Part shown: positions 1-64,000 of the stretch, piece after piece
How positions within the stretch are numbered: position 1 is the stretch's first letter
How the letters are laid out: the number at the start of each line of letters is the position of its first letter
Source: Spirochaetota bacterium
Lineage (GTDB): Bacteria > Spirochaetota > UBA4802 > UBA5550
Length of the DNA: 64,000 bases
Direction: 5' to 3'
Assembly: GCA_963664815.2 (NCBI GenBank)
Contig: CAXXHB010000003.1
Span: forward strand, 3,360,001 to 3,424,000
Program-made: the position numbers and the translations under genes
Notes under the pieces: model-generated
What the model was told of the DNA's origin: nothing
Databases searched by the model: none
The model's input: only the letters and a program-made list of their open reading frames with translations

Positions 1-162
1 CATATTGTTGGAAAAGTATTTGAAGCAAGAATTAACCGGTTTTGCCAAAAGCGTATTAGAGAAATTTATGATTACTGTAATACAGTAAGGGAGACAGCTT
101 CTCCGAAAAATATCATGATAATTGATCAAATTGAAGGTATGATCTTTGATGTGATGCTTTAA
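1..162 (+). CDS. 3' end of a hypothetical protein (truncated by window edge)
   Basis: Frame 1 is open from base 1 to TAA at 160-162 (HIVGKVFEARINRFCQKRIREIYDY...DVML*), converging on the CHAT gene. Confidence 0.5.
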   Translation, partial: HIVGKVFEARINRFCQKRIREIYDYCNTVRETASPKNIMIIDQIEGMIFDVML

Positions 163-164
163 CC

Positions 165-3119
165 TTATTCATACAGCACAAATCCGGCCCAGTAATAAGG
201 GTCGGATTTTTTAGTAATAAACTCATCTTTAGTCCTTTTAACAGCTTCACGGTATGAACATTTATCTTTCTGGACTTTACTATACATGCTTACCATAAAT
301 TTCTTTGTGGCTTCATCATCAACTTCCCACAGGGTCACAAGTACACTGTTTGCCCCTGCAACCTGGAATCCCCGTGTTAATCCTGTAATCCCGTCCCCGC
401 TTACAAATTTACCCATTCCTGTATTGCAGGCCGAAAGTACAACTATTTCAGCCTTAATATTGAGAACAGAAGCATCCTCAACTGTAAGATAACCGTCCTC
501 TTCGCTGTCATTGATTAAGCCGGAAACTTCAGAGAACACAAGAGCAGAGTATAATGGATATTCCGGATTAAAGTACCCGTGACATGAAAAGTGTATAGAT
601 TTATAATCAAGCAGTCTACCTTCAGCAGAAAGCTGCTTTAACTTCTTCTCTGTAACATCATGACCTGTGTATATATCGACACCGGAATTATTGAATATTT
701 CTTTACCTATCTGTATTACTTCATCACCGGTTCCTGAAATATTATTCCATTTAAAACCGCACTCACTGAAATATTCAGAAGGCTTATTGAAACACCTCTC
801 AGCAATTCGTTTATTATCTTCCTGTGGTAATAAATGATTACGGTATCTCCCTTTTGTCTCACCCTTTTTATCATCTTTGTCAGAATAAATGCCTCCGCCA
901 AATGCCAGAAATTTCTTATCAATTGTGTAGTTACGATCGCGGATCATCACTGATACGGAAATAGATGGTGTGAAAGTGATTAACTTTTTATTAAGATAAT
1001 TACCATCTGCATCGCGAAGAGCATCAAAGGGTAGAAATGCCAGTGGACCGTCAGGAACGATTATCAGGTGGTTTTTATTTTTGATGTATTGCTGTACGGG
1101 ATTGATTAATGTATTGTAAAGATCTATTGAAAGCTTCTTAACAGTAAGTTCACTATAATCATAGCATGTGGTAATATCACTTGGATTGCATTTAGTAATC
1201 TCTTTTCTGAAATCATCAATTTTATCAGAATATAGATACTCCTTATCCAGCTCTATAACTTCTGTATCTTCCGCAGAGATTATAAGTATATACGGATTAA
1301 GATACTCCCCTTTTTGAGGTGGAATAATATATTCAAGTATTATACCATCGGTACCACAGAGTTCTTTTGCCTGTTCAATAGTTGCGATATCCGGATTACG
1401 CAGCTGCCTGTACTTTTCATTCGACATGAGGGAATTATCGAGGGCGATGAAATCGGATTCAGCCTGTGCGAGTTGGGATGATAAATTAGAGAGTCTTTTT
1501 TCATGATAATTTCTTTCTTCATCAGTCATTTCAAATATTGGTAATGATATAATTTTTTGCCTGATGGTTGATAGATGCTCAATATTATCTCGAAGATTCT
1601 GAAATTGCATAATGATGTCATTACTTATACCACAAGCATGAGCTGCTGATTTTATTGATAATCTTTCAGAATAACCCATTGAGCGCATGCGTTCTGAAAT
1701 ATTAAAAAATGTTCGTAAATCCTCAATTTCCTTAAATACGGTTAAAGTGTAATAAAAAGAAATAATATTACGTGTTATAAATAGAATTCCACCGGAAACA
1801 TCTGTTTTACGATTTTTTTCAATAACTTCAACAGCAGTTAGTATTATTGGCAAAGATTTATTGTAATACTTTTTATTAAGGTAGTTTGAACATATAATAT
1901 TTGAAATATTGATTATATCTTGATAAGCTGATGTTTCTTTTATTATTGTAAAGGATTTGTTTAAATATTCTAATCCTTTGTCAGTTGCTTCTATATCAAG
2001 GTATAACAATCCAAGCTGTAAAATAACATTAGCTGTTTCGGGATGATTATTACCGAATACTTTTTTATGTTTTTCTAAAGATTTTAAATAATAGTTTTCA
2101 GCCGTTTCATAGTTTTTCAGATTATAATAAGCACTACCTAAATAGAAATCGCTTCTGGATGTTTCTGGATGATATGCTTCATCCATTATTGTATTTACCT
2201 GTGAGCATAATTCGATTGTTTTATTAAAATCCATTTTTTCACAATATGCAAGACCAAGATTATTATAGATTTTAGATTTTAAATACTTTTTAAAATCCAA
2301 TTTGTTATTATCAATAATTTTGAGAGCTTCAGAATAAAATTCTATAGAATCAGTTATTTTCCCATTTTTATAAAAAGCAGCACCTAAGTTATTATAGCTT
2401 TTCACTAAAGGACTTAAATCTTTATCTGATCTTTTCTTTTTTATAGATAAGGCTTTATAAAAAAAATAAATTGACTGTTCTATGTTTCCTTCATCCTGAT
2501 ATATTGCACCTAATAAATCATAGATCCTATAATGAAGTATGCTATTTGAAATTTTTTTGCACTCAAGTTCTTTCAAAGCTTTCAGACAAAAATCAATAGA
2601 ACGGGATAAATTTGCCTTATTATAATAAACCAATCCTATATAATAATAACACGGTGCTTTTTTACTAATTTCATCATCATGTAAGCAATCTTCACAATGT
2701 AAGATTACATCTTCCCATAGCGATAGCGCTAATGAAATTTGACCAGTTTTATCTGCTTGATCAGCTAAATCTAATTTTTCATCAACCATATCACCATTAA
2801 ACTTTATAAAACTGGGTAAAGGAAAAACGGAATAATCATCATCGTCATAATATAGATATTTTGCTTTAACTTGATCTTTAGTTTCTTTAGTAAACTCAGC
2901 AATTGATTTGCTAAAAAATTTATTCAAAGCATCAGGTATAGGCATATTCGCTTTCTTAAAATGTTCATGTATAACTTTTTCAACAACCAATTTTATTGTC
3001 TCTCTTACTTCTCTATCACCGGATTCTTCAGCGGCTTGTATTATTTTTTTTAATTCATCTGAATCATTAATTTCATCAGATGAATTATGAGGATTATCGG
3101 GAGGATTATTCTGTGTCAT
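165..3119 (-). CDS. TPR-repeat + CHAT (caspase-like, clan CD) protease, cytoplasmic
   Basis: Multiple TPRs (YNNLGAAFY, YNNLGLAY, HPETA); CHAT motifs LIIVPDGPLAFLPFDAL, IHFSCHG (His), VVLSACNTG (Cys), TLWEVDD, PYYWAGFVLY; no signal peptide. Confidence 0.93.
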   Translation of the reverse strand: MTQNNPPDNPHNSSDEINDSDELKKIIQAAEESGDREVRETIKLVVEKVIHEHFKKANMPIPDALNKFFSKSIAEFTKETKDQVKAKYLYYDDDDYSVFPLPSFIKFNGDMVDEKLDLADQADKTGQISLALSLWEDVILHCEDCLHDDEISKKAPCYYYIGLVYYNKANLSRSIDFCLKALKELECKKISNSILHYRIYDLLGAIYQDEGNIEQSIYFFYKALSIKKKRSDKDLSPLVKSYNNLGAAFYKNGKITDSIEFYSEALKIIDNNKLDFKKYLKSKIYNNLGLAYCEKMDFNKTIELCSQVNTIMDEAYHPETSRSDFYLGSAYYNLKNYETAENYYLKSLEKHKKVFGNNHPETANVILQLGLLYLDIEATDKGLEYLNKSFTIIKETSAYQDIINISNIICSNYLNKKYYNKSLPIILTAVEVIEKNRKTDVSGGILFITRNIISFYYTLTVFKEIEDLRTFFNISERMRSMGYSERLSIKSAAHACGISNDIIMQFQNLRDNIEHLSTIRQKIISLPIFEMTDEERNYHEKRLSNLSSQLAQAESDFIALDNSLMSNEKYRQLRNPDIATIEQAKELCGTDGIILEYIIPPQKGEYLNPYILIISAEDTEVIELDKEYLYSDKIDDFRKEITKCNPSDITTCYDYSELTVKKLSIDLYNTLINPVQQYIKNKNHLIIVPDGPLAFLPFDALRDADGNYLNKKLITFTPSISVSVMIRDRNYTIDKKFLAFGGGIYSDKDDKKGETKGRYRNHLLPQEDNKRIAERCFNKPSEYFSECGFKWNNISGTGDEVIQIGKEIFNNSGVDIYTGHDVTEKKLKQLSAEGRLLDYKSIHFSCHGYFNPEYPLYSALVFSEVSGLINDSEEDGYLTVEDASVLNIKAEIVVLSACNTGMGKFVSGDGITGLTRGFQVAGANSVLVTLWEVDDEATKKFMVSMYSKVQKDKCSYREAVKRTKDEFITKKSDPYYWAGFVLYE

Positions 3120-3143
3120 TGAAGCGTATTAATCTTAAAGAAG

Positions 3144-3854
3144 TTAATTCAATGAAATAGCCCGGAAATATTCACCATCTGCAGAAAGAATATACTCCCC
3201 TTTATCCGGTACCTTGAATTCAATAGAACCATTGACCGGATTACCCGATTGAGCATAACCGTTGCCAGTTATAAAGAATTCTTTCAACTGGTCATCACAT
3301 TGTATAATAATTTTAATCGATTCATCTTCATGTTTTATAATACAATTATATTCTTTATCCCCTGCGGCAAATTTAAATGGAATTTCTTTATAAGTTTTAT
3401 CCTTGGCAACACCACCTTTTGTAGTTCCTGCCGCAACACCGATCAACCCTTCTGGTGATGATAAAAGATTTATTATTTTTAATGTATTAACCAGGTCTTC
3501 CTTAACCGATGCAAGAACACCCTGTACACCCTTTTCAGTGGATTCAATTATCTCTTTAATGGATGGTTTAGAAGCAACAAGCTCCTTCAGTCGAGCAAAT
3601 GCGGCTTTACTCTTTCTGTTTTTTTCAGCTATCTCTGCAACCAGTGGAGCAAATCTCTCTGCTGCTTTCTTTGCAAATTCAGCACCCTCTTCACTTTCGA
3701 ACCAGGGGATATCTTCGATCTTATGTTCTTTCAAGTATTTGTCGAGTTTTTCATAATCATCACTATACATTTCGGCAGCGGACTCACCAAAATATTTTAC
3801 TATTACAAGATCAGCAGAAGTCAGTTTATTTTTATTAGTCATTGGTTTCTCCAT
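3144..3854 (-). CDS. Hypothetical soluble protein, putative anti-sigma / CHAT substrate
   Basis: Lies between sigma and CHAT genes with short gaps; helical N-terminus, beta-rich C-terminus, no TM segment; function inferred from context. Confidence 0.6.
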   Translation of the reverse strand: MEKPMTNKNKLTSADLVIVKYFGESAAEMYSDDYEKLDKYLKEHKIEDIPWFESEEGAEFAKKAAERFAPLVAEIAEKNRKSKAAFARLKELVASKPSIKEIIESTEKGVQGVLASVKEDLVNTLKIINLLSSPEGLIGVAAGTTKGGVAKDKTYKEIPFKFAAGDKEYNCIIKHEDESIKIIIQCDDQLKEFFITGNGYAQSGNPVNGSIEFKVPDKGEYILSADGEYFRAISLN

Positions 3855-3862
3855 AATTTATC

Positions 3863-4477
3863 TTACACAAGATCTTCTTTTTTAATACCTTTATTCTCAA
3901 GACAGGCTTTAACTAATTTTTTGCCTAAGCTGCGGCCGTCTTTTACAAGTTCTGTTTCAACATTTAATTGCTGGGCAATAATTGCCGGACGGACACCACG
4001 CATTATTTCTGCCATAATATATGAAAGATCTATATTGTTATCTTTTGGCAAACGCTCAATACAATCTATCAACGATTCTTTGAGTTCTGCTTCGGGATGG
4101 TTGCCGTTTGTTTTCTCCAAAGCATCATGTACTTCTTTTTCGTTTTCATCTTTTATTTCATCAGAATTATGCAAAGGTTCATTTTTATTAATATGTTTTC
4201 GTAACTCGCTTCTTAAAACAAGATATAAATAGTTTACAGCCTGGCCTTCATGTTCCCCTGTAAAATTGGTTCTAAGCATTTTGAGAAAAACTTCTATTGT
4301 ACTGAAGATAACATCGTCAATGTCGTCCGGATTAAAATAAGTAATATCAAACTCTCTTAAAGATTTTATCAATTTTGCCTTTAATAAACCGTAAGATTTA
4401 TTATAAAACTTTTCACCTGCTTTTCTATCAGGATTTTCACCGTTACGCAATTTTAAACAGTATTGAATAATCTCCAT
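3863..4477 (-). CDS. Divergent ECF-type RNA polymerase sigma factor
   Basis: Region 2-like DDIDDVIFS..FTGEHEGQAVNYLYLVLR; region 4-like LIDCIERLP..RGVRPAIIAQQLNV..VK..KKLVKACL; start at 4477 has GGGGA RBS (ORF track start 4507 is the alternative). Confidence 0.75.
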   Translation of the reverse strand: MEIIQYCLKLRNGENPDRKAGEKFYNKSYGLLKAKLIKSLREFDITYFNPDDIDDVIFSTIEVFLKMLRTNFTGEHEGQAVNYLYLVLRSELRKHINKNEPLHNSDEIKDENEKEVHDALEKTNGNHPEAELKESLIDCIERLPKDNNIDLSYIMAEIMRGVRPAIIAQQLNVETELVKDGRSLGKKLVKACLENKGIKKEDLV

Positions 4478-4508
4478 TGACTTATCCCCATATTTTAATT
4501 TCTCCATT

Positions 4509-4536
4509 AAAATAGATAATATTCAATAAAAGTCAA
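4509..4536 (-). promoter_or_regulatory. Putative sigma70 promoter of the sigma/anti-sigma/CHAT operon
   Basis: Minus strand TTGACT-N16-TATTTT upstream of the 4477 start. Confidence 0.4.
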
Positions 4537-4594
4537 GGCTTTAACTTCCTCTCTCTTGTTATTTTGGAAAACAGAAAAGTAAATTTAAAAAATC

Positions 4595-4621
4595 TGATAT
4601 TAATATCCTCTTCCAGCTCTC
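4595..4621 (+). promoter_or_regulatory. Conserved motif copy 1 (TGATATTAAT-N11-GCTCTC), putative ECF promoter
   Basis: Same bipartite motif at 4809-4836 and 5158-5185; RBS AGGAGG and ATG 4647 follow. Confidence 0.65.
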
Positions 4622-4646
4622 CTCAATTAAAGAAAAGGAGGATACC

Positions 4647-4802
4647 ATGGAAAACTTAATCAGAAACTTCACTACGAAAAAAGTAGAACGTGCAGACATT
4701 ATTCTCGCACAACTTGCCGAAATATACTCTGCAGTCGATTCATGCAATCTATCAAACGGTAAAATTATCTGCCGCAGGCTCGAAATAATAAAAAAATTAT
4801 AA
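4647..4802 (+). CDS. Small 51-aa protein (not in ORF track), paralogue of the C-terminus of 4864-5160
   Basis: AGGAGG RBS; MENLIRNFTTKKVERADIILAQLAEIYSAVDSCNLSNGKIICRRLEIIKKL*. Confidence 0.65.
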   Translation: MENLIRNFTTKKVERADIILAQLAEIYSAVDSCNLSNGKIICRRLEIIKKL

Positions 4803-4808
4803 TTTCGG

Positions 4809-4836
4809 TGATATTAATCCGGGGCAAAACGCTCTC
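4809..4836 (+). promoter_or_regulatory. Conserved motif copy 2 (TGATATTAAT-N12-GCTCTC)
   Basis: Exact match of both half-sites; ATG at 4864. Confidence 0.65.
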
Positions 4837-4863
4837 TTCTAATAAAAGGAAAAGAAGAATAAT

Positions 4864-5160
4864 ATGAAAAAGTTAATCTATTCTTTTGAAGGTAACGATC
4901 TAAGACATTATGCCGGTGTGGCCAAACAATACGATTTTCTTGATGAAAGGTCAAGGCATTTTCTCTATAACATAGGTTCTCTTCTTTATCTCAAGGAGAA
5001 TGGAGAATCAATTAATTTATCAAATAAACAGGAAAACTGGACAGATTCACTTCTTACTCAACTCACCTCGGAATTTTCAATAGTCGATAGCTGCTGTCTT
5101 TCAAAAAGCAAGGCTCACTGCAGCAGATGCGAAAAATTAAAAAATATTTCAGCGTTGTGA
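4864..5160 (+). CDS. Hypothetical 98-aa protein with Cys-rich C-terminus
   Basis: ORF with purine-rich RBS; similar to both neighbours. Confidence 0.7.
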   Translation: MKKLIYSFEGNDLRHYAGVAKQYDFLDERSRHFLYNIGSLLYLKENGESINLSNKQENWTDSLLTQLTSEFSIVDSCCLSKSKAHCSRCEKLKNISAL

Positions 5161-5185
5161 TATTAATTCGCGATTAATTGCTCTC
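5158..5185 (+). promoter_or_regulatory. Conserved motif copy 3 (TGATATTAAT-N12-GCTCTC)
   Basis: Exact match of both half-sites; GAGGAGG RBS and ATG 5209 follow. Confidence 0.65.
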
Positions 5186-5208
5186 TTAAAAGTAAAGAGG
5201 AGGATGAC

Positions 5209-5544
5209 ATGATAAACAACTTCAACAGCATCAACCGTAAACCCCGGTTTGCTTTTGCTTTAGCAAAAAAATACAATCGCCTAAGCAATGGGGCAGGCTG
5301 CCTGCTTTATGACAGAGTAAAGTATCTTCATGAAGATCTGAAGAACCAGCCTCTCATCTTTAAAGAAATACATCTCAACGCGGCAGCAAAGCTTGACCTT
5401 ATCAGTGAAAGCGAAGGGTTCCTTATCTTTTACAGTGCGATGTTTATGTATGAGGAAGATAAATATCATCCAGTGTTCAGGCCATTGCCTTTAAACGGGA
5501 GAAGATCCTTTATGCTCGACCCTGATTATTTCAATCAGAAATGA
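5209..5544 (+). CDS. Hypothetical 111-aa protein
   Basis: Strong RBS; N-terminal AKKYNRL..LLY resembles AKQYDFL..FLY of 4864-5160. Confidence 0.7.
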   Translation: MINNFNSINRKPRFAFALAKKYNRLSNGAGCLLYDRVKYLHEDLKNQPLIFKEIHLNAAAKLDLISESEGFLIFYSAMFMYEEDKYHPVFRPLPLNGRRSFMLDPDYFNQK

Positions 5545-5572
5545 CACCATAAAATTATAAGGAGGCAGGTAT

Positions 5573-5884
5573 ATGAAGCATAATTCAAAATCCGGTCTTT
5601 ATTCAATACACGGTTTTGAAAGATCGATTGAGCGTGAGATAAGCGATAATGAGATACACTTTGTATTGAGGTATGGTGAAGTATATGAAACCAGATGCGG
5701 ACGCCTGGCGTTCTGGTTTAACAAAGATTCTGCTGACAGGTGCCCGCTGCCATGGTCAGCTAAAAAGAATGCATTTTATGTTGCAGTGATACAGGCCTCA
5801 GACGGCGTTGTAGTTACTACAATGTTCACCCCTGTTAAAAAGCAGGAGTGGCAATCACCTTCAGATTTATACAGGATAGCATAA
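5573..5884 (+). CDS. DUF4258-like (RelE/BrnT-fold) putative toxin
   Basis: Motif SIHGFERSIEREISDNEIHFVLRYG and C-terminal VVVTT strand; AGGAGG RBS. Confidence 0.65.
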   Translation: MKHNSKSGLYSIHGFERSIEREISDNEIHFVLRYGEVYETRCGRLAFWFNKDSADRCPLPWSAKKNAFYVAVIQASDGVVVTTMFTPVKKQEWQSPSDLYRIA

Positions 5885-6174
5885 TGCAGATAAATAATAA
5901 ATCGATAAAAGCAGATAGCAATTCCATTGATGATGACGGCTACTCACCTTCGGAGAAGCTTGATCACATCGCAGGTGTTTTTCATGAGCAGATTGATGAT
6001 ATAGTCATGCAGTTAAATCAGAATATGATGGTTGATGAAGACCTTTTACCCTTCAACCTGCTCAGGAGGGTCATACTTATGACAATCAATGTTTATGGAT
6101 TTGAAGATGTAAATATTGCAATAGATACGTTTCTCGAAGAGGCTCTCTCTTACGCAGAGCAGACAATACAATAA
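5884..6174 (+). CDS. Acidic hypothetical protein (possible antitoxin)
   Basis: ATG overlaps TAA of the preceding gene (TAATG); D/E-rich and helical. Confidence 0.6.
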   Translation: MQINNKSIKADSNSIDDDGYSPSEKLDHIAGVFHEQIDDIVMQLNQNMMVDEDLLPFNLLRRVILMTINVYGFEDVNIAIDTFLEEALSYAEQTIQ

Positions 6175-6187
6175 CAGGAGTTAAAGC

Positions 6188-6955
6188 ATGAGTAAAAAAG
6201 ACGAAATTTACACAGGCGAAACAAAAAAAGGTAAACGCAATGGCTTCGGCAGGTGTGATTATGCCGACGGCTCATGGTATGCCGGAGAGTGGAAGAATGG
6301 TAAAAAACATGGTCAGGGTTGTGAGATAAACAAAAGCGGCATAAGCTATATGGGAAGATATACTGATGGCGAGTACGACAGCTTCGGCACGCTTTTCCCT
6401 GTTCCGGGGAATAAAGATCAGGTACTTACATCCGGTCAATTCAGTAAAGAAGCTTTTAATGGTATAGGCCTGGTCTTAAACGAGCATGGCGGGCCGTCAT
6501 ACGCAGGACAGCTTATAGAATCAGGAATGTCAGGAATCGGGTGCTGGTATCATCCGAACGGAACTGTCATAGCTGGTGAAAATAAAGACACAAAAAGCAC
6601 TGCTGTTTCCCTCGAAATATATGCCGATGGTTCGCACAGCCTGCGTCATTATCTCAACGGCATATTGCATGGCGATGTAATTAACTGGTCCCCTGACGGC
6701 ACAAGGACAGTCTGTAAGTTTGCCGAAGGTGAGCAACAGGGACCGTGCGAGATATTCAAGCACGACGGTACAATAATTGTCGCATTGTCAGACCATAAAG
6801 GTTTTCAGGGAGAGGTCATGTTTATTTACAGCGACGGTTACAACGTGAAAAAGAACTATAAAGACGACAGGCCCTTCGGTGATGTTATTGTTACCGGACC
6901 TGATGGCACTTCGGTTACAATCAGTCAGAAAGAGGCAAAAAGGAGGGGAATATGA
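6188..6955 (+). CDS. MORN-repeat protein
   Basis: YTGETKKGKRNGFG, YAGEWKNGKKHGQG and related repeats. Confidence 0.85.
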   Translation: MSKKDEIYTGETKKGKRNGFGRCDYADGSWYAGEWKNGKKHGQGCEINKSGISYMGRYTDGEYDSFGTLFPVPGNKDQVLTSGQFSKEAFNGIGLVLNEHGGPSYAGQLIESGMSGIGCWYHPNGTVIAGENKDTKSTAVSLEIYADGSHSLRHYLNGILHGDVINWSPDGTRTVCKFAEGEQQGPCEIFKHDGTIIVALSDHKGFQGEVMFIYSDGYNVKKNYKDDRPFGDVIVTGPDGTSVTISQKEAKRRGI

Positions 6956-8373
6956 ACCTTATTCAGAAACTTATAAGAAAAAAGCCAGAAAAGTGGTACA
7001 ACAGGGAGAATATACCTGCAATTGAAAATGCGCTGAACACTGCAATTGACAGGTATTACGATCTTGACTTCCATTTCAGAAATCCCCTGACGCCAATGAG
7101 TGAACACTTCCTGGGCTGCGGATACTACGATTTCTATGTTCTTGGAGCGACTTTCCCAAAAGAAGTGGATATATTTCTGGCCCGTATTTTTGAAAAGATA
7201 ATTAAGAAGAATTACACGCCATGCAATGAAGAGATCATGAAATATCTGAAAGGTAAAATAGGTCAAACCGGTTTTACAAAAACGTTCTCTGATTACATTA
7301 ACAAGATGATCGGGTTTAACTATAAGTGTTTCAGTTCAGATCAGGGTGAACTGACTGATTATATCGGTTCAGGTAATTTTTTTATAAAGAACAGCAGGGG
7401 AGATAAAATTGTAATCTCGATCATGAATAATCAAATCCCTGATAATCAGAACAGGGGTGGTGTGCTGAATATAAATCTTACAGCTAACAGCTCGGTAGAA
7501 GGTGCACGCGAGGCATGCTGCGAGTTTATAGATCTTGTAAACAGGGAGCTTGGTACAGAGATACAAGGGAGCCAATATGCCATGGGCGCAAGAGGCTATC
7601 CTGTTCGTGTCGGTTTCCAGTCCTGGGATGATATTAAAATACCCGAAGAACTGAAAAAAATGTTAAGATTCCATATTACAGATTTTATTTCTCATATCGA
7701 CAGATTTAAAGATGCAGGAATAAGACCCTCAAGAGGGATTATAATTTCCGGATCTCCCGGAACCGGCAAAACAATGCTCGGCAGAGTGTTATGCTCAAAT
7801 ATCAATATACCCTTTTTCTATGCCGTTGCCGGAGATTTCCAGCAGACGTTCGGCGGCCCGAAGATTGAAGAGTTGTATAATACAGCTTCTATTTATGCTC
7901 CTTCAATTGTATTTATTGAAGATGCGGACATATTTCTTCAGAAACGGCTCTTCAATAATAACAGCGGTACACTGACAGATTTTTTAAATATTATCGACGG
8001 TTTAAAAGAAAATAAGGGTGTGATAACAATCCTCACATGCAACAATCCAGAACTTATCGATGAGGCAGTAAAAAACAGACCGAAACGTTTCGATGTAATC
8101 ATCGAATTTCCCAACCCTGCACTTGAACAAAGAGTAGATATTCTCATGTCAAAACTTGAAAAACATATAGAAAGTACAGATGTTTTACATCTTGTGGATG
8201 CCGCTGTTAAGATGGAGGGGTTTTCCGGAGCCCATCTTGCAGAGTTTGCAGAGCGGCTTATCATGTCAAAGATATATGCGGATAAACCGTTTATAGATTG
8301 GGAGATCATATTCACAGAGCTTGAAAGTTTCGGATTCAGGAAACCTACAGCGCAACAGATCGGTATCAGGTAA
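6952..8373 (+). CDS. AAA+ ATPase (single AAA module, uncharacterised N-terminal domain)
   Basis: Walker A GSPGTGKT, Walker B IVFIEDAD, SRH TCNNPELIDEAVKNRPKRFD. Confidence 0.9.
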   Translation: MNLIQKLIRKKPEKWYNRENIPAIENALNTAIDRYYDLDFHFRNPLTPMSEHFLGCGYYDFYVLGATFPKEVDIFLARIFEKIIKKNYTPCNEEIMKYLKGKIGQTGFTKTFSDYINKMIGFNYKCFSSDQGELTDYIGSGNFFIKNSRGDKIVISIMNNQIPDNQNRGGVLNINLTANSSVEGAREACCEFIDLVNRELGTEIQGSQYAMGARGYPVRVGFQSWDDIKIPEELKKMLRFHITDFISHIDRFKDAGIRPSRGIIISGSPGTGKTMLGRVLCSNINIPFFYAVAGDFQQTFGGPKIEELYNTASIYAPSIVFIEDADIFLQKRLFNNNSGTLTDFLNIIDGLKENKGVITILTCNNPELIDEAVKNRPKRFDVIIEFPNPALEQRVDILMSKLEKHIESTDVLHLVDAAVKMEGFSGAHLAEFAERLIMSKIYADKPFIDWEIIFTELESFGFRKPTAQQIGIR

Positions 8374-8395
8374 AAAATAAAATGAGGATAATATT

Positions 8396-8563
8396 ATGAA
8401 TAAAAATAAAATGATATGCAGCAAATGCGGTGATAAATGCGGTACACATGCTTTCGCATACTTTTGTCCTGAATGCGGCAAACAGTTGTGCGGTTCATGC
8501 CATACAAATGCATTTTGTACCGACTGTTGGCCAGTCGGTGTAAAAATGATCAAAGTAAGCTAA
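8396..8563 (+). CDS. 55-aa zinc-finger peptide with four CxxC motifs (not in ORF track)
   Basis: GAGGA RBS; MNKNKMICSKCGDKCGTHAFAYFCPECGKQLCGSCHTNAFCTDCWPVGVKMIKVS*; fills the gap between the ATPase genes. Confidence 0.75.
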   Translation: MNKNKMICSKCGDKCGTHAFAYFCPECGKQLCGSCHTNAFCTDCWPVGVKMIKVS

Positions 8564-8574
8564 AGGAGGATTGG

Positions 8575-9993
8575 ATGAATTTTAAAACGAAAATGAAATC
8601 ATGGAACAGCAATATCCTTCAGGCAGAGAAATTACCGGCTGTCGATAATGCCTTAAAGAAAGCCGTGGAACATAATTATGACTTATTTGAATATCTTTTT
8701 ACAACTGATACAAGACTGTTCCAATACTATCTTGGATGCGCATCACATGAGATATATATACTCGATGTAGAGATTGAAAAAGGTACTGATATAATTTTTG
8801 CATCATTGATAGATGAAGTCATTAAAGAAAACTACAAATGCAATAACAATCTTGTAAAAGAGCACCTGGAGTCATGGATTGGTACAGAGGGATTCCAGAG
8901 ATATGATTATGACAGGTACCTGAAGAATATAGGTTTCAATCATTCAAGCCTGTCGTCAGGTGATGGTGAGTTTATACATTACATTTCTGCCGGCAACTGT
9001 TTTCTTGAAGATTCTAATGGTACAAGATTTGGAATTCATATACCGAAGTTTCAAATGACATTCGGTATTATGGGTTGCGGTTTTAAAATGTCGATTCTTG
9101 CAGATGGAAATACTCCTGATGTCCGGGTTTTATGTTCGGAATTTATAAGCAGTTTATACGTCCATCTGAATAATATTATTAAAAAGAAATCCTATGCCCT
9201 TAATCCGAAATGTATTTCAGTTCCGATTGAATCTATTTCATGGGATAAACTTAAAATACCGGCAGAACTCAAGAGAGACATAGATTTTCATATTACCAGT
9301 TTCATCTCGCATATTAATGAATTCAAAAAAGCAGGCATCAGGGCATCGCGTGGCATAATCATAGTGGGCCCTCCGGGAAACGGTAAAACTATGCTTACAA
9401 AAATTCTGTGTACTAATATTGAAGTTGCATTCTTTTATGCCAAACCAAATGACTTCTCGAATAATTATGGTGAACCCGGCATTGAAGATCTCTACAGAAC
9501 TGCTTCGAAGAATACACCTGCAATTGTTCTCATTGAAGATGCGGATATTTATCTGCAGAGCCGCACATTCAATTCCAATGGGGGGAAATTAAGCGAGTTC
9601 CTTAATATAATAGACGGTATCAACGATAACAACGGGATTATAACGATCCTCACATGCAACAATCCGGAACTCCTTGATGAAGCAGTCAGAAACAGGCCCA
9701 AGAGGTTCGATGTGATCATTGAGTTCCCGAATCCAGCGCTGGAACAGCGGAAAGAGATACTCTTTGATAAACTGAAGAAGCATCTTTCTACAGGTGACAT
9801 ATCCCTTATAGATGAAGCCGCTGAAAAGTTTGAGGGATTCTCCGGAGCACATATATGCGAGTTTGCGGAAAGACTTATCATGTCCAGGATCTACAGTGGC
9901 AAGAAGTGTATAGATCGTGATATATTCGACGAAGAAATCGAAAAATTCGGCTTTTCACCATCCGGAAAGAAAGGGAAAGCCGGTATCAGTTAA
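8575..9993 (+). CDS. AAA+ ATPase, paralogue of 6952-8373
   Basis: GPPGNGKT, IVLIEDAD, NRPKRFDVIIEFPNPALEQR identical to paralogue; start at 8575 after AGGAGG. Confidence 0.9.
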   Translation: MNFKTKMKSWNSNILQAEKLPAVDNALKKAVEHNYDLFEYLFTTDTRLFQYYLGCASHEIYILDVEIEKGTDIIFASLIDEVIKENYKCNNNLVKEHLESWIGTEGFQRYDYDRYLKNIGFNHSSLSSGDGEFIHYISAGNCFLEDSNGTRFGIHIPKFQMTFGIMGCGFKMSILADGNTPDVRVLCSEFISSLYVHLNNIIKKKSYALNPKCISVPIESISWDKLKIPAELKRDIDFHITSFISHINEFKKAGIRASRGIIIVGPPGNGKTMLTKILCTNIEVAFFYAKPNDFSNNYGEPGIEDLYRTASKNTPAIVLIEDADIYLQSRTFNSNGGKLSEFLNIIDGINDNNGIITILTCNNPELLDEAVRNRPKRFDVIIEFPNPALEQRKEILFDKLKKHLSTGDISLIDEAAEKFEGFSGAHICEFAERLIMSRIYSGKKCIDRDIFDEEIEKFGFSPSGKKGKAGIS

Positions 9994-10087
9994 TTAACAG
10001 CTTCACCCGCTGAGCCTGGCACATTAACAATCTGTAAAAAACCGGGAATAGATATAACTTTAAAAAATTATTTATAAGGAGAATAAA

Positions 10088-10405
10088 ATGAAACACCTGA
10101 TGAGCATAACAGCAGCAGTAATCTTATCACTCCCGCTTTACGCGGAAACGTTACACGGCATTTCTGTATATACACGTAATGGATGCAGCAGATGCGTGTA
10201 CACGATAAATTATCTTAAAAATCATAATATCCCACATGTGGAATATCCGATTGAAGAAGAGAAAAATTACAACAGCCTGTGTGAAATAATAAGCAGATCG
10301 GGAAAACAAACTAATGGGATAATCAGTACACCTGTAATAATCAAAGATGGTGCTGTTTATTTTAACATAGAAAATCTTGAAACATTCCTTGAATCATTGA
10401 AGTAA
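10088..10405 (+). CDS. Exported glutaredoxin/NrdH-like protein
   Basis: Signal peptide; VYTRNGCSRC active-site motif; STPVII cis-Pro motif. Confidence 0.75.
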   Translation: MKHLMSITAAVILSLPLYAETLHGISVYTRNGCSRCVYTINYLKNHNIPHVEYPIEEEKNYNSLCEIISRSGKQTNGIISTPVIIKDGAVYFNIENLETFLESLK

Positions 10406-10450
10406 AGAACAGAGTTCTTTAAAAATAAACCGGTTAAAAGGAAGTACAGG

Positions 10451-10624
10451 ATGAATACCAAACGGATAATTATTGAACAGATCGAAGGTGAAAAAAGCAG
10501 CCCTGAAAAATCAAATTTTGATTCGTTCAGTGACGGATTTTCCCGGGGATTCTCACTGAAGAGTGCGGTATTTATGGCTCTTGTTATGATGATGATTGTT
10601 TTACTGCTGGTTATGATTTTGTGA
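10451..10624 (+). CDS. 57-aa small membrane protein (not in ORF track)
   Basis: AAGGAAG RBS; C-terminal hydrophobic helix AVFMALVMMMIVLLLVMIL. Confidence 0.5.
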   Translation: MNTKRIIIEQIEGEKSSPEKSNFDSFSDGFSRGFSLKSAVFMALVMMMIVLLLVMIL

Positions 10625-10697
10625 AGACCGGCAGATAAGTATTTATTGCAGGGACTATGTTCACCATGAATTTAAAAACAGCTAAAAGGAGATTGCT

Positions 10698-11000
10698 ATG
10701 AATAAAAATTACTACAGTCTTGAAGGAAAGTGCATAACAGAAAGGAAGGAACTGTTTGAATCGGATCCTAAGACATATATATACAGTGCTCTGCATGAAA
10801 TCATTAACAGTTCGTTTGAACTTGTGGAGGCTCATGAGGATGAACTTGATGTTGCTTTTTATGAAGCTTTGCCTTTTGAGGTTCTCACACAGCTGTTGAA
10901 CTATATGTCGGGGATATTTGACCTCAATGATATATTTGATCATATCGAGACCATGGAAAAGCTGCTGCGGGAACAGGTGCAGTTAAGAAAAATTCAGTAA
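10698..11000 (+). CDS. Acidic hypothetical protein
   Basis: AGGAG RBS; co-directional with island genes. Confidence 0.65.
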   Translation: MNKNYYSLEGKCITERKELFESDPKTYIYSALHEIINSSFELVEAHEDELDVAFYEALPFEVLTQLLNYMSGIFDLNDIFDHIETMEKLLREQVQLRKIQ

Positions 11001-11016
11001 TACAGGTTAACCAGTA

Positions 11017-11154
11017 ATGAGAACTAACAGACCGGATATAGCAAAAGCGGCAGGTATGATCACAGGAGCAATAATTTTTTTCTTTGTTGTGAAATTTATT
11101 GCCATCTTTTCCGGAATTCTGGTTCTGCTGATCCTTTTTCTGAAAAGAATCTAG
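11017..11154 (+). CDS. 45-aa hydrophobic peptide (not in ORF track)
   Basis: MRTNRPDIAKAAGMITGAIIFFFVVKFIAIFSGILVLLILFLKRI*; weak RBS. Confidence 0.4.
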   Translation: MRTNRPDIAKAAGMITGAIIFFFVVKFIAIFSGILVLLILFLKRI

Positions 11155-11184
11155 GGATAAAAAATATTATTAGGGAAGTACAGA

Positions 11185-11439
11185 ATGGATGATAAATTCA
11201 AAATTAAATACCATGATTCACTGAGAGAATATTATAACAATGATGAAAAGCGCCTGACACATGAAAAGGCTGATAAACGTGCAAGGATATCTAACAGCAT
11301 GGGTTATTTTACGGGTAAGTTTATTTCAGGGTACATTATAGGTTATATTATAGGGATCATACTCGCTTTCTTGTTTATTTGGTACTGTATTGTAAATCCA
11401 TTGATCATTCCAATTGTTAAAATAATCTTTGGAAGGTGA
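11185..11439 (+). CDS. Small membrane protein
   Basis: C-terminal hydrophobic stretch with GxxxG repeats (GYFTG, GYIIGYIIG). Confidence 0.6.
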   Translation: MDDKFKIKYHDSLREYYNNDEKRLTHEKADKRARISNSMGYFTGKFISGYIIGYIIGIILAFLFIWYCIVNPLIIPIVKIIFGR

Positions 11440-11702
11440 TTATGTGCAGAACAATAAAGGAATTTCTGTCTTTTACGGTAAAACTTCTGGTTGTTGTTTT
11501 CATCTTTGCATGGCTTGAGGAAATACTTAACAGGCTGATCAACTTCATTGTGAGAATATGGAAAACGAGAGGGCATGATCCGCGTGAACTTAAAGCGGAA
11601 AATATGGAAAAGTATTATATGAAACATGGAGTCCAGTGCAGCAGCTGTCTGTATTGGATTCCTGAAGGACTTGATACATGCCCCGTATGCGGGAATAAGT
11701 AA
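11436..11702 (+). CDS. Small membrane protein with C-terminal zinc ribbon
   Basis: N-terminal TM; CSSC...CPVCG. Confidence 0.6.
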   Translation: MIMCRTIKEFLSFTVKLLVVVFIFAWLEEILNRLINFIVRIWKTRGHDPRELKAENMEKYYMKHGVQCSSCLYWIPEGLDTCPVCGNK

Positions 11703-11823
11703 ATATTGAGAAGAGTATGGAAAAAGCAGAAAATGTACCTGGTGACAATTTAAAACCAGATGTGTAATTGAAGCCGGAATCGCCGGTTTTCCGGCATCCT
11801 GTTACTGATCAGCTGCCGAATAA

Positions 11824-11850
11824 AAAACCCCTGAAAATTTCAGGGGTTTT
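11824..11850. terminator. Bidirectional intrinsic terminator
   Basis: AAAACCCCTGAAA-A-TTTCAGGGGTTTT hairpin immediately 3' of tRNA-Trp. Confidence 0.8.
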
Positions 11851-11853
11851 ATG

Positions 11854-11926
11854 CAGGCCACGAAGGACTCGAACCTTCAACACTCGGTTTTGGAGACCGA
11901 TGCTCTACCAATTGAACTAGTGACCT
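11854..11926 (-). tRNA. trnW: tRNA-Trp (CCA)
   Basis: Reverse complement AGGTCACTAGTTCAATTGGTAGAGCATCGGTCTCCAAAACCGAGTGTTGAAGGTTCGAGTCCTTCGTGGCCTG; cloverleaf, anticodon CCA; 3' CCA tail not encoded. Confidence 0.97.
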
Positions 11927-12174
11927 ATTTCCTGACACAAAATATCAGCACATAAAAAACGTCAAGTATTTTAATACACCCTTCTCCCTGAATCAGCCAT
12001 GTATATTTTATACGGCACCTCTGAAGCAGTGCCCCGGTTTTCTTAAAATCCCCCTGCCATCGGCCACCCCTTTTGATAAAAAATGGGACGCTGGCCAGAC
12101 AAAACGGGGCAATTTACATCTATTTTAACTATAAGCAGCTTTGATATCCGGCGTCTCATTACATGGTTATAAAA

Positions 12175-13632
12175 CTAATAATATAACCCGTTCCCTTCAT
12201 CAAACTGAAATTTAAGATTATCCTCGTTGTCATTAACGTCATCCAGCCTGCAGGGATAATATCCGTCAAAACAGGCTGTACAGAATTTTTGAGACGGCGA
12301 ATCAACGGCTTTTATCAGCGTATCTGTTGTCAGGTAGCTGATTGAATCAACCCTTAGGTATTTACGTATCTCTTCTATTGTATGAGTTGCGGCTATAAGT
12401 TCACTGTGCGTAGGAATATCTATTCCGTAATAACATGGAAATTTTGTAGGCGGCGCTGATATCCGCACATGAATTTCTTTTGCCCCGGCATTGCGGAACA
12501 TCTTGATGATCTTCCTCATAGTAGTTCCGCGCATAATCGAATCGTCAACAACCACAACCCTTTTATCCTTGACTGCCGAGGCAACTACGTTAAATTTAAG
12601 CTTCGCCCCCAGATCCCGGATCTTCTGGGTGGGTTCAATGAACGTCCTCCCTATATAATGGCTCCTGATCATTGCAAGTTCAAAAGGCAATCCCGACTCC
12701 TTGGAAAAACCGAGCGCGGCGCAGTTTGACGAATCGGGAATAGGCACAACAATATCTGCTTCAACCGGCGACTGTTTTGCGAGCATCCTGCCGAGCTTTA
12801 TTCTCATATCATAGACAGACTCGCCGAATATCCTGCTGTCGGGACGGGAAAAGTATATATATTCAAATATACACAATGATTCTTCCTGTTTTTCAAAAGG
12901 GAAGAAAGACCTGATGCCGCCGGAGGTTATCTCGATAAGTTCACCCGGTTTTACATCTCTCTCGTATTCTGCGCCTATTATATCGAAGGCGCATGTCTCC
13001 GAGGCAACGACCCATCCGCCGTCAATTTTCCCAAGGCTCAGCGGCCTGAACCCGTGAGGGTCTCTCACCGCGAAGATTCTCTCCCTGTTCATAACAAGCA
13101 GCGAATATGCCCCCCTGATCTGCCTGAGTGAATATATCAGCGCATCCATAATATCATCCTGCTCGGAACGCGCCATCAGGTGAACTATAACCTCTGAATC
13201 AATTGTTGTCTGGAAGATGTGCCCTTTCTTTTCAAGTTCATGCCTTATCTTTCCCGCATTGGTAAGGTTCCCGTTATGAGACAGGACGATAGGGCCCAGA
13301 ACTGACGTTGCCCTGAAAGGCTGCGCATTTCTAAGGTATGATGACCCGGTCGTTGAATACCTGTTATGGCCGATTGCCATAGTACCCGCAAGGTTGTCTA
13401 TATGTTCCTGGGTGAATACATCGTTAACCTCACCCATCCCTGCATATCTGTAAATATGTTCACCGTCAGAGGAAGCAATTCCGGCAGACTCCTGCCCTCT
13501 GTGCTGAAGGGAATAGAGTCCGAGATAGGTCAGGTTTGAAGCATGAGGATGTCCGTAAATTCCGAATATACCACACTCCTCTTTTGGTCTGTAGTTTTCA
13601 TCACAGGAAACAGGCAAATCATTAAGATTCAT
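12175..13632 (-). CDS. purF: Amidophosphoribosyltransferase
   Basis: EECGIFG N-terminal Cys, QHRGQES, VVVDDSIMRGTT PRT motif, C-terminal CTACF. Confidence 0.97.
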   Translation of the reverse strand: MNLNDLPVSCDENYRPKEECGIFGIYGHPHASNLTYLGLYSLQHRGQESAGIASSDGEHIYRYAGMGEVNDVFTQEHIDNLAGTMAIGHNRYSTTGSSYLRNAQPFRATSVLGPIVLSHNGNLTNAGKIRHELEKKGHIFQTTIDSEVIVHLMARSEQDDIMDALIYSLRQIRGAYSLLVMNRERIFAVRDPHGFRPLSLGKIDGGWVVASETCAFDIIGAEYERDVKPGELIEITSGGIRSFFPFEKQEESLCIFEYIYFSRPDSRIFGESVYDMRIKLGRMLAKQSPVEADIVVPIPDSSNCAALGFSKESGLPFELAMIRSHYIGRTFIEPTQKIRDLGAKLKFNVVASAVKDKRVVVVDDSIMRGTTMRKIIKMFRNAGAKEIHVRISAPPTKFPCYYGIDIPTHSELIAATHTIEEIRKYLRVDSISYLTTDTLIKAVDSPSQKFCTACFDGYYPCRLDDVNDNEDNLKFQFDEGNGLYY

Positions 13633-13823
13633 ACATTATCCGTTATTTAATCATTATTTAATCATTAGATAACCATTTTCCAACTGTTATCTAACTAATT
13701 CAATCATTATCGCTGTTTGCCAGTCATTATTTTGCCAGACATTCCCGGTTAAATACAATGTAAAGTATATATTTTCCGGCATTGGGGTAAAATAAATTTT
13801 GTTACATATTTGAAACAAATACT

Positions 13824-14399
13824 CTAGCCGGGGAGATCCCCCCTGAAATTGATATTTCTGAACATTCTCAAGGGATCGTCATAAAAACCTATTTCATCCT
13901 CTTTTACGGCACGGATATTATATCCATCGTAAAACCCGCTTATCCGGTAATCTTTAAGTCCAATGTTTTTTTTTATACCTTCAGCGCACTTTTTTGAATA
14001 GATTGCATGAAGTGGCTGGTACCTGCCGTTAACCTCAGGCACAACAATGTCATAACAGCCGGGGATTTCAATCATATACTTAATAAATTCCGTGTTCAGA
14101 AACGGCATGTCGCAGGGAAAGACAAATACCCTCTCAATATCCATAAACTCAACGGCTGTATATATTCCGCCGATAGGCCCAAGACCAGGAATAATATCAG
14201 GAATAATTTTCGCATCAAGGAAGGAGAATTTTTCTCCATTGGATGCAATTATATATATTTCGCTGAAAACCGGTTTTACAGCATCATAGGTATGTGCTAT
14301 CATAGGTTTACCCTCAAGCAGGTGAAGAGATTTGTCACTGCCGAAGCGTCCGCTTTTCCCCCCAGCTATGATGCAGCACTTAATGTTTTCAACACTCAT
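13824..14399 (-). CDS. mobA: Molybdenum cofactor guanylyltransferase
   Basis: IAGGKSGRFGSDK, GPIGGI, PCDMPF, PLHAIY, FRNIN. Confidence 0.92.
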   Translation of the reverse strand: MSVENIKCCIIAGGKSGRFGSDKSLHLLEGKPMIAHTYDAVKPVFSEIYIIASNGEKFSFLDAKIIPDIIPGLGPIGGIYTAVEFMDIERVFVFPCDMPFLNTEFIKYMIEIPGCYDIVVPEVNGRYQPLHAIYSKKCAEGIKKNIGLKDYRISGFYDGYNIRAVKEDEIGFYDDPLRMFRNINFRGDLPG

Positions 14400-14417
14400 A
14401 ATTACTCTATTCCGGAA

Positions 14418-15212
14418 TTAGATTCTATATCCGATAAAAAAAAGCCTTTTAAACGGGAACAAAACCTTACCGTCTTTCTGTTCCGGGTAATGCTTCTTAA
14501 TCTCAGCCAATACCTCATTTTCAAAATCCTTCCTCTCTTTTTCATCACCGATGCAGTCCAGGTATGGTTTCAATCCTGTGCTTCTGATCCATTCGAGAAT
14601 AGACATGTGAGAATCCATCACATGGATATAGTCAGTTTCCCATATATCTACTGTCTTCATCCTCCCGGCAAGAAGGTCGTAATAATAACTGAAATTATTA
14701 TAAGTAAATAAATCCGCACATCCATCCATTGCAGCCCGCCATCGCTCCCTCTGAGAAAGAGAATCTATCAATCTGCCGAGGACCATTTCACGAAATTCCG
14801 GGATCTGAACTGCAATAATCCCGTTATCCGCAAGCAGGGTGAAGAGCTTTTCAAATAATTTTTTATGATCCGGAATCCACTGGATTGCCGCGTTTGAAAA
14901 AATAATATCAAATTTTTCGTCCGGTTCAAAATTATAAATATCGGACAACACCCACTCCTGGCGGGGATAATCGGTTTTTGCCTTATCTATCATTGCCGGA
15001 GAGTTGTCTACACCGGTAAGTCCAGCCCCCGGCCAGCGGTTAAGCAATACCATGCTGCTGTTGCCCGGACCGCATCCGGCATCCAGAATGCGCGCGGGTT
15101 TAAAATCAATCCTGATTCTGTTTACCAGATCGTCAGACGGACGGGTTCTTTCATCCATGAATTTAAGGTAAAGATCCGGATTCCAGTCGCTCTGCTTATT
15201 CATCTTTATCAC
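14418..15212 (-). CDS. tam: Trans-aconitate 2-methyltransferase
   Basis: WNPDLYLKF..ERTRP, LDAGCGPGNS, FSNAAIQW, STGLKPYL, FPFKRLF. Confidence 0.88.
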   Translation of the reverse strand: MIKMNKQSDWNPDLYLKFMDERTRPSDDLVNRIRIDFKPARILDAGCGPGNSSMVLLNRWPGAGLTGVDNSPAMIDKAKTDYPRQEWVLSDIYNFEPDEKFDIIFSNAAIQWIPDHKKLFEKLFTLLADNGIIAVQIPEFREMVLGRLIDSLSQRERWRAAMDGCADLFTYNNFSYYYDLLAGRMKTVDIWETDYIHVMDSHMSILEWIRSTGLKPYLDCIGDEKERKDFENEVLAEIKKHYPEQKDGKVLFPFKRLFFIGYRI

Positions 15213-15430
15213 CCTTCACATCCGGATAGTGTATTCATGACGTTAAATATTCAAGGATTTTTCTATGCCGGTAAAGTTAATTTGAAATAGTTTATATCCT
15301 GAAAACAGCATTCACCGCCTTAATATATATACGTCAATATCAAAGCGTATATGCTGCAAAATTTAATGATTAAAGATTTATACTTGTAATAGTATTGGTA
15401 CGGTTTATTTTTATGCATGAGGTGAGTTTC

Positions 15431-15922
15431 ATGAAACAGCAGGTCATTTCTGTAACCGGACGATCCTGTTCCGGTAAAACAACATTGATTGAAAAGCTTA
15501 TAGTTCACTATAAAAATCTTGGCAAAAAAGTTTCTGTCGTAAAGAGCATGAGGCATGAATTTGATACTGATCCGGCTGGCAAGGATACTTACAGGTACAG
15601 GGAGTCCGGAGCATTTGCATCGATTATTACCAATGGTAAAAAGTTTGCCCTCATTTCACAGATTGACAGAGAAGAAACGCCCCACGATCTCGCCGTAAAA
15701 TATTTCACTGACTCAGATATAGTAATAATCGAAGGTTTTAAAGAAGGTGATATCGGAAAGATTGAGGTCATAGGTGACTCAACCGAATCACCTCTTTTTC
15801 CAGAGGATAAGAACATAAAGTTTCTTGTAACTGACAGGTCCTTTGATACAGAACTACCTGTTTATAAAAGGGATGATATAAACGGGATTGTCAAAGCAAT
15901 AGAAAAGATTTTTGGAGAGTAA
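15431..15922 (+). CDS. mobB: Molybdopterin-guanine dinucleotide biosynthesis protein B
   Basis: GRSCSGKTT P-loop, GKDTYRY..SGA, DIVIIEGFK. Confidence 0.88.
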   Translation: MKQQVISVTGRSCSGKTTLIEKLIVHYKNLGKKVSVVKSMRHEFDTDPAGKDTYRYRESGAFASIITNGKKFALISQIDREETPHDLAVKYFTDSDIVIIEGFKEGDIGKIEVIGDSTESPLFPEDKNIKFLVTDRSFDTELPVYKRDDINGIVKAIEKIFGE

Positions 15923-16167
15923 TACACCCTCCATGACTCACTTTTTCCGGCATTTCTAAACCGGGAAGATCACTGCGAATAACCAGTTTCATACTTAAAC
16001 CTGTTATATATAATTCCGGACACGATTTCAGGATTAATGGATTAACGGGATTTATTGCCAATACACTAACCGTACACGAGCTTACTCTGCATCGTGCATC
16101 AAGTGATTATATACAATTCCAGGGCAGATTTATGACAAAAGCCCGACTCTCTTTATATAAAAGTCAG

Positions 16168-16320
16168 TTTCGCCTACATTTCGCTTCAAATACGCCTCAA
16201 ACACGCTACCTACAGCCTTAAACGTGCGTTTTTCTCTGCCGGTAACGGTATTGAAACGGTATTGAAACGGTTTTCAACAGGGTTTACATACTGCTTAAAT
16301 CCCGCTTTAACAGATGCACA
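16168..16320. repeat. Degenerate 11-bp period tandem repeats
   Basis: TTTCGCCTACA/TTTCGCTTCAA/ATACGCCTCAA/ACACGCTACCT (CGC at 16171, 16182, 16193, 16204) and AACGGTATTGA x2 + AACGGTTTTCA (16244-16276). Confidence 0.6.
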
Positions 16321-16755
16321 TCTGTCTTTTACCGCATTAAAATTACTCTGTCCACCTGCTGATCTGCTGTTTTCTGAATAGTAACATGTATATTCTGCAG
16401 CTTCACCGGAGGCGGATACAACAACTGCATCCCCTGTTCCGCCGCCTCCCGATGGAATTACAGGCGAACCTGGAGCAATGCCGCGAAGGTATTCCGACAT
16501 AAAAAGATTGTACCCTGATTTTTTCTTCCTCTTTGCCCTGCTTCTGTAGAGAGCCTTCTCCTCTTCCGGAAGAACCTGCCAGGCCTTTACGCTGCCGCCG
16601 AAATTACCTCTGCATTTCATCTGAGGCTCTGTCCTGGGATTAGCAGGAATTGTACGTGCTTTAATGTAGATTTTACCATAACGTCTGTAAAGCACAAGAC
16701 CTTCCAGACCTCCATGCGCAGTTCTTAAATAGGGATGAAGCTTAACTTTTGCCAT
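16210..16755 (-). CDS. Basic hypothetical protein (MAKV..G..Y.R.GK.Y...P.NPRT..Q..R..F family; DUF6266-like)
   Basis: AGGAG RBS before ATG 16755; basic N-terminal ~90 aa, then a low-complexity tail. Confidence 0.65.
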   Translation of the reverse strand: MAKVKLHPYLRTAHGGLEGLVLYRRYGKIYIKARTIPANPRTEPQMKCRGNFGGSVKAWQVLPEEEKALYRSRAKRKKKSGYNLFMSEYLRGIAPGSPVIPSGGGGTGDAVVVSASGEAAEYTCYYSENSRSAGGQSNFNAVKDRCASVKAGFKQYVNPVENRFNTVSIPLPAEKNARLRL

Positions 16756-16914
16756 ACATTTACTCTCCTTATTTATTATTATTTTTATCGTTATATCGAA
16801 GCTTATGTCTCTATATAACCAGTGCGGAAAAGCAAATGACATGGCGCAAGCAGAATTTTTAAAAATTTTATATATTAATAAGCCAGGTTTATCAAAGAAG
16901 ATATTTTGCCTTGC

Positions 16915-17100
16915 CACCTCCGGGGGTGCGGGGGCTTAGGAATACAGGTTGCTGTAAGTATACTTATACAGACAGTTCGGCTTTGCCCCTTCCGGGCGCC
17001 CGAGCGCAGCGACAGAGTACCCCTGGGGTAGGTGCGGGGGCTTATGGTACAGGTAAATTTACCAGATGATGTACCCGACAGACCGAAGTGTGCAGGGGCT
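16915..17100. repeat. GC-rich REP-like/structured repeat cluster
   Basis: GGTGCGGGGGCTTA..TACAGGT repeated at ~16925 and 17031, partial GTGCAGGGGCT at ~17090; internal palindromes AAGTATACTT and GGTAAATTTACC. Confidence 0.55.
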
Positions 17101-17135
17101 GTTAAGTCCAGTTTGATAAATGTATATCTGCCCGG

Positions 17136-17651
17136 TCACTCCACCTCTCCAGTTTCATTATCTGATTCCATATACTCCCTGATTTTTTTAAGCTCCATAT
17201 TCTCAGGGTTTTCCGATGACAGCTTTCTGATAAAAGAAAATATCCGTTTTCTGTTAAATCTCTTTTCGCTGTATTCACTGTCAGCCTTTTTCGATTTAAG
17301 GTAATAGCTGTATGATTCGCCATACCTACCAAGATGGAACAGTGTTACAGACATATTCGACAAAGCCCTGGCATAGTTGCTGTCAAGTTTAAGGGATATC
17401 ATCAGCTGTTCCTCAGCCTTTGCATATTCCCCCATTCTTATATATGCTGCCGCAAGATTGTTGTAGTAGTGTTTCCGGTCAGGATCAATTGAAATGGCCT
17501 GTTTAAAATATTCCGCCGCCCTGGCAGGACTGTTTCCGCGCAATTCATCCATCCCCTTCTGGTTATAGTATGACGAATCCTCAGCAGAAACAGGTAACGA
17601 CATTACAAGGACAGCAGTAAGAAAGATTAAGAAGCGCATCAGTAATTTCAT
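17136..17651 (-). CDS. Exported TPR protein
   Basis: Signal peptide; three TPRs (YYNNLAAAY, ALSNMSVTL). Confidence 0.85.
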   Translation of the reverse strand: MKLLMRFLIFLTAVLVMSLPVSAEDSSYYNQKGMDELRGNSPARAAEYFKQAISIDPDRKHYYNNLAAAYIRMGEYAKAEEQLMISLKLDSNYARALSNMSVTLFHLGRYGESYSYYLKSKKADSEYSEKRFNRKRIFSFIRKLSSENPENMELKKIREYMESDNETGEVE

Positions 17652-17666
17652 ATAATCTGTTATTCA

Positions 17667-19325
17667 TCACCTTTTTAATTTAACAAGAGACGGAAGATAG
17701 TCTTCCGGCGCATCATATCCAAGCATGTTAAGAAGCGTTGCTGCCACATTACCCAAACCGGGATCTTTGACCTCTTTGTCAAGCTCATACTCACCATTAA
17801 ACTGCGGATCATATATAATAAAAGGAACAGGATTAAGCGTATGTGAGGTTTTATTCTTTAATTTCCCGGTTTGAGCATCCTTTTCAAATGCACCGGTCTT
17901 TGCATTTATTTCAAACATCTCGTCAAGATTGCCATGATCCGCGGTTATAATAGCCATGCCTCCGTTTTTTTCAACAACCTCCAGAAGCCTTTTCAATGAC
18001 AGGTCAACAGTTTCAGCAGCTATTACAGCCGCTTCCAGGTCACCGGTATGGCCTACCATATCTCCATTGGGGTAATTCAACCTGATAAATTCAAAACCTC
18101 CGGTTTCAATTACTTCAATCACCTTGTCTGTAATCTCAGCAGCCTTCATCCAGGGCCTTTCATTAAACTCCACCCTGTCTGACGGCACTTCAAAGTAAGT
18201 CTCCATTTCCGGATTAAACTTTTCAGTCCTGTTGCCGTTCCAGAAATATGTTACATGCCCGAACTTCTGAGTCTCGGAAATGGCATACTGTTTAACGCCC
18301 GATCCGGCAAGATATTCACTCACTGTCCTGTCTATATGCGGAGGGAACACAAGAAATTTTTCCGGTATCCTGAGATCGCCGTCATACTGCATCATCCCGG
18401 CAAAAACTACATCGGGCCGTCTTTCCCTGTCGAAGAACCTGAAGTCCTTCTTTTCGAAAGCCTTGGTAATCTCTATTGCCCTGTCCCCGCGGAAATTAAA
18501 AAATATCACGGAATCACCGTCATCGATTGTACCGACAGGTCCATTGTCCCCGGTGATCGTGAATGACGGCAGGTACTGGTCTGTTATACCATGTTCCTCT
18601 TTCCGGAATGTTTCAATTGCTTCTGTTGCAGATTTAAAGGGCCTCGCCTTGCCGAGCACATGGGCATCCCAGCCTCTTTTTACTATCTCCCAGTCAGCCT
18701 CGTACCTGTCCATGGTGGTAACCATTCTACCCCCTCCGGATGCTACGCGGAAATTCAGTCCCTTCGACCGGAAGGTATCAAGAAAATCCTCAAGCTGTTT
18801 TACATAGACAAGGGCTGAAGTTTCGGGAACATCACGTCCGTCAAGCAGGATGTGCAGCATAAGATTTTTAACTCCATCCTCCCCGGCTTTTGCTATGACT
18901 TTAAAAAGCTGTTCCACATGTGAATGGACATTTCCATCTGAAAGAAGGCCGATAAAATGAAGTTTTTTCCCCTCATTCACAGGTTTAGACATAAGTTCTT
19001 TCCAGATTGGGGTAGTGAAAACTTCTCCGGAGGCAATAGCTCCCGTGACAAGTTTTGACCCCTGGTCAAATATTCTTCCCGCGCCCAGCGCATTATGGCC
19101 CACTTCGGAATTACCCATATCAGCGTCGCTTGGAAGCCCTACAGCCGTGCCGTGCGCCTTTAAAATTGTATAAGGGAAGGTTTTTATAAGCGTGCTGAGG
19201 TTAGGAGTCCTTGCAAGAAAAAAAGCATTCCCCTCGTTTTCCTTCCCGATTCCCACGCCATCCATAATTACCAGGACAAGAGGGCCTTTACGTTTAACTA
19301 TATCATTTTTAACAAGCGTATTCAT
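17667..19325 (-). CDS. gpmI: 2,3-bisphosphoglycerate-independent phosphoglycerate mutase
   Basis: MDGVG, MGNSEVGH, SDGNVHSH, FNFRGDRA, ETQKFGHVT, DMVGHTG, TADHGN; AGGAG RBS. Confidence 0.96.
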   Translation of the reverse strand: MNTLVKNDIVKRKGPLVLVIMDGVGIGKENEGNAFFLARTPNLSTLIKTFPYTILKAHGTAVGLPSDADMGNSEVGHNALGAGRIFDQGSKLVTGAIASGEVFTTPIWKELMSKPVNEGKKLHFIGLLSDGNVHSHVEQLFKVIAKAGEDGVKNLMLHILLDGRDVPETSALVYVKQLEDFLDTFRSKGLNFRVASGGGRMVTTMDRYEADWEIVKRGWDAHVLGKARPFKSATEAIETFRKEEHGITDQYLPSFTITGDNGPVGTIDDGDSVIFFNFRGDRAIEITKAFEKKDFRFFDRERRPDVVFAGMMQYDGDLRIPEKFLVFPPHIDRTVSEYLAGSGVKQYAISETQKFGHVTYFWNGNRTEKFNPEMETYFEVPSDRVEFNERPWMKAAEITDKVIEVIETGGFEFIRLNYPNGDMVGHTGDLEAAVIAAETVDLSLKRLLEVVEKNGGMAIITADHGNLDEMFEINAKTGAFEKDAQTGKLKNKTSHTLNPVPFIIYDPQFNGEYELDKEVKDPGLGNVAATLLNMLGYDAPEDYLPSLVKLKR

Positions 19326-19496
19326 ACTATTCTCCTTTTGAAGCTGAATATAACTGTGCATTTATTGATTTGCCCGCCAGGGGTGTGCCGCTGTCTGTAT
19401 TAAGCCTGTCGAAATGAACCAATTGCACAAATCCTGCAGAAATGCCGGAGTTGTGCAATAGAGCTGACGGAAATATGAAGCGGAAATTATAACAGC

Positions 19497-19793
19497 TCAG
19501 CCGAGAAGAAAGTCATCAAGCCCCGCAAGCTCTATGACCCTGAGAATGCTCTCATTGTAATTTACAAGCTTCATATCACGCCCTGCAGCTTTCAGATTTC
19601 TTTTAAATCTTATGAATGCCGCCAGGGATGTTGAATCCAGCATACCAAGCTCATTCAAATCAAGTACCAGATCACGCCCATCGCTTTTAATAAAATCGTT
19701 AACCTTCTGTTCAAGTAAATTAATCTGCGAACTATCTCCTTTTTTCTTGATTATAATTAGCCTTTCATTGTCAGAATCTTTTATTTCAAACAT
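19497..19793 (-). CDS. STAS-domain anti-sigma factor antagonist
   Basis: LVLDLNELGMLDSTSL, RVIELAGLD. Confidence 0.88.
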   Translation of the reverse strand: MFEIKDSDNERLIIIKKKGDSSQINLLEQKVNDFIKSDGRDLVLDLNELGMLDSTSLAAFIRFKRNLKAAGRDMKLVNYNESILRVIELAGLDDFLLG

Positions 19794-20104
19794 AAATCCT
19801 CAATTTAGCTTTATATTAGCTTTATATTAACTTTCAATAATAATTCCTGAACTTTTTATTTATATAAAATTTTCTATTTTCCCCGCCGCCGAAAGCGGCA
19901 GTGAAAATTAATCGTTTATTTTATACAAAATATATGTTAAGAATTTTATGTTGATTAATTTTATATTCTGTCTGCTCAAATTTCCTGCCAACTTTCTTTA
20001 ATTATCGACTTTCTGCAATCAGGATAACATTAACTCACTACAACATTCCATAGAGTTAACACTTTTATAATATCGCAAATCAAGTCAAATAAATATTTTT
20101 TTTC

Positions 20105-20161
20105 TTGACATTAAGCCTTAATAATTTAATTAACCAGTTAATTAAATTATTAAGGCTTAAT
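20105..20161 (+). promoter_or_regulatory. TTGACA promoter overlapped by a 52-bp palindrome with perfect 25-bp arms (probable TetR operator)
   Basis: ATTAAGCCTTAATAATTTAATTAAC-CA-GTTAATTAAATTATTAAGGCTTAAT at 20110-20161; TTGACA at 20105-20110. Confidence 0.75.
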
Positions 20162-20162
20162 T

Positions 20163-20894
20163 ATGACTAAACAAACTAAAGACAGTGAAGAGACAAAAAG
20201 GAAAATAATCCATGCCGCCAAAAGTGAGTTTGCCGATAAGGGATTCAGCGGCGCAAGGATGAGCTCAATAGCGTCAATCGCAGGGGTAAATCAGGCTCTG
20301 CTTCACTATCATTTTGAAAGTAAAGAAAATCTCTACGTCAGTATCTTCCATTATTTCGCAGGTGACTCATCCACCAAATATGCCGAATTAATTAATGCTG
20401 AAATTGATTCATGGAATGTCACACTTGATGAGAAGCTTGCTGCAATTATATACCTGCTGATAGGGATCCATCTTGAAACTCATGATGATGATCTTAACAA
20501 GATCTTTGCGAGAGAAATTGCAGAGGGGAGCGGAATTTTACATGAATTCGTAAAAAAGTATATGCTCCCCCGTTTGTCCATAATAGAAGAAATAATACAG
20601 GAAGGTATAGTCAGGGGTTTTTTTGAAATATCCAATACAAAATTGTTTACACTTAATATACTCTGCTTTATTACTGATTTTATTCATGGTGAGGAGTTTC
20701 TGAAAGGAACTGAATGGCACGACAGGCTTTACCTTAACAGGAAAGAGACTCTTTATAATTATATGCTGGAGCAATCATTCAAAACTCTTCGCCCGGCAAA
20801 CAAAGAACTTAAAATTCCGCAGCTTGATAATGAAAAGATGAGCAGGATGGATTTTTATGTTAAATTGATAAATGATTACATGTCACATATATAA
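20163..20894 (+). CDS. TetR/AcrR-family transcriptional regulator
   Basis: IIHAAKSEFADKGFSGARMSSIA..AGVNQALLHYHFESKENLY. Confidence 0.93.
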   Translation: MTKQTKDSEETKRKIIHAAKSEFADKGFSGARMSSIASIAGVNQALLHYHFESKENLYVSIFHYFAGDSSTKYAELINAEIDSWNVTLDEKLAAIIYLLIGIHLETHDDDLNKIFAREIAEGSGILHEFVKKYMLPRLSIIEEIIQEGIVRGFFEISNTKLFTLNILCFITDFIHGEEFLKGTEWHDRLYLNRKETLYNYMLEQSFKTLRPANKELKIPQLDNEKMSRMDFYVKLINDYMSHI

Positions 20895-20909
20895 GGGAAG
20901 GGGATAAAA

Positions 20910-22481
20910 ATGAGAATTAAAAAAATTTTAGTGCTTATAACGGCAATTTCATTGCTGACATCTTCCATGGGATTCTCTCAGGAAAATGTCTCCAAAATCA
21001 GCAACAAGCCTATAGACATTGAACTTTCTGACGAAGCCGCAATAGTAATCGGCGGATTCCGCATTACTCTTGCCGAGGCGATAAAAAAAGCTATTGAGAA
21101 TAACCATGACATTCTCTCCGGAAAATATGACGTTGCTATGAGCGACACCTACTACGAAAAATTTCAGTCAAAATACACAACATATTTCAGCGCAGGCGGC
21201 GGAGTATCATCAACTGACTATCCTGAGATGATGCAAAGCACCAGCACCCCGAAGAATAAAAAAGAGGTGGATCTTTCAGCCTCACTGACAAAATCTTTTT
21301 CTACAGGAACTACCGTCACAGGGGGGGTGACAAACACAAAGAGTAAATACACCGGGTTAAAGATATCCAGTACTTCAGACTACAGGATTGATGTAGATGC
21401 AAATAATCCTGTAGCTTTCGTATCACTGGAGCAGGAGCTTCTTAAAAATTCTTTCGGGTACAGCGACAGGAAGCAGGAACAGATTTTAAAAAACACGGCG
21501 CAGATGCAGAAAGATGAAATTATCTACGGCTTGTCTCTTGTAGTGGTGGGTGTAATTGTCGATTACTGGAATGTAATTGTTACCAAGACCCAGCTTGACA
21601 ATTCAGCGCTGATGCTCCAGGAAACGCGAAAGGTAAGGCGAATCATAGCGGACAACGTAAATCTCGGACTTGCCGAACAGTTTGAACTGAACTACTGGAA
21701 TTCACTCATTGCATCATCCGAAGCGGCAGTAACACAGTCTGAACAGCAGTACAGGGATGCCCTGAGAAAATTTCTTCAGACTGTTAATATGGCGGGGGAA
21801 ATTACAATGCAGGAGAAGGCAATTCTGCAGAATAAAGTCCCTGAAATCAACAGTGAAGAAGCAATAAAGAAGGCTTATGCAAAAAGGGCTGATTACCTCA
21901 ACGCGGTTAAAACCCTTGAAAATGCCAGGCTTCAGCTTGACATAGACGGCAACGGCGCTCTTCCTTCACTCAAGGGGAGCCTTACTGTTTCCTCAATGGA
22001 TTATAATGATAAATCCGGCGAGTCGTATTCAAATACTGCAAAGGGAAAATACCCTTCATATGAAGCTCAGGTAAAACTCACATATCCCCTTGATGACAGC
22101 GGCCAGAAAGTAAGTGAAAGGAACTCAAGATGGAAAGTCGAACAGGCCAAATTTCAGCTTGAAAAATATGGAAGAATTGTAAAAGATGATGTCACTTCCA
22201 AGATCGAAAAGATCAATACAAACTACAAGCTTTACCAGAAGGCCAGGGAAGCGAGAATACAGGCAGAAATATACTACGGGAAAATGCTTATAAATCTCCG
22301 CAGGGGACGTTTAACTGCGGCTGTAGTCCGAAATTCCCTTGATGCGCTGGTTAACAGCAGGGAACAGGAACTTAAGGTTCTTGTATTGTTTAACGCATCA
22401 CTTCTTGAATTTGAAGTGGCCAAAAATGAACTTTTCGATACTTATAAAATCGATGTGGACAAATATATACCCAAAAAGTAA
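20910..22481 (+). CDS. TolC-family outer membrane efflux protein
   Basis: Signal peptide, ITLAEAIKKAIENNHDI, duplicated OEP architecture (LPSLKGSL..LTYPL). Confidence 0.85.
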   Translation: MRIKKILVLITAISLLTSSMGFSQENVSKISNKPIDIELSDEAAIVIGGFRITLAEAIKKAIENNHDILSGKYDVAMSDTYYEKFQSKYTTYFSAGGGVSSTDYPEMMQSTSTPKNKKEVDLSASLTKSFSTGTTVTGGVTNTKSKYTGLKISSTSDYRIDVDANNPVAFVSLEQELLKNSFGYSDRKQEQILKNTAQMQKDEIIYGLSLVVVGVIVDYWNVIVTKTQLDNSALMLQETRKVRRIIADNVNLGLAEQFELNYWNSLIASSEAAVTQSEQQYRDALRKFLQTVNMAGEITMQEKAILQNKVPEINSEEAIKKAYAKRADYLNAVKTLENARLQLDIDGNGALPSLKGSLTVSSMDYNDKSGESYSNTAKGKYPSYEAQVKLTYPLDDSGQKVSERNSRWKVEQAKFQLEKYGRIVKDDVTSKIEKINTNYKLYQKAREARIQAEIYYGKMLINLRRGRLTAAVVRNSLDALVNSREQELKVLVLFNASLLEFEVAKNELFDTYKIDVDKYIPKK

Positions 22482-22539
22482 AAAACTGCGTTAAAAAAGA
22501 TCACCGGTGTTAAATTTCAGACTAAAACAGACAAAGATA

Positions 22540-22568
22540 TCTCCCCACCGCTGAAGGCGGTGGGGAGA
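22540..22568. terminator. GC-rich hairpin downstream of tolC-like gene
   Basis: TCTCCCCACCGC-TGAAG-GCGGTGGGGAGA (12-bp stem; no clear U-tract). Confidence 0.55.
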
Positions 22569-22583
22569 ATAGAGTGCTTCTTA

Positions 22584-22849
22584 GTAACTGCATATGATGT
22601 GAAGGGTAAAGATCTTTTTCTTGCAGAGCTTATGGATAATCATAACAGGGAAGTGATTGGGAAAGCGGTGTCTGATAAAAAAGATACAGCTCTTGTGCTA
22701 AGCGTTCTAGAAGACGCAAATCGCAATTGAGATTTAAAAGGCTGCATTCATCATACCGATGCCGATGCACGTTATTCTCCAAAAGCTTGCATCGACCGGC
22801 TTGATGACATTGGAATGAAAATCTCGATGTGCGTTGGCAATGCCTATTA
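22584..22849 (+). pseudogene. IS3-family transposase (rve core) fragment
   Basis: Translates as VTAYDVKGKDLFLAELMDNHNREVIGKAVSDKKDTALVL..*..GCIHHTDADARY..GMKISMCVGNAY*, with an internal stop. Confidence 0.75.
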
Positions 22850-23184
22850 AATGTTCAGGTACATTGAGGTTTATAATAATTACAGACCCCATTTTTCTAT
22901 CGTAAATATGACTCAAGTGGGATATAGAATGGCTCTTGAAGGTAACAAAAATAATAAAAATAACTTTACATTTTTAAGTTGAGATGGTAATAGAGGCTTT
23001 ACTGATTAAGATTACTTTCTTTCAACAGTTTTCTTCTGGAATACCAAAGAAAGCAGTAAACATATCCTCCCCTGATTTATAATTCTTTTTTGCATATGGA
23101 ACCTTTTACAAAATTCCTGGGTCTAAAACTTGTTGCTATTAGTGTTTGTTTTTAAAATCAACAAAATAGATACAGGAGAAAAAT

Positions 23185-24108
23185 ATGAAAAAGTTTATGC
23201 CGGTATTGATATGTTTTACTCTTATTATGATTTTATCCTCCCCAGAAGGCGGACTTTCCGCAAAGATTGTAGATTCCTCCGGTCATGCTCCAAACCTGTT
23301 TTTGACACCTCCAATTCCGCTTTGGCATGAAGAATATTCCGGTGGAAGTTCTATGCCACTTACTGCCGGATATGTGATGACAGACGGTGACGGCATATCT
23401 TTAAAGGGGGGAATGTTTTCTTTTGGTGGCGGAGGAGGAATTAGTAAATATATCGGCATGAATTTCGGATTCGGGATGCTGTTTGAAAAGGGTGATGCGG
23501 CTCCATACCTGTATGATGTAACTGTCTGGAGCATACCATTTCAGCTATGTCTCACGGCCCAATTGGTCAGAGTAAAATATTTATCATTGATGATGTTTGG
23601 AGGCGGTAACTTGGGTTTCGGTGGTGTCTCTGCGGAACGCGTGGTAATGAGCGGAAATACATATGGCGGCAGCGAAGATAAAACAGATAACAGTGATTTC
23701 AGTGATGGCAATGGATTTGGCGGTTACATAGGTGGTATACAGGGCAGCCTCAAGGTTGCTGGCGTGGCATTAACACCGTTTTTTATGATGCAGCATGAAT
23801 ACCCGATATCTGGTCAGAAGGGTAACAATATAGTAGGTGATTCAAATACAGAGGATAGTGATTCAACCCAAAATGTGAATATTGCAGTTTCTTCACTGGT
23901 TAATAAATATTATGGACTGCGCTTAACGATAATCCCTGCACAGCTTGCTTTAAATGCCATGGTTCAGTCTGTCCCGGCAAATGGTGAAGTACCTTCATAT
24001 AAAACCACTTTCTTTTATATGACATATTATATCGGACAGTCCGAAAGCGATTATGTTCCTCCTGCGCCAAAAGAGAGATTGAATCCCGATGATTATCGTT
24101 CATTATAA
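23185..24108 (+). CDS. Exported Gly/aromatic-rich protein, probable outer-membrane beta-barrel
   Basis: Signal peptide, alternating hydrophobic strands, AGGAG RBS. Confidence 0.6.
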   Translation: MKKFMPVLICFTLIMILSSPEGGLSAKIVDSSGHAPNLFLTPPIPLWHEEYSGGSSMPLTAGYVMTDGDGISLKGGMFSFGGGGGISKYIGMNFGFGMLFEKGDAAPYLYDVTVWSIPFQLCLTAQLVRVKYLSLMMFGGGNLGFGGVSAERVVMSGNTYGGSEDKTDNSDFSDGNGFGGYIGGIQGSLKVAGVALTPFFMMQHEYPISGQKGNNIVGDSNTEDSDSTQNVNIAVSSLVNKYYGLRLTIIPAQLALNAMVQSVPANGEVPSYKTTFFYMTYYIGQSESDYVPPAPKERLNPDDYRSL

Positions 24109-24140
24109 ATTACATAATAATAACAACAGGAGAGATTAAA

Positions 24141-25046
24141 GTGAAAAAAAGAATATTAACCATAATGATATTTTCAGCTGTCTGTTTATTCCTTACAGGG
24201 TGTGTTTCTTCTCCGGATAAGGCTCCTGATAAGAAAAAGATATGGCCCTCCATGCTGGAAGATGACAGTACTTTTTATATGCCGCCCGCAAACCTTTACT
24301 CCCGTGAGAAGGCGGATGCTGTAATAAAAAACATGCTGCCCCAGATAAAAACTCTTATAAACGGCGACCAGGTTGCCCAGGCTGATTCCGTGGTTGTGGA
24401 TGGTGAATCTGTAAAGATAAGCTGGAAGTGGAACGAAACAGTTTCAGATACGACATACAGTACTGTGGAAGGCGGTGGCTACTCCTATGGGTATAACAGC
24501 GGATTGATATTTAATAAAAATACTGATAATGTCAGATCGGACACGTACAGAAAGGTGGAAAAGGGGGGTTTTACCATAATACAATTTGAGGATCTAGCAG
24601 CAATGTATTCGAAAAAGGCTTCTATCTGGTTTTCCATGAAGGGCGGTGATACTTATATGGTAATAATAGATAATGACTATAATCGCAAAAAATGGATGGA
24701 TGCCGTTTACTCGGCGACAAGGTCGCGCAACTATGATACAAGGGTAAGCTGGGGCATGACATACCAGACAGTGGACCTTACGGATGATCAGAAAGCTGAT
24801 TCGACAGTTGACAGTGGTGTTGTTATAACTTTCGTACAGAAAGGGAGCCCCGTCGATGCGGCATCACTTCAATATCTTGACATAATACAATCAGTAGATG
24901 GGAAGGAAGTGAATACAGTGAATGATTTTCAGAGATGCGTGAAGAACCTGAAAAGGGATAAAGTTTATTCTGTTGAAGCAGTGCGCTGGAAACGTAATGG
25001 AGAGAATGTAAAGAAGAGAAAAGTAAAAGTAAATATTGTACTCTGA
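24141..25046 (+). CDS. Lipoprotein with C-terminal PDZ domain
   Basis: Lipobox LTGC; GVVITFVQKGSPVDAASLQYLDIIQSVDGKEV. Confidence 0.82.
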   Translation: MKKRILTIMIFSAVCLFLTGCVSSPDKAPDKKKIWPSMLEDDSTFYMPPANLYSREKADAVIKNMLPQIKTLINGDQVAQADSVVVDGESVKISWKWNETVSDTTYSTVEGGGYSYGYNSGLIFNKNTDNVRSDTYRKVEKGGFTIIQFEDLAAMYSKKASIWFSMKGGDTYMVIIDNDYNRKKWMDAVYSATRSRNYDTRVSWGMTYQTVDLTDDQKADSTVDSGVVITFVQKGSPVDAASLQYLDIIQSVDGKEVNTVNDFQRCVKNLKRDKVYSVEAVRWKRNGENVKKRKVKVNIVL

Positions 25047-25185
25047 TATGGTTCTTGTAAAAAGAACTCCGTCGGTGTTTTACCATATCAGCAACTTTCA
25101 AGGGTGAGACCTTTTTTATAATCATATCGGACTGTATCGGAGGGTAATGTCAGATCTCTGTCGAGGCTGTAAATAAAGATTAATG

Positions 25186-26398
25186 GTAACTACTCCGCTA
25201 TAAAAAAAGGGGGGAATAATTTTTTACTATTAATTTAAGGATCATTTACAGTATGTTTCATGAAATAAGAAGATGCTGAAAAAATATATGATCTCAGCAA
25301 AGATGCGGTTGTTGACTTAATTCTACAGTTAGTTGACAGGATTGAAAAACTTGAGAGCCAAATAGAAAAGCTTGAAAGTAAATTGGTAAAGAATAGCCGT
25401 AACAGCAGCAAGCCGCTATCAAGCGATGGATTGAATAAAAAAACAGGACAAAGAGCCAGAGAAAAAAATCAGGCAGGAAAACCGGAGGGCAAAGGGAACT
25501 TTCCGGCCGGAATAACTCATAAGATTCAATATGGCAATTATCTGCGCGCGATTGCGATATATTTTAGAAATTATGAGTTGATACCAGTTGAGCGATCTGC
25601 TGAAATGTTTGAAGATATATTTTCAATTCCATTGAGTGATGGAACTATAGTTAATGCGACAAAAAAATGTGCTCAATCATTAGCGGGATTCCAGCGGTGG
25701 ATAAAAATAAACTAATTTGTTCAGAGATAGCATGTTTTGATGAAACTGGCGTAAACATTGAAAGGAAACTTCATTGGCTTCATAGTGCAGGAACTCCTTA
25801 GTTGACATCGTGTTTTGTTCATAAAAAGAGGGGGTCGGAAGCCTTTGTTTCTATGGGTATTATCCCGGAGTTTAATGGAATGGAAATAAATGATCGCAGT
25901 CATATTTCAAATATGACTGCGATCATTCACTATGTAATGCCCATCATTTGAGAGAATTAACCTTTGTATATGAACATCATTACCAGCTATGGGCAAAAAG
26001 TATGATTGGTTTTCTCTGTGAGGTCAAATGTAAAGTTGATGAGGTAGCCATATGGGAAAAACTAAAAGAACTGTCTTCGATGGAAAAATTCGAGAAAAGG
26101 TATAAACGCATTTTGAATGAAGGATTTAAGGAGAATCCACCTCCTGAACCGGAGAAGATAATAAGTCGTGGCAGAAAGAGGAAAGGAAAAGTATTGTGTT
26201 TATTGGAAAGATTGAGAGATTACCAAAAAGAAACATTACTTTTCAGATCATTTCGTGGTGCAGAACAATTTTGTCTTATAAGAAGTTTTATCTCCACTGT
26301 TAAAAAACAGGGCTTCAGTGTGATTGATGCTCTGGAAAGAATTCCGGAAGGAGAGCGGGCGTATCTTAATTTTTCCTTCCAAATAGCTGAGTAGTTAC
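25186..26398 (+). mobile_element. Internally deleted IS66-family element remnant
   Basis: Terminal IRs GTAACTACTCCGCTAT / revcomp GTAACTACTCAGCTAT (15/16); fragments KNSRNSSKPLSSD, FDETG, LCNAHHLREL, FRSFRGAEQF..IRSFISTVKKQG broken by stops and frameshifts. Confidence 0.85.
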
Positions 26399-26519
26399 AT
26401 TTTCTATTATAAAACAGTACTGGGATTATTATTGAAAATTAATACTTGTCATACTATCCACTGCTTTATATATTCATAGCATATTAAAAATTCAGACACT
26501 CTTCCAGGATTTATTTTAT

Positions 26520-28064
26520 ATGAAATTTATTAACTCTTTTTTACTCAGATATGACAGCAATGAATACCTGCTTTATACCCGCGCCAGGCTGCTCTTAATA
26601 TTCCAGCTTATTCTTTTCATCGCAGTGGTTCTTCTCCAGTTCAGCATGCTCCTCGCAGGCTGGGAGGATTTCATTAAAACTCTTTTTATTACACCTTTCA
26701 TTTTTTTCGGCATGATTATCGGTATGACCCTTTTAAAAAAAGGAAATTACAATGCGGCATCAAAGCTTGTAATATCTGTCAGTTCCCTGGCTGTCATCGG
26801 CGGATTGATTCGTGAACCTTTCATGAATCCCGAGTTTGCCCTTTCAAGCTATATATTCTTTATCTACCCCTGCCTTGCCCTGTGTGTCGTATTCAGCACA
26901 ACAAGATTTCTGGCTGTAATTTGCGGGGCTTTCATTGCCACAGTTATTTCTATCTTCTTTATAATGAAGTCAATAGTTCCAGGCGTAAACATGAAACAGA
27001 TTATAATTTTCGCCAATAATACAACATTTTCTGTTATAATATTCTTTATAATTGCGCGCCTTATCTCAAAAATATTCACCCGCAACTTTGAGATTGCCGA
27101 GCTCGAGGCTGAAAAAAATATAAGAAATTATAACTTCATAAAAAAAGTTCTGGGGGATAACTCCTCTGCAATCATCTCTTCCATGGAAAAGATGTCATCA
27201 AAAAGCGATCTCTTCTCCAGAAATACACAGAACCTGGCTTCATCAATCGAGGAAATTACAGCTAACATTGAACAGATATCTGCCGGAATAGACAATGTTT
27301 CCTCTACTGCCGAGGTACAGAAAGGTGATGTCTCCTCGATGAGGGAAAAACTATCAGAACTTTCAGGCGTTATTTTACAGATGGGTAATATTATAAATGA
27401 TTCACTCACTGTCACAAAAGATATAACCGTCAAGGCGCGGGACGGAGAGAACTCCCTTAAAACAATGGAGAAGAATGTTGCTAAAATAAGGGAAAGTTCA
27501 CAGGAGATGACTACAATTGTCGGAATTATTAATGACATTTCAGACCAGATAAACCTTCTGTCTCTTAACGCGGCCATTGAAGCGGCCAGGGCAGGAGATG
27601 CGGGGAGAGGTTTTGCCGTTGTTGCCGACGAGATTTCAAAACTGGCCGACAGGACGGCATCAAGTATTAAAGATATAAAAATGCTGATTAATACAAATGA
27701 GAATGAAACACAGAAGGGGATGGATGTTATAAAGGAAACGGTCGTAATAATCAGCGCCATTGTCAGCGGTGTAAATGCAATAAACAGCAGAATTTCAAAC
27801 CTTGTCCAGTTCAGTGACAGGCAGAATGAAACAAATCTCTCTGTTACCGGGAGTGTCGGCAGCCTTGAAGAAAGATCAGGCCTCATTGCCTCTGCAGCCT
27901 TTGAACAGAAAAACGGAATCGATGAAATACTTCGGCATATATCTGAAATAAATGAAATCTCGATCTCAAATACAGCAGGTGCAGGAGAGCTCCATCTCGA
28001 TTCCGAAGAACTGGTTTCCCGGATGAACGGTTTTCAGAATATTATAGATGAATATAAGGGATAA
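26520..28064 (+). CDS. Methyl-accepting chemotaxis protein (multi-TM N-terminus)
   Basis: [34 protein letters not shown]. Confidence 0.95.
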
Positions 28065-28262
28065 ACTTTATTCATATTCAGACCTGAACCCGCTTTACCA
28101 GATGGAGTGGCTGACAGGGCAGGGATTTTATGCCTATGTTATATCAGGTTAAATTCAGTAATAACGGCTACATGAAGGGTACTGAAATTTGACTTTATTA
28201 AAAAATACAACTAATTTATATTCAATAAATAACATCCATTACGTCTTTATTGAGAGGCACTC

Positions 28263-29087
28263 ATGTTTAAAAGAATAAACACCTTCATTATTATATCGGT
28301 CACCTTTATAATTTATACTTACCCTCAGGCAGCACATGCAGATACAGATCTCAGCGCCAATGCTGCTGAATACATCTGTACGAAGGCAAAGGAGGGAAAA
28401 AAAACACGGCTTGCAATTTATACATTCACAAACGACACTGGTGATACATCACCCGAATCAAAAGTTTACTCTACAAAGATTATGGCAATAATACTTGATA
28501 AAAAAGAGTTCAAAGTCATTGATCCTGAAAAAATACCTGAAGTTGTAAACGAACAGGAAAAAGGTTTAACCGGACTTATTGATCCGGAAACTGCCGCGGA
28601 AACGGGAAAACTGATCGGAGCTGATGCCCTGGTTTTCGGAGTTTCAGGCAAAGGCTCATTACAGGTTAGAATTATTGATGCCGCAACAGGTGAAGTACTC
28701 GGCGCAAAGCTTGAAGAAAACGGCGGTAAACCCACAATCAGCAATGAAGACTTCAAATCCCCTGAGGCAAAGAAAAAATTCATTGCCTTCGAGTTTGAGA
28801 GAGATCTTACCCAGTTATACCGCAAACGCCCGATGCTCTACCTGTATGTGACAGCTGATGAGAAGGAACTATCCGAACTGGAGGAAAATTTTCCGGAAGC
28901 GATTGAAAAACTAAAACTCCGTATCAATGAAAAAGATCCGAAAAAGAATGCAAAATTTGAAAGAAGGAAAAGGAATCTTTCAGGTTTCCGGAAGGAAAAT
29001 CCGGGTTTTGACAAACGTATCCGCAATTCCCGTAAAAGCCTTTTTGATCAACTCAAAAAGGAAAAAAACGGAAGAAGTCTTAAATAA
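28263..29087 (+). CDS. Exported CsgG/FlgO-like domain protein
   Basis: Signal peptide; LAIYTF, FKVIDP..EQ..TGLID..TAAETGKLIGADALVFG, VRIIDAATGEVL. Confidence 0.75.
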   Translation: MFKRINTFIIISVTFIIYTYPQAAHADTDLSANAAEYICTKAKEGKKTRLAIYTFTNDTGDTSPESKVYSTKIMAIILDKKEFKVIDPEKIPEVVNEQEKGLTGLIDPETAAETGKLIGADALVFGVSGKGSLQVRIIDAATGEVLGAKLEENGGKPTISNEDFKSPEAKKKFIAFEFERDLTQLYRKRPMLYLYVTADEKELSELEENFPEAIEKLKLRINEKDPKKNAKFERRKRNLSGFRKENPGFDKRIRNSRKSLFDQLKKEKNGRSLK

Positions 29088-29220
29088 GTATAAAACATAT
29101 ACTCTCTTTTAAATTGGTTTATGTTTTTGTCTGTCTGTCATATATTCATTGACAGAATAGATCAATATTTATTACTCTATGTTCAGTCTGCACAAATAAT
29201 CTTAAATCAAAGAGACCATT

Positions 29221-29412
29221 ATGATGACACCAAACAGCCTTCCTCAGAATTTTAACCATGTTATTGAACTTGACCGCAAACTGCGCAAGGATATAACAGA
29301 ATACTACTTTTCACTTATCAAGCTGAATGATCCTGCCAAGGCGATTGAACTGCTTGCCGGTCATGTGGCTATTATGGTAGAGATGATTAATGACCTGAAA
29401 AAAGGGAAATAG
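29221..29412 (+). CDS. Small hypothetical protein
   Basis: 63-aa ORF with upstream TTGACA (29149) inside a TCTGTCA/TGACAGA inverted repeat. Confidence 0.5.
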   Translation: MMTPNSLPQNFNHVIELDRKLRKDITEYYFSLIKLNDPAKAIELLAGHVAIMVEMINDLKKGK

Positions 29413-29442
29413 ATTCCGGAAAGCACATACGAGTAAATGACT

Positions 29443-32067
29443 TCATTCTCTGCCGAACGGAATATAAATCGTGAATACAGCACCCTCACCCGGCGTCGAA
29501 TTAACTGAAATTTTACCTCTATGCTGAACAATTATGGAATGGCAAATTGCCAGGCCAAGCCCCTGCCCCTTTTGTTTACCTGTCTGTTTTGTGCTGAAAT
29601 ATGGATCAAATATTTTATCTATTATTGATTCAGGAATACCGGATCCGTTGTCCTTTACTGAAATCGCCATGTATCTGCCCGGTTCAAGCTCAAACATGTT
29701 CCCGTCATCCAGTTTAATCTCAGATGTAACTATATCGATGACTCCTTCCTCGCGCATCGCTTCTTTTGCGTTCTCAACAAGATTAATTACAACCTGCCTT
29801 ATCTGCCTTGCATCAATCATTACAGATGTATCCTGGCTTTCATTTGAATAATGTATTTCAATCCTTTCTCCCCATTTGCCTGATTCAATTGCTTCATTGA
29901 CAACATCAGCAATATTCTCCCGCTGAAGTACCGGCGCACCACCCTGTGCAAATGTAATGAGGCGAGTTGTAAGCTCTGTTGCCGCAAAACATGATTTTTC
30001 AGCATGCTCAAGCCAGTACAGACACTTTTCATTATGTACCCCGGCATACCTCATCACAGACAGCGATCCGGATATTTCCATCAGAAGATTATTGAAATCA
30101 TGAGCTATGCCTGAAGCAAGTATGCCTACCGACTCAAGCTTCTGTATTTTAAACATCTCATCCCTGAATATTTTCTGTTCAGTTATATCTTCATATGTGC
30201 CAAGCAGCCCGATAATTTCCCCGTCATTGCCTGTAAGAGGCACTTTCGATTTCCTAAATATTATTACCCTGCCTGTACTGTAATGCACCTCTTCTTCATA
30301 ATTCAGTTTCGGATATCCCGAGTCGAGAACCTCACGATCTGTTTTATTATACATTTCTGCAAGATTACTATCAAACATCTCAACATCCTTTTTCCCTACA
30401 ACCTGTTCCGGGAATTCAACACCTATTAGTTTTGCACATGCATTATTGCACCCGATATAAGTCAGATCCATGTCCTTCCAGAATACCCCGACCGGAATTG
30501 TATCCAGCACAATCTGAAGCATTTTTCTGGATCTTATAATATCACTCTCTATCTTTTTCAGCTGTGTAACATCCGTTGCAGTACCTATTATGCGGGTAGC
30601 TCTGCCTTCGGGAAGCCTTTCCACTGTCTTCCCACGGGAAAGAACCCATCTGTATGTACCATCATTTACAATAACGCGATGCAGGCACTCATAAACAGGA
30701 ATTATCCCCTTCAGATGCGCAGTCATAACCTTGACAACATTCTGTATATCTTCCGGGTGGATATCCTTTATCCGCTCACCGAGATCGTCCAGTGTCTCCT
30801 CATTATTCAGCCACAGGGGATCATTCCATTTACGCGATGTGAAAATTTTATTGCTCTGAAGGTTCCAGTCCCATACAATCTGCCCTGATACATCAAGATA
30901 AAATTTCCATTTCGCCTCACTTTCAGCCAGCTCACCGGTTCTCTTAATGACATTTTTTTTAAGTCTCCTGCCGTTATAAATGAGGACGATTATCACATAG
31001 AACAGAGACAGGATAAACAGCCCGGCAGCAATTACCGGCCTTTTATACTCTTCAAAAAAAGAGGGGGGTCTGTTAATAACCAGACTACCCTCGGGAAGCA
31101 CAGATAACGGTATGTTGAATCTTACAAGTTCATTATAGTCAAAACAATATATGTTGGGACTTTTGTTTACATTACGTATTTCCCTCAATGGTTTTCCCCG
31201 GAAATAGTTCATCACCAGAAGTGCAGCCTCTCTCCCCTGTTCACTATGACGGATGAGCTTGCCTCCGAAAACGCCATTTCCCATACCATGTTCCCACAAG
31301 TGGAATACCGGGACATGACTGTTATGATATATCTCAGAGAACTCATCGTGGAAAAGTCTCGTTGAGCCGGTACAGTCGGTATAAGCGGAAAGCAGCAGAA
31401 TTGTATAATTATTCTCAAGTTCCCGTAACCTCAAATTCAGCTGGCTAAAGGTAAGATTCTGAATTGTGAGTATATCAGTGTCAAATGGAAAGTTTTTAAC
31501 AACTGTGATAAAGTTTTTCAGATCAGCCAGTCCGGAGATTGTCCCGTCAGCAATAACAGCTATTTTTTTTCTTTCCGGAAATATATCCCTTATAAGCTGA
31601 AGAGTCTCTTTCATTGATACCTCTTCAACTATCCCTCTTATTTCTGTTCTTTGTTCAATCTTTTCAGCCATGGCAAGATCATTTACACCGCAAAAAAACA
31701 GAGGTATATTCTTAAAAAGAGCTGAACTTTGAGCAACTGCATACCGGAAGGCAGCATCATCTGCAACTATAACCGCATTATATTCCGTAAAATGTGCTAA
31801 TTTATAAGTCAGCAGATTATGAAAATAACGGATATTTTCCCTTTCGGGAAACCGCTTCGTGTCCATAAATTCTATATCCAGAAGAACATCCTCTTTGTCA
31901 AAAACCGACTTTATCCCATCCACCTGCTGATTAAATGTGGGGAAAGAGGGATTATAAGAGCTTATATACAGGACATGCTTACCGCCATGTGAGGCGGAAA
32001 GCATATATGTTATAATCAGCACAAAAAAAATTATTAATACAAATACTCTTTTCACCACATAATCCAT
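29443..32067 (-). CDS. Sensor histidine kinase (periplasmic ABC-substrate-binding-like domain, TM, 2 PAS, HisKA, HATPase)
   Basis: GIAHDFNNLL H-box, NLVENAKEAM, DNGSGI, FDPYFSTK, GLGLAI; PAS/PAC motifs. Confidence 0.93.
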   Translation of the reverse strand: MDYVVKRVFVLIIFFVLIITYMLSASHGGKHVLYISSYNPSFPTFNQQVDGIKSVFDKEDVLLDIEFMDTKRFPERENIRYFHNLLTYKLAHFTEYNAVIVADDAAFRYAVAQSSALFKNIPLFFCGVNDLAMAEKIEQRTEIRGIVEEVSMKETLQLIRDIFPERKKIAVIADGTISGLADLKNFITVVKNFPFDTDILTIQNLTFSQLNLRLRELENNYTILLLSAYTDCTGSTRLFHDEFSEIYHNSHVPVFHLWEHGMGNGVFGGKLIRHSEQGREAALLVMNYFRGKPLREIRNVNKSPNIYCFDYNELVRFNIPLSVLPEGSLVINRPPSFFEEYKRPVIAAGLFILSLFYVIIVLIYNGRRLKKNVIKRTGELAESEAKWKFYLDVSGQIVWDWNLQSNKIFTSRKWNDPLWLNNEETLDDLGERIKDIHPEDIQNVVKVMTAHLKGIIPVYECLHRVIVNDGTYRWVLSRGKTVERLPEGRATRIIGTATDVTQLKKIESDIIRSRKMLQIVLDTIPVGVFWKDMDLTYIGCNNACAKLIGVEFPEQVVGKKDVEMFDSNLAEMYNKTDREVLDSGYPKLNYEEEVHYSTGRVIIFRKSKVPLTGNDGEIIGLLGTYEDITEQKIFRDEMFKIQKLESVGILASGIAHDFNNLLMEISGSLSVMRYAGVHNEKCLYWLEHAEKSCFAATELTTRLITFAQGGAPVLQRENIADVVNEAIESGKWGERIEIHYSNESQDTSVMIDARQIRQVVINLVENAKEAMREEGVIDIVTSEIKLDDGNMFELEPGRYMAISVKDNGSGIPESIIDKIFDPYFSTKQTGKQKGQGLGLAICHSIIVQHRGKISVNSTPGEGAVFTIYIPFGRE

Positions 32068-32259
32068 CTGGAATTATTTTATCGGTTTCCCCTTTTACCC
32101 TATAACTCTTAGAAATATACATATAAAACTGACTGCCATTGGAAATAAGGGAAAATAAATAATCGATTCTATTGTCTAATATAAGATTTACTGTTTTAAA
32201 ATCCAATAAATATTCACTCTTTTTATCTCTGCCGCTGTTAAAAAAATTTCAGACTAAAC

Positions 32260-32286
32260 GTAACACTTTATCTCCATTCCGGTGTT
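32260..32286 (+). promoter_or_regulatory. Possible ECF promoter upstream of beta-barrel gene
   Basis: GTAAC-N17-GTGTT ~30 nt before ATG; single copy only. Confidence 0.3.
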
Positions 32287-32316
32287 TAACTTTTATAACA
32301 CAACGGAGGAAACATA

Positions 32317-32973
32317 ATGAAAGCTAAAACAATTCTTGCGACAATTGCAGCGCTCTTTCTGGTCACAGGTGCAATGGCGGAAGATACAAAAACCGAAGCA
32401 AAGGCAGAAAAAAAAGACAATCCCCCTAAAACTCTTTTAGACTCAAAGAATGCATCTTTCTCCGGTTACGGGGGTGTCTATACAAAGTATGCGAAAATCG
32501 GAGATGCAAACAGTTGTCTTGTTGGCGGAAGAGGTGGTCTTATCATAAATGACACAGTTGTCCTGGGACTTGCCGGCATGGGTCTTACATATCCCACAGA
32601 CAGGGAGAAGATTTCCGGGAGTGATTACAACGGTCTGTTTAATAAGATCGGATTCGGATACGGAGGTTTTCTCATGGAGTATTATCTGAATCCGAAAGAT
32701 TTAATAGTATTTTCCGCAGGAACACTTATTGGCGCCGGAGGTCTTTCGTTTTACAAACATTCCGATGATGACAACTCAGGTAAGGACAACAACAGCGACA
32801 CATTTTTTGTGCTTGAGCCTGAAGTAAATGTATTTGTCAACGTCACGCGTTTCTGCCGTATCGGTATAGGAGCCTCATACAGATATATTTCAGGTATAAA
32901 TACTGGTGAATTCGATGACAAAGATTTCCGTGGACCTTCTGCTTCGATAATGGCACAATTCGGATGGTTCTGA
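32317..32973 (+). CDS. Outer-membrane beta-barrel protein, paralogue of the caspase C-terminal domain
   Basis: Signal peptide; terminal Phe (QFGWF); GLTYPTDREK shared with 34490-36130. Confidence 0.8.
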   Translation: MKAKTILATIAALFLVTGAMAEDTKTEAKAEKKDNPPKTLLDSKNASFSGYGGVYTKYAKIGDANSCLVGGRGGLIINDTVVLGLAGMGLTYPTDREKISGSDYNGLFNKIGFGYGGFLMEYYLNPKDLIVFSAGTLIGAGGLSFYKHSDDDNSGKDNNSDTFFVLEPEVNVFVNVTRFCRIGIGASYRYISGINTGEFDDKDFRGPSASIMAQFGWF

Positions 32974-33045
32974 GAATTACTGAAAATTTAATAATTGTAT
33001 TTTACAGATGCATATTTCAGAATATTATTGTTAAATTAAAAATAT

Positions 33046-33083
33046 TTTTACACTCCATTACCTGCCTGTAATGGAGTGTAAAA
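33046..33083. terminator. 16-bp hairpin between barrel gene and sigma gene
   Basis: TTTTACACTCCATTAC-CTGCCT-GTAATGGAGTGTAAAA. Confidence 0.6.
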
Positions 33084-33096
33084 TCAGGAATTTTTT

Positions 33097-33588
33097 ATGA
33101 ATATAAACGTGGAAGAGTTGTATAAAAAATATGGTCCGATGGTACTGCGGCGATGCAGGTTTCTGCTCAAGGATGAGGAGAAATCACTTGATGCCATGCA
33201 GGATGTTTTTGTAAACCTTATTTTAAACTCTGAAAAAATTGAGGATACTTATCCGTCTAGTCTTCTTTACAGGATAGCCACGAATATCTGCCTGAATATT
33301 ATAAGAAGCGAAAAGAGACACCCGGTGACAACTGATGATGAATTATTTAACTATATTGCAGATTACAGGGATCCGTCAGAGGAGATTGCGGCGAATGACC
33401 TTCTTGATTTAATATTTAACGGTGAGAAACCGACTACAAGGGAAATTGCAATTATGCTTTATATTGACCGAATGACACTAGAACAGACAGCCTTTCAATC
33501 CGGGCTATCTGTTTCAGGTGTAAGAAAACGGATGAGAGTCCTTAAAGAAAAAGTTTCATTTTTGAAGGAGGAGATTTATGAAAATTAA
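33097..33588 (+). CDS. ECF RNA polymerase sigma factor
   Basis: LYKKYGPMVLRRC, DAMQDVF, LYRIATNICLN, region 4 MTLEQTA..GLSVSGVRKR. Confidence 0.92.
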   Translation: MNINVEELYKKYGPMVLRRCRFLLKDEEKSLDAMQDVFVNLILNSEKIEDTYPSSLLYRIATNICLNIIRSEKRHPVTTDDELFNYIADYRDPSEEIAANDLLDLIFNGEKPTTREIAIMLYIDRMTLEQTAFQSGLSVSGVRKRMRVLKEKVSFLKEEIYEN

Positions 33589-34474
33589 TCAGATACCGGA
33601 ATTATACCTGGAACAATATCTCCTCGGGGAACTGCCGGAAAATCTCAGCAAAGAGCTTGATGAACTTATACTGAAGAATCCCCTGCTGAAAAAGCGGATC
33701 AGCGAACTGAAAAAATCCAATGAAGACATTCTGTCAGCCTATACGGTTGAATCAATGATGCCATTAATATCTGAAAAATCCGGACTCAGGCGTACAACAC
33801 AATCAGATACCGGTAATGAATTCAAACGGCAGAGTGACGGGAATAAATCATCACACGGAATTGCAGCTGCTTTCACCGGATCAGTAAAAAAGATTGCTGA
33901 CGTAATAAGTTTAATATCATCCAGGCGCTACGCCCTGTCAATAGCCTCCGCAGCAGCCCTGCTTATTATAATTGTTTTTATGACCCCCGGGATAAAGAAT
34001 ACATTCAACACCGGTGCAGTCATTGATAATGATGTAAGAATAAAAGGACTTGATTCAAAACTTCTTCTTTATCGCGTTAAGGGAAAAAATATTGAAGAAC
34101 TGAAAAATTTTGATACTGCCTGCAAAGGGGATGTTATACAGCTGGGATATATCGCCACAGGGGATTACAGGTTTGGAATAATCATTTCTATTGACGGCCG
34201 CGGGGTTGTTACAAGACATCTCCCTGACGACATGAAAACCGGCGCTCAGCTTGTTAAAAACAAAAGAACACTCCTTAACAGATCCTATGAGCTTGACGAT
34301 TCCCCTTCGTTTGAAAAATTCATCATGATACTTTCAACTGATCCGATAAATATATCCGAAGTGACAGAAAAAGCAAAAAAACTTGCAATAAACAGTACAA
34401 ATGCAGTAAATGGACTTATTGAATCAGGAAAAAATTCCGTTGAATATTCAATTATAATAAAGAAAACGGAATAA
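33578..34474 (+). CDS. Membrane-anchored anti-sigma-like protein
   Basis: LEQYLLGEL anti-sigma-type N-terminus, single TM (ALSIASAAALLIIIVF), periplasmic domain with ISIDGRGVVT and SYELDD. Confidence 0.75.
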   Translation: MKINQIPELYLEQYLLGELPENLSKELDELILKNPLLKKRISELKKSNEDILSAYTVESMMPLISEKSGLRRTTQSDTGNEFKRQSDGNKSSHGIAAAFTGSVKKIADVISLISSRRYALSIASAAALLIIIVFMTPGIKNTFNTGAVIDNDVRIKGLDSKLLLYRVKGKNIEELKNFDTACKGDVIQLGYIATGDYRFGIIISIDGRGVVTRHLPDDMKTGAQLVKNKRTLLNRSYELDDSPSFEKFIMILSTDPINISEVTEKAKKLAINSTNAVNGLIESGKNSVEYSIIIKKTE

Positions 34475-34489
34475 CGGAGATCAGGCAAA

Positions 34490-36130
34490 ATGTCAAAGAT
34501 AAACCGCATAGCATTCACACTGCTTTTTTTCGCAATAATGCCCTGCATGATAAAACCGGCTGAAGCAAAAAATATCCGCAGATTCGCCGTCATAGTCGGG
34601 GCAAATAACGGAGGACCTGACAGAGTCAGGTTACGTTATGCGGTTTCAGATGCGGATACCATGATGAACGTATTGAAAAGCATAGGGGGGGTTTCAGACA
34701 GCGACGGGCTGCTGCTGATTGATCCGGACAGACGTAATTTCATATCCGCCATGAGCAGGATAAAAAGTGAGATAAGCGAATTAAGACAGAAGAGCGAACG
34801 GATTGAATTTATATTTTATTATTCAGGGCACTCGGATGATGAGGCCATACTGCTTGGCAGGGAAAAGATTTATTACAAGGAACTGAAAGACGGGATAAGA
34901 GGAATTCCCGCCGATGTCCGCATTGCCATACTTGACTCCTGTTCATCAGGGGCTTTTACACGTATTAAAGGGGGAACATTCAAACCGCCCTTCATTCTTG
35001 ACTCTTCATTCAACATGAAGGGTGACGCCTTTATGACATCGAGTTCGTCCAATGAAGCTTCACAGGAATCAGACATGATTAAGGGTTCCTTTTTCACCTA
35101 TTATCTTGTAACTGGATTACGCGGCGCCGCTGATATGATACAGGATGGCCGTATAACATTAAATGAAGCTTACCAGTACGCATACAACGAAACACTCACA
35201 AGAACAGAAAAAACAATGGGAGGGGCGCAGCACCCCAACTATGATATACAGATGACAGGGACAGGGGATGTGGTCATAACAGACTTTAAACGCAATACAT
35301 CCGCTGTTCTGCTTGAAAAGAATATTGTCGGAAAGGTTTTCATACGTAACAGCGACAATATACTTATTGCCGAACTTCAGAAATCCTACGGAAGAGAGAT
35401 GGAAGTTGCGCTACCAGAAGGGAAGTACATCGTATTAAACCAGTCTGAAAACGGTCTCTTTGAAAGCAAAATTAATCTTGCAACAGGCGCCCAGTTCCTG
35501 CTTTCCCAGAATAATATGAATAAACAGGGATCCGAAGAAACCGTAACCCGCGGTAAAGCCAAACCTGAGGAAAAGCAGAAAAAGCAGGTTATACTCAACC
35601 CCGATAAAATTGAACATGGAGGCTACCTTGCTGTTGTGGATCAGCTTTCAAGAATCAACGGAAATTTTGCCAATCTGACCGGCGGAAAAATAACCTGGAT
35701 TATAAATCACTCACTATCACTCGGAGCAGAAGGTTACGGTCTTACCTACCCCACTGATCGTGAAAAATTTACAGGAAAGACTTATGACGGGACGGATAAA
35801 CGGATTAACTTCGGTTTTGGAGGGGGTGTCATAGAATACTTTTTCTGGCCGGATAGTATTATTACGCTCTCCCCCGGTATTATGGCGGGGGGAGGAGGTG
35901 TTGAATGGTATAATCCTGAAATAGAAACCGGGGATGAAAATAAATCTGCAACAGACTCTTTTTTTGTTTTAATGCCTGAATTAAACGTATATCTTAATGT
36001 TACAGAATATATAAGAATCGGTGCAGGTGTTTCATACAGATATGTTAAAGGAATTGACCAGGTTGAGTTTTCAGACAAAGATGTTAATGGATTCTCATTT
36101 TCATTGATAGTAGCGGCAGGATTCTTTTAA
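34490..36130 (+). CDS. Exported caspase-family (C14-like) protease fused to C-terminal beta-barrel
   Basis: Signal peptide; RFAVIVGAN, LRYAVSDA, FYYSGHS (His), ILDSCSSG (Cys), GLRGAAD..DGRITLNEAYQY; ends AAGFF. Confidence 0.9.
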   Translation: MSKINRIAFTLLFFAIMPCMIKPAEAKNIRRFAVIVGANNGGPDRVRLRYAVSDADTMMNVLKSIGGVSDSDGLLLIDPDRRNFISAMSRIKSEISELRQKSERIEFIFYYSGHSDDEAILLGREKIYYKELKDGIRGIPADVRIAILDSCSSGAFTRIKGGTFKPPFILDSSFNMKGDAFMTSSSSNEASQESDMIKGSFFTYYLVTGLRGAADMIQDGRITLNEAYQYAYNETLTRTEKTMGGAQHPNYDIQMTGTGDVVITDFKRNTSAVLLEKNIVGKVFIRNSDNILIAELQKSYGREMEVALPEGKYIVLNQSENGLFESKINLATGAQFLLSQNNMNKQGSEETVTRGKAKPEEKQKKQVILNPDKIEHGGYLAVVDQLSRINGNFANLTGGKITWIINHSLSLGAEGYGLTYPTDREKFTGKTYDGTDKRINFGFGGGVIEYFFWPDSIITLSPGIMAGGGGVEWYNPEIETGDENKSATDSFFVLMPELNVYLNVTEYIRIGAGVSYRYVKGIDQVEFSDKDVNGFSFSLIVAAGFF

Positions 36131-36246
36131 TTCTGCCGGGATACCAAAGACTGCGATGCTGAATATTAACCGGTTAATTTATGGATAAGCTGGGATATCT
36201 TTCGTGTTATCCTTACGATATAACAACTCTTCGCGCTTACTGTTTT

Positions 36247-36891
36247 CTATTTTAAACTCTCTATCACATCAAGAAATGTATTTATCGGGTGAGCCCCGAG
36301 CAGTTCATACTTTTCATTGATGATGATTTTCGGAACACCTGTCACATTATACTTCTGTGCAAGGGGAACAAAATTGTTGGAATCTATCATATCCCCCTTT
36401 ATTCTGCTGTTCTCCATAGCAAGCCTGTGTGCAGCCGAAACAGCTGCCGGACAATGCGGACAGCCGAGTCCAACAAAAACCTGAATATGCACGTCCTTGT
36501 CAATTTTCTTTATGCGGGAAAGAACATCAGGCGGAAGTTCTTCTTTTTTTCCTGACATTTCAAGTATTGACCCAAGAAAAGAGTTTATCTCGTAACCACC
36601 TGGAAGCCCGTAAAACTTTACGCCATGGTCAGCATCGTTTTTATCAAGTAAAACTATGGCGGGAATTCTCTCCACGCCATATTTTTCAGCCATTTCCTTA
36701 TCAGTTACAAAATTTAACACCTTGACTGAGAGTTTATCGCTCAGCGACGCAATCTCCTCGGCAAAATACCGCGTCTCCCTGCACATGGGGCACTCAATCT
36801 CCTGAGTGAAATTTATTATTTTCACCTCATCGTTCATATTTTTAAGTATTTCCTTAAGCTGATTCTGAACTTTTATATCAAACAGTGCCAT
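36247..36891 (-). CDS. Protein disulfide oxidoreductase (two thioredoxin folds)
   Basis: CPMC and CPHC motifs, GLPGGYE, VTGVPK. Confidence 0.9.
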   Translation of the reverse strand: MALFDIKVQNQLKEILKNMNDEVKIINFTQEIECPMCRETRYFAEEIASLSDKLSVKVLNFVTDKEMAEKYGVERIPAIVLLDKNDADHGVKFYGLPGGYEINSFLGSILEMSGKKEELPPDVLSRIKKIDKDVHIQVFVGLGCPHCPAAVSAAHRLAMENSRIKGDMIDSNNFVPLAQKYNVTGVPKIIINEKYELLGAHPINTFLDVIESLK

Positions 36892-36912
36892 AGTCTCACC
36901 TCTTTAATCTGA

Positions 36913-37893
36913 TTAATTTCTCTTTAAAATATATTCACATGCGGAAAGTGCAGCTTTCGCCCCTTCACCCCCTGCAATAATTATCTGCTTAAACGGTACA
37001 GATGTAACGTCACCTGCCGCAAAAATCCCCTCACGGTTAGTAGCACACCTGCTGTCCACGATGATCTCGCACGATGAGTTCATCTCCACTACCCCGCGGG
37101 CAAACCCGCTGTTAGGATCAAGACCTATTTCAACGAATAATCCGTCGGCAGAAATTTTAGATGTTTCACCTGATTCCACATTCTCTATTATCACTTCGCG
37201 AACCTTATCCTCGCCCGTAATTTCTATCACACGGCTTTTGTAAATCATACTGACATTTTGAAAGCCTTCCAGTTTATCAAGGAGAATTTTATCTGCAGTA
37301 AGCTCTTCAAGAAGCTGAACCACTACAACCTCTTCTGCCACAGAGGCAAGATCAATTGCAGACTCTACCCCTGAATTACCACCCCCCGCTACAACAACCT
37401 TTTTACCGGCAAATAACGGAGCATCACAGGTTGTACAGTAGGCAACTCCTCTCCCGGTTAGCCGCTGCTCTCCGGGGATTCCGAGCTTCTTCCATGTTTT
37501 CCCCGAAGCAATTATCAGCGTTTTTGACTGTATTACCCTGCCGTCATCAAGAGTGACTTTTTTTACTTCACTATCCTCAATCGATAAAACACCCTGCCCC
37601 TCTTCGTATCCTATGCTGAACTGTAAAACCTGTTCCCTGAACCTGTCAACAAGATCAACACCATTTATATACTTATACCCGAGATAGTTCTCAATTGATG
37701 ATGTTTCAGCCACCTGCCCTCCGATACTCCTTATAATGATCGCTGTCTCTGCACCCTTCCTCATGCAGTAGACAGCTGCTGTCATCCCTGCCGGGCCTCC
37801 GCCAATAATCAGCACATCGTATATTTTCCCCGTGTCAATCGGTGCAAAATTCTTTTCACTGATAAAAGAAACTGTACTTAAATTAAAATCCAT
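36913..37893 (-). CDS. trxB: Thioredoxin reductase / AhpF-like flavoprotein
   Basis: IIGGGPAG, GVAYCTTCD, GGGNSG, GIFAAGD. Confidence 0.9.
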   Translation of the reverse strand: MDFNLSTVSFISEKNFAPIDTGKIYDVLIIGGGPAGMTAAVYCMRKGAETAIIIRSIGGQVAETSSIENYLGYKYINGVDLVDRFREQVLQFSIGYEEGQGVLSIEDSEVKKVTLDDGRVIQSKTLIIASGKTWKKLGIPGEQRLTGRGVAYCTTCDAPLFAGKKVVVAGGGNSGVESAIDLASVAEEVVVVQLLEELTADKILLDKLEGFQNVSMIYKSRVIEITGEDKVREVIIENVESGETSKISADGLFVEIGLDPNSGFARGVVEMNSSCEIIVDSRCATNREGIFAAGDVTSVPFKQIIIAGGEGAKAALSACEYILKRN

Positions 37894-38014
37894 AATTAAT
37901 CCGCCTTATTATTTTAATATTTAAGTAAAAGGTTAAATATAATATATAAAAGTTCGGGAGAATTTCAACAGGTGCCTGTGATTTTTTAAAAAAGATCACT
38001 CAGCGGTTTGTTTT

Positions 38015-39076
38015 TCAGTATTCAATCAGTTCGTAATCAGAACTGCCGAAACCTATCTCCTTCGCGTAATCAATCTGATAGCGGTATGGAATGTCGTGAG
38101 ACATGTCAGAAAGCTTTCTGCCGGTAAACTTTTCAACCATATCAAGCGACGCTGAATCAACTGCAACAGGATCATGAGACACAAGAATCCCTATATCTCC
38201 GCAGATATTTTCATATACAGGCATACAGTCACAATCCTTTGATATCCGTGTAAGGATGTTAATATATATCCCCTTTCCTTTATTTGAGTTATAAACTCCG
38301 AGGGCATGTTCCACAATTTTTTTCTGCAGCTCTTCGTATGTTGCGCCCCAGTTATATTTCACAGCATCAAATCTGCAGACGGCCAGACATTCACCGCATC
38401 CTATACATTTCTCACCAGTGATAACAGCAGCATCATTACCCATTGTAATAGCCTGTGCGGGGCACCATATAATACACTGTCTGCATTTTGTGCACACCCC
38501 TGGTATTATTTCCGGTTTTGCCGTTGAGTGCTGAACCATCTTCCCTTTTCTGCTTGCACACCCCATCCCCATATTCTTTATAGCTGCCCCGAAACCCGCA
38601 ATCATATGTCCTGTGAAATGGGACACACATACAAGCGCCTGTGACTTGACAATAAGAGAAGCGATCTTCACCGATTTATATAACTTCCCTTCAATCGCAA
38701 CATCAGCTTCTTCATCTCCCAGAAGACCATCTGACATTATAATAGACATACCGGTGTTTTCAAAACCAAAACCCTGCCTGTTGGCATGTTCAATATGAAT
38801 TACCGCGTTATCCCGGTTCCCCTTATAAAGGGTTGATGTTTCTGTCATAAAGGGGAGTGCTTTCTTTTCCCGGACAAGTTCACCGATACTTTTTAAAATA
38901 ACCGGCCTTGGATATCCGGACTTATTGCTCTCGCCGAAATGGGTTTTTACTGCGACCATATCTTTCTCTTCGACAAAATTGAATAATCCCTCTTTTACAG
39001 CAAGAGCTTTAAGTTTATCTGCAAGCATTTCGTCCGATGCATTATTTTCCGATTTTATAAAGTATACCTTACTCAT
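38015..39076 (-). CDS. DUF362 Fe-S protein with 2x[4Fe-4S] ferredoxin motifs
   Basis: AVKTHFGE, SHFTGH..GFGAAIKNMGMGC, CTKCRQC..CP, CIGCGEC..C, DCDC, DPVAVD. Confidence 0.88.
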   Translation of the reverse strand: MSKVYFIKSENNASDEMLADKLKALAVKEGLFNFVEEKDMVAVKTHFGESNKSGYPRPVILKSIGELVREKKALPFMTETSTLYKGNRDNAVIHIEHANRQGFGFENTGMSIIMSDGLLGDEEADVAIEGKLYKSVKIASLIVKSQALVCVSHFTGHMIAGFGAAIKNMGMGCASRKGKMVQHSTAKPEIIPGVCTKCRQCIIWCPAQAITMGNDAAVITGEKCIGCGECLAVCRFDAVKYNWGATYEELQKKIVEHALGVYNSNKGKGIYINILTRISKDCDCMPVYENICGDIGILVSHDPVAVDSASLDMVEKFTGRKLSDMSHDIPYRYQIDYAKEIGFGSSDYELIEY

Positions 39077-39181
39077 ATGTAAACTCCCTGGTATTTTATT
39101 ATTATTTTTACAGTCTTTGTTTAAAGCTGTTCCTGATATATCACTTACCTCAACATGAGGTAAATAAATTATATTGCAGCG

Positions 39182-39607
39182 CTACATTATTTCCCAGAAA
39201 AAATCGACCCACTGTTCTTTATCAACAAGAGATGCATAAATGACTTTTGCATCTTTAACCTTGGACACAAGACATATTGTATCAAAATCAACTTTCGGAT
39301 ACATTGAATGAATCTCTTTTATTGTATTTCCGCTGTCATAAATATCATCACACAAAAGGAACTTCCCCTCAATGAGATCAGGTTTAATCCCTATCTGAAA
39401 TCTCCTCTGCTCCTTCCCTGCATACGATGATATTTCAATATATGAAATCGGGAGGTTCAGGTGAACGCTCATGAAATAAGACAGAAAAAACCCCCCTCTC
39501 AAAGGGCAGAGTATGGCTTTATACTCCTCCCTGTTGGATTTAATCCTATCAAGAAGAATGTAGCTCAGTTCCAGATATTTCTCGTAGGTTACATTATAAT
39601 GGCTCAT
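39182..39607 (-). CDS. Phosphoribosyltransferase (purine PRT-like)
   Basis: LRGG, LLCDDIYDSGNT, WVDFFWE. Confidence 0.85.
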   Translation of the reverse strand: MSHYNVTYEKYLELSYILLDRIKSNREEYKAILCPLRGGFFLSYFMSVHLNLPISYIEISSYAGKEQRRFQIGIKPDLIEGKFLLCDDIYDSGNTIKEIHSMYPKVDFDTICLVSKVKDAKVIYASLVDKEQWVDFFWEIM

Positions 39608-39981
39608 TTAATACATCCTGAAATTTAATTCCTCAACTTTGCAAAAAAAAGATTTTATTCTCACCGTTGTCATGTTCAGTACAGAAGTTTTACATTTTTG
39701 TTTAGACTAAAAAATATGTCCAGAAAATAATACATTCTTTATTATTAAGACTCCGCAATCTAATCATTAATACAACATATACACATATTTTAATCAATAA
39801 ATATTTAACAAAAAACGTAACTTTTCATGATTAAACATCTCTTGACTTTTCAGATATATTTTTTGAATACTTAGATTATATGTAATAACTTATAATCAGC
39901 ATTATTATTAAATGTAAGTAACTATGCTCTGATTAAATTTGTTTCACTATGTATAAATGTTTTTTAAAAGAGGAGATATTT

Positions 39982-40677
39982 ATGAAAAGCCTATTCCCTG
40001 TAATTATTTTTTCATTGTTGATTGCCGCCTGCTCGACAATGCCCGCAGAGATTGATGACAAATACCTTGCAGGAAAAACTGATACTGAATCTAAAGCCAT
40101 TAATGCAATGGAGCAGAAAATCATAGACAAGAACAAAGAAAAACAGGCCGTGGAAAATCTTTTTAAAGAACAGTCTAAACTCCCTGCTGTGACTGAAGAG
40201 GAGATAAAACTGCTGAAAAAAGAGAGCGGAGTATTAAAAGACCAGGTTTATCTATACGAGAAAAATAAAGATGCAGTAAACCTCGAACCCAAAAAAGCCC
40301 AGCTTGCAGAAAACGAAGCAACCCTTGAAAAAAAGAAAACCCTTCTGATATATCAGCAACAAGAAACAATACTGCTGGAAGATGAACTCAAGCTCAGAGA
40401 TGCGGAACTGGCACAATATATTGCAGAACTGAACTTTGAAAAATCAAAGATTGCAGCTGTATACCGCGACAAAAACGAACCGCAAAAACCCGTGAAGGAA
40501 CAGAATTTTTTCAGTAAACTGTTTAACAAAAAAGATCCGGATGACAGATATGGATATAAAAAACACAGCGAATTCCTTAACATGAAGAAAGAGGAAACAA
40601 CAAAAGCCGAAACCGTTTATAAAGAAGCTCAGAAAAAAATTCTGGAGATAAAAAACGCCCCTGAAAAATCAAAATGA
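39982..40677 (+). CDS. Coiled-coil lipoprotein
   Basis: AGGAG RBS; lipobox IAAC; K/E-rich heptads. Confidence 0.8.
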   Translation: MKSLFPVIIFSLLIAACSTMPAEIDDKYLAGKTDTESKAINAMEQKIIDKNKEKQAVENLFKEQSKLPAVTEEEIKLLKKESGVLKDQVYLYEKNKDAVNLEPKKAQLAENEATLEKKKTLLIYQQQETILLEDELKLRDAELAQYIAELNFEKSKIAAVYRDKNEPQKPVKEQNFFSKLFNKKDPDDRYGYKKHSEFLNMKKEETTKAETVYKEAQKKILEIKNAPEKSK

Positions 40678-40794
40678 ATCCGCAGTTACCAGTCTTTCCC
40701 GGAGCTGAGTGATACATCCGGATTCCCGAATATATAGGCAAGGAAAATCTCACAGATCCATGGATTCTGAAAACAATTTTAACCGGAGTAAAAT

Positions 40795-41829
40795 ATGCCG
40801 ATAAATTACAGTAAGAAAATATTTTCATTAGTCTTTATAATAATTTTAATATCTGCAGCTGATGCTGCTGTTTTCTACACTCCCTCGGAATACAGGGCTG
40901 TATATAACGAAAAAATCGCCCTTCAGCTTGAACTGAAAATGTTAAACCATCAGTACCAGAATGAAAAAAACAAATATGAAAGCACAATCAACGGGCTTCA
41001 GTCAGAGATTGATCAGCTTAAGAGAGATCTCGAACAGATGAAGTCATCCTGTGCAGATCAGAAAAAAGATTTTGAAAAAAAAATTGAAGAGCTTCAGAAT
41101 ATGATAAATCTTCTGAAAGATAAAGGTTCGGAAACAGAAAAAAATCTCATTGAAGGGAACAGGGTTCTTCAGAAAAGATGTGAAGATGACATGGGGCAGG
41201 CTAAAGAAAAATGTGATGCCGAGAGAGAAAAGCTGCAGAAAGAAATTGCTGATCTCAAATCGGATTATGAGAAAAAAATACTGTCTCTCAAAGATGAAAT
41301 AGCAAATCTGAATGAAGAACTTTCTGATTTGAAAAAACTTACGCAGAAACAGAAGGATGATCTCTCCAGGATGGGAAACCAGGCTTCCGAACTTGAAAAA
41401 CAGCTCGATGAAGAGATAAAAAAGGGTGATATAAGATTAAAAAAATTTCATAACAGGCTTGTAATAAATATTGATGACAGGATAAGTTTCGATTCAGGCT
41501 ATGCAAACCTGAAAAAAGAGGTTCTCCCTTCGCTGAAAAAAATCAGGGAAATTTTAGCCCAATACCCGGAGTACAATATTGTAGTTGAAGGGCATACTGA
41601 TAATATCCCTATGAGATCAAAGAGGTTCAGGGATAACTGGGAACTCTCGACAGAAAGGGCGCTCGCTGTTCTCGATTACCTCCTGCAGGATACGACATTA
41701 AATCCGGTGAGATTTTCCGCAGCGGGTTACGGAGAATACAGACCACTGGTCTCAAATGAGACAAAGGAAAACAGGTCTCTCAACAGGAGAGTGGACATCG
41801 TAGTAATCCCGGCAACTCCCGGCCAGTGA
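40795..41829 (+). CDS. OmpA/MotB-family peptidoglycan-binding protein with long coiled coil
   Basis: FDSG.A, VEGHTDN, NWELSTERA, AAGYGEYRP, NRRVDI. Confidence 0.9.
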   Translation: MPINYSKKIFSLVFIIILISAADAAVFYTPSEYRAVYNEKIALQLELKMLNHQYQNEKNKYESTINGLQSEIDQLKRDLEQMKSSCADQKKDFEKKIEELQNMINLLKDKGSETEKNLIEGNRVLQKRCEDDMGQAKEKCDAEREKLQKEIADLKSDYEKKILSLKDEIANLNEELSDLKKLTQKQKDDLSRMGNQASELEKQLDEEIKKGDIRLKKFHNRLVINIDDRISFDSGYANLKKEVLPSLKKIREILAQYPEYNIVVEGHTDNIPMRSKRFRDNWELSTERALAVLDYLLQDTTLNPVRFSAAGYGEYRPLVSNETKENRSLNRRVDIVVIPATPGQ

Positions 41830-41914
41830 GAATAAATTTCATTAACCGTTTATTTTAGATATAAATCCTGTAAAAAATACTTTACAAATGTATAGTTTAA
41901 TGTAATTATTGATT

Positions 41915-43141
41915 ATGAAACGTTCAGGAACTGCAAATTTACCGCTGCATTACGGCAATGTTCCCAGATGGCTTGCCGACAGGATGAAAGGAATGGGAAG
42001 TGCCGTTTCCCTGGCCATTATCTATCAGTACGGCAGAGATGAATTTCTCAGGCGTATTTCCGATCCTTTCTGGTTTCAGGCATTCGGGGCCGTTATGGGA
42101 ATGGACTGGCACTCTTCAGGTATCACACCAAGTGTTATGGGAGCTTTAAGTAAAGGACTCAACCCGGTTTCACACGAAACAGGACTGTTCATTTTAGGCG
42201 GAAGAGGAAAACGGTCAAGAAACACCCCCGAAGAGATATCGGAAGTGTCAATGAAAACAGGACTCGATGGTGATAAACTTGTCCGCTGCTCAAAACTCTC
42301 AGCAAAAATTGACAACACATGTATCGATGACGGGTACCAGTTGTATATCCACAACTTTTTACTTACAAATGACGGGAAATGGGCAGTAGTACAGCAGGGG
42401 ATGAATAAAAATGATATCACCGCACGAAGATACCACTGGCTTTCAGATGATGTTAAATCCTTCGTGGATGACCCTCACTCCGCCATTGTGGGACGGAACG
42501 AAGGGGAGATACTTAACCTCAGCGATTCGCGCAGCAGACAGGCAAGGGATTCAATTGTGGAATTTCTCTCCCTCCACCCGGACAGTCAGCAGAGTGAGAT
42601 GAAATCACTCTTTTCGTCAGTTTATCAGTCACCAAGACACCTCGAAATGCCTGCCCGCCACCATGTTTCTTCTGCCGATGTAAACAGCAGAAGAATGGGA
42701 GCTGTTCTCGCCATGGCATATGAAAAACAGTTCACTGATTTTACAGATGCCCTTCTTTTAAACGGCGTGGGGCCGCGGACTATTCAGTCACTCGCTCTTG
42801 TTTCTGAAGTAATATACGGCGCCCCTGCAAGGTTTTCCGATCCTGCACGGTTCTCTTTTGCGCACGGGGGAAAGGATGGCCATCCTGCTCCTGTCCCGCT
42901 GAAGGTCTATGACCAGTCGATATCAGTACTTAAAAATGCCGTAAAAAAAGCAAAGATCGGCGAGAACGACAGACTCAATGCATTAAAAAAACTCGACGGC
43001 ATTACCCGGTATATTGAAAATAATCTTGAACCGGATGCCGACATTGACAAACTGATAATTCATGAAAGAAAAATATCAAGATCACTCGGAGGAAGAACCG
43101 TTTTCGATAAAGGTAAAGATATACAGCTTGAACTTTTTTAG
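41915..43141 (+). CDS. DUF763 family protein
   Basis: LPLHYG.VP.WL, DPFWFQAFGAVMGMDWHSSG, FAHGGKDGHP. Confidence 0.9.
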   Translation: MKRSGTANLPLHYGNVPRWLADRMKGMGSAVSLAIIYQYGRDEFLRRISDPFWFQAFGAVMGMDWHSSGITPSVMGALSKGLNPVSHETGLFILGGRGKRSRNTPEEISEVSMKTGLDGDKLVRCSKLSAKIDNTCIDDGYQLYIHNFLLTNDGKWAVVQQGMNKNDITARRYHWLSDDVKSFVDDPHSAIVGRNEGEILNLSDSRSRQARDSIVEFLSLHPDSQQSEMKSLFSSVYQSPRHLEMPARHHVSSADVNSRRMGAVLAMAYEKQFTDFTDALLLNGVGPRTIQSLALVSEVIYGAPARFSDPARFSFAHGGKDGHPAPVPLKVYDQSISVLKNAVKKAKIGENDRLNALKKLDGITRYIENNLEPDADIDKLIIHERKISRSLGGRTVFDKGKDIQLELF

Positions 43142-43242
43142 TTTTGAATCTTCCCCTTTGTAATCCGAAAATTCTGATAAAACATAATTTACCTGAGCTA
43201 CAGCATTTTACGGAATAATCAGGCCTTGTCATTATTAAACTG

Positions 43243-44175
43243 TTATCTTACAAAATCTTCCGGATCAAGTGCCTGGCTCCCCTTTCTTATTTCAAAGTGA
43301 AGGTGAGGTCCGGTTGATTTACCGGTACTACCCACATTTCCGATAAGCTGACCCTTGCTGACCTTAATGCCGCCGGATACGAGAATTTTTGACAGATGTC
43401 CATAGTAAGTAGCCATATCATTACCATGTTTGATGACAATAAGATTCCCATAACCGTTTTTTTTAAATTCTGCATCTATAACTGATCCGCTCTCTGCAGC
43501 ATACACAGGTGTACCCAGCGGTGCAGCTATATCTATCCCCTTATGAAAGGAGTTTCTTCTTTTTGAGACAGGGTCGATCCTTTTCCCGAACCTGCTGGAG
43601 ATCCTGCCGGAAGCCGGCATAATCATATTCCAGTCAGTTCTCCCGGTATCGCTGTCAATCTTTGCAGGTATATCTTCAGATACAAACGCTCCGAATGCCC
43701 ATCCCTCGTCTCCGTTTTCCTTTTTAACAAGCAGCCATGGTGCAGTCATGTTTTTTATCGTATCAGTTTTATCTGACTGAAAGATTATCTGAACTTTTTC
43801 CCTGAACTTCAGTTTACCTACAATTTCACTGTCAGATCTATCCTCTGAACGCATATTGAGAGATTCTGTATTTACATACCCGTAGATTTTAGGCGGGATA
43901 ACGCCGGTATAATGAAAGTCTTCCGTGCTCTTTATTCCGGTTATTTCACTTTTTTCAACTGGAATTCCGAGTTTTACATTACCATCTGAAATTTTCCCGC
44001 TGCTATCTTCAAGAAAAGCACTCAACTCCTTTAATATGGCGTCACGGTTTTTTATATCAAGATTATGCTGATCTTCCACTTTTTTTCTATGACTCCCTGC
44101 AAGCTTATTTGCAGGCAAAACATCTGTAACCGCTGCAGCCAGAATTAAAAAGACAATAACCTCTATTTTTTTCAT
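43243..44175 (-). CDS. M23 peptidase with SH3-like domain
   Basis: LNMRSE..IVGKL..GWAFG; HKGIDIAA, YYGHL, STGPHLHFEIR. Confidence 0.92.
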   Translation of the reverse strand: MKKIEVIVFLILAAAVTDVLPANKLAGSHRKKVEDQHNLDIKNRDAILKELSAFLEDSSGKISDGNVKLGIPVEKSEITGIKSTEDFHYTGVIPPKIYGYVNTESLNMRSEDRSDSEIVGKLKFREKVQIIFQSDKTDTIKNMTAPWLLVKKENGDEGWAFGAFVSEDIPAKIDSDTGRTDWNMIMPASGRISSRFGKRIDPVSKRRNSFHKGIDIAAPLGTPVYAAESGSVIDAEFKKNGYGNLIVIKHGNDMATYYGHLSKILVSGGIKVSKGQLIGNVGSTGKSTGPHLHFEIRKGSQALDPEDFVR

Positions 44176-44471
44176 ACTGATTCTCCGATTAATTGGTATT
44201 ACTATTTTCGGCATTTCAATATTTTATTACAGGTATAATAAATTTCCCGGTATAAAAATCACATCTCTCTTCTGATGATTTTAATTTTTTGTTTGATTTT
44301 ATTCCGGCTATAATTCAATGTTTCTGAATTCACAGGGAACAATTATGATGTCTGGAAGGTCTAAATTTAAATGTTTTATACTTCGTCAGAATCAGGGAAA
44401 ATCCTGTTTTATTTAGTATATTCTGTTAAATATAAATAATTAAACTTTTGTAATAGGTAAAGGCAAGAAAA

Positions 44472-46058
44472 ATGTTTAAAGCCATTAAAGAATTTCTGCT
44501 GTGGGGAAGAGAAAAATTTCCTGATACATATTCCGGTGAGTTACATTACCAGAGTAATCTTATCGTTGTCCCTGCGGCTTTTATCTGCCTTTTCGCGTGG
44601 CTTGGGTATGTTAAAACGGACGGTGCAATATACCCGGACAAGCCTCTCCTTATATATTCAAGATACGGCCTGACTCTCTTTTCTTTTATAATACTGGCCC
44701 TGCAGTTTGTTCCATACCTTAAACAGCGGAGCATGTTTCTGCTTGCCGCCCTCGGATTTTATCTTGAAATAAGCACCGGCGTACTGACGGGTGTTACCGG
44801 AGCAGATCCGGTTTATGTTGCCGGATACTTTTTTATTCTGATCCTGATAATTGTTGCCCCGATATATAAATCCATTCTCTGGATTATGTCAGCCCTGTCC
44901 GTTACTTCATTTGCCATCATCGGTTTAATCCATGGTATGGAGTTTACAACTCAGAGGCAGAAATACACCATGAATGATTTTACTCTGGTAGTTATTTTCA
45001 GCTGGAGTTTTATCTATGTCCTTGACAGAATGAGATATTCAAGCTGGAAAAAATCAAGCGAACTGAAGAAGAACAGGGAGAAGATTGAGATTGAAAAGAA
45101 CAGGATAACCGAAATAATGGGTGAAGCTAAATCCCTGATTGAACATGTTACCGAAACTACCGATTATCTCAGCAAATTTACAGCCGAGATTGATTCTTCA
45201 ATAGAAAAACAATTTCCAGTAATTGAAAAAACCATGGCATCATCGACAAGCGTAATTGAATCATTCGACCTGATCAGTTCCCATACTCTGGGTCAGGAGG
45301 ATTTTAACCGTAACGGGAAGCTGCTCATTGTAAAACTGAAGGATGAGTTCAAAGAAACTCTCTCCTCAAGCGACGCTGTTCAGAAAGATGCTTCAGAAAT
45401 CGGCGTCCTGGCAGAAAAATGTCAGAATAAGCTCGGCAATGCATCAACAACCATTACTACACTTAAAGATGAATCCTCTAAAATAGCTGAGATATCAAAG
45501 ACAATAGACGAGATTGCAGATAAAACTGCTCTTCTGTCCCTTAATGCATCAATAGAATCGGCAAGAGCGGGAGAGCACGGACGCGGCTTTGCAGTTGTGG
45601 CAGATGAAATTTCGAAACTTGCTGACGGAAGTATGCGTTCAGCTAAAGAGATCAGTGATATAATAAAGATGTCTGTAACACGTATTATTGAAGCATCCGA
45701 CCAGGTTTTTGAAACAGCGGATATACTTAAAGAAATAATTCTTATCATGAACAATAATACCGTTTTTATTAACGCCCTGAAAAACATGATCAAGGATCTC
45801 GGACAGAATCTCCAGAATCTTATGGAGTATTTTGATCTTTCTGTTAAGTACACCCAGATGATAGGAGAGCTGACAGAGAAGAACAGTGAGGAGATCAGCA
45901 CCTACCAGACCATGATAAAAAACATAGAATCATTTTATTCAGGTCTGAACAAAATGAGTGAAAAATTAACAGACGTATCATCAAACGTCAATGCCGAAAT
46001 TTTCAAACTCGAAGAGATCCTTAAAGGCTCTGAAGATTTAAGTTCTGTAAAAAATTAA
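44472..46058 (+). CDS. Methyl-accepting chemotaxis protein
   Basis: [31 protein letters not shown]; multi-TM N-terminus. Confidence 0.95.
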
Positions 46059-46118
46059 TCAGATACCTCCATTCAGTATTTTTCAGCCGAAATTAAAAAA
46101 TCCCGTTTACATATCCAG

Positions 46119-46142
46119 ACCTGGATCAATCCAGGTTTTTTT
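46119..46142 (+). terminator. Intrinsic terminator
   Basis: ACCTGGAT-CA-ATCCAGGT followed by T-tract. Confidence 0.65.
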
Positions 46143-46235
46143 GTCTGATAGAAAATTTTTGGTTGAAAAAGCAATGCTATAAATAATTGATTTTACAGAA
46201 TAATTTTTTTAAATGATTTTATCGGGGAAGCAATT

Positions 46236-47510
46236 ATGAAAATTTTTAAATTCGGAGGAGCATCTGTCAAAGACGCCGATTCCGTGAAAAATGTGGCAAA
46301 TGTCCTCAACCTTTACAATAATGATAAAATAGCAGTTGTTGTCTCTGCCATGGGAAAGATGACAAACGCGCTTGAAAGAGTTCTTCACGCATATTATTAC
46401 GGTACGGGAAAAATAGATGAGGAATTCTGCAATATAAAGGAATACCATATGAGTATTGTTTATGTCCTTTTCCCGGATGAAAAAAATCAGATATTCTCCG
46501 AGCTGGAGAATATTTTTTCACTTCTGAGGACAAGACTATCTCTTCCGAATTCCGAAAACTTTGATTATGAATACGACCAGATTGTCTCTGTTGGCGAAAT
46601 AATCTCCTCTAAAATTCTCAGTGCATACCTTAATACTACCGGAATTGCAAACAGATGGATTGATGCCAGATCCGTAATCAGAACAGATAACACCTACAGA
46701 GATGCCAGAATTGACTGGGAGAAAACAGTTGAACTCGTTAACGATTCAATGAATTTCCATAAAGAAAGAGTCTATGTTACGCAGGGATTTATAGGATCAA
46801 CTGCAGAGAATATCACAACAACTCTTGGCCGAGAGGGATCTGATTTTTCCGCGGCAATTCTGGCATACAGCCTTGAAGCTGAAAAAGTTGCAATATGGAA
46901 GGATGTTCCGGGAGTCCTCAACGCCGATCCGAAATACTTTGACGATACGGTAAAACTCGATCAGCTTTCATACCATGACGCCATTGAACTCGCATATTAC
47001 GGAGCCAGCGTAATTCATCCTAAAACCATCAAACCCCTTCAGAACAAAAGAATTCCTCTGTGGGTAAAATCCTTCCTCAATCCGAAAGAAAAGGGGACTG
47101 TAATTCAAAACGACAAAGACGGACTGCAGATACCATCATTCATCTTTAAAATGAACCAGGTGCTTATTACCATATCAGCCAGGGACTTTTCTTTTATAGC
47201 AGAACAGAATCTCGGAGATATCTTCCACGAGCTTTCGCGCCTCAGGGTTAGAATCAATGTTATGCAGAATACCGCCCTCAGCTTTTCAATATGCGTAGAC
47301 TGGGATGACAGAAAAATACCTGAACTTATTAAATCACTGGAATCTGAATATATGATAAAATACAACAGGGGACTTGAACTTGTTACTATAAGGCATTATG
47401 ACCAGGAGACTATCGGGCGTGTAACTGTAAACAAGGAGATTCTTCTCGAAGAAAAAACAAGAAACACAATTCAGATGGTTATGAGAGATTCAGATAAGGC
47501 ACTGGAATAA
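46236..47510 (+). CDS. lysC: Aspartate kinase
   Basis: KFGGASV, VVSAMGK, TQGFIG, TTLGREGSDFSA, KDVPGVLNADP, GASVIHPK. Confidence 0.95.
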   Translation: MKIFKFGGASVKDADSVKNVANVLNLYNNDKIAVVVSAMGKMTNALERVLHAYYYGTGKIDEEFCNIKEYHMSIVYVLFPDEKNQIFSELENIFSLLRTRLSLPNSENFDYEYDQIVSVGEIISSKILSAYLNTTGIANRWIDARSVIRTDNTYRDARIDWEKTVELVNDSMNFHKERVYVTQGFIGSTAENITTTLGREGSDFSAAILAYSLEAEKVAIWKDVPGVLNADPKYFDDTVKLDQLSYHDAIELAYYGASVIHPKTIKPLQNKRIPLWVKSFLNPKEKGTVIQNDKDGLQIPSFIFKMNQVLITISARDFSFIAEQNLGDIFHELSRLRVRINVMQNTALSFSICVDWDDRKIPELIKSLESEYMIKYNRGLELVTIRHYDQETIGRVTVNKEILLEEKTRNTIQMVMRDSDKALE

Positions 47511-47513
47511 GCC

Positions 47514-47548
47514 CCTTTCCTGTTCTCCACCGGGGAGAACAGGAAAGG
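47514..47548. terminator. Hairpin between convergent lysC and acyl-CoA dehydrogenase genes
   Basis: CCTTTCCTGTTCTCC-ACCGG-GGAGAACAGGAAAGG. Confidence 0.75.
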
Positions 47549-47561
47549 ATTTTGTATTTCA

Positions 47562-49367
47562 TCAATCCGCAAAAATACCCGCATCAACCCCTGCTGTAAG
47601 TATTTCCTCATCAAGAAGAATACCGGAAATAGTTTCCACCTTAGGGAGTTCATATTTGAAAAAAAACTTCATTGTATGAACTTTTGAATTATAGAATGAG
47701 TTAAGTGCAGGATCATCGCATCCTCTGTTCTGTTTATCAGCACAAACCGCCTGCATGAGCCACTGCCAGCCTATCGAAAGAATCCCCGCCATTTCCAGGT
47801 AGAGTGTTGCATCAGCAAGAAAAACCTCCATATTGCCCAGAGCGGCTATCTGAAGAAGTTTTGCCGTTGTATTCTGAAAAACGGAAACCATATTATCAAG
47901 CTTCAGTGCATACTTTTTAAGAATTTCAGATTTTTCAGCTTCACCAATTGTTGTCTTTATCTCATTTATGAAAAGTTCAAATGCACGTCCCTTCTTCATA
48001 ATGGTCTTTCTGCCGAGAAGATCCTGCCCCTGAATTGTCGATGTCCCTTCATGGATCGGGTGTATCCTGGAGTCGCGGAAAAAAAGTTCAACGTTAAAAT
48101 CCTCACAGTAACCATAGCCTCCGAGGATCTGAATCCCGGAACTTGTAGAGAGAACTCCGTATTCCGACGCGTAACTTTTCACAATCGGAGTAAGGAACTC
48201 AAGCAGAAGGGTGTACTTCTCCACATCCTCCGGAGGGGACACTTGTTTAAGGTCGATATACATCCCCACCTGCAGAGCAAGCGACAGTGAACCCTCAGAC
48301 ACAGCCTTCTGGAATAGAAGCATTCGCTTTATATCAGGGTGATTTATTATTGCACACTGCGGGTCAAGCGGATTTTTACTGTTAAGCGGTCTTCCCTGGG
48401 GCCTCTCCCCGGCGTATTTCAGTGAATCATAATATGCCGCGGACGCTATTCCGGCCGCGCCCAGTCCCACATTAATCCTCTCCTCGTTCATCATCTCAAA
48501 CATATATCCAAGACCCTTGTTCTCTTCGCCGACAAGCCATCCTCGGCAGTCACCATTTTCCCCCATTGAGAGCTGCGTGATCGGTGACCCCCTGTACCCC
48601 AGTTTATGTTCTATCCCGGCGCAGGTAACATCATTGAATACAAGACCCCCTTTACCGTCACCACGGTATTTAGGGACGACAAAAAGAGAAATCCCCTTAA
48701 CCCCGGCCGGCGCACCTTCAACTTTTGCAAGCATAAGGTTTACAATATTATCCGCGCAGTCATGAGTACCGGCAGAGATAAATATCTTCTGCCCCTTTAT
48801 GCTATAGTACCCCTCGCCTGTCGGAACCGCCTTTGTCTTTATATCGGAAAGCGAGCTTCCCGCTTCAGGCTCCGTGAGGGCCATAGTGCCCTGCCACTCG
48901 CCTGAGAACATCTTCGGTATGTAATACTTTTTCAGTTCGGGTGAACCGAATGAAATAATAAGGTTAGACGCACCGGAGTTGAGCTGTGAATATACCCCCA
49001 TCGAGTAATTAGCAGCCCCGTAAATGTAATAGATCGCGGCCATTACAGAGTAAGGCAATTGCTGCCCCCCCTCTTCAAAGGAGAAATGCGCCGATATGAG
49101 ACCTATTTCCCCGCATTTTTTCAAAACAGTCCGTACAAGAGGATGAACATGCACCTGGCCTTCTTTATATACAGGGGGATTCTTATCCATCTCTCTCAGG
49201 TATGGCCTGAAATAATCCACTGCCAGTTTTGTGGCTGTACCAAGAACCATATCGAGAGCTTCCTTGTTATATTCGTCAAAATATTCATGTTTCGATAAAT
49301 TCTGAATTTCAAGCATTTCAAACAGCAGAAAATTCATTGTCTGCCGGCTGATAAATTTTTCCTCCAT
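47562..49367 (-). CDS. Acyl-CoA dehydrogenase (long, ~600 aa type)
   Basis: GTMALTEPEAGS, GQKIFIS, KGISLFVVPK, QILGGYG, IHEGT..IQ.DLLGRK. Confidence 0.95.
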   Translation of the reverse strand: MEEKFISRQTMNFLLFEMLEIQNLSKHEYFDEYNKEALDMVLGTATKLAVDYFRPYLREMDKNPPVYKEGQVHVHPLVRTVLKKCGEIGLISAHFSFEEGGQQLPYSVMAAIYYIYGAANYSMGVYSQLNSGASNLIISFGSPELKKYYIPKMFSGEWQGTMALTEPEAGSSLSDIKTKAVPTGEGYYSIKGQKIFISAGTHDCADNIVNLMLAKVEGAPAGVKGISLFVVPKYRGDGKGGLVFNDVTCAGIEHKLGYRGSPITQLSMGENGDCRGWLVGEENKGLGYMFEMMNEERINVGLGAAGIASAAYYDSLKYAGERPQGRPLNSKNPLDPQCAIINHPDIKRMLLFQKAVSEGSLSLALQVGMYIDLKQVSPPEDVEKYTLLLEFLTPIVKSYASEYGVLSTSSGIQILGGYGYCEDFNVELFFRDSRIHPIHEGTSTIQGQDLLGRKTIMKKGRAFELFINEIKTTIGEAEKSEILKKYALKLDNMVSVFQNTTAKLLQIAALGNMEVFLADATLYLEMAGILSIGWQWLMQAVCADKQNRGCDDPALNSFYNSKVHTMKFFFKYELPKVETISGILLDEEILTAGVDAGIFAD

Positions 49368-49650
49368 ATTCTCCCCCTGGAATGTTTTAATTTGTATTCT
49401 ATGGTATAATGTCTGCAGAAAAAATGCAAACTAAATTCTATTTGCCTTAAAATGATTTCAGCCTCTGTCTGATTATCACTATAAAATGACAATATTCAGT
49501 TCTTAACTTATTCAGCAGGTTGCTATAATCCATATAATCTGTTTAATAAAAGTACACAACACACGCATCTGCTGAAACGACAGAGACGGCTTAAATTTAT
49601 CACTGACAACTAGTGGTATTTTTTTCTGTTATAAAAATGTCTGTTTGTTA

Positions 49651-49685
49651 AAAAAATGGAACTATTTAAAGATAATATGGGTTAA
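49651..49685 (+). promoter_or_regulatory. Putative ECF promoter GGAAC-N17-GGTTAA (copy 1)
   Basis: AAAAAATGGAAC..TTTAAA..GGTTAA, matching 54303-54337. Confidence 0.65.
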
Positions 49686-49748
49686 ATTATAATTAAATAA
49701 GAAGACTGACTTATTCAAAACTCATCATTAAAATTCAGAAAAGCGGAA

Positions 49749-51134
49749 ATGAAAATGATTATTATTAAAAAATATATACTCACATTACTTTTCATTATAA
49801 TGTTTATATCAGACCTCTATTCAGTAACAAATTACGATTCTGAATCACAGTTATTAAGAGCATCCAGTGGAATCAATGAGGATGACATAAAGATAGTAAA
49901 CGGCAAAACGGAACTGTCTCTATTCGATACATTCGCAAAGGCAGTATATAATACTGAACGCCTTAAAATAGTTGGCGAGTCTTACTTTCAGGCAAAGGCA
50001 CGGAAAGATCAGGCTTTTGGAGCCTTTCTCCCGTATATATCTCTTCAGGGGATGTATGTACTTCCCACATCTTTAACAGGATCCTCCCCTGCCGGTTTCA
50101 GCGGCACAAATACAGGCATCAGCGTCTATGCACGCCAGAATATACTGACGGGACTGAATGAATGGGGTAATTATAAAGGAGCCGGAGAGGATATGAATCA
50201 CAGCCGCACACAGATGATCAGCAATGCCAGCATTCTCCTTCTTGATGTAAGCAGCGCATTTTATAACACTCTTACATTTGATCATGCACTCAGTAATAGT
50301 GTTGAGATACTTAACCTTTATAACAGAATGAGGGAGGAGCAGAAAAGACGGGTAAACCTTGGCAGGAGCAGACCCAGCGATCTCCTCAGAATTGATACTC
50401 AGATTTTTCAGCTTGAAGCGCAGATAAAGGAAACAAAAAACCAGCTTGACAGCGCAAAACTCACACTTGCCACCCTGGCCGGGATAACCGGCAACTTTAA
50501 AATTGAAGACAGGCACAACCTGCCTGATCTGGCAGATATTATATCTCACGCTGATGAATATGCAGCAAAAAGAATAGATGTAAAAGCGGCTAAAGAGGAT
50601 CTTGAACGCGCCGATACAAGACTTACTGCAGCAATGGGGGGATATCTTCCCAATATTTATGCACAGGGTGCTTACAGCCTTGCCAGCAGAAGTAAAAGCG
50701 GCAATGACTATTATGCGGGACTCGGAGTTGAACTCCCTATATTTTCAGGGGGGATTGTTAATGGAAAAATAAGAGAGGCTGAATCTGTTAAAAAACAGGC
50801 AGAACTGGCTTTATCAACCGTCCGGAGAACGGCTCTGCAGGATATTGTAAATGCTGCAAAGAGTTATGAATCATCAAGAAACGAAATTGATGCATTCAAA
50901 AAAGCACTCAATGCCGCTCAGCGCAACTATCAGTCCGTAACAGAAGATTACCGCAGGGACAGGGTTACAATACTTGATGTTCTCACATCCCTGACAACGC
51001 TGCAGTCTGCAAAAAATGACTATGAAAAAGCCGGGCTAAAATGCAGGTTCAACCGCATCTGGCTTGGTGTGGCCATCTCTGAATTCAATGGCGACAACAT
51101 TCATCTTCTCAATAATATAAAAAATGGAGACTAA
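49749..51134 (+). CDS. TolC-family outer membrane efflux protein
   Basis: Signal peptide, AFLPYISL, YLPNI..GVELPIFSGG. Confidence 0.9.
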   Translation: MKMIIIKKYILTLLFIIMFISDLYSVTNYDSESQLLRASSGINEDDIKIVNGKTELSLFDTFAKAVYNTERLKIVGESYFQAKARKDQAFGAFLPYISLQGMYVLPTSLTGSSPAGFSGTNTGISVYARQNILTGLNEWGNYKGAGEDMNHSRTQMISNASILLLDVSSAFYNTLTFDHALSNSVEILNLYNRMREEQKRRVNLGRSRPSDLLRIDTQIFQLEAQIKETKNQLDSAKLTLATLAGITGNFKIEDRHNLPDLADIISHADEYAAKRIDVKAAKEDLERADTRLTAAMGGYLPNIYAQGAYSLASRSKSGNDYYAGLGVELPIFSGGIVNGKIREAESVKKQAELALSTVRRTALQDIVNAAKSYESSRNEIDAFKKALNAAQRNYQSVTEDYRRDRVTILDVLTSLTTLQSAKNDYEKAGLKCRFNRIWLGVAISEFNGDNIHLLNNIKNGD

Positions 51135-51140
51135 CAGGCA

Positions 51141-54100
51141 ATGACACTTTCTGACATATCAATCAAAAATCCTGTCTTTGCATGGATACTGATGGCCGGC
51201 CTCATTATATTCGGGCTCATAGGACTTATGAACATGGGTATAAGCCAGCTCCCTGACGTGGATTTTCCCGTAATAACGATCTCCATAAACTGGGCTGGCG
51301 CCTCTCCGGTAACAATGGAATCAGCCATTGCCGATGTTATTGAAGACTCGATTATGACTGTTGAGGGTATCAGAAATGTCAAATCAACATCTTATGAAGG
51401 TATTACCAATATAACTATAGAATTTGAGCTCAACAGGGATATAAATACAGCACTCCAGGAGGTTCAGACTAAAATACTGCAGGCTCAGAAGAATCTCCCG
51501 AACGATGTTGATACACCCGCAATATCAAAATCAAATCCCGAAGATCAGCCTATCATGTATACCGCCTTATACGGATCAGACGACAGACGCAAAATGATTC
51601 TCCTTGTAAGAGATCGCCTGAAAGATGTAATTTCAACAATAGATGGCGTCGGGGATGTCCGCCTTGGCGGATATGTGGATCCCAATATGAGGATTTGGCT
51701 TGACAGTAAAGCGATGTCCCGCAAAGAGATCACCGTGGAAGATGTGATCTCCACAGTCAACGGCCAGCATCTCCTTTCTCCATCAGGTTATATGGATAAT
51801 GGACCGAAGGAATCCAACATACGGATTTACAGCGAGCTTACAAAGGCAAAAGATTTTGAGAACCTTCTTATAACAAGCAGGCGAGGTGAAGCGATCTGGA
51901 CTCCGATAAAAATCGGAGATGTTGCAAAAGTAGAAGAGGGGCTTGCGGATATACGCCGGATTTCAAGATTCAATGAAAAACTTTCTGTTGGTATTGGTAT
52001 AATCAAGCAGAGAGGCTCAAATGCCGTATCAGTGGCAAAAGCTGTGAAAGATAAATTTGTTAAACTTAAAAGCATGATTCCTCCGGATATGTCTCTCGGC
52101 ATAATATGGGACAGTACTAAATTTATAGAAGATTCAACAAAAGAATTATACACAAATCTTATTCTTTCAGTCCTTTTGACATCATTGGTATGCTGGCTTT
52201 TTCTAGGGTCCTGGAGCTCTGCTTTAAATGTAATAATTGCAATACCGGTATCCCTGATCGGATCATTTATCTTCCTTCATTTTTTCGGCTTTACTTTGAA
52301 TACTTTCACGTTACTTGGACTTTCACTCTCAATTGGTATTGTAGTCGATGATGCAATCATGGTACTGGAAAATATTGTACGCCACTATGAAACAGGCATA
52401 AGCAGAGTAAAAGCATCAATTGTCGGGGCAAGAGAGATAACCAGTGCAGCAATTGCAGCATCACTTGCCGTTCTTGCAATTTTTATTCCGGTAGTTTTTA
52501 TGAAAGGGATTATCGGTAAGTTTTTTTTCCAGTTCGGAATTACAATGTCAGTGGCGGTGCTGATATCCCTCCTGGAGGCTCTTACCCTGGCCCCTATGCG
52601 CTGTTCACAAATGCTCACTACCGGGAAGGAGAATCGCCTGACAAAAGAAGTTAACCGGTTTATGAATCTTCTTACATTAAAATATAAAAACGGACTGTCA
52701 TGGTGCCTGCAAAACCGTTTAAAAATTATATGCGGAGCTTTCCTGATATTTGCTTTGTCTTTATTACTGATAGGCAGTTTAAAGAAAGAGATGGTGCCTG
52801 CCCAGGATCAGAGCCGATTTATGGTTACAATTCAGCTCCCGCTTGGATCTTCAATAGAAAGTACAAATCAGGTTTTTAAAAAAGCTGAAGAGTATGCAAG
52901 AACGCGCCCTGAAATCGAAAGTTATCTGTCAAACGTCGGTGGTTTTCAGGGTGGAATGGTAAATCAGGGAACACTGATGATCACCATGAAAGATCCCGGT
53001 AAGCGTCCGATTGTATCACCATTCAAACATCGCCCCCGGCAGCAGGAATTTATGCCGTTTATCCGGAGTGAACTGCAGAAAATACAGGGCATAAGCAGGG
53101 TAACAGTAATGGATCTTTCACTTGCAGGTTTCTCAGCGCAGAGGGGGTATCCTGTCGAATTTTCTGTCCAGGGTCCTGACTGGGATAAACTTGCCGAATA
53201 CAGCAGAATGATTATGGCAAAGATGAATGCATCAAGACTTGTAACAGATGTGGATACTGATTATCAGCCCGGGATGCCTGAGTTAAAAATAATACCTGAT
53301 CGGGCCAAAGCCAGCGCCCGAGGAGTAACAATATCAAATATAGCCGATACACTGAGCGCCACAGTAAACAGTCTGAGAATCGGAAAATACACAGATGAGA
53401 CAGGGAAAAGAGATGATATAAGGATAAGTCTTCTGGGTCAATACAGCAAGGATGAAAATGATATAAAGAATATAAAACTAAGGAATTCACAGGGTGAGAT
53501 GGTTCCTATTTCACAGCTGGTCAGTTTTGAAACAAAACCGTCACTGCTCAGTATAATCCGCTATAACAGGGAGAGGGCCGTCTCCGTTTTCGCCAATATA
53601 GCACCCGGCAAATCGCAGTCGGACGTTCTTGCCATGGTTGGACAGAGCGCCGCATCGATACTCCCGGAGGGATATCATGTGGAGTTTACCGGGAGTTCGA
53701 AGACATTCAAGGAATCATTCAACAGTCTAATATTTGCACTGATCCTCGGGATAGTGGTTGCTTACATGGTCCTTGGTTCTCAGTTCAACAGTTTTCTTCA
53801 TCCCCTTATTATTCTTCTGGCTCTTCCGTTCAGCGTTACAGGAGCTTTTATAGCGATGAAACTTACAGGGATGTCTCTTAATATCTACAGCATGATAGGA
53901 CTGCTGCTGCTGATGGGGATTGTTAAGAAAAACTCAATTTTACTCGTAGATTTCACAAATCAGAGAAGGGTTATATCCGGTTTAAACGTCCATGAGGCCC
54001 TTATGGATGCCTGTCCGGTGAGACTCCGGCCAATATTGATGACCTCTGTTGCTACTATCGCAGCTGCGGTCCCCCCTGCTCTCTCACTTGGCGCCGGCTC

Positions 54101-54272
54101 TGAAACAACCAGACCTATGGCAGTTGTTGTAATAGGTGGAGTTATACTATCCACACTCCTGACGCTTTTTGTCGTTCCATGTGCCTACAGTCTCATGAGC
54201 CGTTTTGAAAGTGAAAACCATAAACGGGAACTTCATGAAGCCCTTGTATCACTGGGGGAATTCAGGGAATAG
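51141..54272 (+). CDS. RND efflux permease (AcrB/AcrD/AcrF family)
   Basis: SIKNPV, PDVDFP, GIVVDDAIMVLENI, GIVKKNSILLVDF, RLRPILMT. Confidence 0.96.
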   Translation: MTLSDISIKNPVFAWILMAGLIIFGLIGLMNMGISQLPDVDFPVITISINWAGASPVTMESAIADVIEDSIMTVEGIRNVKSTSYEGITNITIEFELNRDINTALQEVQTKILQAQKNLPNDVDTPAISKSNPEDQPIMYTALYGSDDRRKMILLVRDRLKDVISTIDGVGDVRLGGYVDPNMRIWLDSKAMSRKEITVEDVISTVNGQHLLSPSGYMDNGPKESNIRIYSELTKAKDFENLLITSRRGEAIWTPIKIGDVAKVEEGLADIRRISRFNEKLSVGIGIIKQRGSNAVSVAKAVKDKFVKLKSMIPPDMSLGIIWDSTKFIEDSTKELYTNLILSVLLTSLVCWLFLGSWSSALNVIIAIPVSLIGSFIFLHFFGFTLNTFTLLGLSLSIGIVVDDAIMVLENIVRHYETGISRVKASIVGAREITSAAIAASLAVLAIFIPVVFMKGIIGKFFFQFGITMSVAVLISLLEALTLAPMRCSQMLTTGKENRLTKEVNRFMNLLTLKYKNGLSWCLQNRLKIICGAFLIFALSLLLIGSLKKEMVPAQDQSRFMVTIQLPLGSSIESTNQVFKKAEEYARTRPEIESYLSNVGGFQGGMVNQGTLMITMKDPGKRPIVSPFKHRPRQQEFMPFIRSELQKIQGISRVTVMDLSLAGFSAQRGYPVEFSVQGPDWDKLAEYSRMIMAKMNASRLVTDVDTDYQPGMPELKIIPDRAKASARGVTISNIADTLSATVNSLRIGKYTDETGKRDDIRISLLGQYSKDENDIKNIKLRNSQGEMVPISQLVSFETKPSLLSIIRYNRERAVSVFANIAPGKSQSDVLAMVGQSAASILPEGYHVEFTGSSKTFKESFNSLIFALILGIVVAYMVLGSQFNSFLHPLIILLALPFSVTGAFIAMKLTGMSLNIYSMIGLLLLMGIVKKNSILLVDFTNQRRVISGLNVHEALMDACPVRLRPILMTSVATIAAAVPPALSLGAGSETTRPMAVVVIGGVILSTLLTLFVVPCAYSLMSRFESENHKRELHEALVSLGEFRE

Positions 54273-54302
54273 GCCGGAAATATGCTCATAATTCCGGTCT
54301 AA

Positions 54303-54337
54303 AAAAAATGGAACCTTTTAAACTTATTTCAGGTTAA
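54303..54337 (+). promoter_or_regulatory. Putative ECF promoter GGAAC-N17-GGTTAA (copy 2)
   Basis: Matches 49651-49685; precedes the operon containing the ECF sigma. Confidence 0.65.
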
Positions 54338-54379
54338 GTCATTATATTGGAATTGAATTAAATTTTACGAGGATAATAT

Positions 54380-54877
54380 ATGAACCGTTTAGTTATGATA
54401 ATTATTTCTGCAGTTGTTATTATTGCCGCATCTCTCTTTGCATGGCACAGGGGTAATGTACATTTAAAAGAAAACTCCGGAGATGTAATGTTTTCACGCT
54501 ACTCTGATGATCATGAACTTGATTTCCTTAAAAAAGAGCTTGAGCTTGATGATACACAATACAGGAAAATAAGCGATCTTTATAAAAACAGTTCAGCGGT
54601 TGTCAAAGGACATAAAGACATTCTGGAAAACAAGAAGAGAGAAATGACCGATCTTATGAACAGCCCCACCTTTGATGAAAAGAAAATTAGAAAAACTCTT
54701 GAGGAAATATCATCTCAGAAGATTGAGCTGGAAGTTATACGTTTCAGACAGCGATATGAAACAGCAAAGATACTCACAGACGAACAGAAAATTAAATTCA
54801 GCACCCTGCTTAATGCAAAAGGGAAAAAATTCAGGGAGAAGCATTCGAAAGATATTAAAGCCGGAGACTGGAAATGA
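54380..54877 (+). CDS. Spy/CpxP-family periplasmic protein
   Basis: Signal anchor; ELELDDTQ and ILTDEQK (LTxxQ) motifs. Confidence 0.85.
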   Translation: MNRLVMIIISAVVIIAASLFAWHRGNVHLKENSGDVMFSRYSDDHELDFLKKELELDDTQYRKISDLYKNSSAVVKGHKDILENKKREMTDLMNSPTFDEKKIRKTLEEISSQKIELEVIRFRQRYETAKILTDEQKIKFSTLLNAKGKKFREKHSKDIKAGDWK

Positions 54878-55380
54878 ACGAAGCAGAACTTGCCGTCTTT
54901 ATTGAAGAGACGAAAAGTATTGTTCTCTCATCAATACGGAGGTACCTGCCCCCATCTCTCCACCATTCAATTGATGATGTTGTACAGGAAACATATCTGA
55001 GGGTTTACCGGACTCTCCCGGGGATGAAATTCAGCGATGAGAGTGCAAGAAAAAACTGGCTGTATACGATTGCCAAAAATGAATCACTTCGCATTAAAAG
55101 CAAATCTTATAAAGAGGACGAAAAAACCGGAAAACTGATTAAATCAATTCCGGAGAGGAGTGTATTACCAGATTTTCTGGCTGAGGATATTGAATTTTTA
55201 AAAGAGGTTATATCGCTTCTGCCGGAAAAATACCGGGCAGTTTTTGAACTGGTTGCGCTCGGATTTTCCGAGAAAGAGGTTGCAATGAAACTTTCGATTA
55301 AAGCCGGTACTGTCAAATCAAGAATGCACAGGGGACGAGAATTAATTTACAGACATATAAACAGAGATGGAGGTATATGA
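54874..55380 (+). CDS. ECF RNA polymerase sigma factor
   Basis: DDVVQETYLR, WLYTIAKNE, LPEKYRAVF, GTVKSRMHRGR. Confidence 0.93.
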   Translation: MNEAELAVFIEETKSIVLSSIRRYLPPSLHHSIDDVVQETYLRVYRTLPGMKFSDESARKNWLYTIAKNESLRIKSKSYKEDEKTGKLIKSIPERSVLPDFLAEDIEFLKEVISLLPEKYRAVFELVALGFSEKEVAMKLSIKAGTVKSRMHRGRELIYRHINRDGGI

Positions 55381-55684
55381 TATGAAAACGGACGATATTG
55401 AAATATTCAACTCCAGTATTGACAAAAGACTTTCGAACAAACAATGGAGCAGGGATATGGCAGCAGCGGTTATAAAGAAAAGCCGTTTGTCTGAAAACCC
55501 GATACTGGGAATCTTTTCATGGTTAATGCCTGCCATGGCAGCTGCCAGCATCGCTTATGCAATTATTTTCAGCAGTATACTCTCAGGCACAATAAGCAAA
55601 GAACAGATTCAGGAAGATGTGCCGTTTTCGTTTGTATCAGAATTCTATGGCACAGATGACAGCTCAGTTGAAGAATTTTTCTAA
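55367..55684 (+). CDS. Small single-TM putative anti-sigma factor
   Basis: Overlaps sigma stop; one TM segment. Confidence 0.6.
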   Translation: MEVYDMKTDDIEIFNSSIDKRLSNKQWSRDMAAAVIKKSRLSENPILGIFSWLMPAMAAASIAYAIIFSSILSGTISKEQIQEDVPFSFVSEFYGTDDSSVEEFF

Positions 55685-55859
55685 GTCATGAAAATAATAA
55701 ATTCATACGTTTTTATATTTAACAGGATTTAAATAGAAAAACCGGTCATCTCACATACCCCCTGCAAAAAGTCTTTTTCACCCTTTTTACATTAAGTTGT
55801 TATGAGAAAAACCGGTTTATTTGCTGCACTATAAATTCTGGTTTTTATCGGTTTAAATC

Positions 55860-55933
55860 CGGGGTTGACGAGACTCGAACTCGCGGCACCCTGCGTGACA
55901 GGCAGGTACTCTAACCAACTGAGCTACAACCCC
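55860..55933 (-). tRNA. trnD: tRNA-Asp (GTC)
   Basis: Reverse complement GGGGTTGTAGCTCAGTTGGTTAGAGTACCTGCCTGTCACGCAGGGTGCCGCGAGTTCGAGTCTCGTCAACCCCG; 3' CCA tail not encoded. Confidence 0.97.
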
Positions 55934-56073
55934 TTGCGGCCCGATTTACTCAAGCCGAGAATCAATAAACAATTGATGATACTTTATGTCAATAAAAAAC
56001 TTTGTTTTCATTAAAAAAATTAAAACATCCCAACCATCTATTATACTTATTACGTTAATCTGAATTAAGTATA

Positions 56074-57003
56074 TTACTTAACAGATTCTATAAAAGATTT
56101 TATAAACCCCGCAGTCTCTCCCGGTCTCTCCATCATGGGTACATGACCGCAGTCCTTCAGTATCCTGGTTGTATGATTTTTTATACCCTTTTCAAGGACT
56201 GAAACACTTGAAACGTCAAGCACCTGATCTTTATCACCCCAGATAATAAGCACCGGCATGGTAATAGATGAAAATCTATCTTCAAGCATTGCCGGGGATG
56301 ATACCATATCATGAAAGATTTTATCATTAAACTTCCTGTTTTTTACAGCGGTATCCGCAAGCACTGCCAGAAAAGGATATGGAATGAACGGCTCCTTTGC
56401 AAAGATAAACTGCATCAATCTTTTATAATCATCCCTGCTGTTTACAAGAAGAGGATTAACTCCGTTATCAAGAGATTTAACTAGCGTACTTTTAACAGGA
56501 GCATTAACTCCTGAATTATTCAACAGAATCAGTCCCCTTACTTTTTCAGGATATCTGGACGCATATATCCCCGCTATATTTCCACCCATGGAATTTCCTG
56601 CAATAAAAAACCTTTTCAGCCCTATACTGCTGAAAAATTTATCGATACGGCTCACCTGTGAACCCACATCATATTTCACTGCATCAGATTTTGTTGACTC
56701 TCCAAACCCCGGGAGATCGGGAATAATAAAATGATATCCCGGCAGATGCTTCACCAACAACGGCCAGCTGTCCTTGTTCGCTCCAAAACCATGAATTAAA
56801 ACCAAAGTCTCTTCACCGGTTCCACCTTCAAGGTAAACTATTTTCTGATCATCAAATTTTATCTCTTTCACTTTAAGGCCGGCACTGCTGCGCTGCATTT
56901 TCGCCGAAATATTAAAGATCTTCTCCGGAAATAGCGCAGTGACTGCAAACCCTGTTAAAACCAGTACTGCTAAAACAATAACTGTCCGTTTAAAAATTTT
57001 CAT
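56074..57003 (-). CDS. Alpha/beta hydrolase (lipase/esterase)
   Basis: LIHGFG, DLPGFGES, GNSMGG nucleophile, WGDKD, CGHVPMME. Confidence 0.92.
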   Translation of the reverse strand: MKIFKRTVIVLAVLVLTGFAVTALFPEKIFNISAKMQRSSAGLKVKEIKFDDQKIVYLEGGTGEETLVLIHGFGANKDSWPLLVKHLPGYHFIIPDLPGFGESTKSDAVKYDVGSQVSRIDKFFSSIGLKRFFIAGNSMGGNIAGIYASRYPEKVRGLILLNNSGVNAPVKSTLVKSLDNGVNPLLVNSRDDYKRLMQFIFAKEPFIPYPFLAVLADTAVKNRKFNDKIFHDMVSSPAMLEDRFSSITMPVLIIWGDKDQVLDVSSVSVLEKGIKNHTTRILKDCGHVPMMERPGETAGFIKSFIESVK

Positions 57004-57066
57004 ACAGATCTCCTTTTATATATTTTCATCAGAATATAAACGGCTCTCAAGAAAAACTCAGTTTAT

Positions 57067-58233
57067 TCATTTACCAAAGTTTTTAAAAGAGCCGTCAATT
57101 ATCTCAGGTTCAGGCCTGAGTATCGTCAGTCCAAACCGTTCAGAAAGGTAATTAAGAGCATCGACAATCTGAGCCGGCTGCATACCTGAAGCAAGAGCAA
57201 ATGGTCCTGCAAATGCATTCATGCCGTACTTCACAGCGCTGTCTATATCCCCTACCGACCGGGCAATTCCCTCTTTGAATACCTTTACCGCCTCGTTAAT
57301 CTGTATAGAGAGAAAATGTACCGGGTTAAGATCCCTGCATTCATGCGAAGAGTCTATTGCTGCTTTGCCGGATGACCAGTCGTATATCCCTTTCCCGGAC
57401 TTCTGCCCCAATTCACCATTCCCAAGCTTGTCCCTGAGAAATTTACCTGGTCTGTACTCGGGAGAGAGGGTTTTTTCGTAATATTCAAGAGTATGCGTGA
57501 AAACATCGAGACCAACAAAATCCGCAGTTTCAAAAGGCGCCATCTTAATTCCCATTTTTTTCATTACACAATCTATTTCAGCCGGCTGAACTTTCCCTTC
57601 ATCAAGAATTGCATTCAGGAACGCCTGGTTTGGTGCGCTTATTCTGTTAACAATAAATCCAGGCCTGTCCTTAAGTACCTTCACCGGAATTTTTCCGCAT
57701 TTCACACTCAGTCCGCAGAGCATGTCAACAGTCCGTTCCGAGGTTTTATCACCGAAAATCACTTCAACAAGCTTCATGATGTTGACTGGGTTGAAAAAAT
57801 GCAGACCGGCGAACCGTTCCGGATTTTTAACAACAGAAGCTATTTCCGAAATGCTCATTGTCGAAGTATTTGTTGCAAGAACAGCGTCCTGAGAAACAAT
57901 CGCGGAAAGTTCTGTAAAAACCTTTTTCTTGAGATCCATAATTTCAGGGACAGCCTCAACAACAATCTGCGCCCCGTCTACCGCTTCACTCATATTGAGA
58001 GTCGTTTTAAGATTGTTCCCAAGGATAACGTTCATCTCATTTTGTGAAAGTTTACCTCTTTTGATCAGAAACTCAAGACTCTCCTTAACTTTATTCACGG
58101 CATGTTCAAGCGTTTCTCTGCTGATATCAGTCATGCAGACCGAGAAACCTGCGGCAGCATAAACCTGCGCAATACCGTGACCCATTGCACCGGAGCCTAT
58201 AACCGTAATCTTTTTTACATCTTCGATGTCCAT
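57067..58233 (-). CDS. 3-hydroxyacyl-CoA dehydrogenase
   Basis: VIGSGAMGHGIAQ, EAVPE, ATNTS, GLHFFNPV, PGFIVNR; duplicated C-terminal domain. Confidence 0.93.
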   Translation of the reverse strand: MDIEDVKKITVIGSGAMGHGIAQVYAAAGFSVCMTDISRETLEHAVNKVKESLEFLIKRGKLSQNEMNVILGNNLKTTLNMSEAVDGAQIVVEAVPEIMDLKKKVFTELSAIVSQDAVLATNTSTMSISEIASVVKNPERFAGLHFFNPVNIMKLVEVIFGDKTSERTVDMLCGLSVKCGKIPVKVLKDRPGFIVNRISAPNQAFLNAILDEGKVQPAEIDCVMKKMGIKMAPFETADFVGLDVFTHTLEYYEKTLSPEYRPGKFLRDKLGNGELGQKSGKGIYDWSSGKAAIDSSHECRDLNPVHFLSIQINEAVKVFKEGIARSVGDIDSAVKYGMNAFAGPFALASGMQPAQIVDALNYLSERFGLTILRPEPEIIDGSFKNFGK

Positions 58234-58356
58234 AACAGTCTCCTAATAATTGGAATCATTCATTTCGACTGTGATTTATTTCCATTTCCTCTCGGGTAAG
58301 ATTTATTTTTTTATATGTTTTTCCTGCAGAATCAACAGCACGACCTCTGCCAATGT

Positions 58357-59421
58357 TTATACATTAAACCTGAAATTTATAATATCCCCATCCTCCACAA
58401 TATACTCTTTACCCATTACATAAAACTTTCCGGCCTTTTTCAGTTCTTCTTCCGTACCGAATTTCATAAGTTCATCATATTTCATGACCTCGGCGCGGAT
58501 AAATCCCCTCTGAATATCAGAGTGTATTGCACCTGCAGCCACGGGCGCAATTGATCCTTTTCCTATCTGCCACTGCCTTACCTCATCCTTGCCAACCGTG
58601 AAAAATGACATGAGACCGAGTGTCTTCATCGCAAGAGCAGAAAGCTTATTCAGGGCCGGTTCATTAATTCCCGCATCTGCCATAAACTCACTCTTCTCCT
58701 CTTCACTGTCAAGGGCGGATATTTCAGCTTCAAGCTTCGCTGAAACCTGCATAATATCCATCGACAGGGGAACCAGCTTATTTCTTATTTTTTCCATCAA
58801 TGAAGTATCACCGATTTTATCGTCGCTTACATTTAGAACGATAAGCATCTCTTTGGCGGTAATAAAGGGGTAGCCTGATATAAGCTTCTCCTCCTCTTCC
58901 GTAAGTTTTAAAGTACGAAGATGAAGGTCATTTTCAAGATGAGTTTTCATTCTTCCGAGAAGTTCCTCCTCCTGGTCAAGCCTGGCTTCACCCTTTTTTT
59001 TACGGCTGATTTCAATCCTTTCATAGCGTTTTTCGATAAAAATAAGATCGTGCAGTATAAGTTCCGAGTTCACCATTTCTATATCCCGCACAGCATCAAC
59101 CGAACCGCTTGCATGATAAACAGAATCATCCTCAAATGCGCGTACAACATGGCACAGTGCGTCCATCCTGGATATGTCGGTAAATATTTTTCCTTCACGT
59201 ATTGAATCGCTCTCAATTTTCGGAAGAAGCTGAAGGTTTATCCTGGCTGGTACCTCTTTTTTAGGCTTATACATTTTCACCAGCTCATCAAATCTAACAT
59301 CCCTGATATCTGCTACCCCTGTACTGTTTTTATCGCCGGCATCCGGGCCTGACGCTCCGGTTAACAGCTGGAAGAGTCTTTTTTTTCCCGTCTGGGGAAG
59401 CCCGATAATTCCAAGTTCCAT
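58357..59421 (-). CDS. ychF: YchF-family (Obg-like) ATPase with divergent G motifs
   Basis: CHVVRAF, FFTVGKDEVRQW, AAGAIHSDIQRGFIRAEV, GKEYIVEDGDIINFRFNV; GGAG RBS before ATG 59421. Confidence 0.85.
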   Translation of the reverse strand: MELGIIGLPQTGKKRLFQLLTGASGPDAGDKNSTGVADIRDVRFDELVKMYKPKKEVPARINLQLLPKIESDSIREGKIFTDISRMDALCHVVRAFEDDSVYHASGSVDAVRDIEMVNSELILHDLIFIEKRYERIEISRKKKGEARLDQEEELLGRMKTHLENDLHLRTLKLTEEEEKLISGYPFITAKEMLIVLNVSDDKIGDTSLMEKIRNKLVPLSMDIMQVSAKLEAEISALDSEEEKSEFMADAGINEPALNKLSALAMKTLGLMSFFTVGKDEVRQWQIGKGSIAPVAAGAIHSDIQRGFIRAEVMKYDELMKFGTEEELKKAGKFYVMGKEYIVEDGDIINFRFNV

Positions 59422-59710
59422 ATATGCTCCTGATTGTTTTATATTTCTCGATATTACGGCTGAAAAAACCTGTTGAATGATATAAATCAATTTTCGCTGA
59501 TTATAATTTTTAGTCAATATTTAAAATCACATATTTTACAGACTTTCGCCCCCCTGTCTCAATACAACATTTCCGCCATCAGTATGATAAGCTGATTATA
59601 CGGGTATAGATTACACTATTTTTACAAATCCGGTTTTTTTATTTGTTGACACTGATTTTCATAAACTTAAGAGATAATACACTAATAAATACTGCACACG
59701 GTGATTATAT

Positions 59711-60961
59711 ATGCTTACAAAAACGTTGCCATTCAATAAAAAACAGATAGAAGAGATTACTTTAAAGTACCCTACCCCTTTTCATATTTACGATGAAAAA
59801 GGTATAAGAGAAAACGCCAGAAAACTTCTAAATGCCTTTTCATGGGCTCCCGGATTTAAAGAATATTTTGCTGTTAAAGCCAATCCCAATCCCTACCTGG
59901 TAAAAATTCTAATGGAGGAGGGATTCGGTGCAGACTGCAGTTCCCTCCCGGAACTTGTTATAGCTGAAAAAGCCGGGATTCGGGGTGAAAATATAATGTT
60001 GACTTCAAATAACACACCGGCTGAAGAATTTATCTACGCAAAAAGACTCGGCGCAATTCTCAACCTCGACGATATAACACATATAGACTACGTGGAGAAA
60101 CATGCCGGCCTTCCTGATATTATCTCTTTCAGATATAACCCCGGACCTCTTAAAGGGGGAAATGCCATCATCGGAATTCCTGAAGAGGCAAAATATGGAC
60201 TCACCAGAGAACAGCTTTTCGAAGCATATAAATCTGTTAAAGAAAAGGGTGTAAAACGTTTCGGTCTGCATACGATGATTGCCTCCAATGAACTTCATGC
60301 CGATTACTTTGTTGATACAGCGGAGATACTCTTCGAGCTGATCGCGGATCTGAGCGTCACATTGAAGATAGATTTTGAGTTTGTAAATCTCGGGGGGGGA
60401 TTCGGAATCCCATACAGGCCGGGCGATAAACCGCTCGATCTGGAGTATATTTCATCAAAAATACATGAAGTCTACGACGAAATCATAATTAAACGGGGAC
60501 TTAACCCTTTGAAAATATGCATGGAGAGCGGAAGGATGATAACAGGTCCCTTCGGCTTTCTTGTCACAAAAGCCATTCACAAAAAGGAAATCTACAAGGA
60601 TTATATAGGAGTTGATGCCTGTATGGCAGATTTAATGAGGCCGGCACTCTACGGGGCTTACCATCATATAACAATACTAGGAAAAGAGGATGAGAAACCT
60701 GTGAAGAAGTATGATATAACAGGATCACTATGTGAGAATAACGACAAATTTGCCATAGACAGGATGCTGCCGGAGATAAAAACAGGGGATATACTTGTAA
60801 TACATGATACCGGGGCTCACGGTTACGCCATGGGGTTTAACTATAACGGCAAATTAAGATCAACGGAACTTCTTTTAAAAGAGGATGGTTCGGTGAAAAA
60901 AATCAGAAGAGCGGAAACTATCGATGATTACTTCGCAACAATAGATTTCAGCGGCCTTTAA
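59711..60961 (+). CDS. lysA: Diaminopimelate decarboxylase
   Basis: TPFHIYDE, YFAVKAN (PLP Lys), NLGGGFG, ESGR, GSLCENNDKF, GFNYNG. Confidence 0.95.
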   Translation: MLTKTLPFNKKQIEEITLKYPTPFHIYDEKGIRENARKLLNAFSWAPGFKEYFAVKANPNPYLVKILMEEGFGADCSSLPELVIAEKAGIRGENIMLTSNNTPAEEFIYAKRLGAILNLDDITHIDYVEKHAGLPDIISFRYNPGPLKGGNAIIGIPEEAKYGLTREQLFEAYKSVKEKGVKRFGLHTMIASNELHADYFVDTAEILFELIADLSVTLKIDFEFVNLGGGFGIPYRPGDKPLDLEYISSKIHEVYDEIIIKRGLNPLKICMESGRMITGPFGFLVTKAIHKKEIYKDYIGVDACMADLMRPALYGAYHHITILGKEDEKPVKKYDITGSLCENNDKFAIDRMLPEIKTGDILVIHDTGAHGYAMGFNYNGKLRSTELLLKEDGSVKKIRRAETIDDYFATIDFSGL

Positions 60962-60978
60962 GAAATATTCTGAGGGGA

Positions 60979-61428
60979 TTATTTCCCCTCAATCTTCTTC
61001 TGCAGAATCTCCTTTATTATTGCGCCATCAGCTTTACCCTTAAGTTCTTTTGATGCCATACCCATAAGCCTGCCAAAATCTTTCGGGGATATTTCCCCCG
61101 CACTGCTTAATATTTTATCCAGCGCATGGCCTATCTCTTCAGCACTCATCTGCTGCGGCATAAACTCTTCAATAATTTTCAGTTCAATGGCTTCTTTATC
61201 AGCAAGATCCTGCCTTCCTGCTGCCTCATACTCCTTTATTGACTCTTTCCTTTTTTTCGCGGCACGTTTAACCACATCATCCATCTGTTCTTCGCTGATA
61301 TCCCTGCCGGTTTTTGCCTTCTCATACATCATGTCCGACTTCAGCATCTTCAGGGTACCGGATTTGTCTTTGTCTCCCGACTTAAGCGATTCTTTCATAC
61401 CCGCTTCAATTCTTTCCAAAAGATTCAT
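60979..61428 (-). CDS. yqeY: GatB/YqeY domain protein
   Basis: KKRKESIKEYEAAGRQDLADKE..E..P.Q, DFGRLMG..KGKADG. Confidence 0.9.
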   Translation of the reverse strand: MNLLERIEAGMKESLKSGDKDKSGTLKMLKSDMMYEKAKTGRDISEEQMDDVVKRAAKKRKESIKEYEAAGRQDLADKEAIELKIIEEFMPQQMSAEEIGHALDKILSSAGEISPKDFGRLMGMASKELKGKADGAIIKEILQKKIEGK

Positions 61429-61477
61429 ATTATCCTCACACTGAGATTAAATGATGTTCACAATCCATGTATACCTT

Positions 61478-62134
61478 CTATCTTATTACGATTGCAGACG
61501 CAAGAAGATTTTCCGCATATTTTAAAACAGGTTTTAAATAAGGACTTATCCCTTCTTTTCTCCATTTGTTCTGCTCCACCTGAACAATTCCCCAGAATGC
61601 GCCCCAGACAAAATCTGTAGCATGATGAATGTCTGTATCCCTGAAAAAATTCTGCTCAACTGAAAGTGATACTATTGCATTACCCTCTTCAAAACACTTA
61701 TTACCCCATTTTTTAATAATGGAATATGAGTTTTCATTTAATTTATATACAATCCCGTATTGGAGAAAAATAGTAAAAAGCCTGAATAGATCCGGGTCCA
61801 GCTCAAAACTTCCATAATATACATTAAAAACATCATCCATTATAATCCACCCGGTATCATACTTCTTTTCTTCCAGGCGTTTTCGTATATCCTCCAGTTT
61901 GAGGGCAAGAAATTGTATCATTGGTTCAACAAGCTGTACAAAGAGTTCATCTTTTGTTTTAAAATACTGGTAAATGGTCGGTTTTGTAAGCCCCGCTTCG
62001 GCAGCTATGTCATCCATTGTCGCGCCGACATAACCTTTTGAAAGCATAACCTTCTGCGCTGCGCTGAGAATCTCTTCTGTTCTTCTTATTTTCTCTCTTT
62101 TAAGTCTGTTTTCCACCGGAGGTTTATGGAGCAT
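61478..62134 (-). CDS. TetR/AcrR-family regulator
   Basis: ILSAAQKVM..KGY..ATMDDIAAEAGLTKPTIYQYFKTKDELF. Confidence 0.92.
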   Translation of the reverse strand: MLHKPPVENRLKREKIRRTEEILSAAQKVMLSKGYVGATMDDIAAEAGLTKPTIYQYFKTKDELFVQLVEPMIQFLALKLEDIRKRLEEKKYDTGWIIMDDVFNVYYGSFELDPDLFRLFTIFLQYGIVYKLNENSYSIIKKWGNKCFEEGNAIVSLSVEQNFFRDTDIHHATDFVWGAFWGIVQVEQNKWRKEGISPYLKPVLKYAENLLASAIVIR

Positions 62135-62212
62135 TAGTTCTCTCTTTTGAATATGATGTATTTCTGATAACATCTATTCATCTGATGTCAATTACTAATT
62201 GAATAATATTTA

Positions 62213-62235
62213 CCCTCCGGTCTGCAACCGGAGGG
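62213..62235 (-). terminator. Hairpin downstream of CoA-transferase gene
   Basis: CCCTCCGGT-CTGCA-ACCGGAGGG. Confidence 0.55.
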
Positions 62236-62244
62236 CTGATCAGG

Positions 62245-63660
62245 TTAAATTTTATTTGTTTTTGTCCATATTTTATGCTCTTCTGCCGCCTTTATCAGTT
62301 CATCCCTGAAATCGGGGTGAGCAATGGATATAATTTTTTCAGCTCTCATCCACAATGGACAGAGTTTAAGATTAACTGCTCCGTATTCAGTTGCTATAAA
62401 CTGCACTGACTGCCTCGGAATTGTTACAGCTGTACCAGGCTTAAAATATGGAACTATTCTTGATGAAACTTTTCCATCTTTTGAGGTGTGGGTAGATGGC
62501 ATGCATATAAAGCTCTTACCACCTTTAGACCAGAAAGAACCATTAACAAAATCAAACATTCCGCCGTTTCCAGAAATCTGGTTAAATCCATCACTCTCGG
62601 CATTAACCTGCCCGAAAAGGTCACATTCTATTGCGGAATTGATAGATATAAAATCATCAATAGCCTTGATTGTATCAAAGTGATTACAATAACCCACATT
62701 ATATGATGCAATTGCCGGATTATTATCCATCCAGTCATAAAGCTTTCTGCTGCCAAGCGCGAAGGTGTAGGCTGTTTTCCAGCGATCGATATCTTTCCTG
62801 GAGTTGTTCAGTCTTCCTGCAAGATACATTTCCATGTAAGCATCAACAAGCATCTCAGTGTGCCCGCCAAGGTTTTTAAGATCACTATGTGCGATCATAT
62901 GACCAAGCGTATTCGGCATACCCCCTATACCAAGCTGAATACAGCATCCGTCATAAATATATTTAAATACATGCTCTGCGATTTTTTTCTCCACATCAGT
63001 TGCTTCAACATTCTGAAGTTCAAAAAGCGGTTCATTTGCACTTTCCACGATATAGTCTACATTTGATATGTGTATGCTTTCCCGGGCTCCACCAAGTGCT
63101 CTCGGCATATTGTTATTGACTTCAACAACAACCTTGTCCCACTTGCACCAGCTGTACATACAAGCGTTATTCATACCAAAATTGAAATAGCCGTTTTCAT
63201 CCATTGGGGCAGTACGCACAAAGTGCACATTCGGGAGCCTGATACCGGTTTTGGTCGGATCATAATCATGAAGATCTCCAACAAGATGTTCGCACTCCCA
63301 GTCTGTTTCCACAAAATTAAGAGGGCAGTAAGCCATCCTGTCAGGGAACAGAAACTTCATCATGCGTGAAAGCGGGGAATAATGAAAATCGCCGTAATAA
63401 AAAGATTCACCCGTCGGGTCCTTTGTAAGAACTTCAGGGAGGGGCGGAATAGTCACTGCACCAAATATCCCGACATTTTTCAATTCACCGGCCCTTCTTC
63501 CAAGTGCCGCATCACAGGTTATCGGTTTACCATTAAAAAAAGCATATGTTACCCAATCATCATTTTTAACGCATTTAACAGCCTCATCTGCGCTGCAGAG
63601 TTTTTCCTTGTACTGCTGATAAACATCCCTGTGTGAACTGAAGTCCATTTTATAAGCCAT
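62245..63660 (-). CDS. Acetyl-CoA hydrolase/transferase family (4-hydroxybutyrate or butyryl-CoA:acetate CoA-transferase-like)
   Basis: PMDENGYFNFG, IQLGIGGMPN, GHTEM, ISGNGGMFDF, TEYG, IAHPDFRDEL; AGGAGG RBS. Confidence 0.92.
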   Translation of the reverse strand: MAYKMDFSSHRDVYQQYKEKLCSADEAVKCVKNDDWVTYAFFNGKPITCDAALGRRAGELKNVGIFGAVTIPPLPEVLTKDPTGESFYYGDFHYSPLSRMMKFLFPDRMAYCPLNFVETDWECEHLVGDLHDYDPTKTGIRLPNVHFVRTAPMDENGYFNFGMNNACMYSWCKWDKVVVEVNNNMPRALGGARESIHISNVDYIVESANEPLFELQNVEATDVEKKIAEHVFKYIYDGCCIQLGIGGMPNTLGHMIAHSDLKNLGGHTEMLVDAYMEMYLAGRLNNSRKDIDRWKTAYTFALGSRKLYDWMDNNPAIASYNVGYCNHFDTIKAIDDFISINSAIECDLFGQVNAESDGFNQISGNGGMFDFVNGSFWSKGGKSFICMPSTHTSKDGKVSSRIVPYFKPGTAVTIPRQSVQFIATEYGAVNLKLCPLWMRAEKIISIAHPDFRDELIKAAEEHKIWTKTNKI

Positions 63661-64000
63661 ATCTCTCCTCCTTCTATATATATTTATTAAAAACAAAAAA
63701 TGCCTTAACCGAACAATTCAATAGAGTTTTTTTAGATATACTGTTATAAAAAAACTCAAAATGCTATCTAACACTCAAATCAATATAAGATTTTTAAGCA
63801 AAAAGCTTTTTTTGCATAAGTTTTAATACTCAAATCATTGCTTAATGTTATATTTATCTGCTTTATATATAGCCATAATACGATTTGTCAAATATTATTT
63901 AACTTAAGGTTAAATAATATTACCAAAAGTAAACAGTTCATAAGTACTGGTTGATCAACGACCGATTGTGAGAGATTATTTGTTAAGACGCGTCATTTTG

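Follow-up and report, generated by a model that had tools for sequence, protein, structure and literature searches.

The locus and its setting

Here we describe a locus at the left end of a 64,000-nucleotide stretch of spirochaete DNA (the window), with a focus on a leftward three-gene operon and the genes that diverge from it. The operon encodes a sigma factor (3863-4507, minus strand), a 236-aa protein (3144-3854, minus strand), and a TPR-CHAT protease (165-3119, minus strand). As a first-pass annotation had proposed, the operon is tight, with intergenic gaps of 24 nt and 8 nt. Each of the three ORFs is intact, and full-length close homologues of the proteins exist at 57-92% identity. Upstream of the sigma gene a consensus scan gives one weak lead, the sigma-70-like hexamer pair TTGACT-16-TATTTT (4509-4536, minus strand); the region shows no excess of such sites, with 46 found and 46.1 expected. 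The features named in the first-pass annotation are all present at or near the positions assigned to them, and its interpretation—a protease-gated sigma switch—is partly supported.

The locus lies in a variable region: positions 1-11800 are absent from three of four same-genus genomes, and the flank is conserved in all four from tRNA-Trp onward. This tRNA gene (11853-11926, minus strand; ARAGORN) marks the right-hand boundary. What was first described as a tRNA-Trp island is better called a variable region; no integrase was found in the left flank scanned, nor was any tRNA-derived direct repeat. The window was also said to be free of CRISPR components, and this stands for the parts covered—a 22-mer spacing scan of the window gave no CRISPR-like array, family scans covered window ORFs up to 14.4 kb, and the genome's single Cas1-like match lies some 2.3 Mb away.

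Proteins of the operon

The TPR-CHAT protease (984 aa) is predicted to be cytoplasmic, having no signal peptide or transmembrane segment (maximum hydropathy 1.28). Pfam places a CHAT domain at residues 666-983 (E 2.4e-56), and residues 154-400 match several TPR families. The catalytic motifs are intact, as claimed: His847 of IHFxCHG and Cys898 of LSAC are invariant in all three aligned spirochaete TPR-CHATs, and the CHAT core is strongly conserved in the same alignment. The genome gives no other CHAT match.

The sigma factor is a divergent ECF-type protein of 214 aa. The first-pass annotation had placed it at 3863-4477; the ORF reaches 4507, and position 4477 corresponds to its second methionine, where one homologue begins and which would give 204 aa. 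There is no Pfam match, even at E 10, and the protein lies under every curated family cut-off; the NCBIfam model TIGR02937 (sigma70-ECF) scores 29.1 bits (E 6.4e-7) against a cut-off of 42.9. Further evidence for its identity as a sigma factor comes from its family: an iterated search ties it to the sigma genes of 20 related loci, and when the window sigma and these 20 relatives are combined in a profile, E. coli sigma-E (1or7) is matched from sigma2 to sigma4 at E 1.1e-17. One of the relatives, in locus L072, reaches 90 bits on TIGR02937 against the same cut-off. The identity of the sigma factor is weaker than was first implied.

The 236-aa middle protein is anti-sigma-like and, in agreement with the first description, soluble; it contains no hydrophobic segment, with a maximum 19-residue Kyte-Doolittle value of 1.12. 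Searches of Pfam, NCBIfam (E<=1), and PADLOC returned no family match, and the family that a profile search recovered from 1.84 billion representatives numbers 28 proteins. Of 20 spirochaete module proteins, 17 have the anti-sigma zinc motif H-x3-C-x2-C, which is lost in the window protein; three genomes, those of the window, L014, and L015, retain this ZAS-less form. Nine of the ~190-aa family hits were scanned against Pfam, and two of them passed the zf-HC2 cut-off of 22.2 bits (28.7 and 23.3), with a third at 21.4. Together these results support placing the window protein in a family otherwise made up of zf-HC2-type anti-sigma factors. Kinship with Csx30 was considered and is not detectable; the lineage is that of a ZAS-type anti-sigma factor whose zinc motif has been lost.

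In the AF2 model the 236-aa protein has three parts: helices spanning residues 13-127, a flexible linker, and a C-terminal beta-sandwich. The model is of low confidence over the N-terminal helices (pLDDT 50-70), drops below 50 at residues 98-154, and is confident over the beta domain at 156-235 (76-92). The disordered linker contains a semi-conserved G-L-x-P element. Given the missing zinc motif and the low-confidence helices, the suggested anti-sigma role rests on homology of the C-terminal two-thirds and on gene order.

The rightward cargo genes

Co-directional cargo ORFs span 4647 to 11702 on the plus strand. The row begins with three small ORFs of 51, 98, and 111 aa (4647-5544) that are paralogous by alignment, two of them with Cys-rich C-termini; the 98-aa ORF has an orthologue in a same-genus genome (59% identity, E 3.5e-38). 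They are followed by a DUF4258-like ORF of 103 aa and, overlapping it, one of 108 aa (5573-6174), possibly a toxin and its partner, with orthologues in the same-genus locus L014 at 58% and 64% identity; in L016, from a second genus, a DUF4258-like ORF is divergent from the sigma gene. Next are a 255-aa MORN-repeat protein (6188-6955; Pfam MORN E 1.6e-9; 48% identical to its L014 orthologue) and two paralogous Cdc48/VCP-D2-like AAA ATPases (6952-9993; Pfam AAA E 2e-22 and 3e-21, PDB Cdc48/VCP matches to E 1e-47). The ATPases share a private N-terminal domain for which a homologue search found none. Between them lies a 55-aa 4xCxxC zinc-finger ORF (8396-8563), and 8575 is the probable start of the second ATPase. 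The distal genes (10088-11702) include one for a glutaredoxin-like protein (glutaredoxin E 1.3e-5) that carries a signal peptide and three for hydrophobic peptides (57, 45, and 84 aa); also here are an ORF of 100 aa and one of 88 aa that ends in CxxC...CxxC.

Of the genes listed in the first-pass annotation, the MORN protein, AAA pair, zinc finger, and membrane peptides are present; the DUF4258 assignment is sub-threshold, at E 8.3e-5 and 23.2 bits, just under the 25-bit Pfam cut-off. PADLOC gave generic AAA (IetA-like) and TPR matches only on the locus.

A bipartite motif ahead of the cargo genes

Three copies of a bipartite motif, TGATATTAAT-N11/12-GCTCTC, had been reported to lead the rightward genes, and all three are found at the head of the row on the plus strand: P1 at 4595-4621 (N11 spacer), P2 at 4809-4836 (N12), and P3 at 5158-5185 (N12). 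They end 25, 27, and 23 nt ahead of the start codons of the 51-, 98-, and 111-aa ORFs, which have Shine-Dalgarno sequences. The exact motif did not occur in any of 100 shuffles, and across the 5.2-Mb genome it is confined to these three copies, with none in the control. Both boxes are exact in all three copies and the spacer sequences are unrelated; a TGA inside P3 also terminates the 98-aa ORF, and P1 overlaps a 12-bp palindrome, GATATTAATATC. A fourth copy, with the variant box GCTCTT, lies left of the window, 336 nt past the CHAT stop codon, and precedes a zinc-finger ORF sharing 41% identity with the one in the cargo row. The putative regulon has a second arm beyond the CHAT gene, outside the window.

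The motif is retained in L014. In L016 the cargo region has a motif of its own in three copies, TTCCGRTA-N17-RTCWT, whose boxes align one-for-one with those of the window motif; two of the copies fall within a 75%-identical duplicated segment. The shared shape, GATAWT-N13-15-GSTCW, heads cargo genes in this second genus. A generalised pattern gives 14 matches in 292 kb of loci versus a mean of 4.25 in 20 shuffles, a pattern derived from the window and L016 themselves. Two of these matches are upstream of sigma ORFs, by 18 nt in L073 and by 30 nt in L074, the only two of 21 sigma genes so preceded; the window's sigma gene has no copy. A link between the motif and this sigma family is shown at the level of sequence, and we regard the motif as a putative promoter.

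Related modules in other genomes

A synteny search for trios of sigma, middle protein, and CHAT genes with divergent cargo had been suggested, and the gene order is largely shared among the related loci. The sigma gene is directly upstream of an anti-sigma-like gene in 19 of 20 modules, the twentieth being cut by a contig end, which supports reading the two as a conserved pair. A CHAT-type gene adjoins the pair in 17 of the 20, in four protease architectures: TPR-CHAT (3 modules), a ~530-aa CHAT family (12), a kinase-TPR-CHAT (1), and a protein of 693 aa (1). One ~530-aa protein scanned against Pfam scored 33.2 bits for CHAT (cut-off 24 bits). In the three modules without a CHAT gene, contigs end at or beside the pair. 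Transmembrane segments are absent from all module proteins. Four modules adjoin Cas1 or CARF genes—Cas1 near L071, L072, and L078, and a TM1812-type CARF near L071, L072, and L080. Because the cargo genes differ between loci, no common output emerges. Trios of sigma, anti-sigma, and CHAT genes are also present in Acidobacteriota and Bacteroidota records; a stand-alone trio is less unusual than was first implied.

Proposed mechanism and alternative explanations

We propose, with a probability of about one half, that the locus is a cytoplasmic, CRISPR-independent, protease-gated sigma/anti-sigma switch. In the resting state, the sigma factor, anti-sigma protein, and TPR-CHAT would be co-expressed as a standing sensor, perhaps from a housekeeping promoter, for which the weak sigma-70-like site is the sole indication. 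The helical N-terminal part of the 236-aa protein would hold the sigma factor, as suggested by the gene pairing and the ZAS-type relatives of the family. A cytoplasmic cue, acting via the TPR region, would activate the His847/Cys898 dyad, and by analogy with Csx29/Csx30 and CalpL/CalpT the protease may then cut the anti-sigma protein in its disordered linker (approximately residues 98-154). The freed sigma factor would direct RNA polymerase to the putative GATATTAAT-N11/12-GCTCT promoters. The three window copies would drive the rightward row, including the Cys-rich, DUF4258-like, MORN, AAA unfoldase, glutaredoxin-like, and membrane-peptide genes, and the fourth would drive the paralogous zinc-finger peptide and an 81-aa protein. 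A stress or anti-invader response is a speculative possibility for the output.

It is unlikely, in our estimate, that the pair is an ordinary sigma/anti-sigma couple under other control (redox or partner switch), with CHAT as a neighbour that has a separate job—as an effector protease or as a cleaver of the sigma factor or cargo, in the way PCaspase cleaves PCc-sigma. ZAS-type anti-sigma factors of the RsrA type can be inactivated without proteolysis, and the CHAT gene is on the opposite strand or upstream, outside the pair's operon, in 12 modules. Additionally, Steens et al. report a caspase-like protease whose target is a sigma factor and not an anti-sigma factor. However, CHAT adjacency in 17 of 20 modules across four architectures argues for functional coupling, the window genes are only 24 and 8 nt apart, and the zinc/redox motif is lost in the window protein.

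We assign a similarly low likelihood to the motif being a by-product of tandem duplication or another regulator's site, with the rightward genes as unrelated island cargo. Since the copies stand before small genes that are paralogues, tandem duplication may account for some of the repetition, and likewise in L016; the palindrome over P1 and the lack of a copy before the window's own sigma gene point the same way. L014 keeps the motif though its sigma factor is only 22% identical to that of the window, a poor fit with simple one-sigma-one-motif co-evolution. Against this, exact boxes flank unrelated spacers, the fourth copy sits at a different, non-paralogous position across the operon, and a box-for-box similar motif heads another genus's cargo and directly precedes two related sigma genes; the GATA-N16/17-GCTC spacing and the distance to the start codons also suit a promoter. 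Least probable is a decaying or inactive remnant whose sigma and anti-sigma-like proteins have drifted beyond function: sub-threshold sigma scores, the lost ZAS motif, and a CHAT gene GC content of 26-32% (genome 37.8%) would fit decay, but the intact ORFs, the close full-length homologues, the conserved catalytic residues and CHAT core, and the retention of the ZAS-less form in three genomes do not.

Comparison with known systems

The proposed switch is of a known kind, with precedents in Craspase, DdvA/DdvS, and CalpL/T/S. In Craspase, Csx29 cleaves Csx30. The type III-E module comprises Cas7-11 with the TPR-CHAT Csx29, Csx30, Csx31, and an RpoE-like sigma factor, and resembles the window in having a cytoplasmic TPR-CHAT encoded with an ECF-like sigma and a soluble, putatively sigma-holding protein; the proposed output in both is transcription after proteolysis. 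In contrast, the window lacks Cas7-11 and its scan gave no array, its CHAT protein scores 25.4 bits on the NCBIfam Csx29 model (cut-off 300), and its middle protein is of ZAS-type anti-sigma lineage with no NCBIfam match at E<=1. Guide-RNA pairing cannot be the trigger in the window.

DdvA of Myxococcus xanthus joins a transmembrane anti-sigma factor to a periplasmic TPR-CHAT in a single protein, and DdvS is its ECF sigma. Here too an ECF sigma, an anti-sigma domain, and a His-Cys TPR-CHAT form one unit controlling a neighbouring gene island, and in both systems CHAT-mediated release is a proposal. The window differs in that its anti-sigma-like protein and TPR-CHAT are separate soluble proteins with no transmembrane helix or signal peptide; its middle protein has no zinc motif, no RseP-type intramembrane step is needed, and its putative regulon does not consist of CBASS or CRISPR genes.

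CalpL, CalpT, and CalpS—a SAVED-Lon protease, anti-sigma, and ECF sigma of type III CRISPR systems—share the three-part logic in which a soluble protease cuts a soluble anti-sigma protein to free an ECF-like sigma factor. CalpL is described as a Cas10-dependent Lon protease with a SAVED cyclic-oligoadenylate sensor, whereas the window has a TPR-CHAT. The SAVED-CHAT/PCaspase/PCc-sigma system (type III-B, Haliangium) likewise brings CHAT-family and caspase-like proteases together with a sigma factor in one locus; it differs in being a cA3-triggered cascade, with both the sigma factor and an inhibitor cut by the caspase, and no ZAS-type anti-sigma takes part.

The trios in Acidobacteriota and Bacteroidota, for which no description was found in the literature searched, share the order of sigma gene, 245-321-aa ORF, and 928-1111-aa CHAT protein. 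On the spirochaete family profile their middle ORFs give no match beyond a weak one for L125 (E 7.8e-4); H-x3-C-x2-C is found in those of L132, L139, and L125. Unlike the window proteins, the middle ORF has a hydrophobic segment in L125, L157, L148, and L134, and the CHAT N-terminus is hydrophobic in L125, L139, and L157, so these trios are probably envelope-spanning versions.

The Putative Regulatory Operon and Its Protease

Three minus-strand ORFs follow one another in close succession: a sigma-factor ORF at 3863-4507 (214 aa), a middle-protein ORF directly 3' of it at 3144-3854 (236 aa), and a TPR-CHAT ORF at 165-3119 (984 aa), with intergenic gaps of 8 and 24 nt. The 984-aa product is a predicted TPR-CHAT protease—Pfam CHAT (PF12770) matches residues 666-983 at 191.7 bits (cut-off 24 bits, E 2.4e-56), covering profile positions 6-287 of 289, and several Pfam TPR families match residues ~154-400. 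It is the sole CHAT match in the 5.2-Mb genome, and the GC content of its gene is 26-32% against 37.8% for the genome. Neither a signal peptide nor a hydrophobic segment was found in the protein (maximum 19-residue hydropathy 1.28), and its CHAT domain alone has no solved relative among PDB sequences at E<=0.1.

The first-pass annotation described the His and Cys motifs of this protein as intact, and the alignment bears this out: H847 (in IHFSCHG) and C898 (in LSACNTG), which we take to be the catalytic dyad of CHAT proteases, are invariant in all three aligned spirochaete TPR-CHATs, namely the window protein and the two others recovered. In the DdvA paper, the dyad of that protein is H862/C907; the window pair agrees with it in spacing.

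The Predicted Sigma Factor

The 214-aa protein had been called an ECF sigma factor, an assignment that a family profile favours. The protein alone matches no Pfam family even at E 10 and scores 29.1 bits on NCBIfam TIGR02937, under the 42.9-bit cut-off (E 6.4e-7, profile positions 28-152 of 165). When 20 relatives are added to build a profile, it finds E. coli sigma-E (1or7) at E 1.1e-17, spanning sigma2 to sigma4, and the related sigma factor of L072, one of the fetched loci, reaches 90 bits on TIGR02937. From these matches it is probably a very divergent ECF-type sigma factor. A word-index search returned two homologues; a single-sequence search of 64 genomes of its family gave weak matches in two besides the window's own genome, and we attribute this scarcity to a protein that diverges too fast for one sequence to recover its relatives.

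The Middle Protein and Its Anti-Sigma Ancestry

The 236-aa middle protein matches no family in Pfam, NCBIfam, or PADLOC, and a close-homologue alignment against genome and metagenome contigs found no relative. It contains no hydrophobic segment (maximum 19-residue hydropathy 1.12), in agreement with its earlier description as soluble. Homologues are few: a word-index search found just five, and when 1.84 billion representative proteins were searched with a profile, 28 came back at E<=1e-3 and only five at E<=1e-30. The distant relatives, which are ~190 aa long, have in common with it a C-terminal beta domain of ~80 residues and carry the N-terminal anti-sigma zinc motif H-x3-C-x2-C; two of the nine scanned pass the Pfam zf-HC2 cut-off of 22.2 (28.7 and 23.3 bits), and a third scores 21.4. 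The same beta domain is also found repeated in long SpaA/prealbumin-like surface proteins.

The zinc motif is present in 17 of the 20 family members found in spirochaete modules (a module being a locus with a middle-protein family member and its neighbours), and is absent from the window protein as well as from L014 and L015, the two modules whose proteins are closest to it. Because the motif has been lost here and kept in most of the family, we regard the window protein as a derived member of this lineage, and not itself a zinc-binding anti-sigma factor of the zf-HC2 type. The AF2 model has a low overall confidence (mean pLDDT 59), with helices at residues 13-127; pLDDT drops under 50 in the stretch 98-154, and residues 156-235 form a confidently modelled beta-sandwich that resembles generic Ig/CBM-like sandwiches. 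A Foldseek search with this model gave no match at E<=0.001 and nothing specific, and the family profile against the PDB placed the N-terminal domain of RsiW at only E 0.14. The nearest Protein Atlas clusters are spirochaete hypotheticals, with a zf-HC2 cluster at 0.87 that serves as a lead only. The flexible linker contains a semi-conserved G-L-x-P element.

We also considered a bacterial gasdermin, a reading suggested by the size of the protein and its CHAT neighbour; neither PADLOC nor Pfam supports it, and the family relatives are of the zinc anti-sigma type. An anti-sigma protein remains the preferred reading, and its pairing with the adjacent sigma factor is very likely.

Related Modules in Spirochaetes

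Of 401 genomes sampled across the phylum, 20 gave a match to a broad family alignment, all from four families of the window's own order; in the set of 122 genomes from that order, window-type full-length relatives occur in only 4. The loci were fetched and their ORFs scanned with local profiles, giving 20 modules with a middle-protein family member. A sigma gene of the window's sigma family lies directly 5' of the middle-protein gene in 19 of them, the twentieth being cut by a contig end. A CHAT-type gene is adjacent in 17 modules, and takes several forms: a TPR-CHAT of 958-995 aa in three (the window, L015, and L016), a ~530-aa CHAT family in 12, a 693-aa CHAT-type protein in one, and a 1284-aa kinase-TPR protein in another, the CHAT part of the last coming from iterated search alone. 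In the three modules lacking a CHAT gene, the contig breaks off at the sigma/anti-sigma pair or right next to it. Within the ~530-aa family, one protein tested against Pfam matched CHAT at 33.2 bits (cut-off 24), another gave no match in NCBIfam, and the other ten are tied to these two through iterated search at E<=1e-167. No transmembrane segment was found in the module proteins. The pair is constant and its protease partner varies—the pattern expected if protease and pair cooperate—and functional coupling of the pair to CHAT is likely.

Some modules of the ~530-aa type have Cas1 next to them (L071, L072, and L078), and a TM1812-type (TM1812/DxTHG) CARF protein lies beside L071, L072, and L080. 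On the basis of these neighbours, the ~530-aa CHAT modules may be a version of the switch that is triggered by cyclic nucleotides or by type III CRISPR. At L072 (G039:C10), L071 (G304:C32), L077-L079, and L080, the pair occurs with a ~530-aa CHAT protein that has an unassigned ~340-aa N-terminal part, and the neighbours include cNMP-binding, GAF-HD phosphodiesterase-like, and DUF3800-like 680-aa proteins. Separately, one sampled genome (G063) carries two sigma/anti-sigma modules, L074 and L015, on a single 21-kb contig; one has the 1284-aa Ser/Thr-kinase-TPR-(CHAT) protein and the other the 958-aa TPR-CHAT, and they flank a common three-gene cluster encoding a CsgG-like protein, a TPR protein, and a 571-aa protein.

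Trios in Other Phyla

Scanning with the TPR-CHAT alignment gave 79 loci, mainly in Acidobacteriota, Bacteroidota, and Proteobacteria records, of which eleven were inspected. Five have a sigma gene followed by a 245-321-aa ORF and then a 928-1111-aa CHAT protein, one has this order with an extra ORF inserted, and in four the CHAT gene comes directly after the sigma gene. The middle ORF carries H-x3-C-x2-C in three of the inspected trios and a hydrophobic segment in several. The first-pass annotation had proposed a search for sigma-X-CHAT trios; their occurrence in five of eleven inspected loci shows that the gene trio as such is recurrent. By these comparisons, the spirochaete family stands out as a form predicted to be wholly cytoplasmic, with an anti-sigma lineage of its own.

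The Acidobacteriota/Bacteroidota loci (L132, L139, L125, L157, L148, L134, L143, L155, L140, and L152) are trios or sigma-CHAT pairs, the trios consisting of a sigma factor, a zinc-motif or transmembrane anti-sigma protein, and a ~1000-aa CHAT protein. They resemble DdvA/DdvS in an unfused form, and such loci appear more widespread than the distribution given in the DdvA paper.

A Private Promoter-Like Motif

Three plus-strand copies of TGATATTAAT-N11/12-GCTCTC, at 4595, 4809, and 5158, stand at the head of the divergent rightward genes. These are the bipartite promoter-like copies that had been picked out from the sequence alone; the motif occurred in none of 100 shuffles, and exact matches in the genome number only these three, against 0 for a reversed-pattern control. 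The boxes are identical among the copies and the spacer sequences unrelated; each copy ends 23-27 nt 5' of the start codon of a small ORF with an AGGAGG-like ribosome binding site (RBS). Allowing two plus one mismatches yields no extra site in the window.

A scripted genome scan found a fourth copy, GATATTAAT-N12-GCTCTT, on the minus strand at G000:C3:3359804-3359829 (L023:15804-15829, in the left flank of the window), 336 nt past the CHAT stop codon and 171-196 nt left of window position 1. It is followed on the same strand by a 52-aa ORF with four CxxC pairs (L023:15567-15725) and an 81-aa ORF (L023:15223-15468); the 52-aa zinc-finger ORF is a paralogue of the 55-aa ORF at 8396-8563 in the rightward row, with 41% identity over 44 residues. 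The system thus reaches past the window's left edge, and the candidate regulon lies on both sides of the regulatory operon. A 9+5-base version of the motif matches one further genomic site (C3:1296550), which has no RBS or start codon close by; one chance match to this version is about the genome-wide expectation. As a candidate promoter motif it has very high specificity: apart from the four copies here, the 5.2 Mb contain a single 14-base match.

Relatives link the motif to the sigma family. In L014, from the same genus, the 98-aa ORF of the rightward row has an orthologue, and TGATATTAAT-N12-GCTCTA is retained after it. L016, from another genus, has three copies of TTCCGRTA-N17-RTCWT in its cargo region, divergent from the sigma gene, and the boxes coincide with the window's boxes on alignment; two of the three copies are within a 75%-identical duplicated segment, and the pattern has 11 matches in that genome (control 6), 3 of them within 1.7 kb. 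A generalised pattern, GATA[AT]T-N13-15-G[CG]TC[TA], has 14 matches across the 292 kb of loci, where 20 shuffles averaged 4.25 (range 0-9), and seven of the 14 are at most 40 nt 5' of a start codon on the correct strand. Two of the seven stand directly 5' of sigma ORFs, those in L073 and L074, loci that were not used in deriving the pattern; no generalised site was found upstream of the other 19 of 21 sigma genes, the window's included. For the sigma gene of the window, the only candidate promoter is TTGACT-16-TATTTT, which is sigma-70-like; it is a weak lead, as this region shows no enrichment of sites of that kind. Taken together, it is reasonably likely that the motif is the sigma factor's promoter.

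The Rightward Genes and Their Surroundings

The plus-strand row at 4647-11702 encodes three paralogous small proteins (51, 98, and 111 aa), a DUF4258-like protein whose ORF is overlapped by a 108-aa ORF, a MORN-repeat protein, two paralogous AAA ATPases, the 55-aa zinc-finger protein (8396-8563), a glutaredoxin-like protein with a signal peptide, and several hydrophobic or Cys-rich peptides recognised from their translations. The MORN protein (a family match), the AAA pair, zinc fingers, and membrane peptides had all been listed in the first reading; the DUF4258 assignment falls just under the Pfam cut-off. The ATPase domains of the pair have their closest match in Cdc48/VCP, at its D2 ring (E about 1e-47), and the N-terminal domain of the two proteins had no homologue in a word-index search. 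PADLOC gave just generic IetA/TRIP13-like AAA matches and one TPR match, PHROGs gave nothing informative for the cargo genes, no convincing terminator was seen inside the row, and a search for the zinc-finger ORF in three related genomes gave no convincing match. The small Cys-rich ORFs were considered as RiPP precursors, a reading we rejected as modification enzymes are absent. For the second AAA ATPase, the longest ORF shares sequence with the 55-aa zinc-finger ORF (window 8473-8575); comparison with the first ATPase suggests that translation really begins at the Met at 8575.

Three of four same-genus genomes lack region 1-11800, and all four conserve the segment that runs from tRNA-Trp through purF; in the one remaining genome, the module and cargo genes are on small contigs away from its tRNA-Trp. 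The earlier description called the region a tRNA-Trp island; its presence is variable, no tRNA-derived repeat of at least 14 nt occurs within 60 kb leftward, and no integrase was seen among the scanned left-flank ORFs. About 2.6 kb to the left of the window, a conserved sigma-54 activator opens the left flank. Further along, short sequences at window 19800-19970 and 16898-16941 recur in same-genus genomes with dozens of 60-97%-identical matches, and are probably dispersed repeat elements.

A Proposed Switch and Its Significance

We build our proposal on the observed parts and their order, the conserved dyad, the anti-sigma ancestry of the middle protein, its conserved pairing with sigma and CHAT genes, and the private motif. 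The anti-sigma protein would hold the sigma factor; a cue received via the TPR part would activate CHAT, which would cut the flexible linker of the anti-sigma protein, with its G-L-x-P element; and the sigma factor would then read the four motif sites. We place the probability of the complete chain, from sequestration through cue and cleavage to sigma at the four sites, at about 0.5. A role in defence is doubtful.

A broader and more tentative idea is an undescribed family of cytoplasmic, immune-like transcription switches with exchangeable triggers, so far seen in one spirochaete order. [quoted passage not shown] By cutting the linker of the anti-sigma protein, the protease would free a sigma factor that reads GATAWT-N13-15-GSTCW promoters, and each copy would turn on a tiny locus-private regulon—here zinc-finger peptides, the DUF4258-like protein, and two Cdc48-like unfoldases. 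If true, a single system would underlie both the CRISPR-linked and the stand-alone forms, with triggers that can be exchanged.

Protease-released sigma factors have recently come to light as an output arm of type III CRISPR immunity (Craspase and CalpL/T/S) and of the DdvA/DdvS defence island, systems in which few of the controlled genes and non-CRISPR triggers are known. The locus is a compact, fully soluble version, and a tractable one; owing to its specific candidate motif, its short defined candidate regulon, and relatives that swap the sensor-protease and retain the sigma/anti-sigma core, sensing, cutting, and output can be tested in a heterologous host. Should the switch work as proposed, it could possibly serve as an orthogonal protease-to-transcription module.

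Comparison with Known Systems

In a search of the main texts of papers, we found no stand-alone soluble sigma/anti-sigma/TPR-CHAT trio with a defined regulon; the term "CHAT" has 0 listed occurrences in the main text of the ECF reclassification (PMC7826278). The logic proposed for the window has precedents in Craspase (Csx29/Csx30/RpoE), CalpL/CalpT/CalpS, and DdvA/DdvS, and published work also predicts that caspase-like systems are coupled with ECF sigma factors.

As to the type III-E Craspase, the window's CHAT protein scores 25.4 bits on the Csx29 model NF041237, against a cut-off of 300 bits. The first-pass annotation had placed no cas gene or array in the window; array-like repeats are absent from it, and the only Cas1-like match in the genome is ~2.3 Mb away (C3:1042158-1043015). 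Regularly spaced repeats, with up to 76 consecutive 22-mer repeats, do occur at G000:C3:453886-1356737 (several arrays merged); with the Cas1-like gene, they indicate that the organism has a CRISPR system elsewhere in its genome.

DdvA is a single polypeptide that spans the membrane, with a cytoplasmic anti-sigma part, a transmembrane helix, and a periplasmic TPR-CHAT, whereas the window encodes two unfused ORFs whose products lack any hydrophobic segment (maximum 19-residue hydropathy 1.12 and 1.28 for the middle protein and TPR-CHAT). CalpL/CalpT/CalpS uses a Lon protease, which the window's protease is not. Given the low Csx29 score, the lack of an array, the unfused soluble proteins, and the non-Lon protease, the locus belongs to none of Craspase, CalpL/T/S, DdvA/DdvS, or the predicted caspase-ECF couplings. 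The finding is real and coherent; in concept it is a variant of a logic already described for these systems, not a new category.
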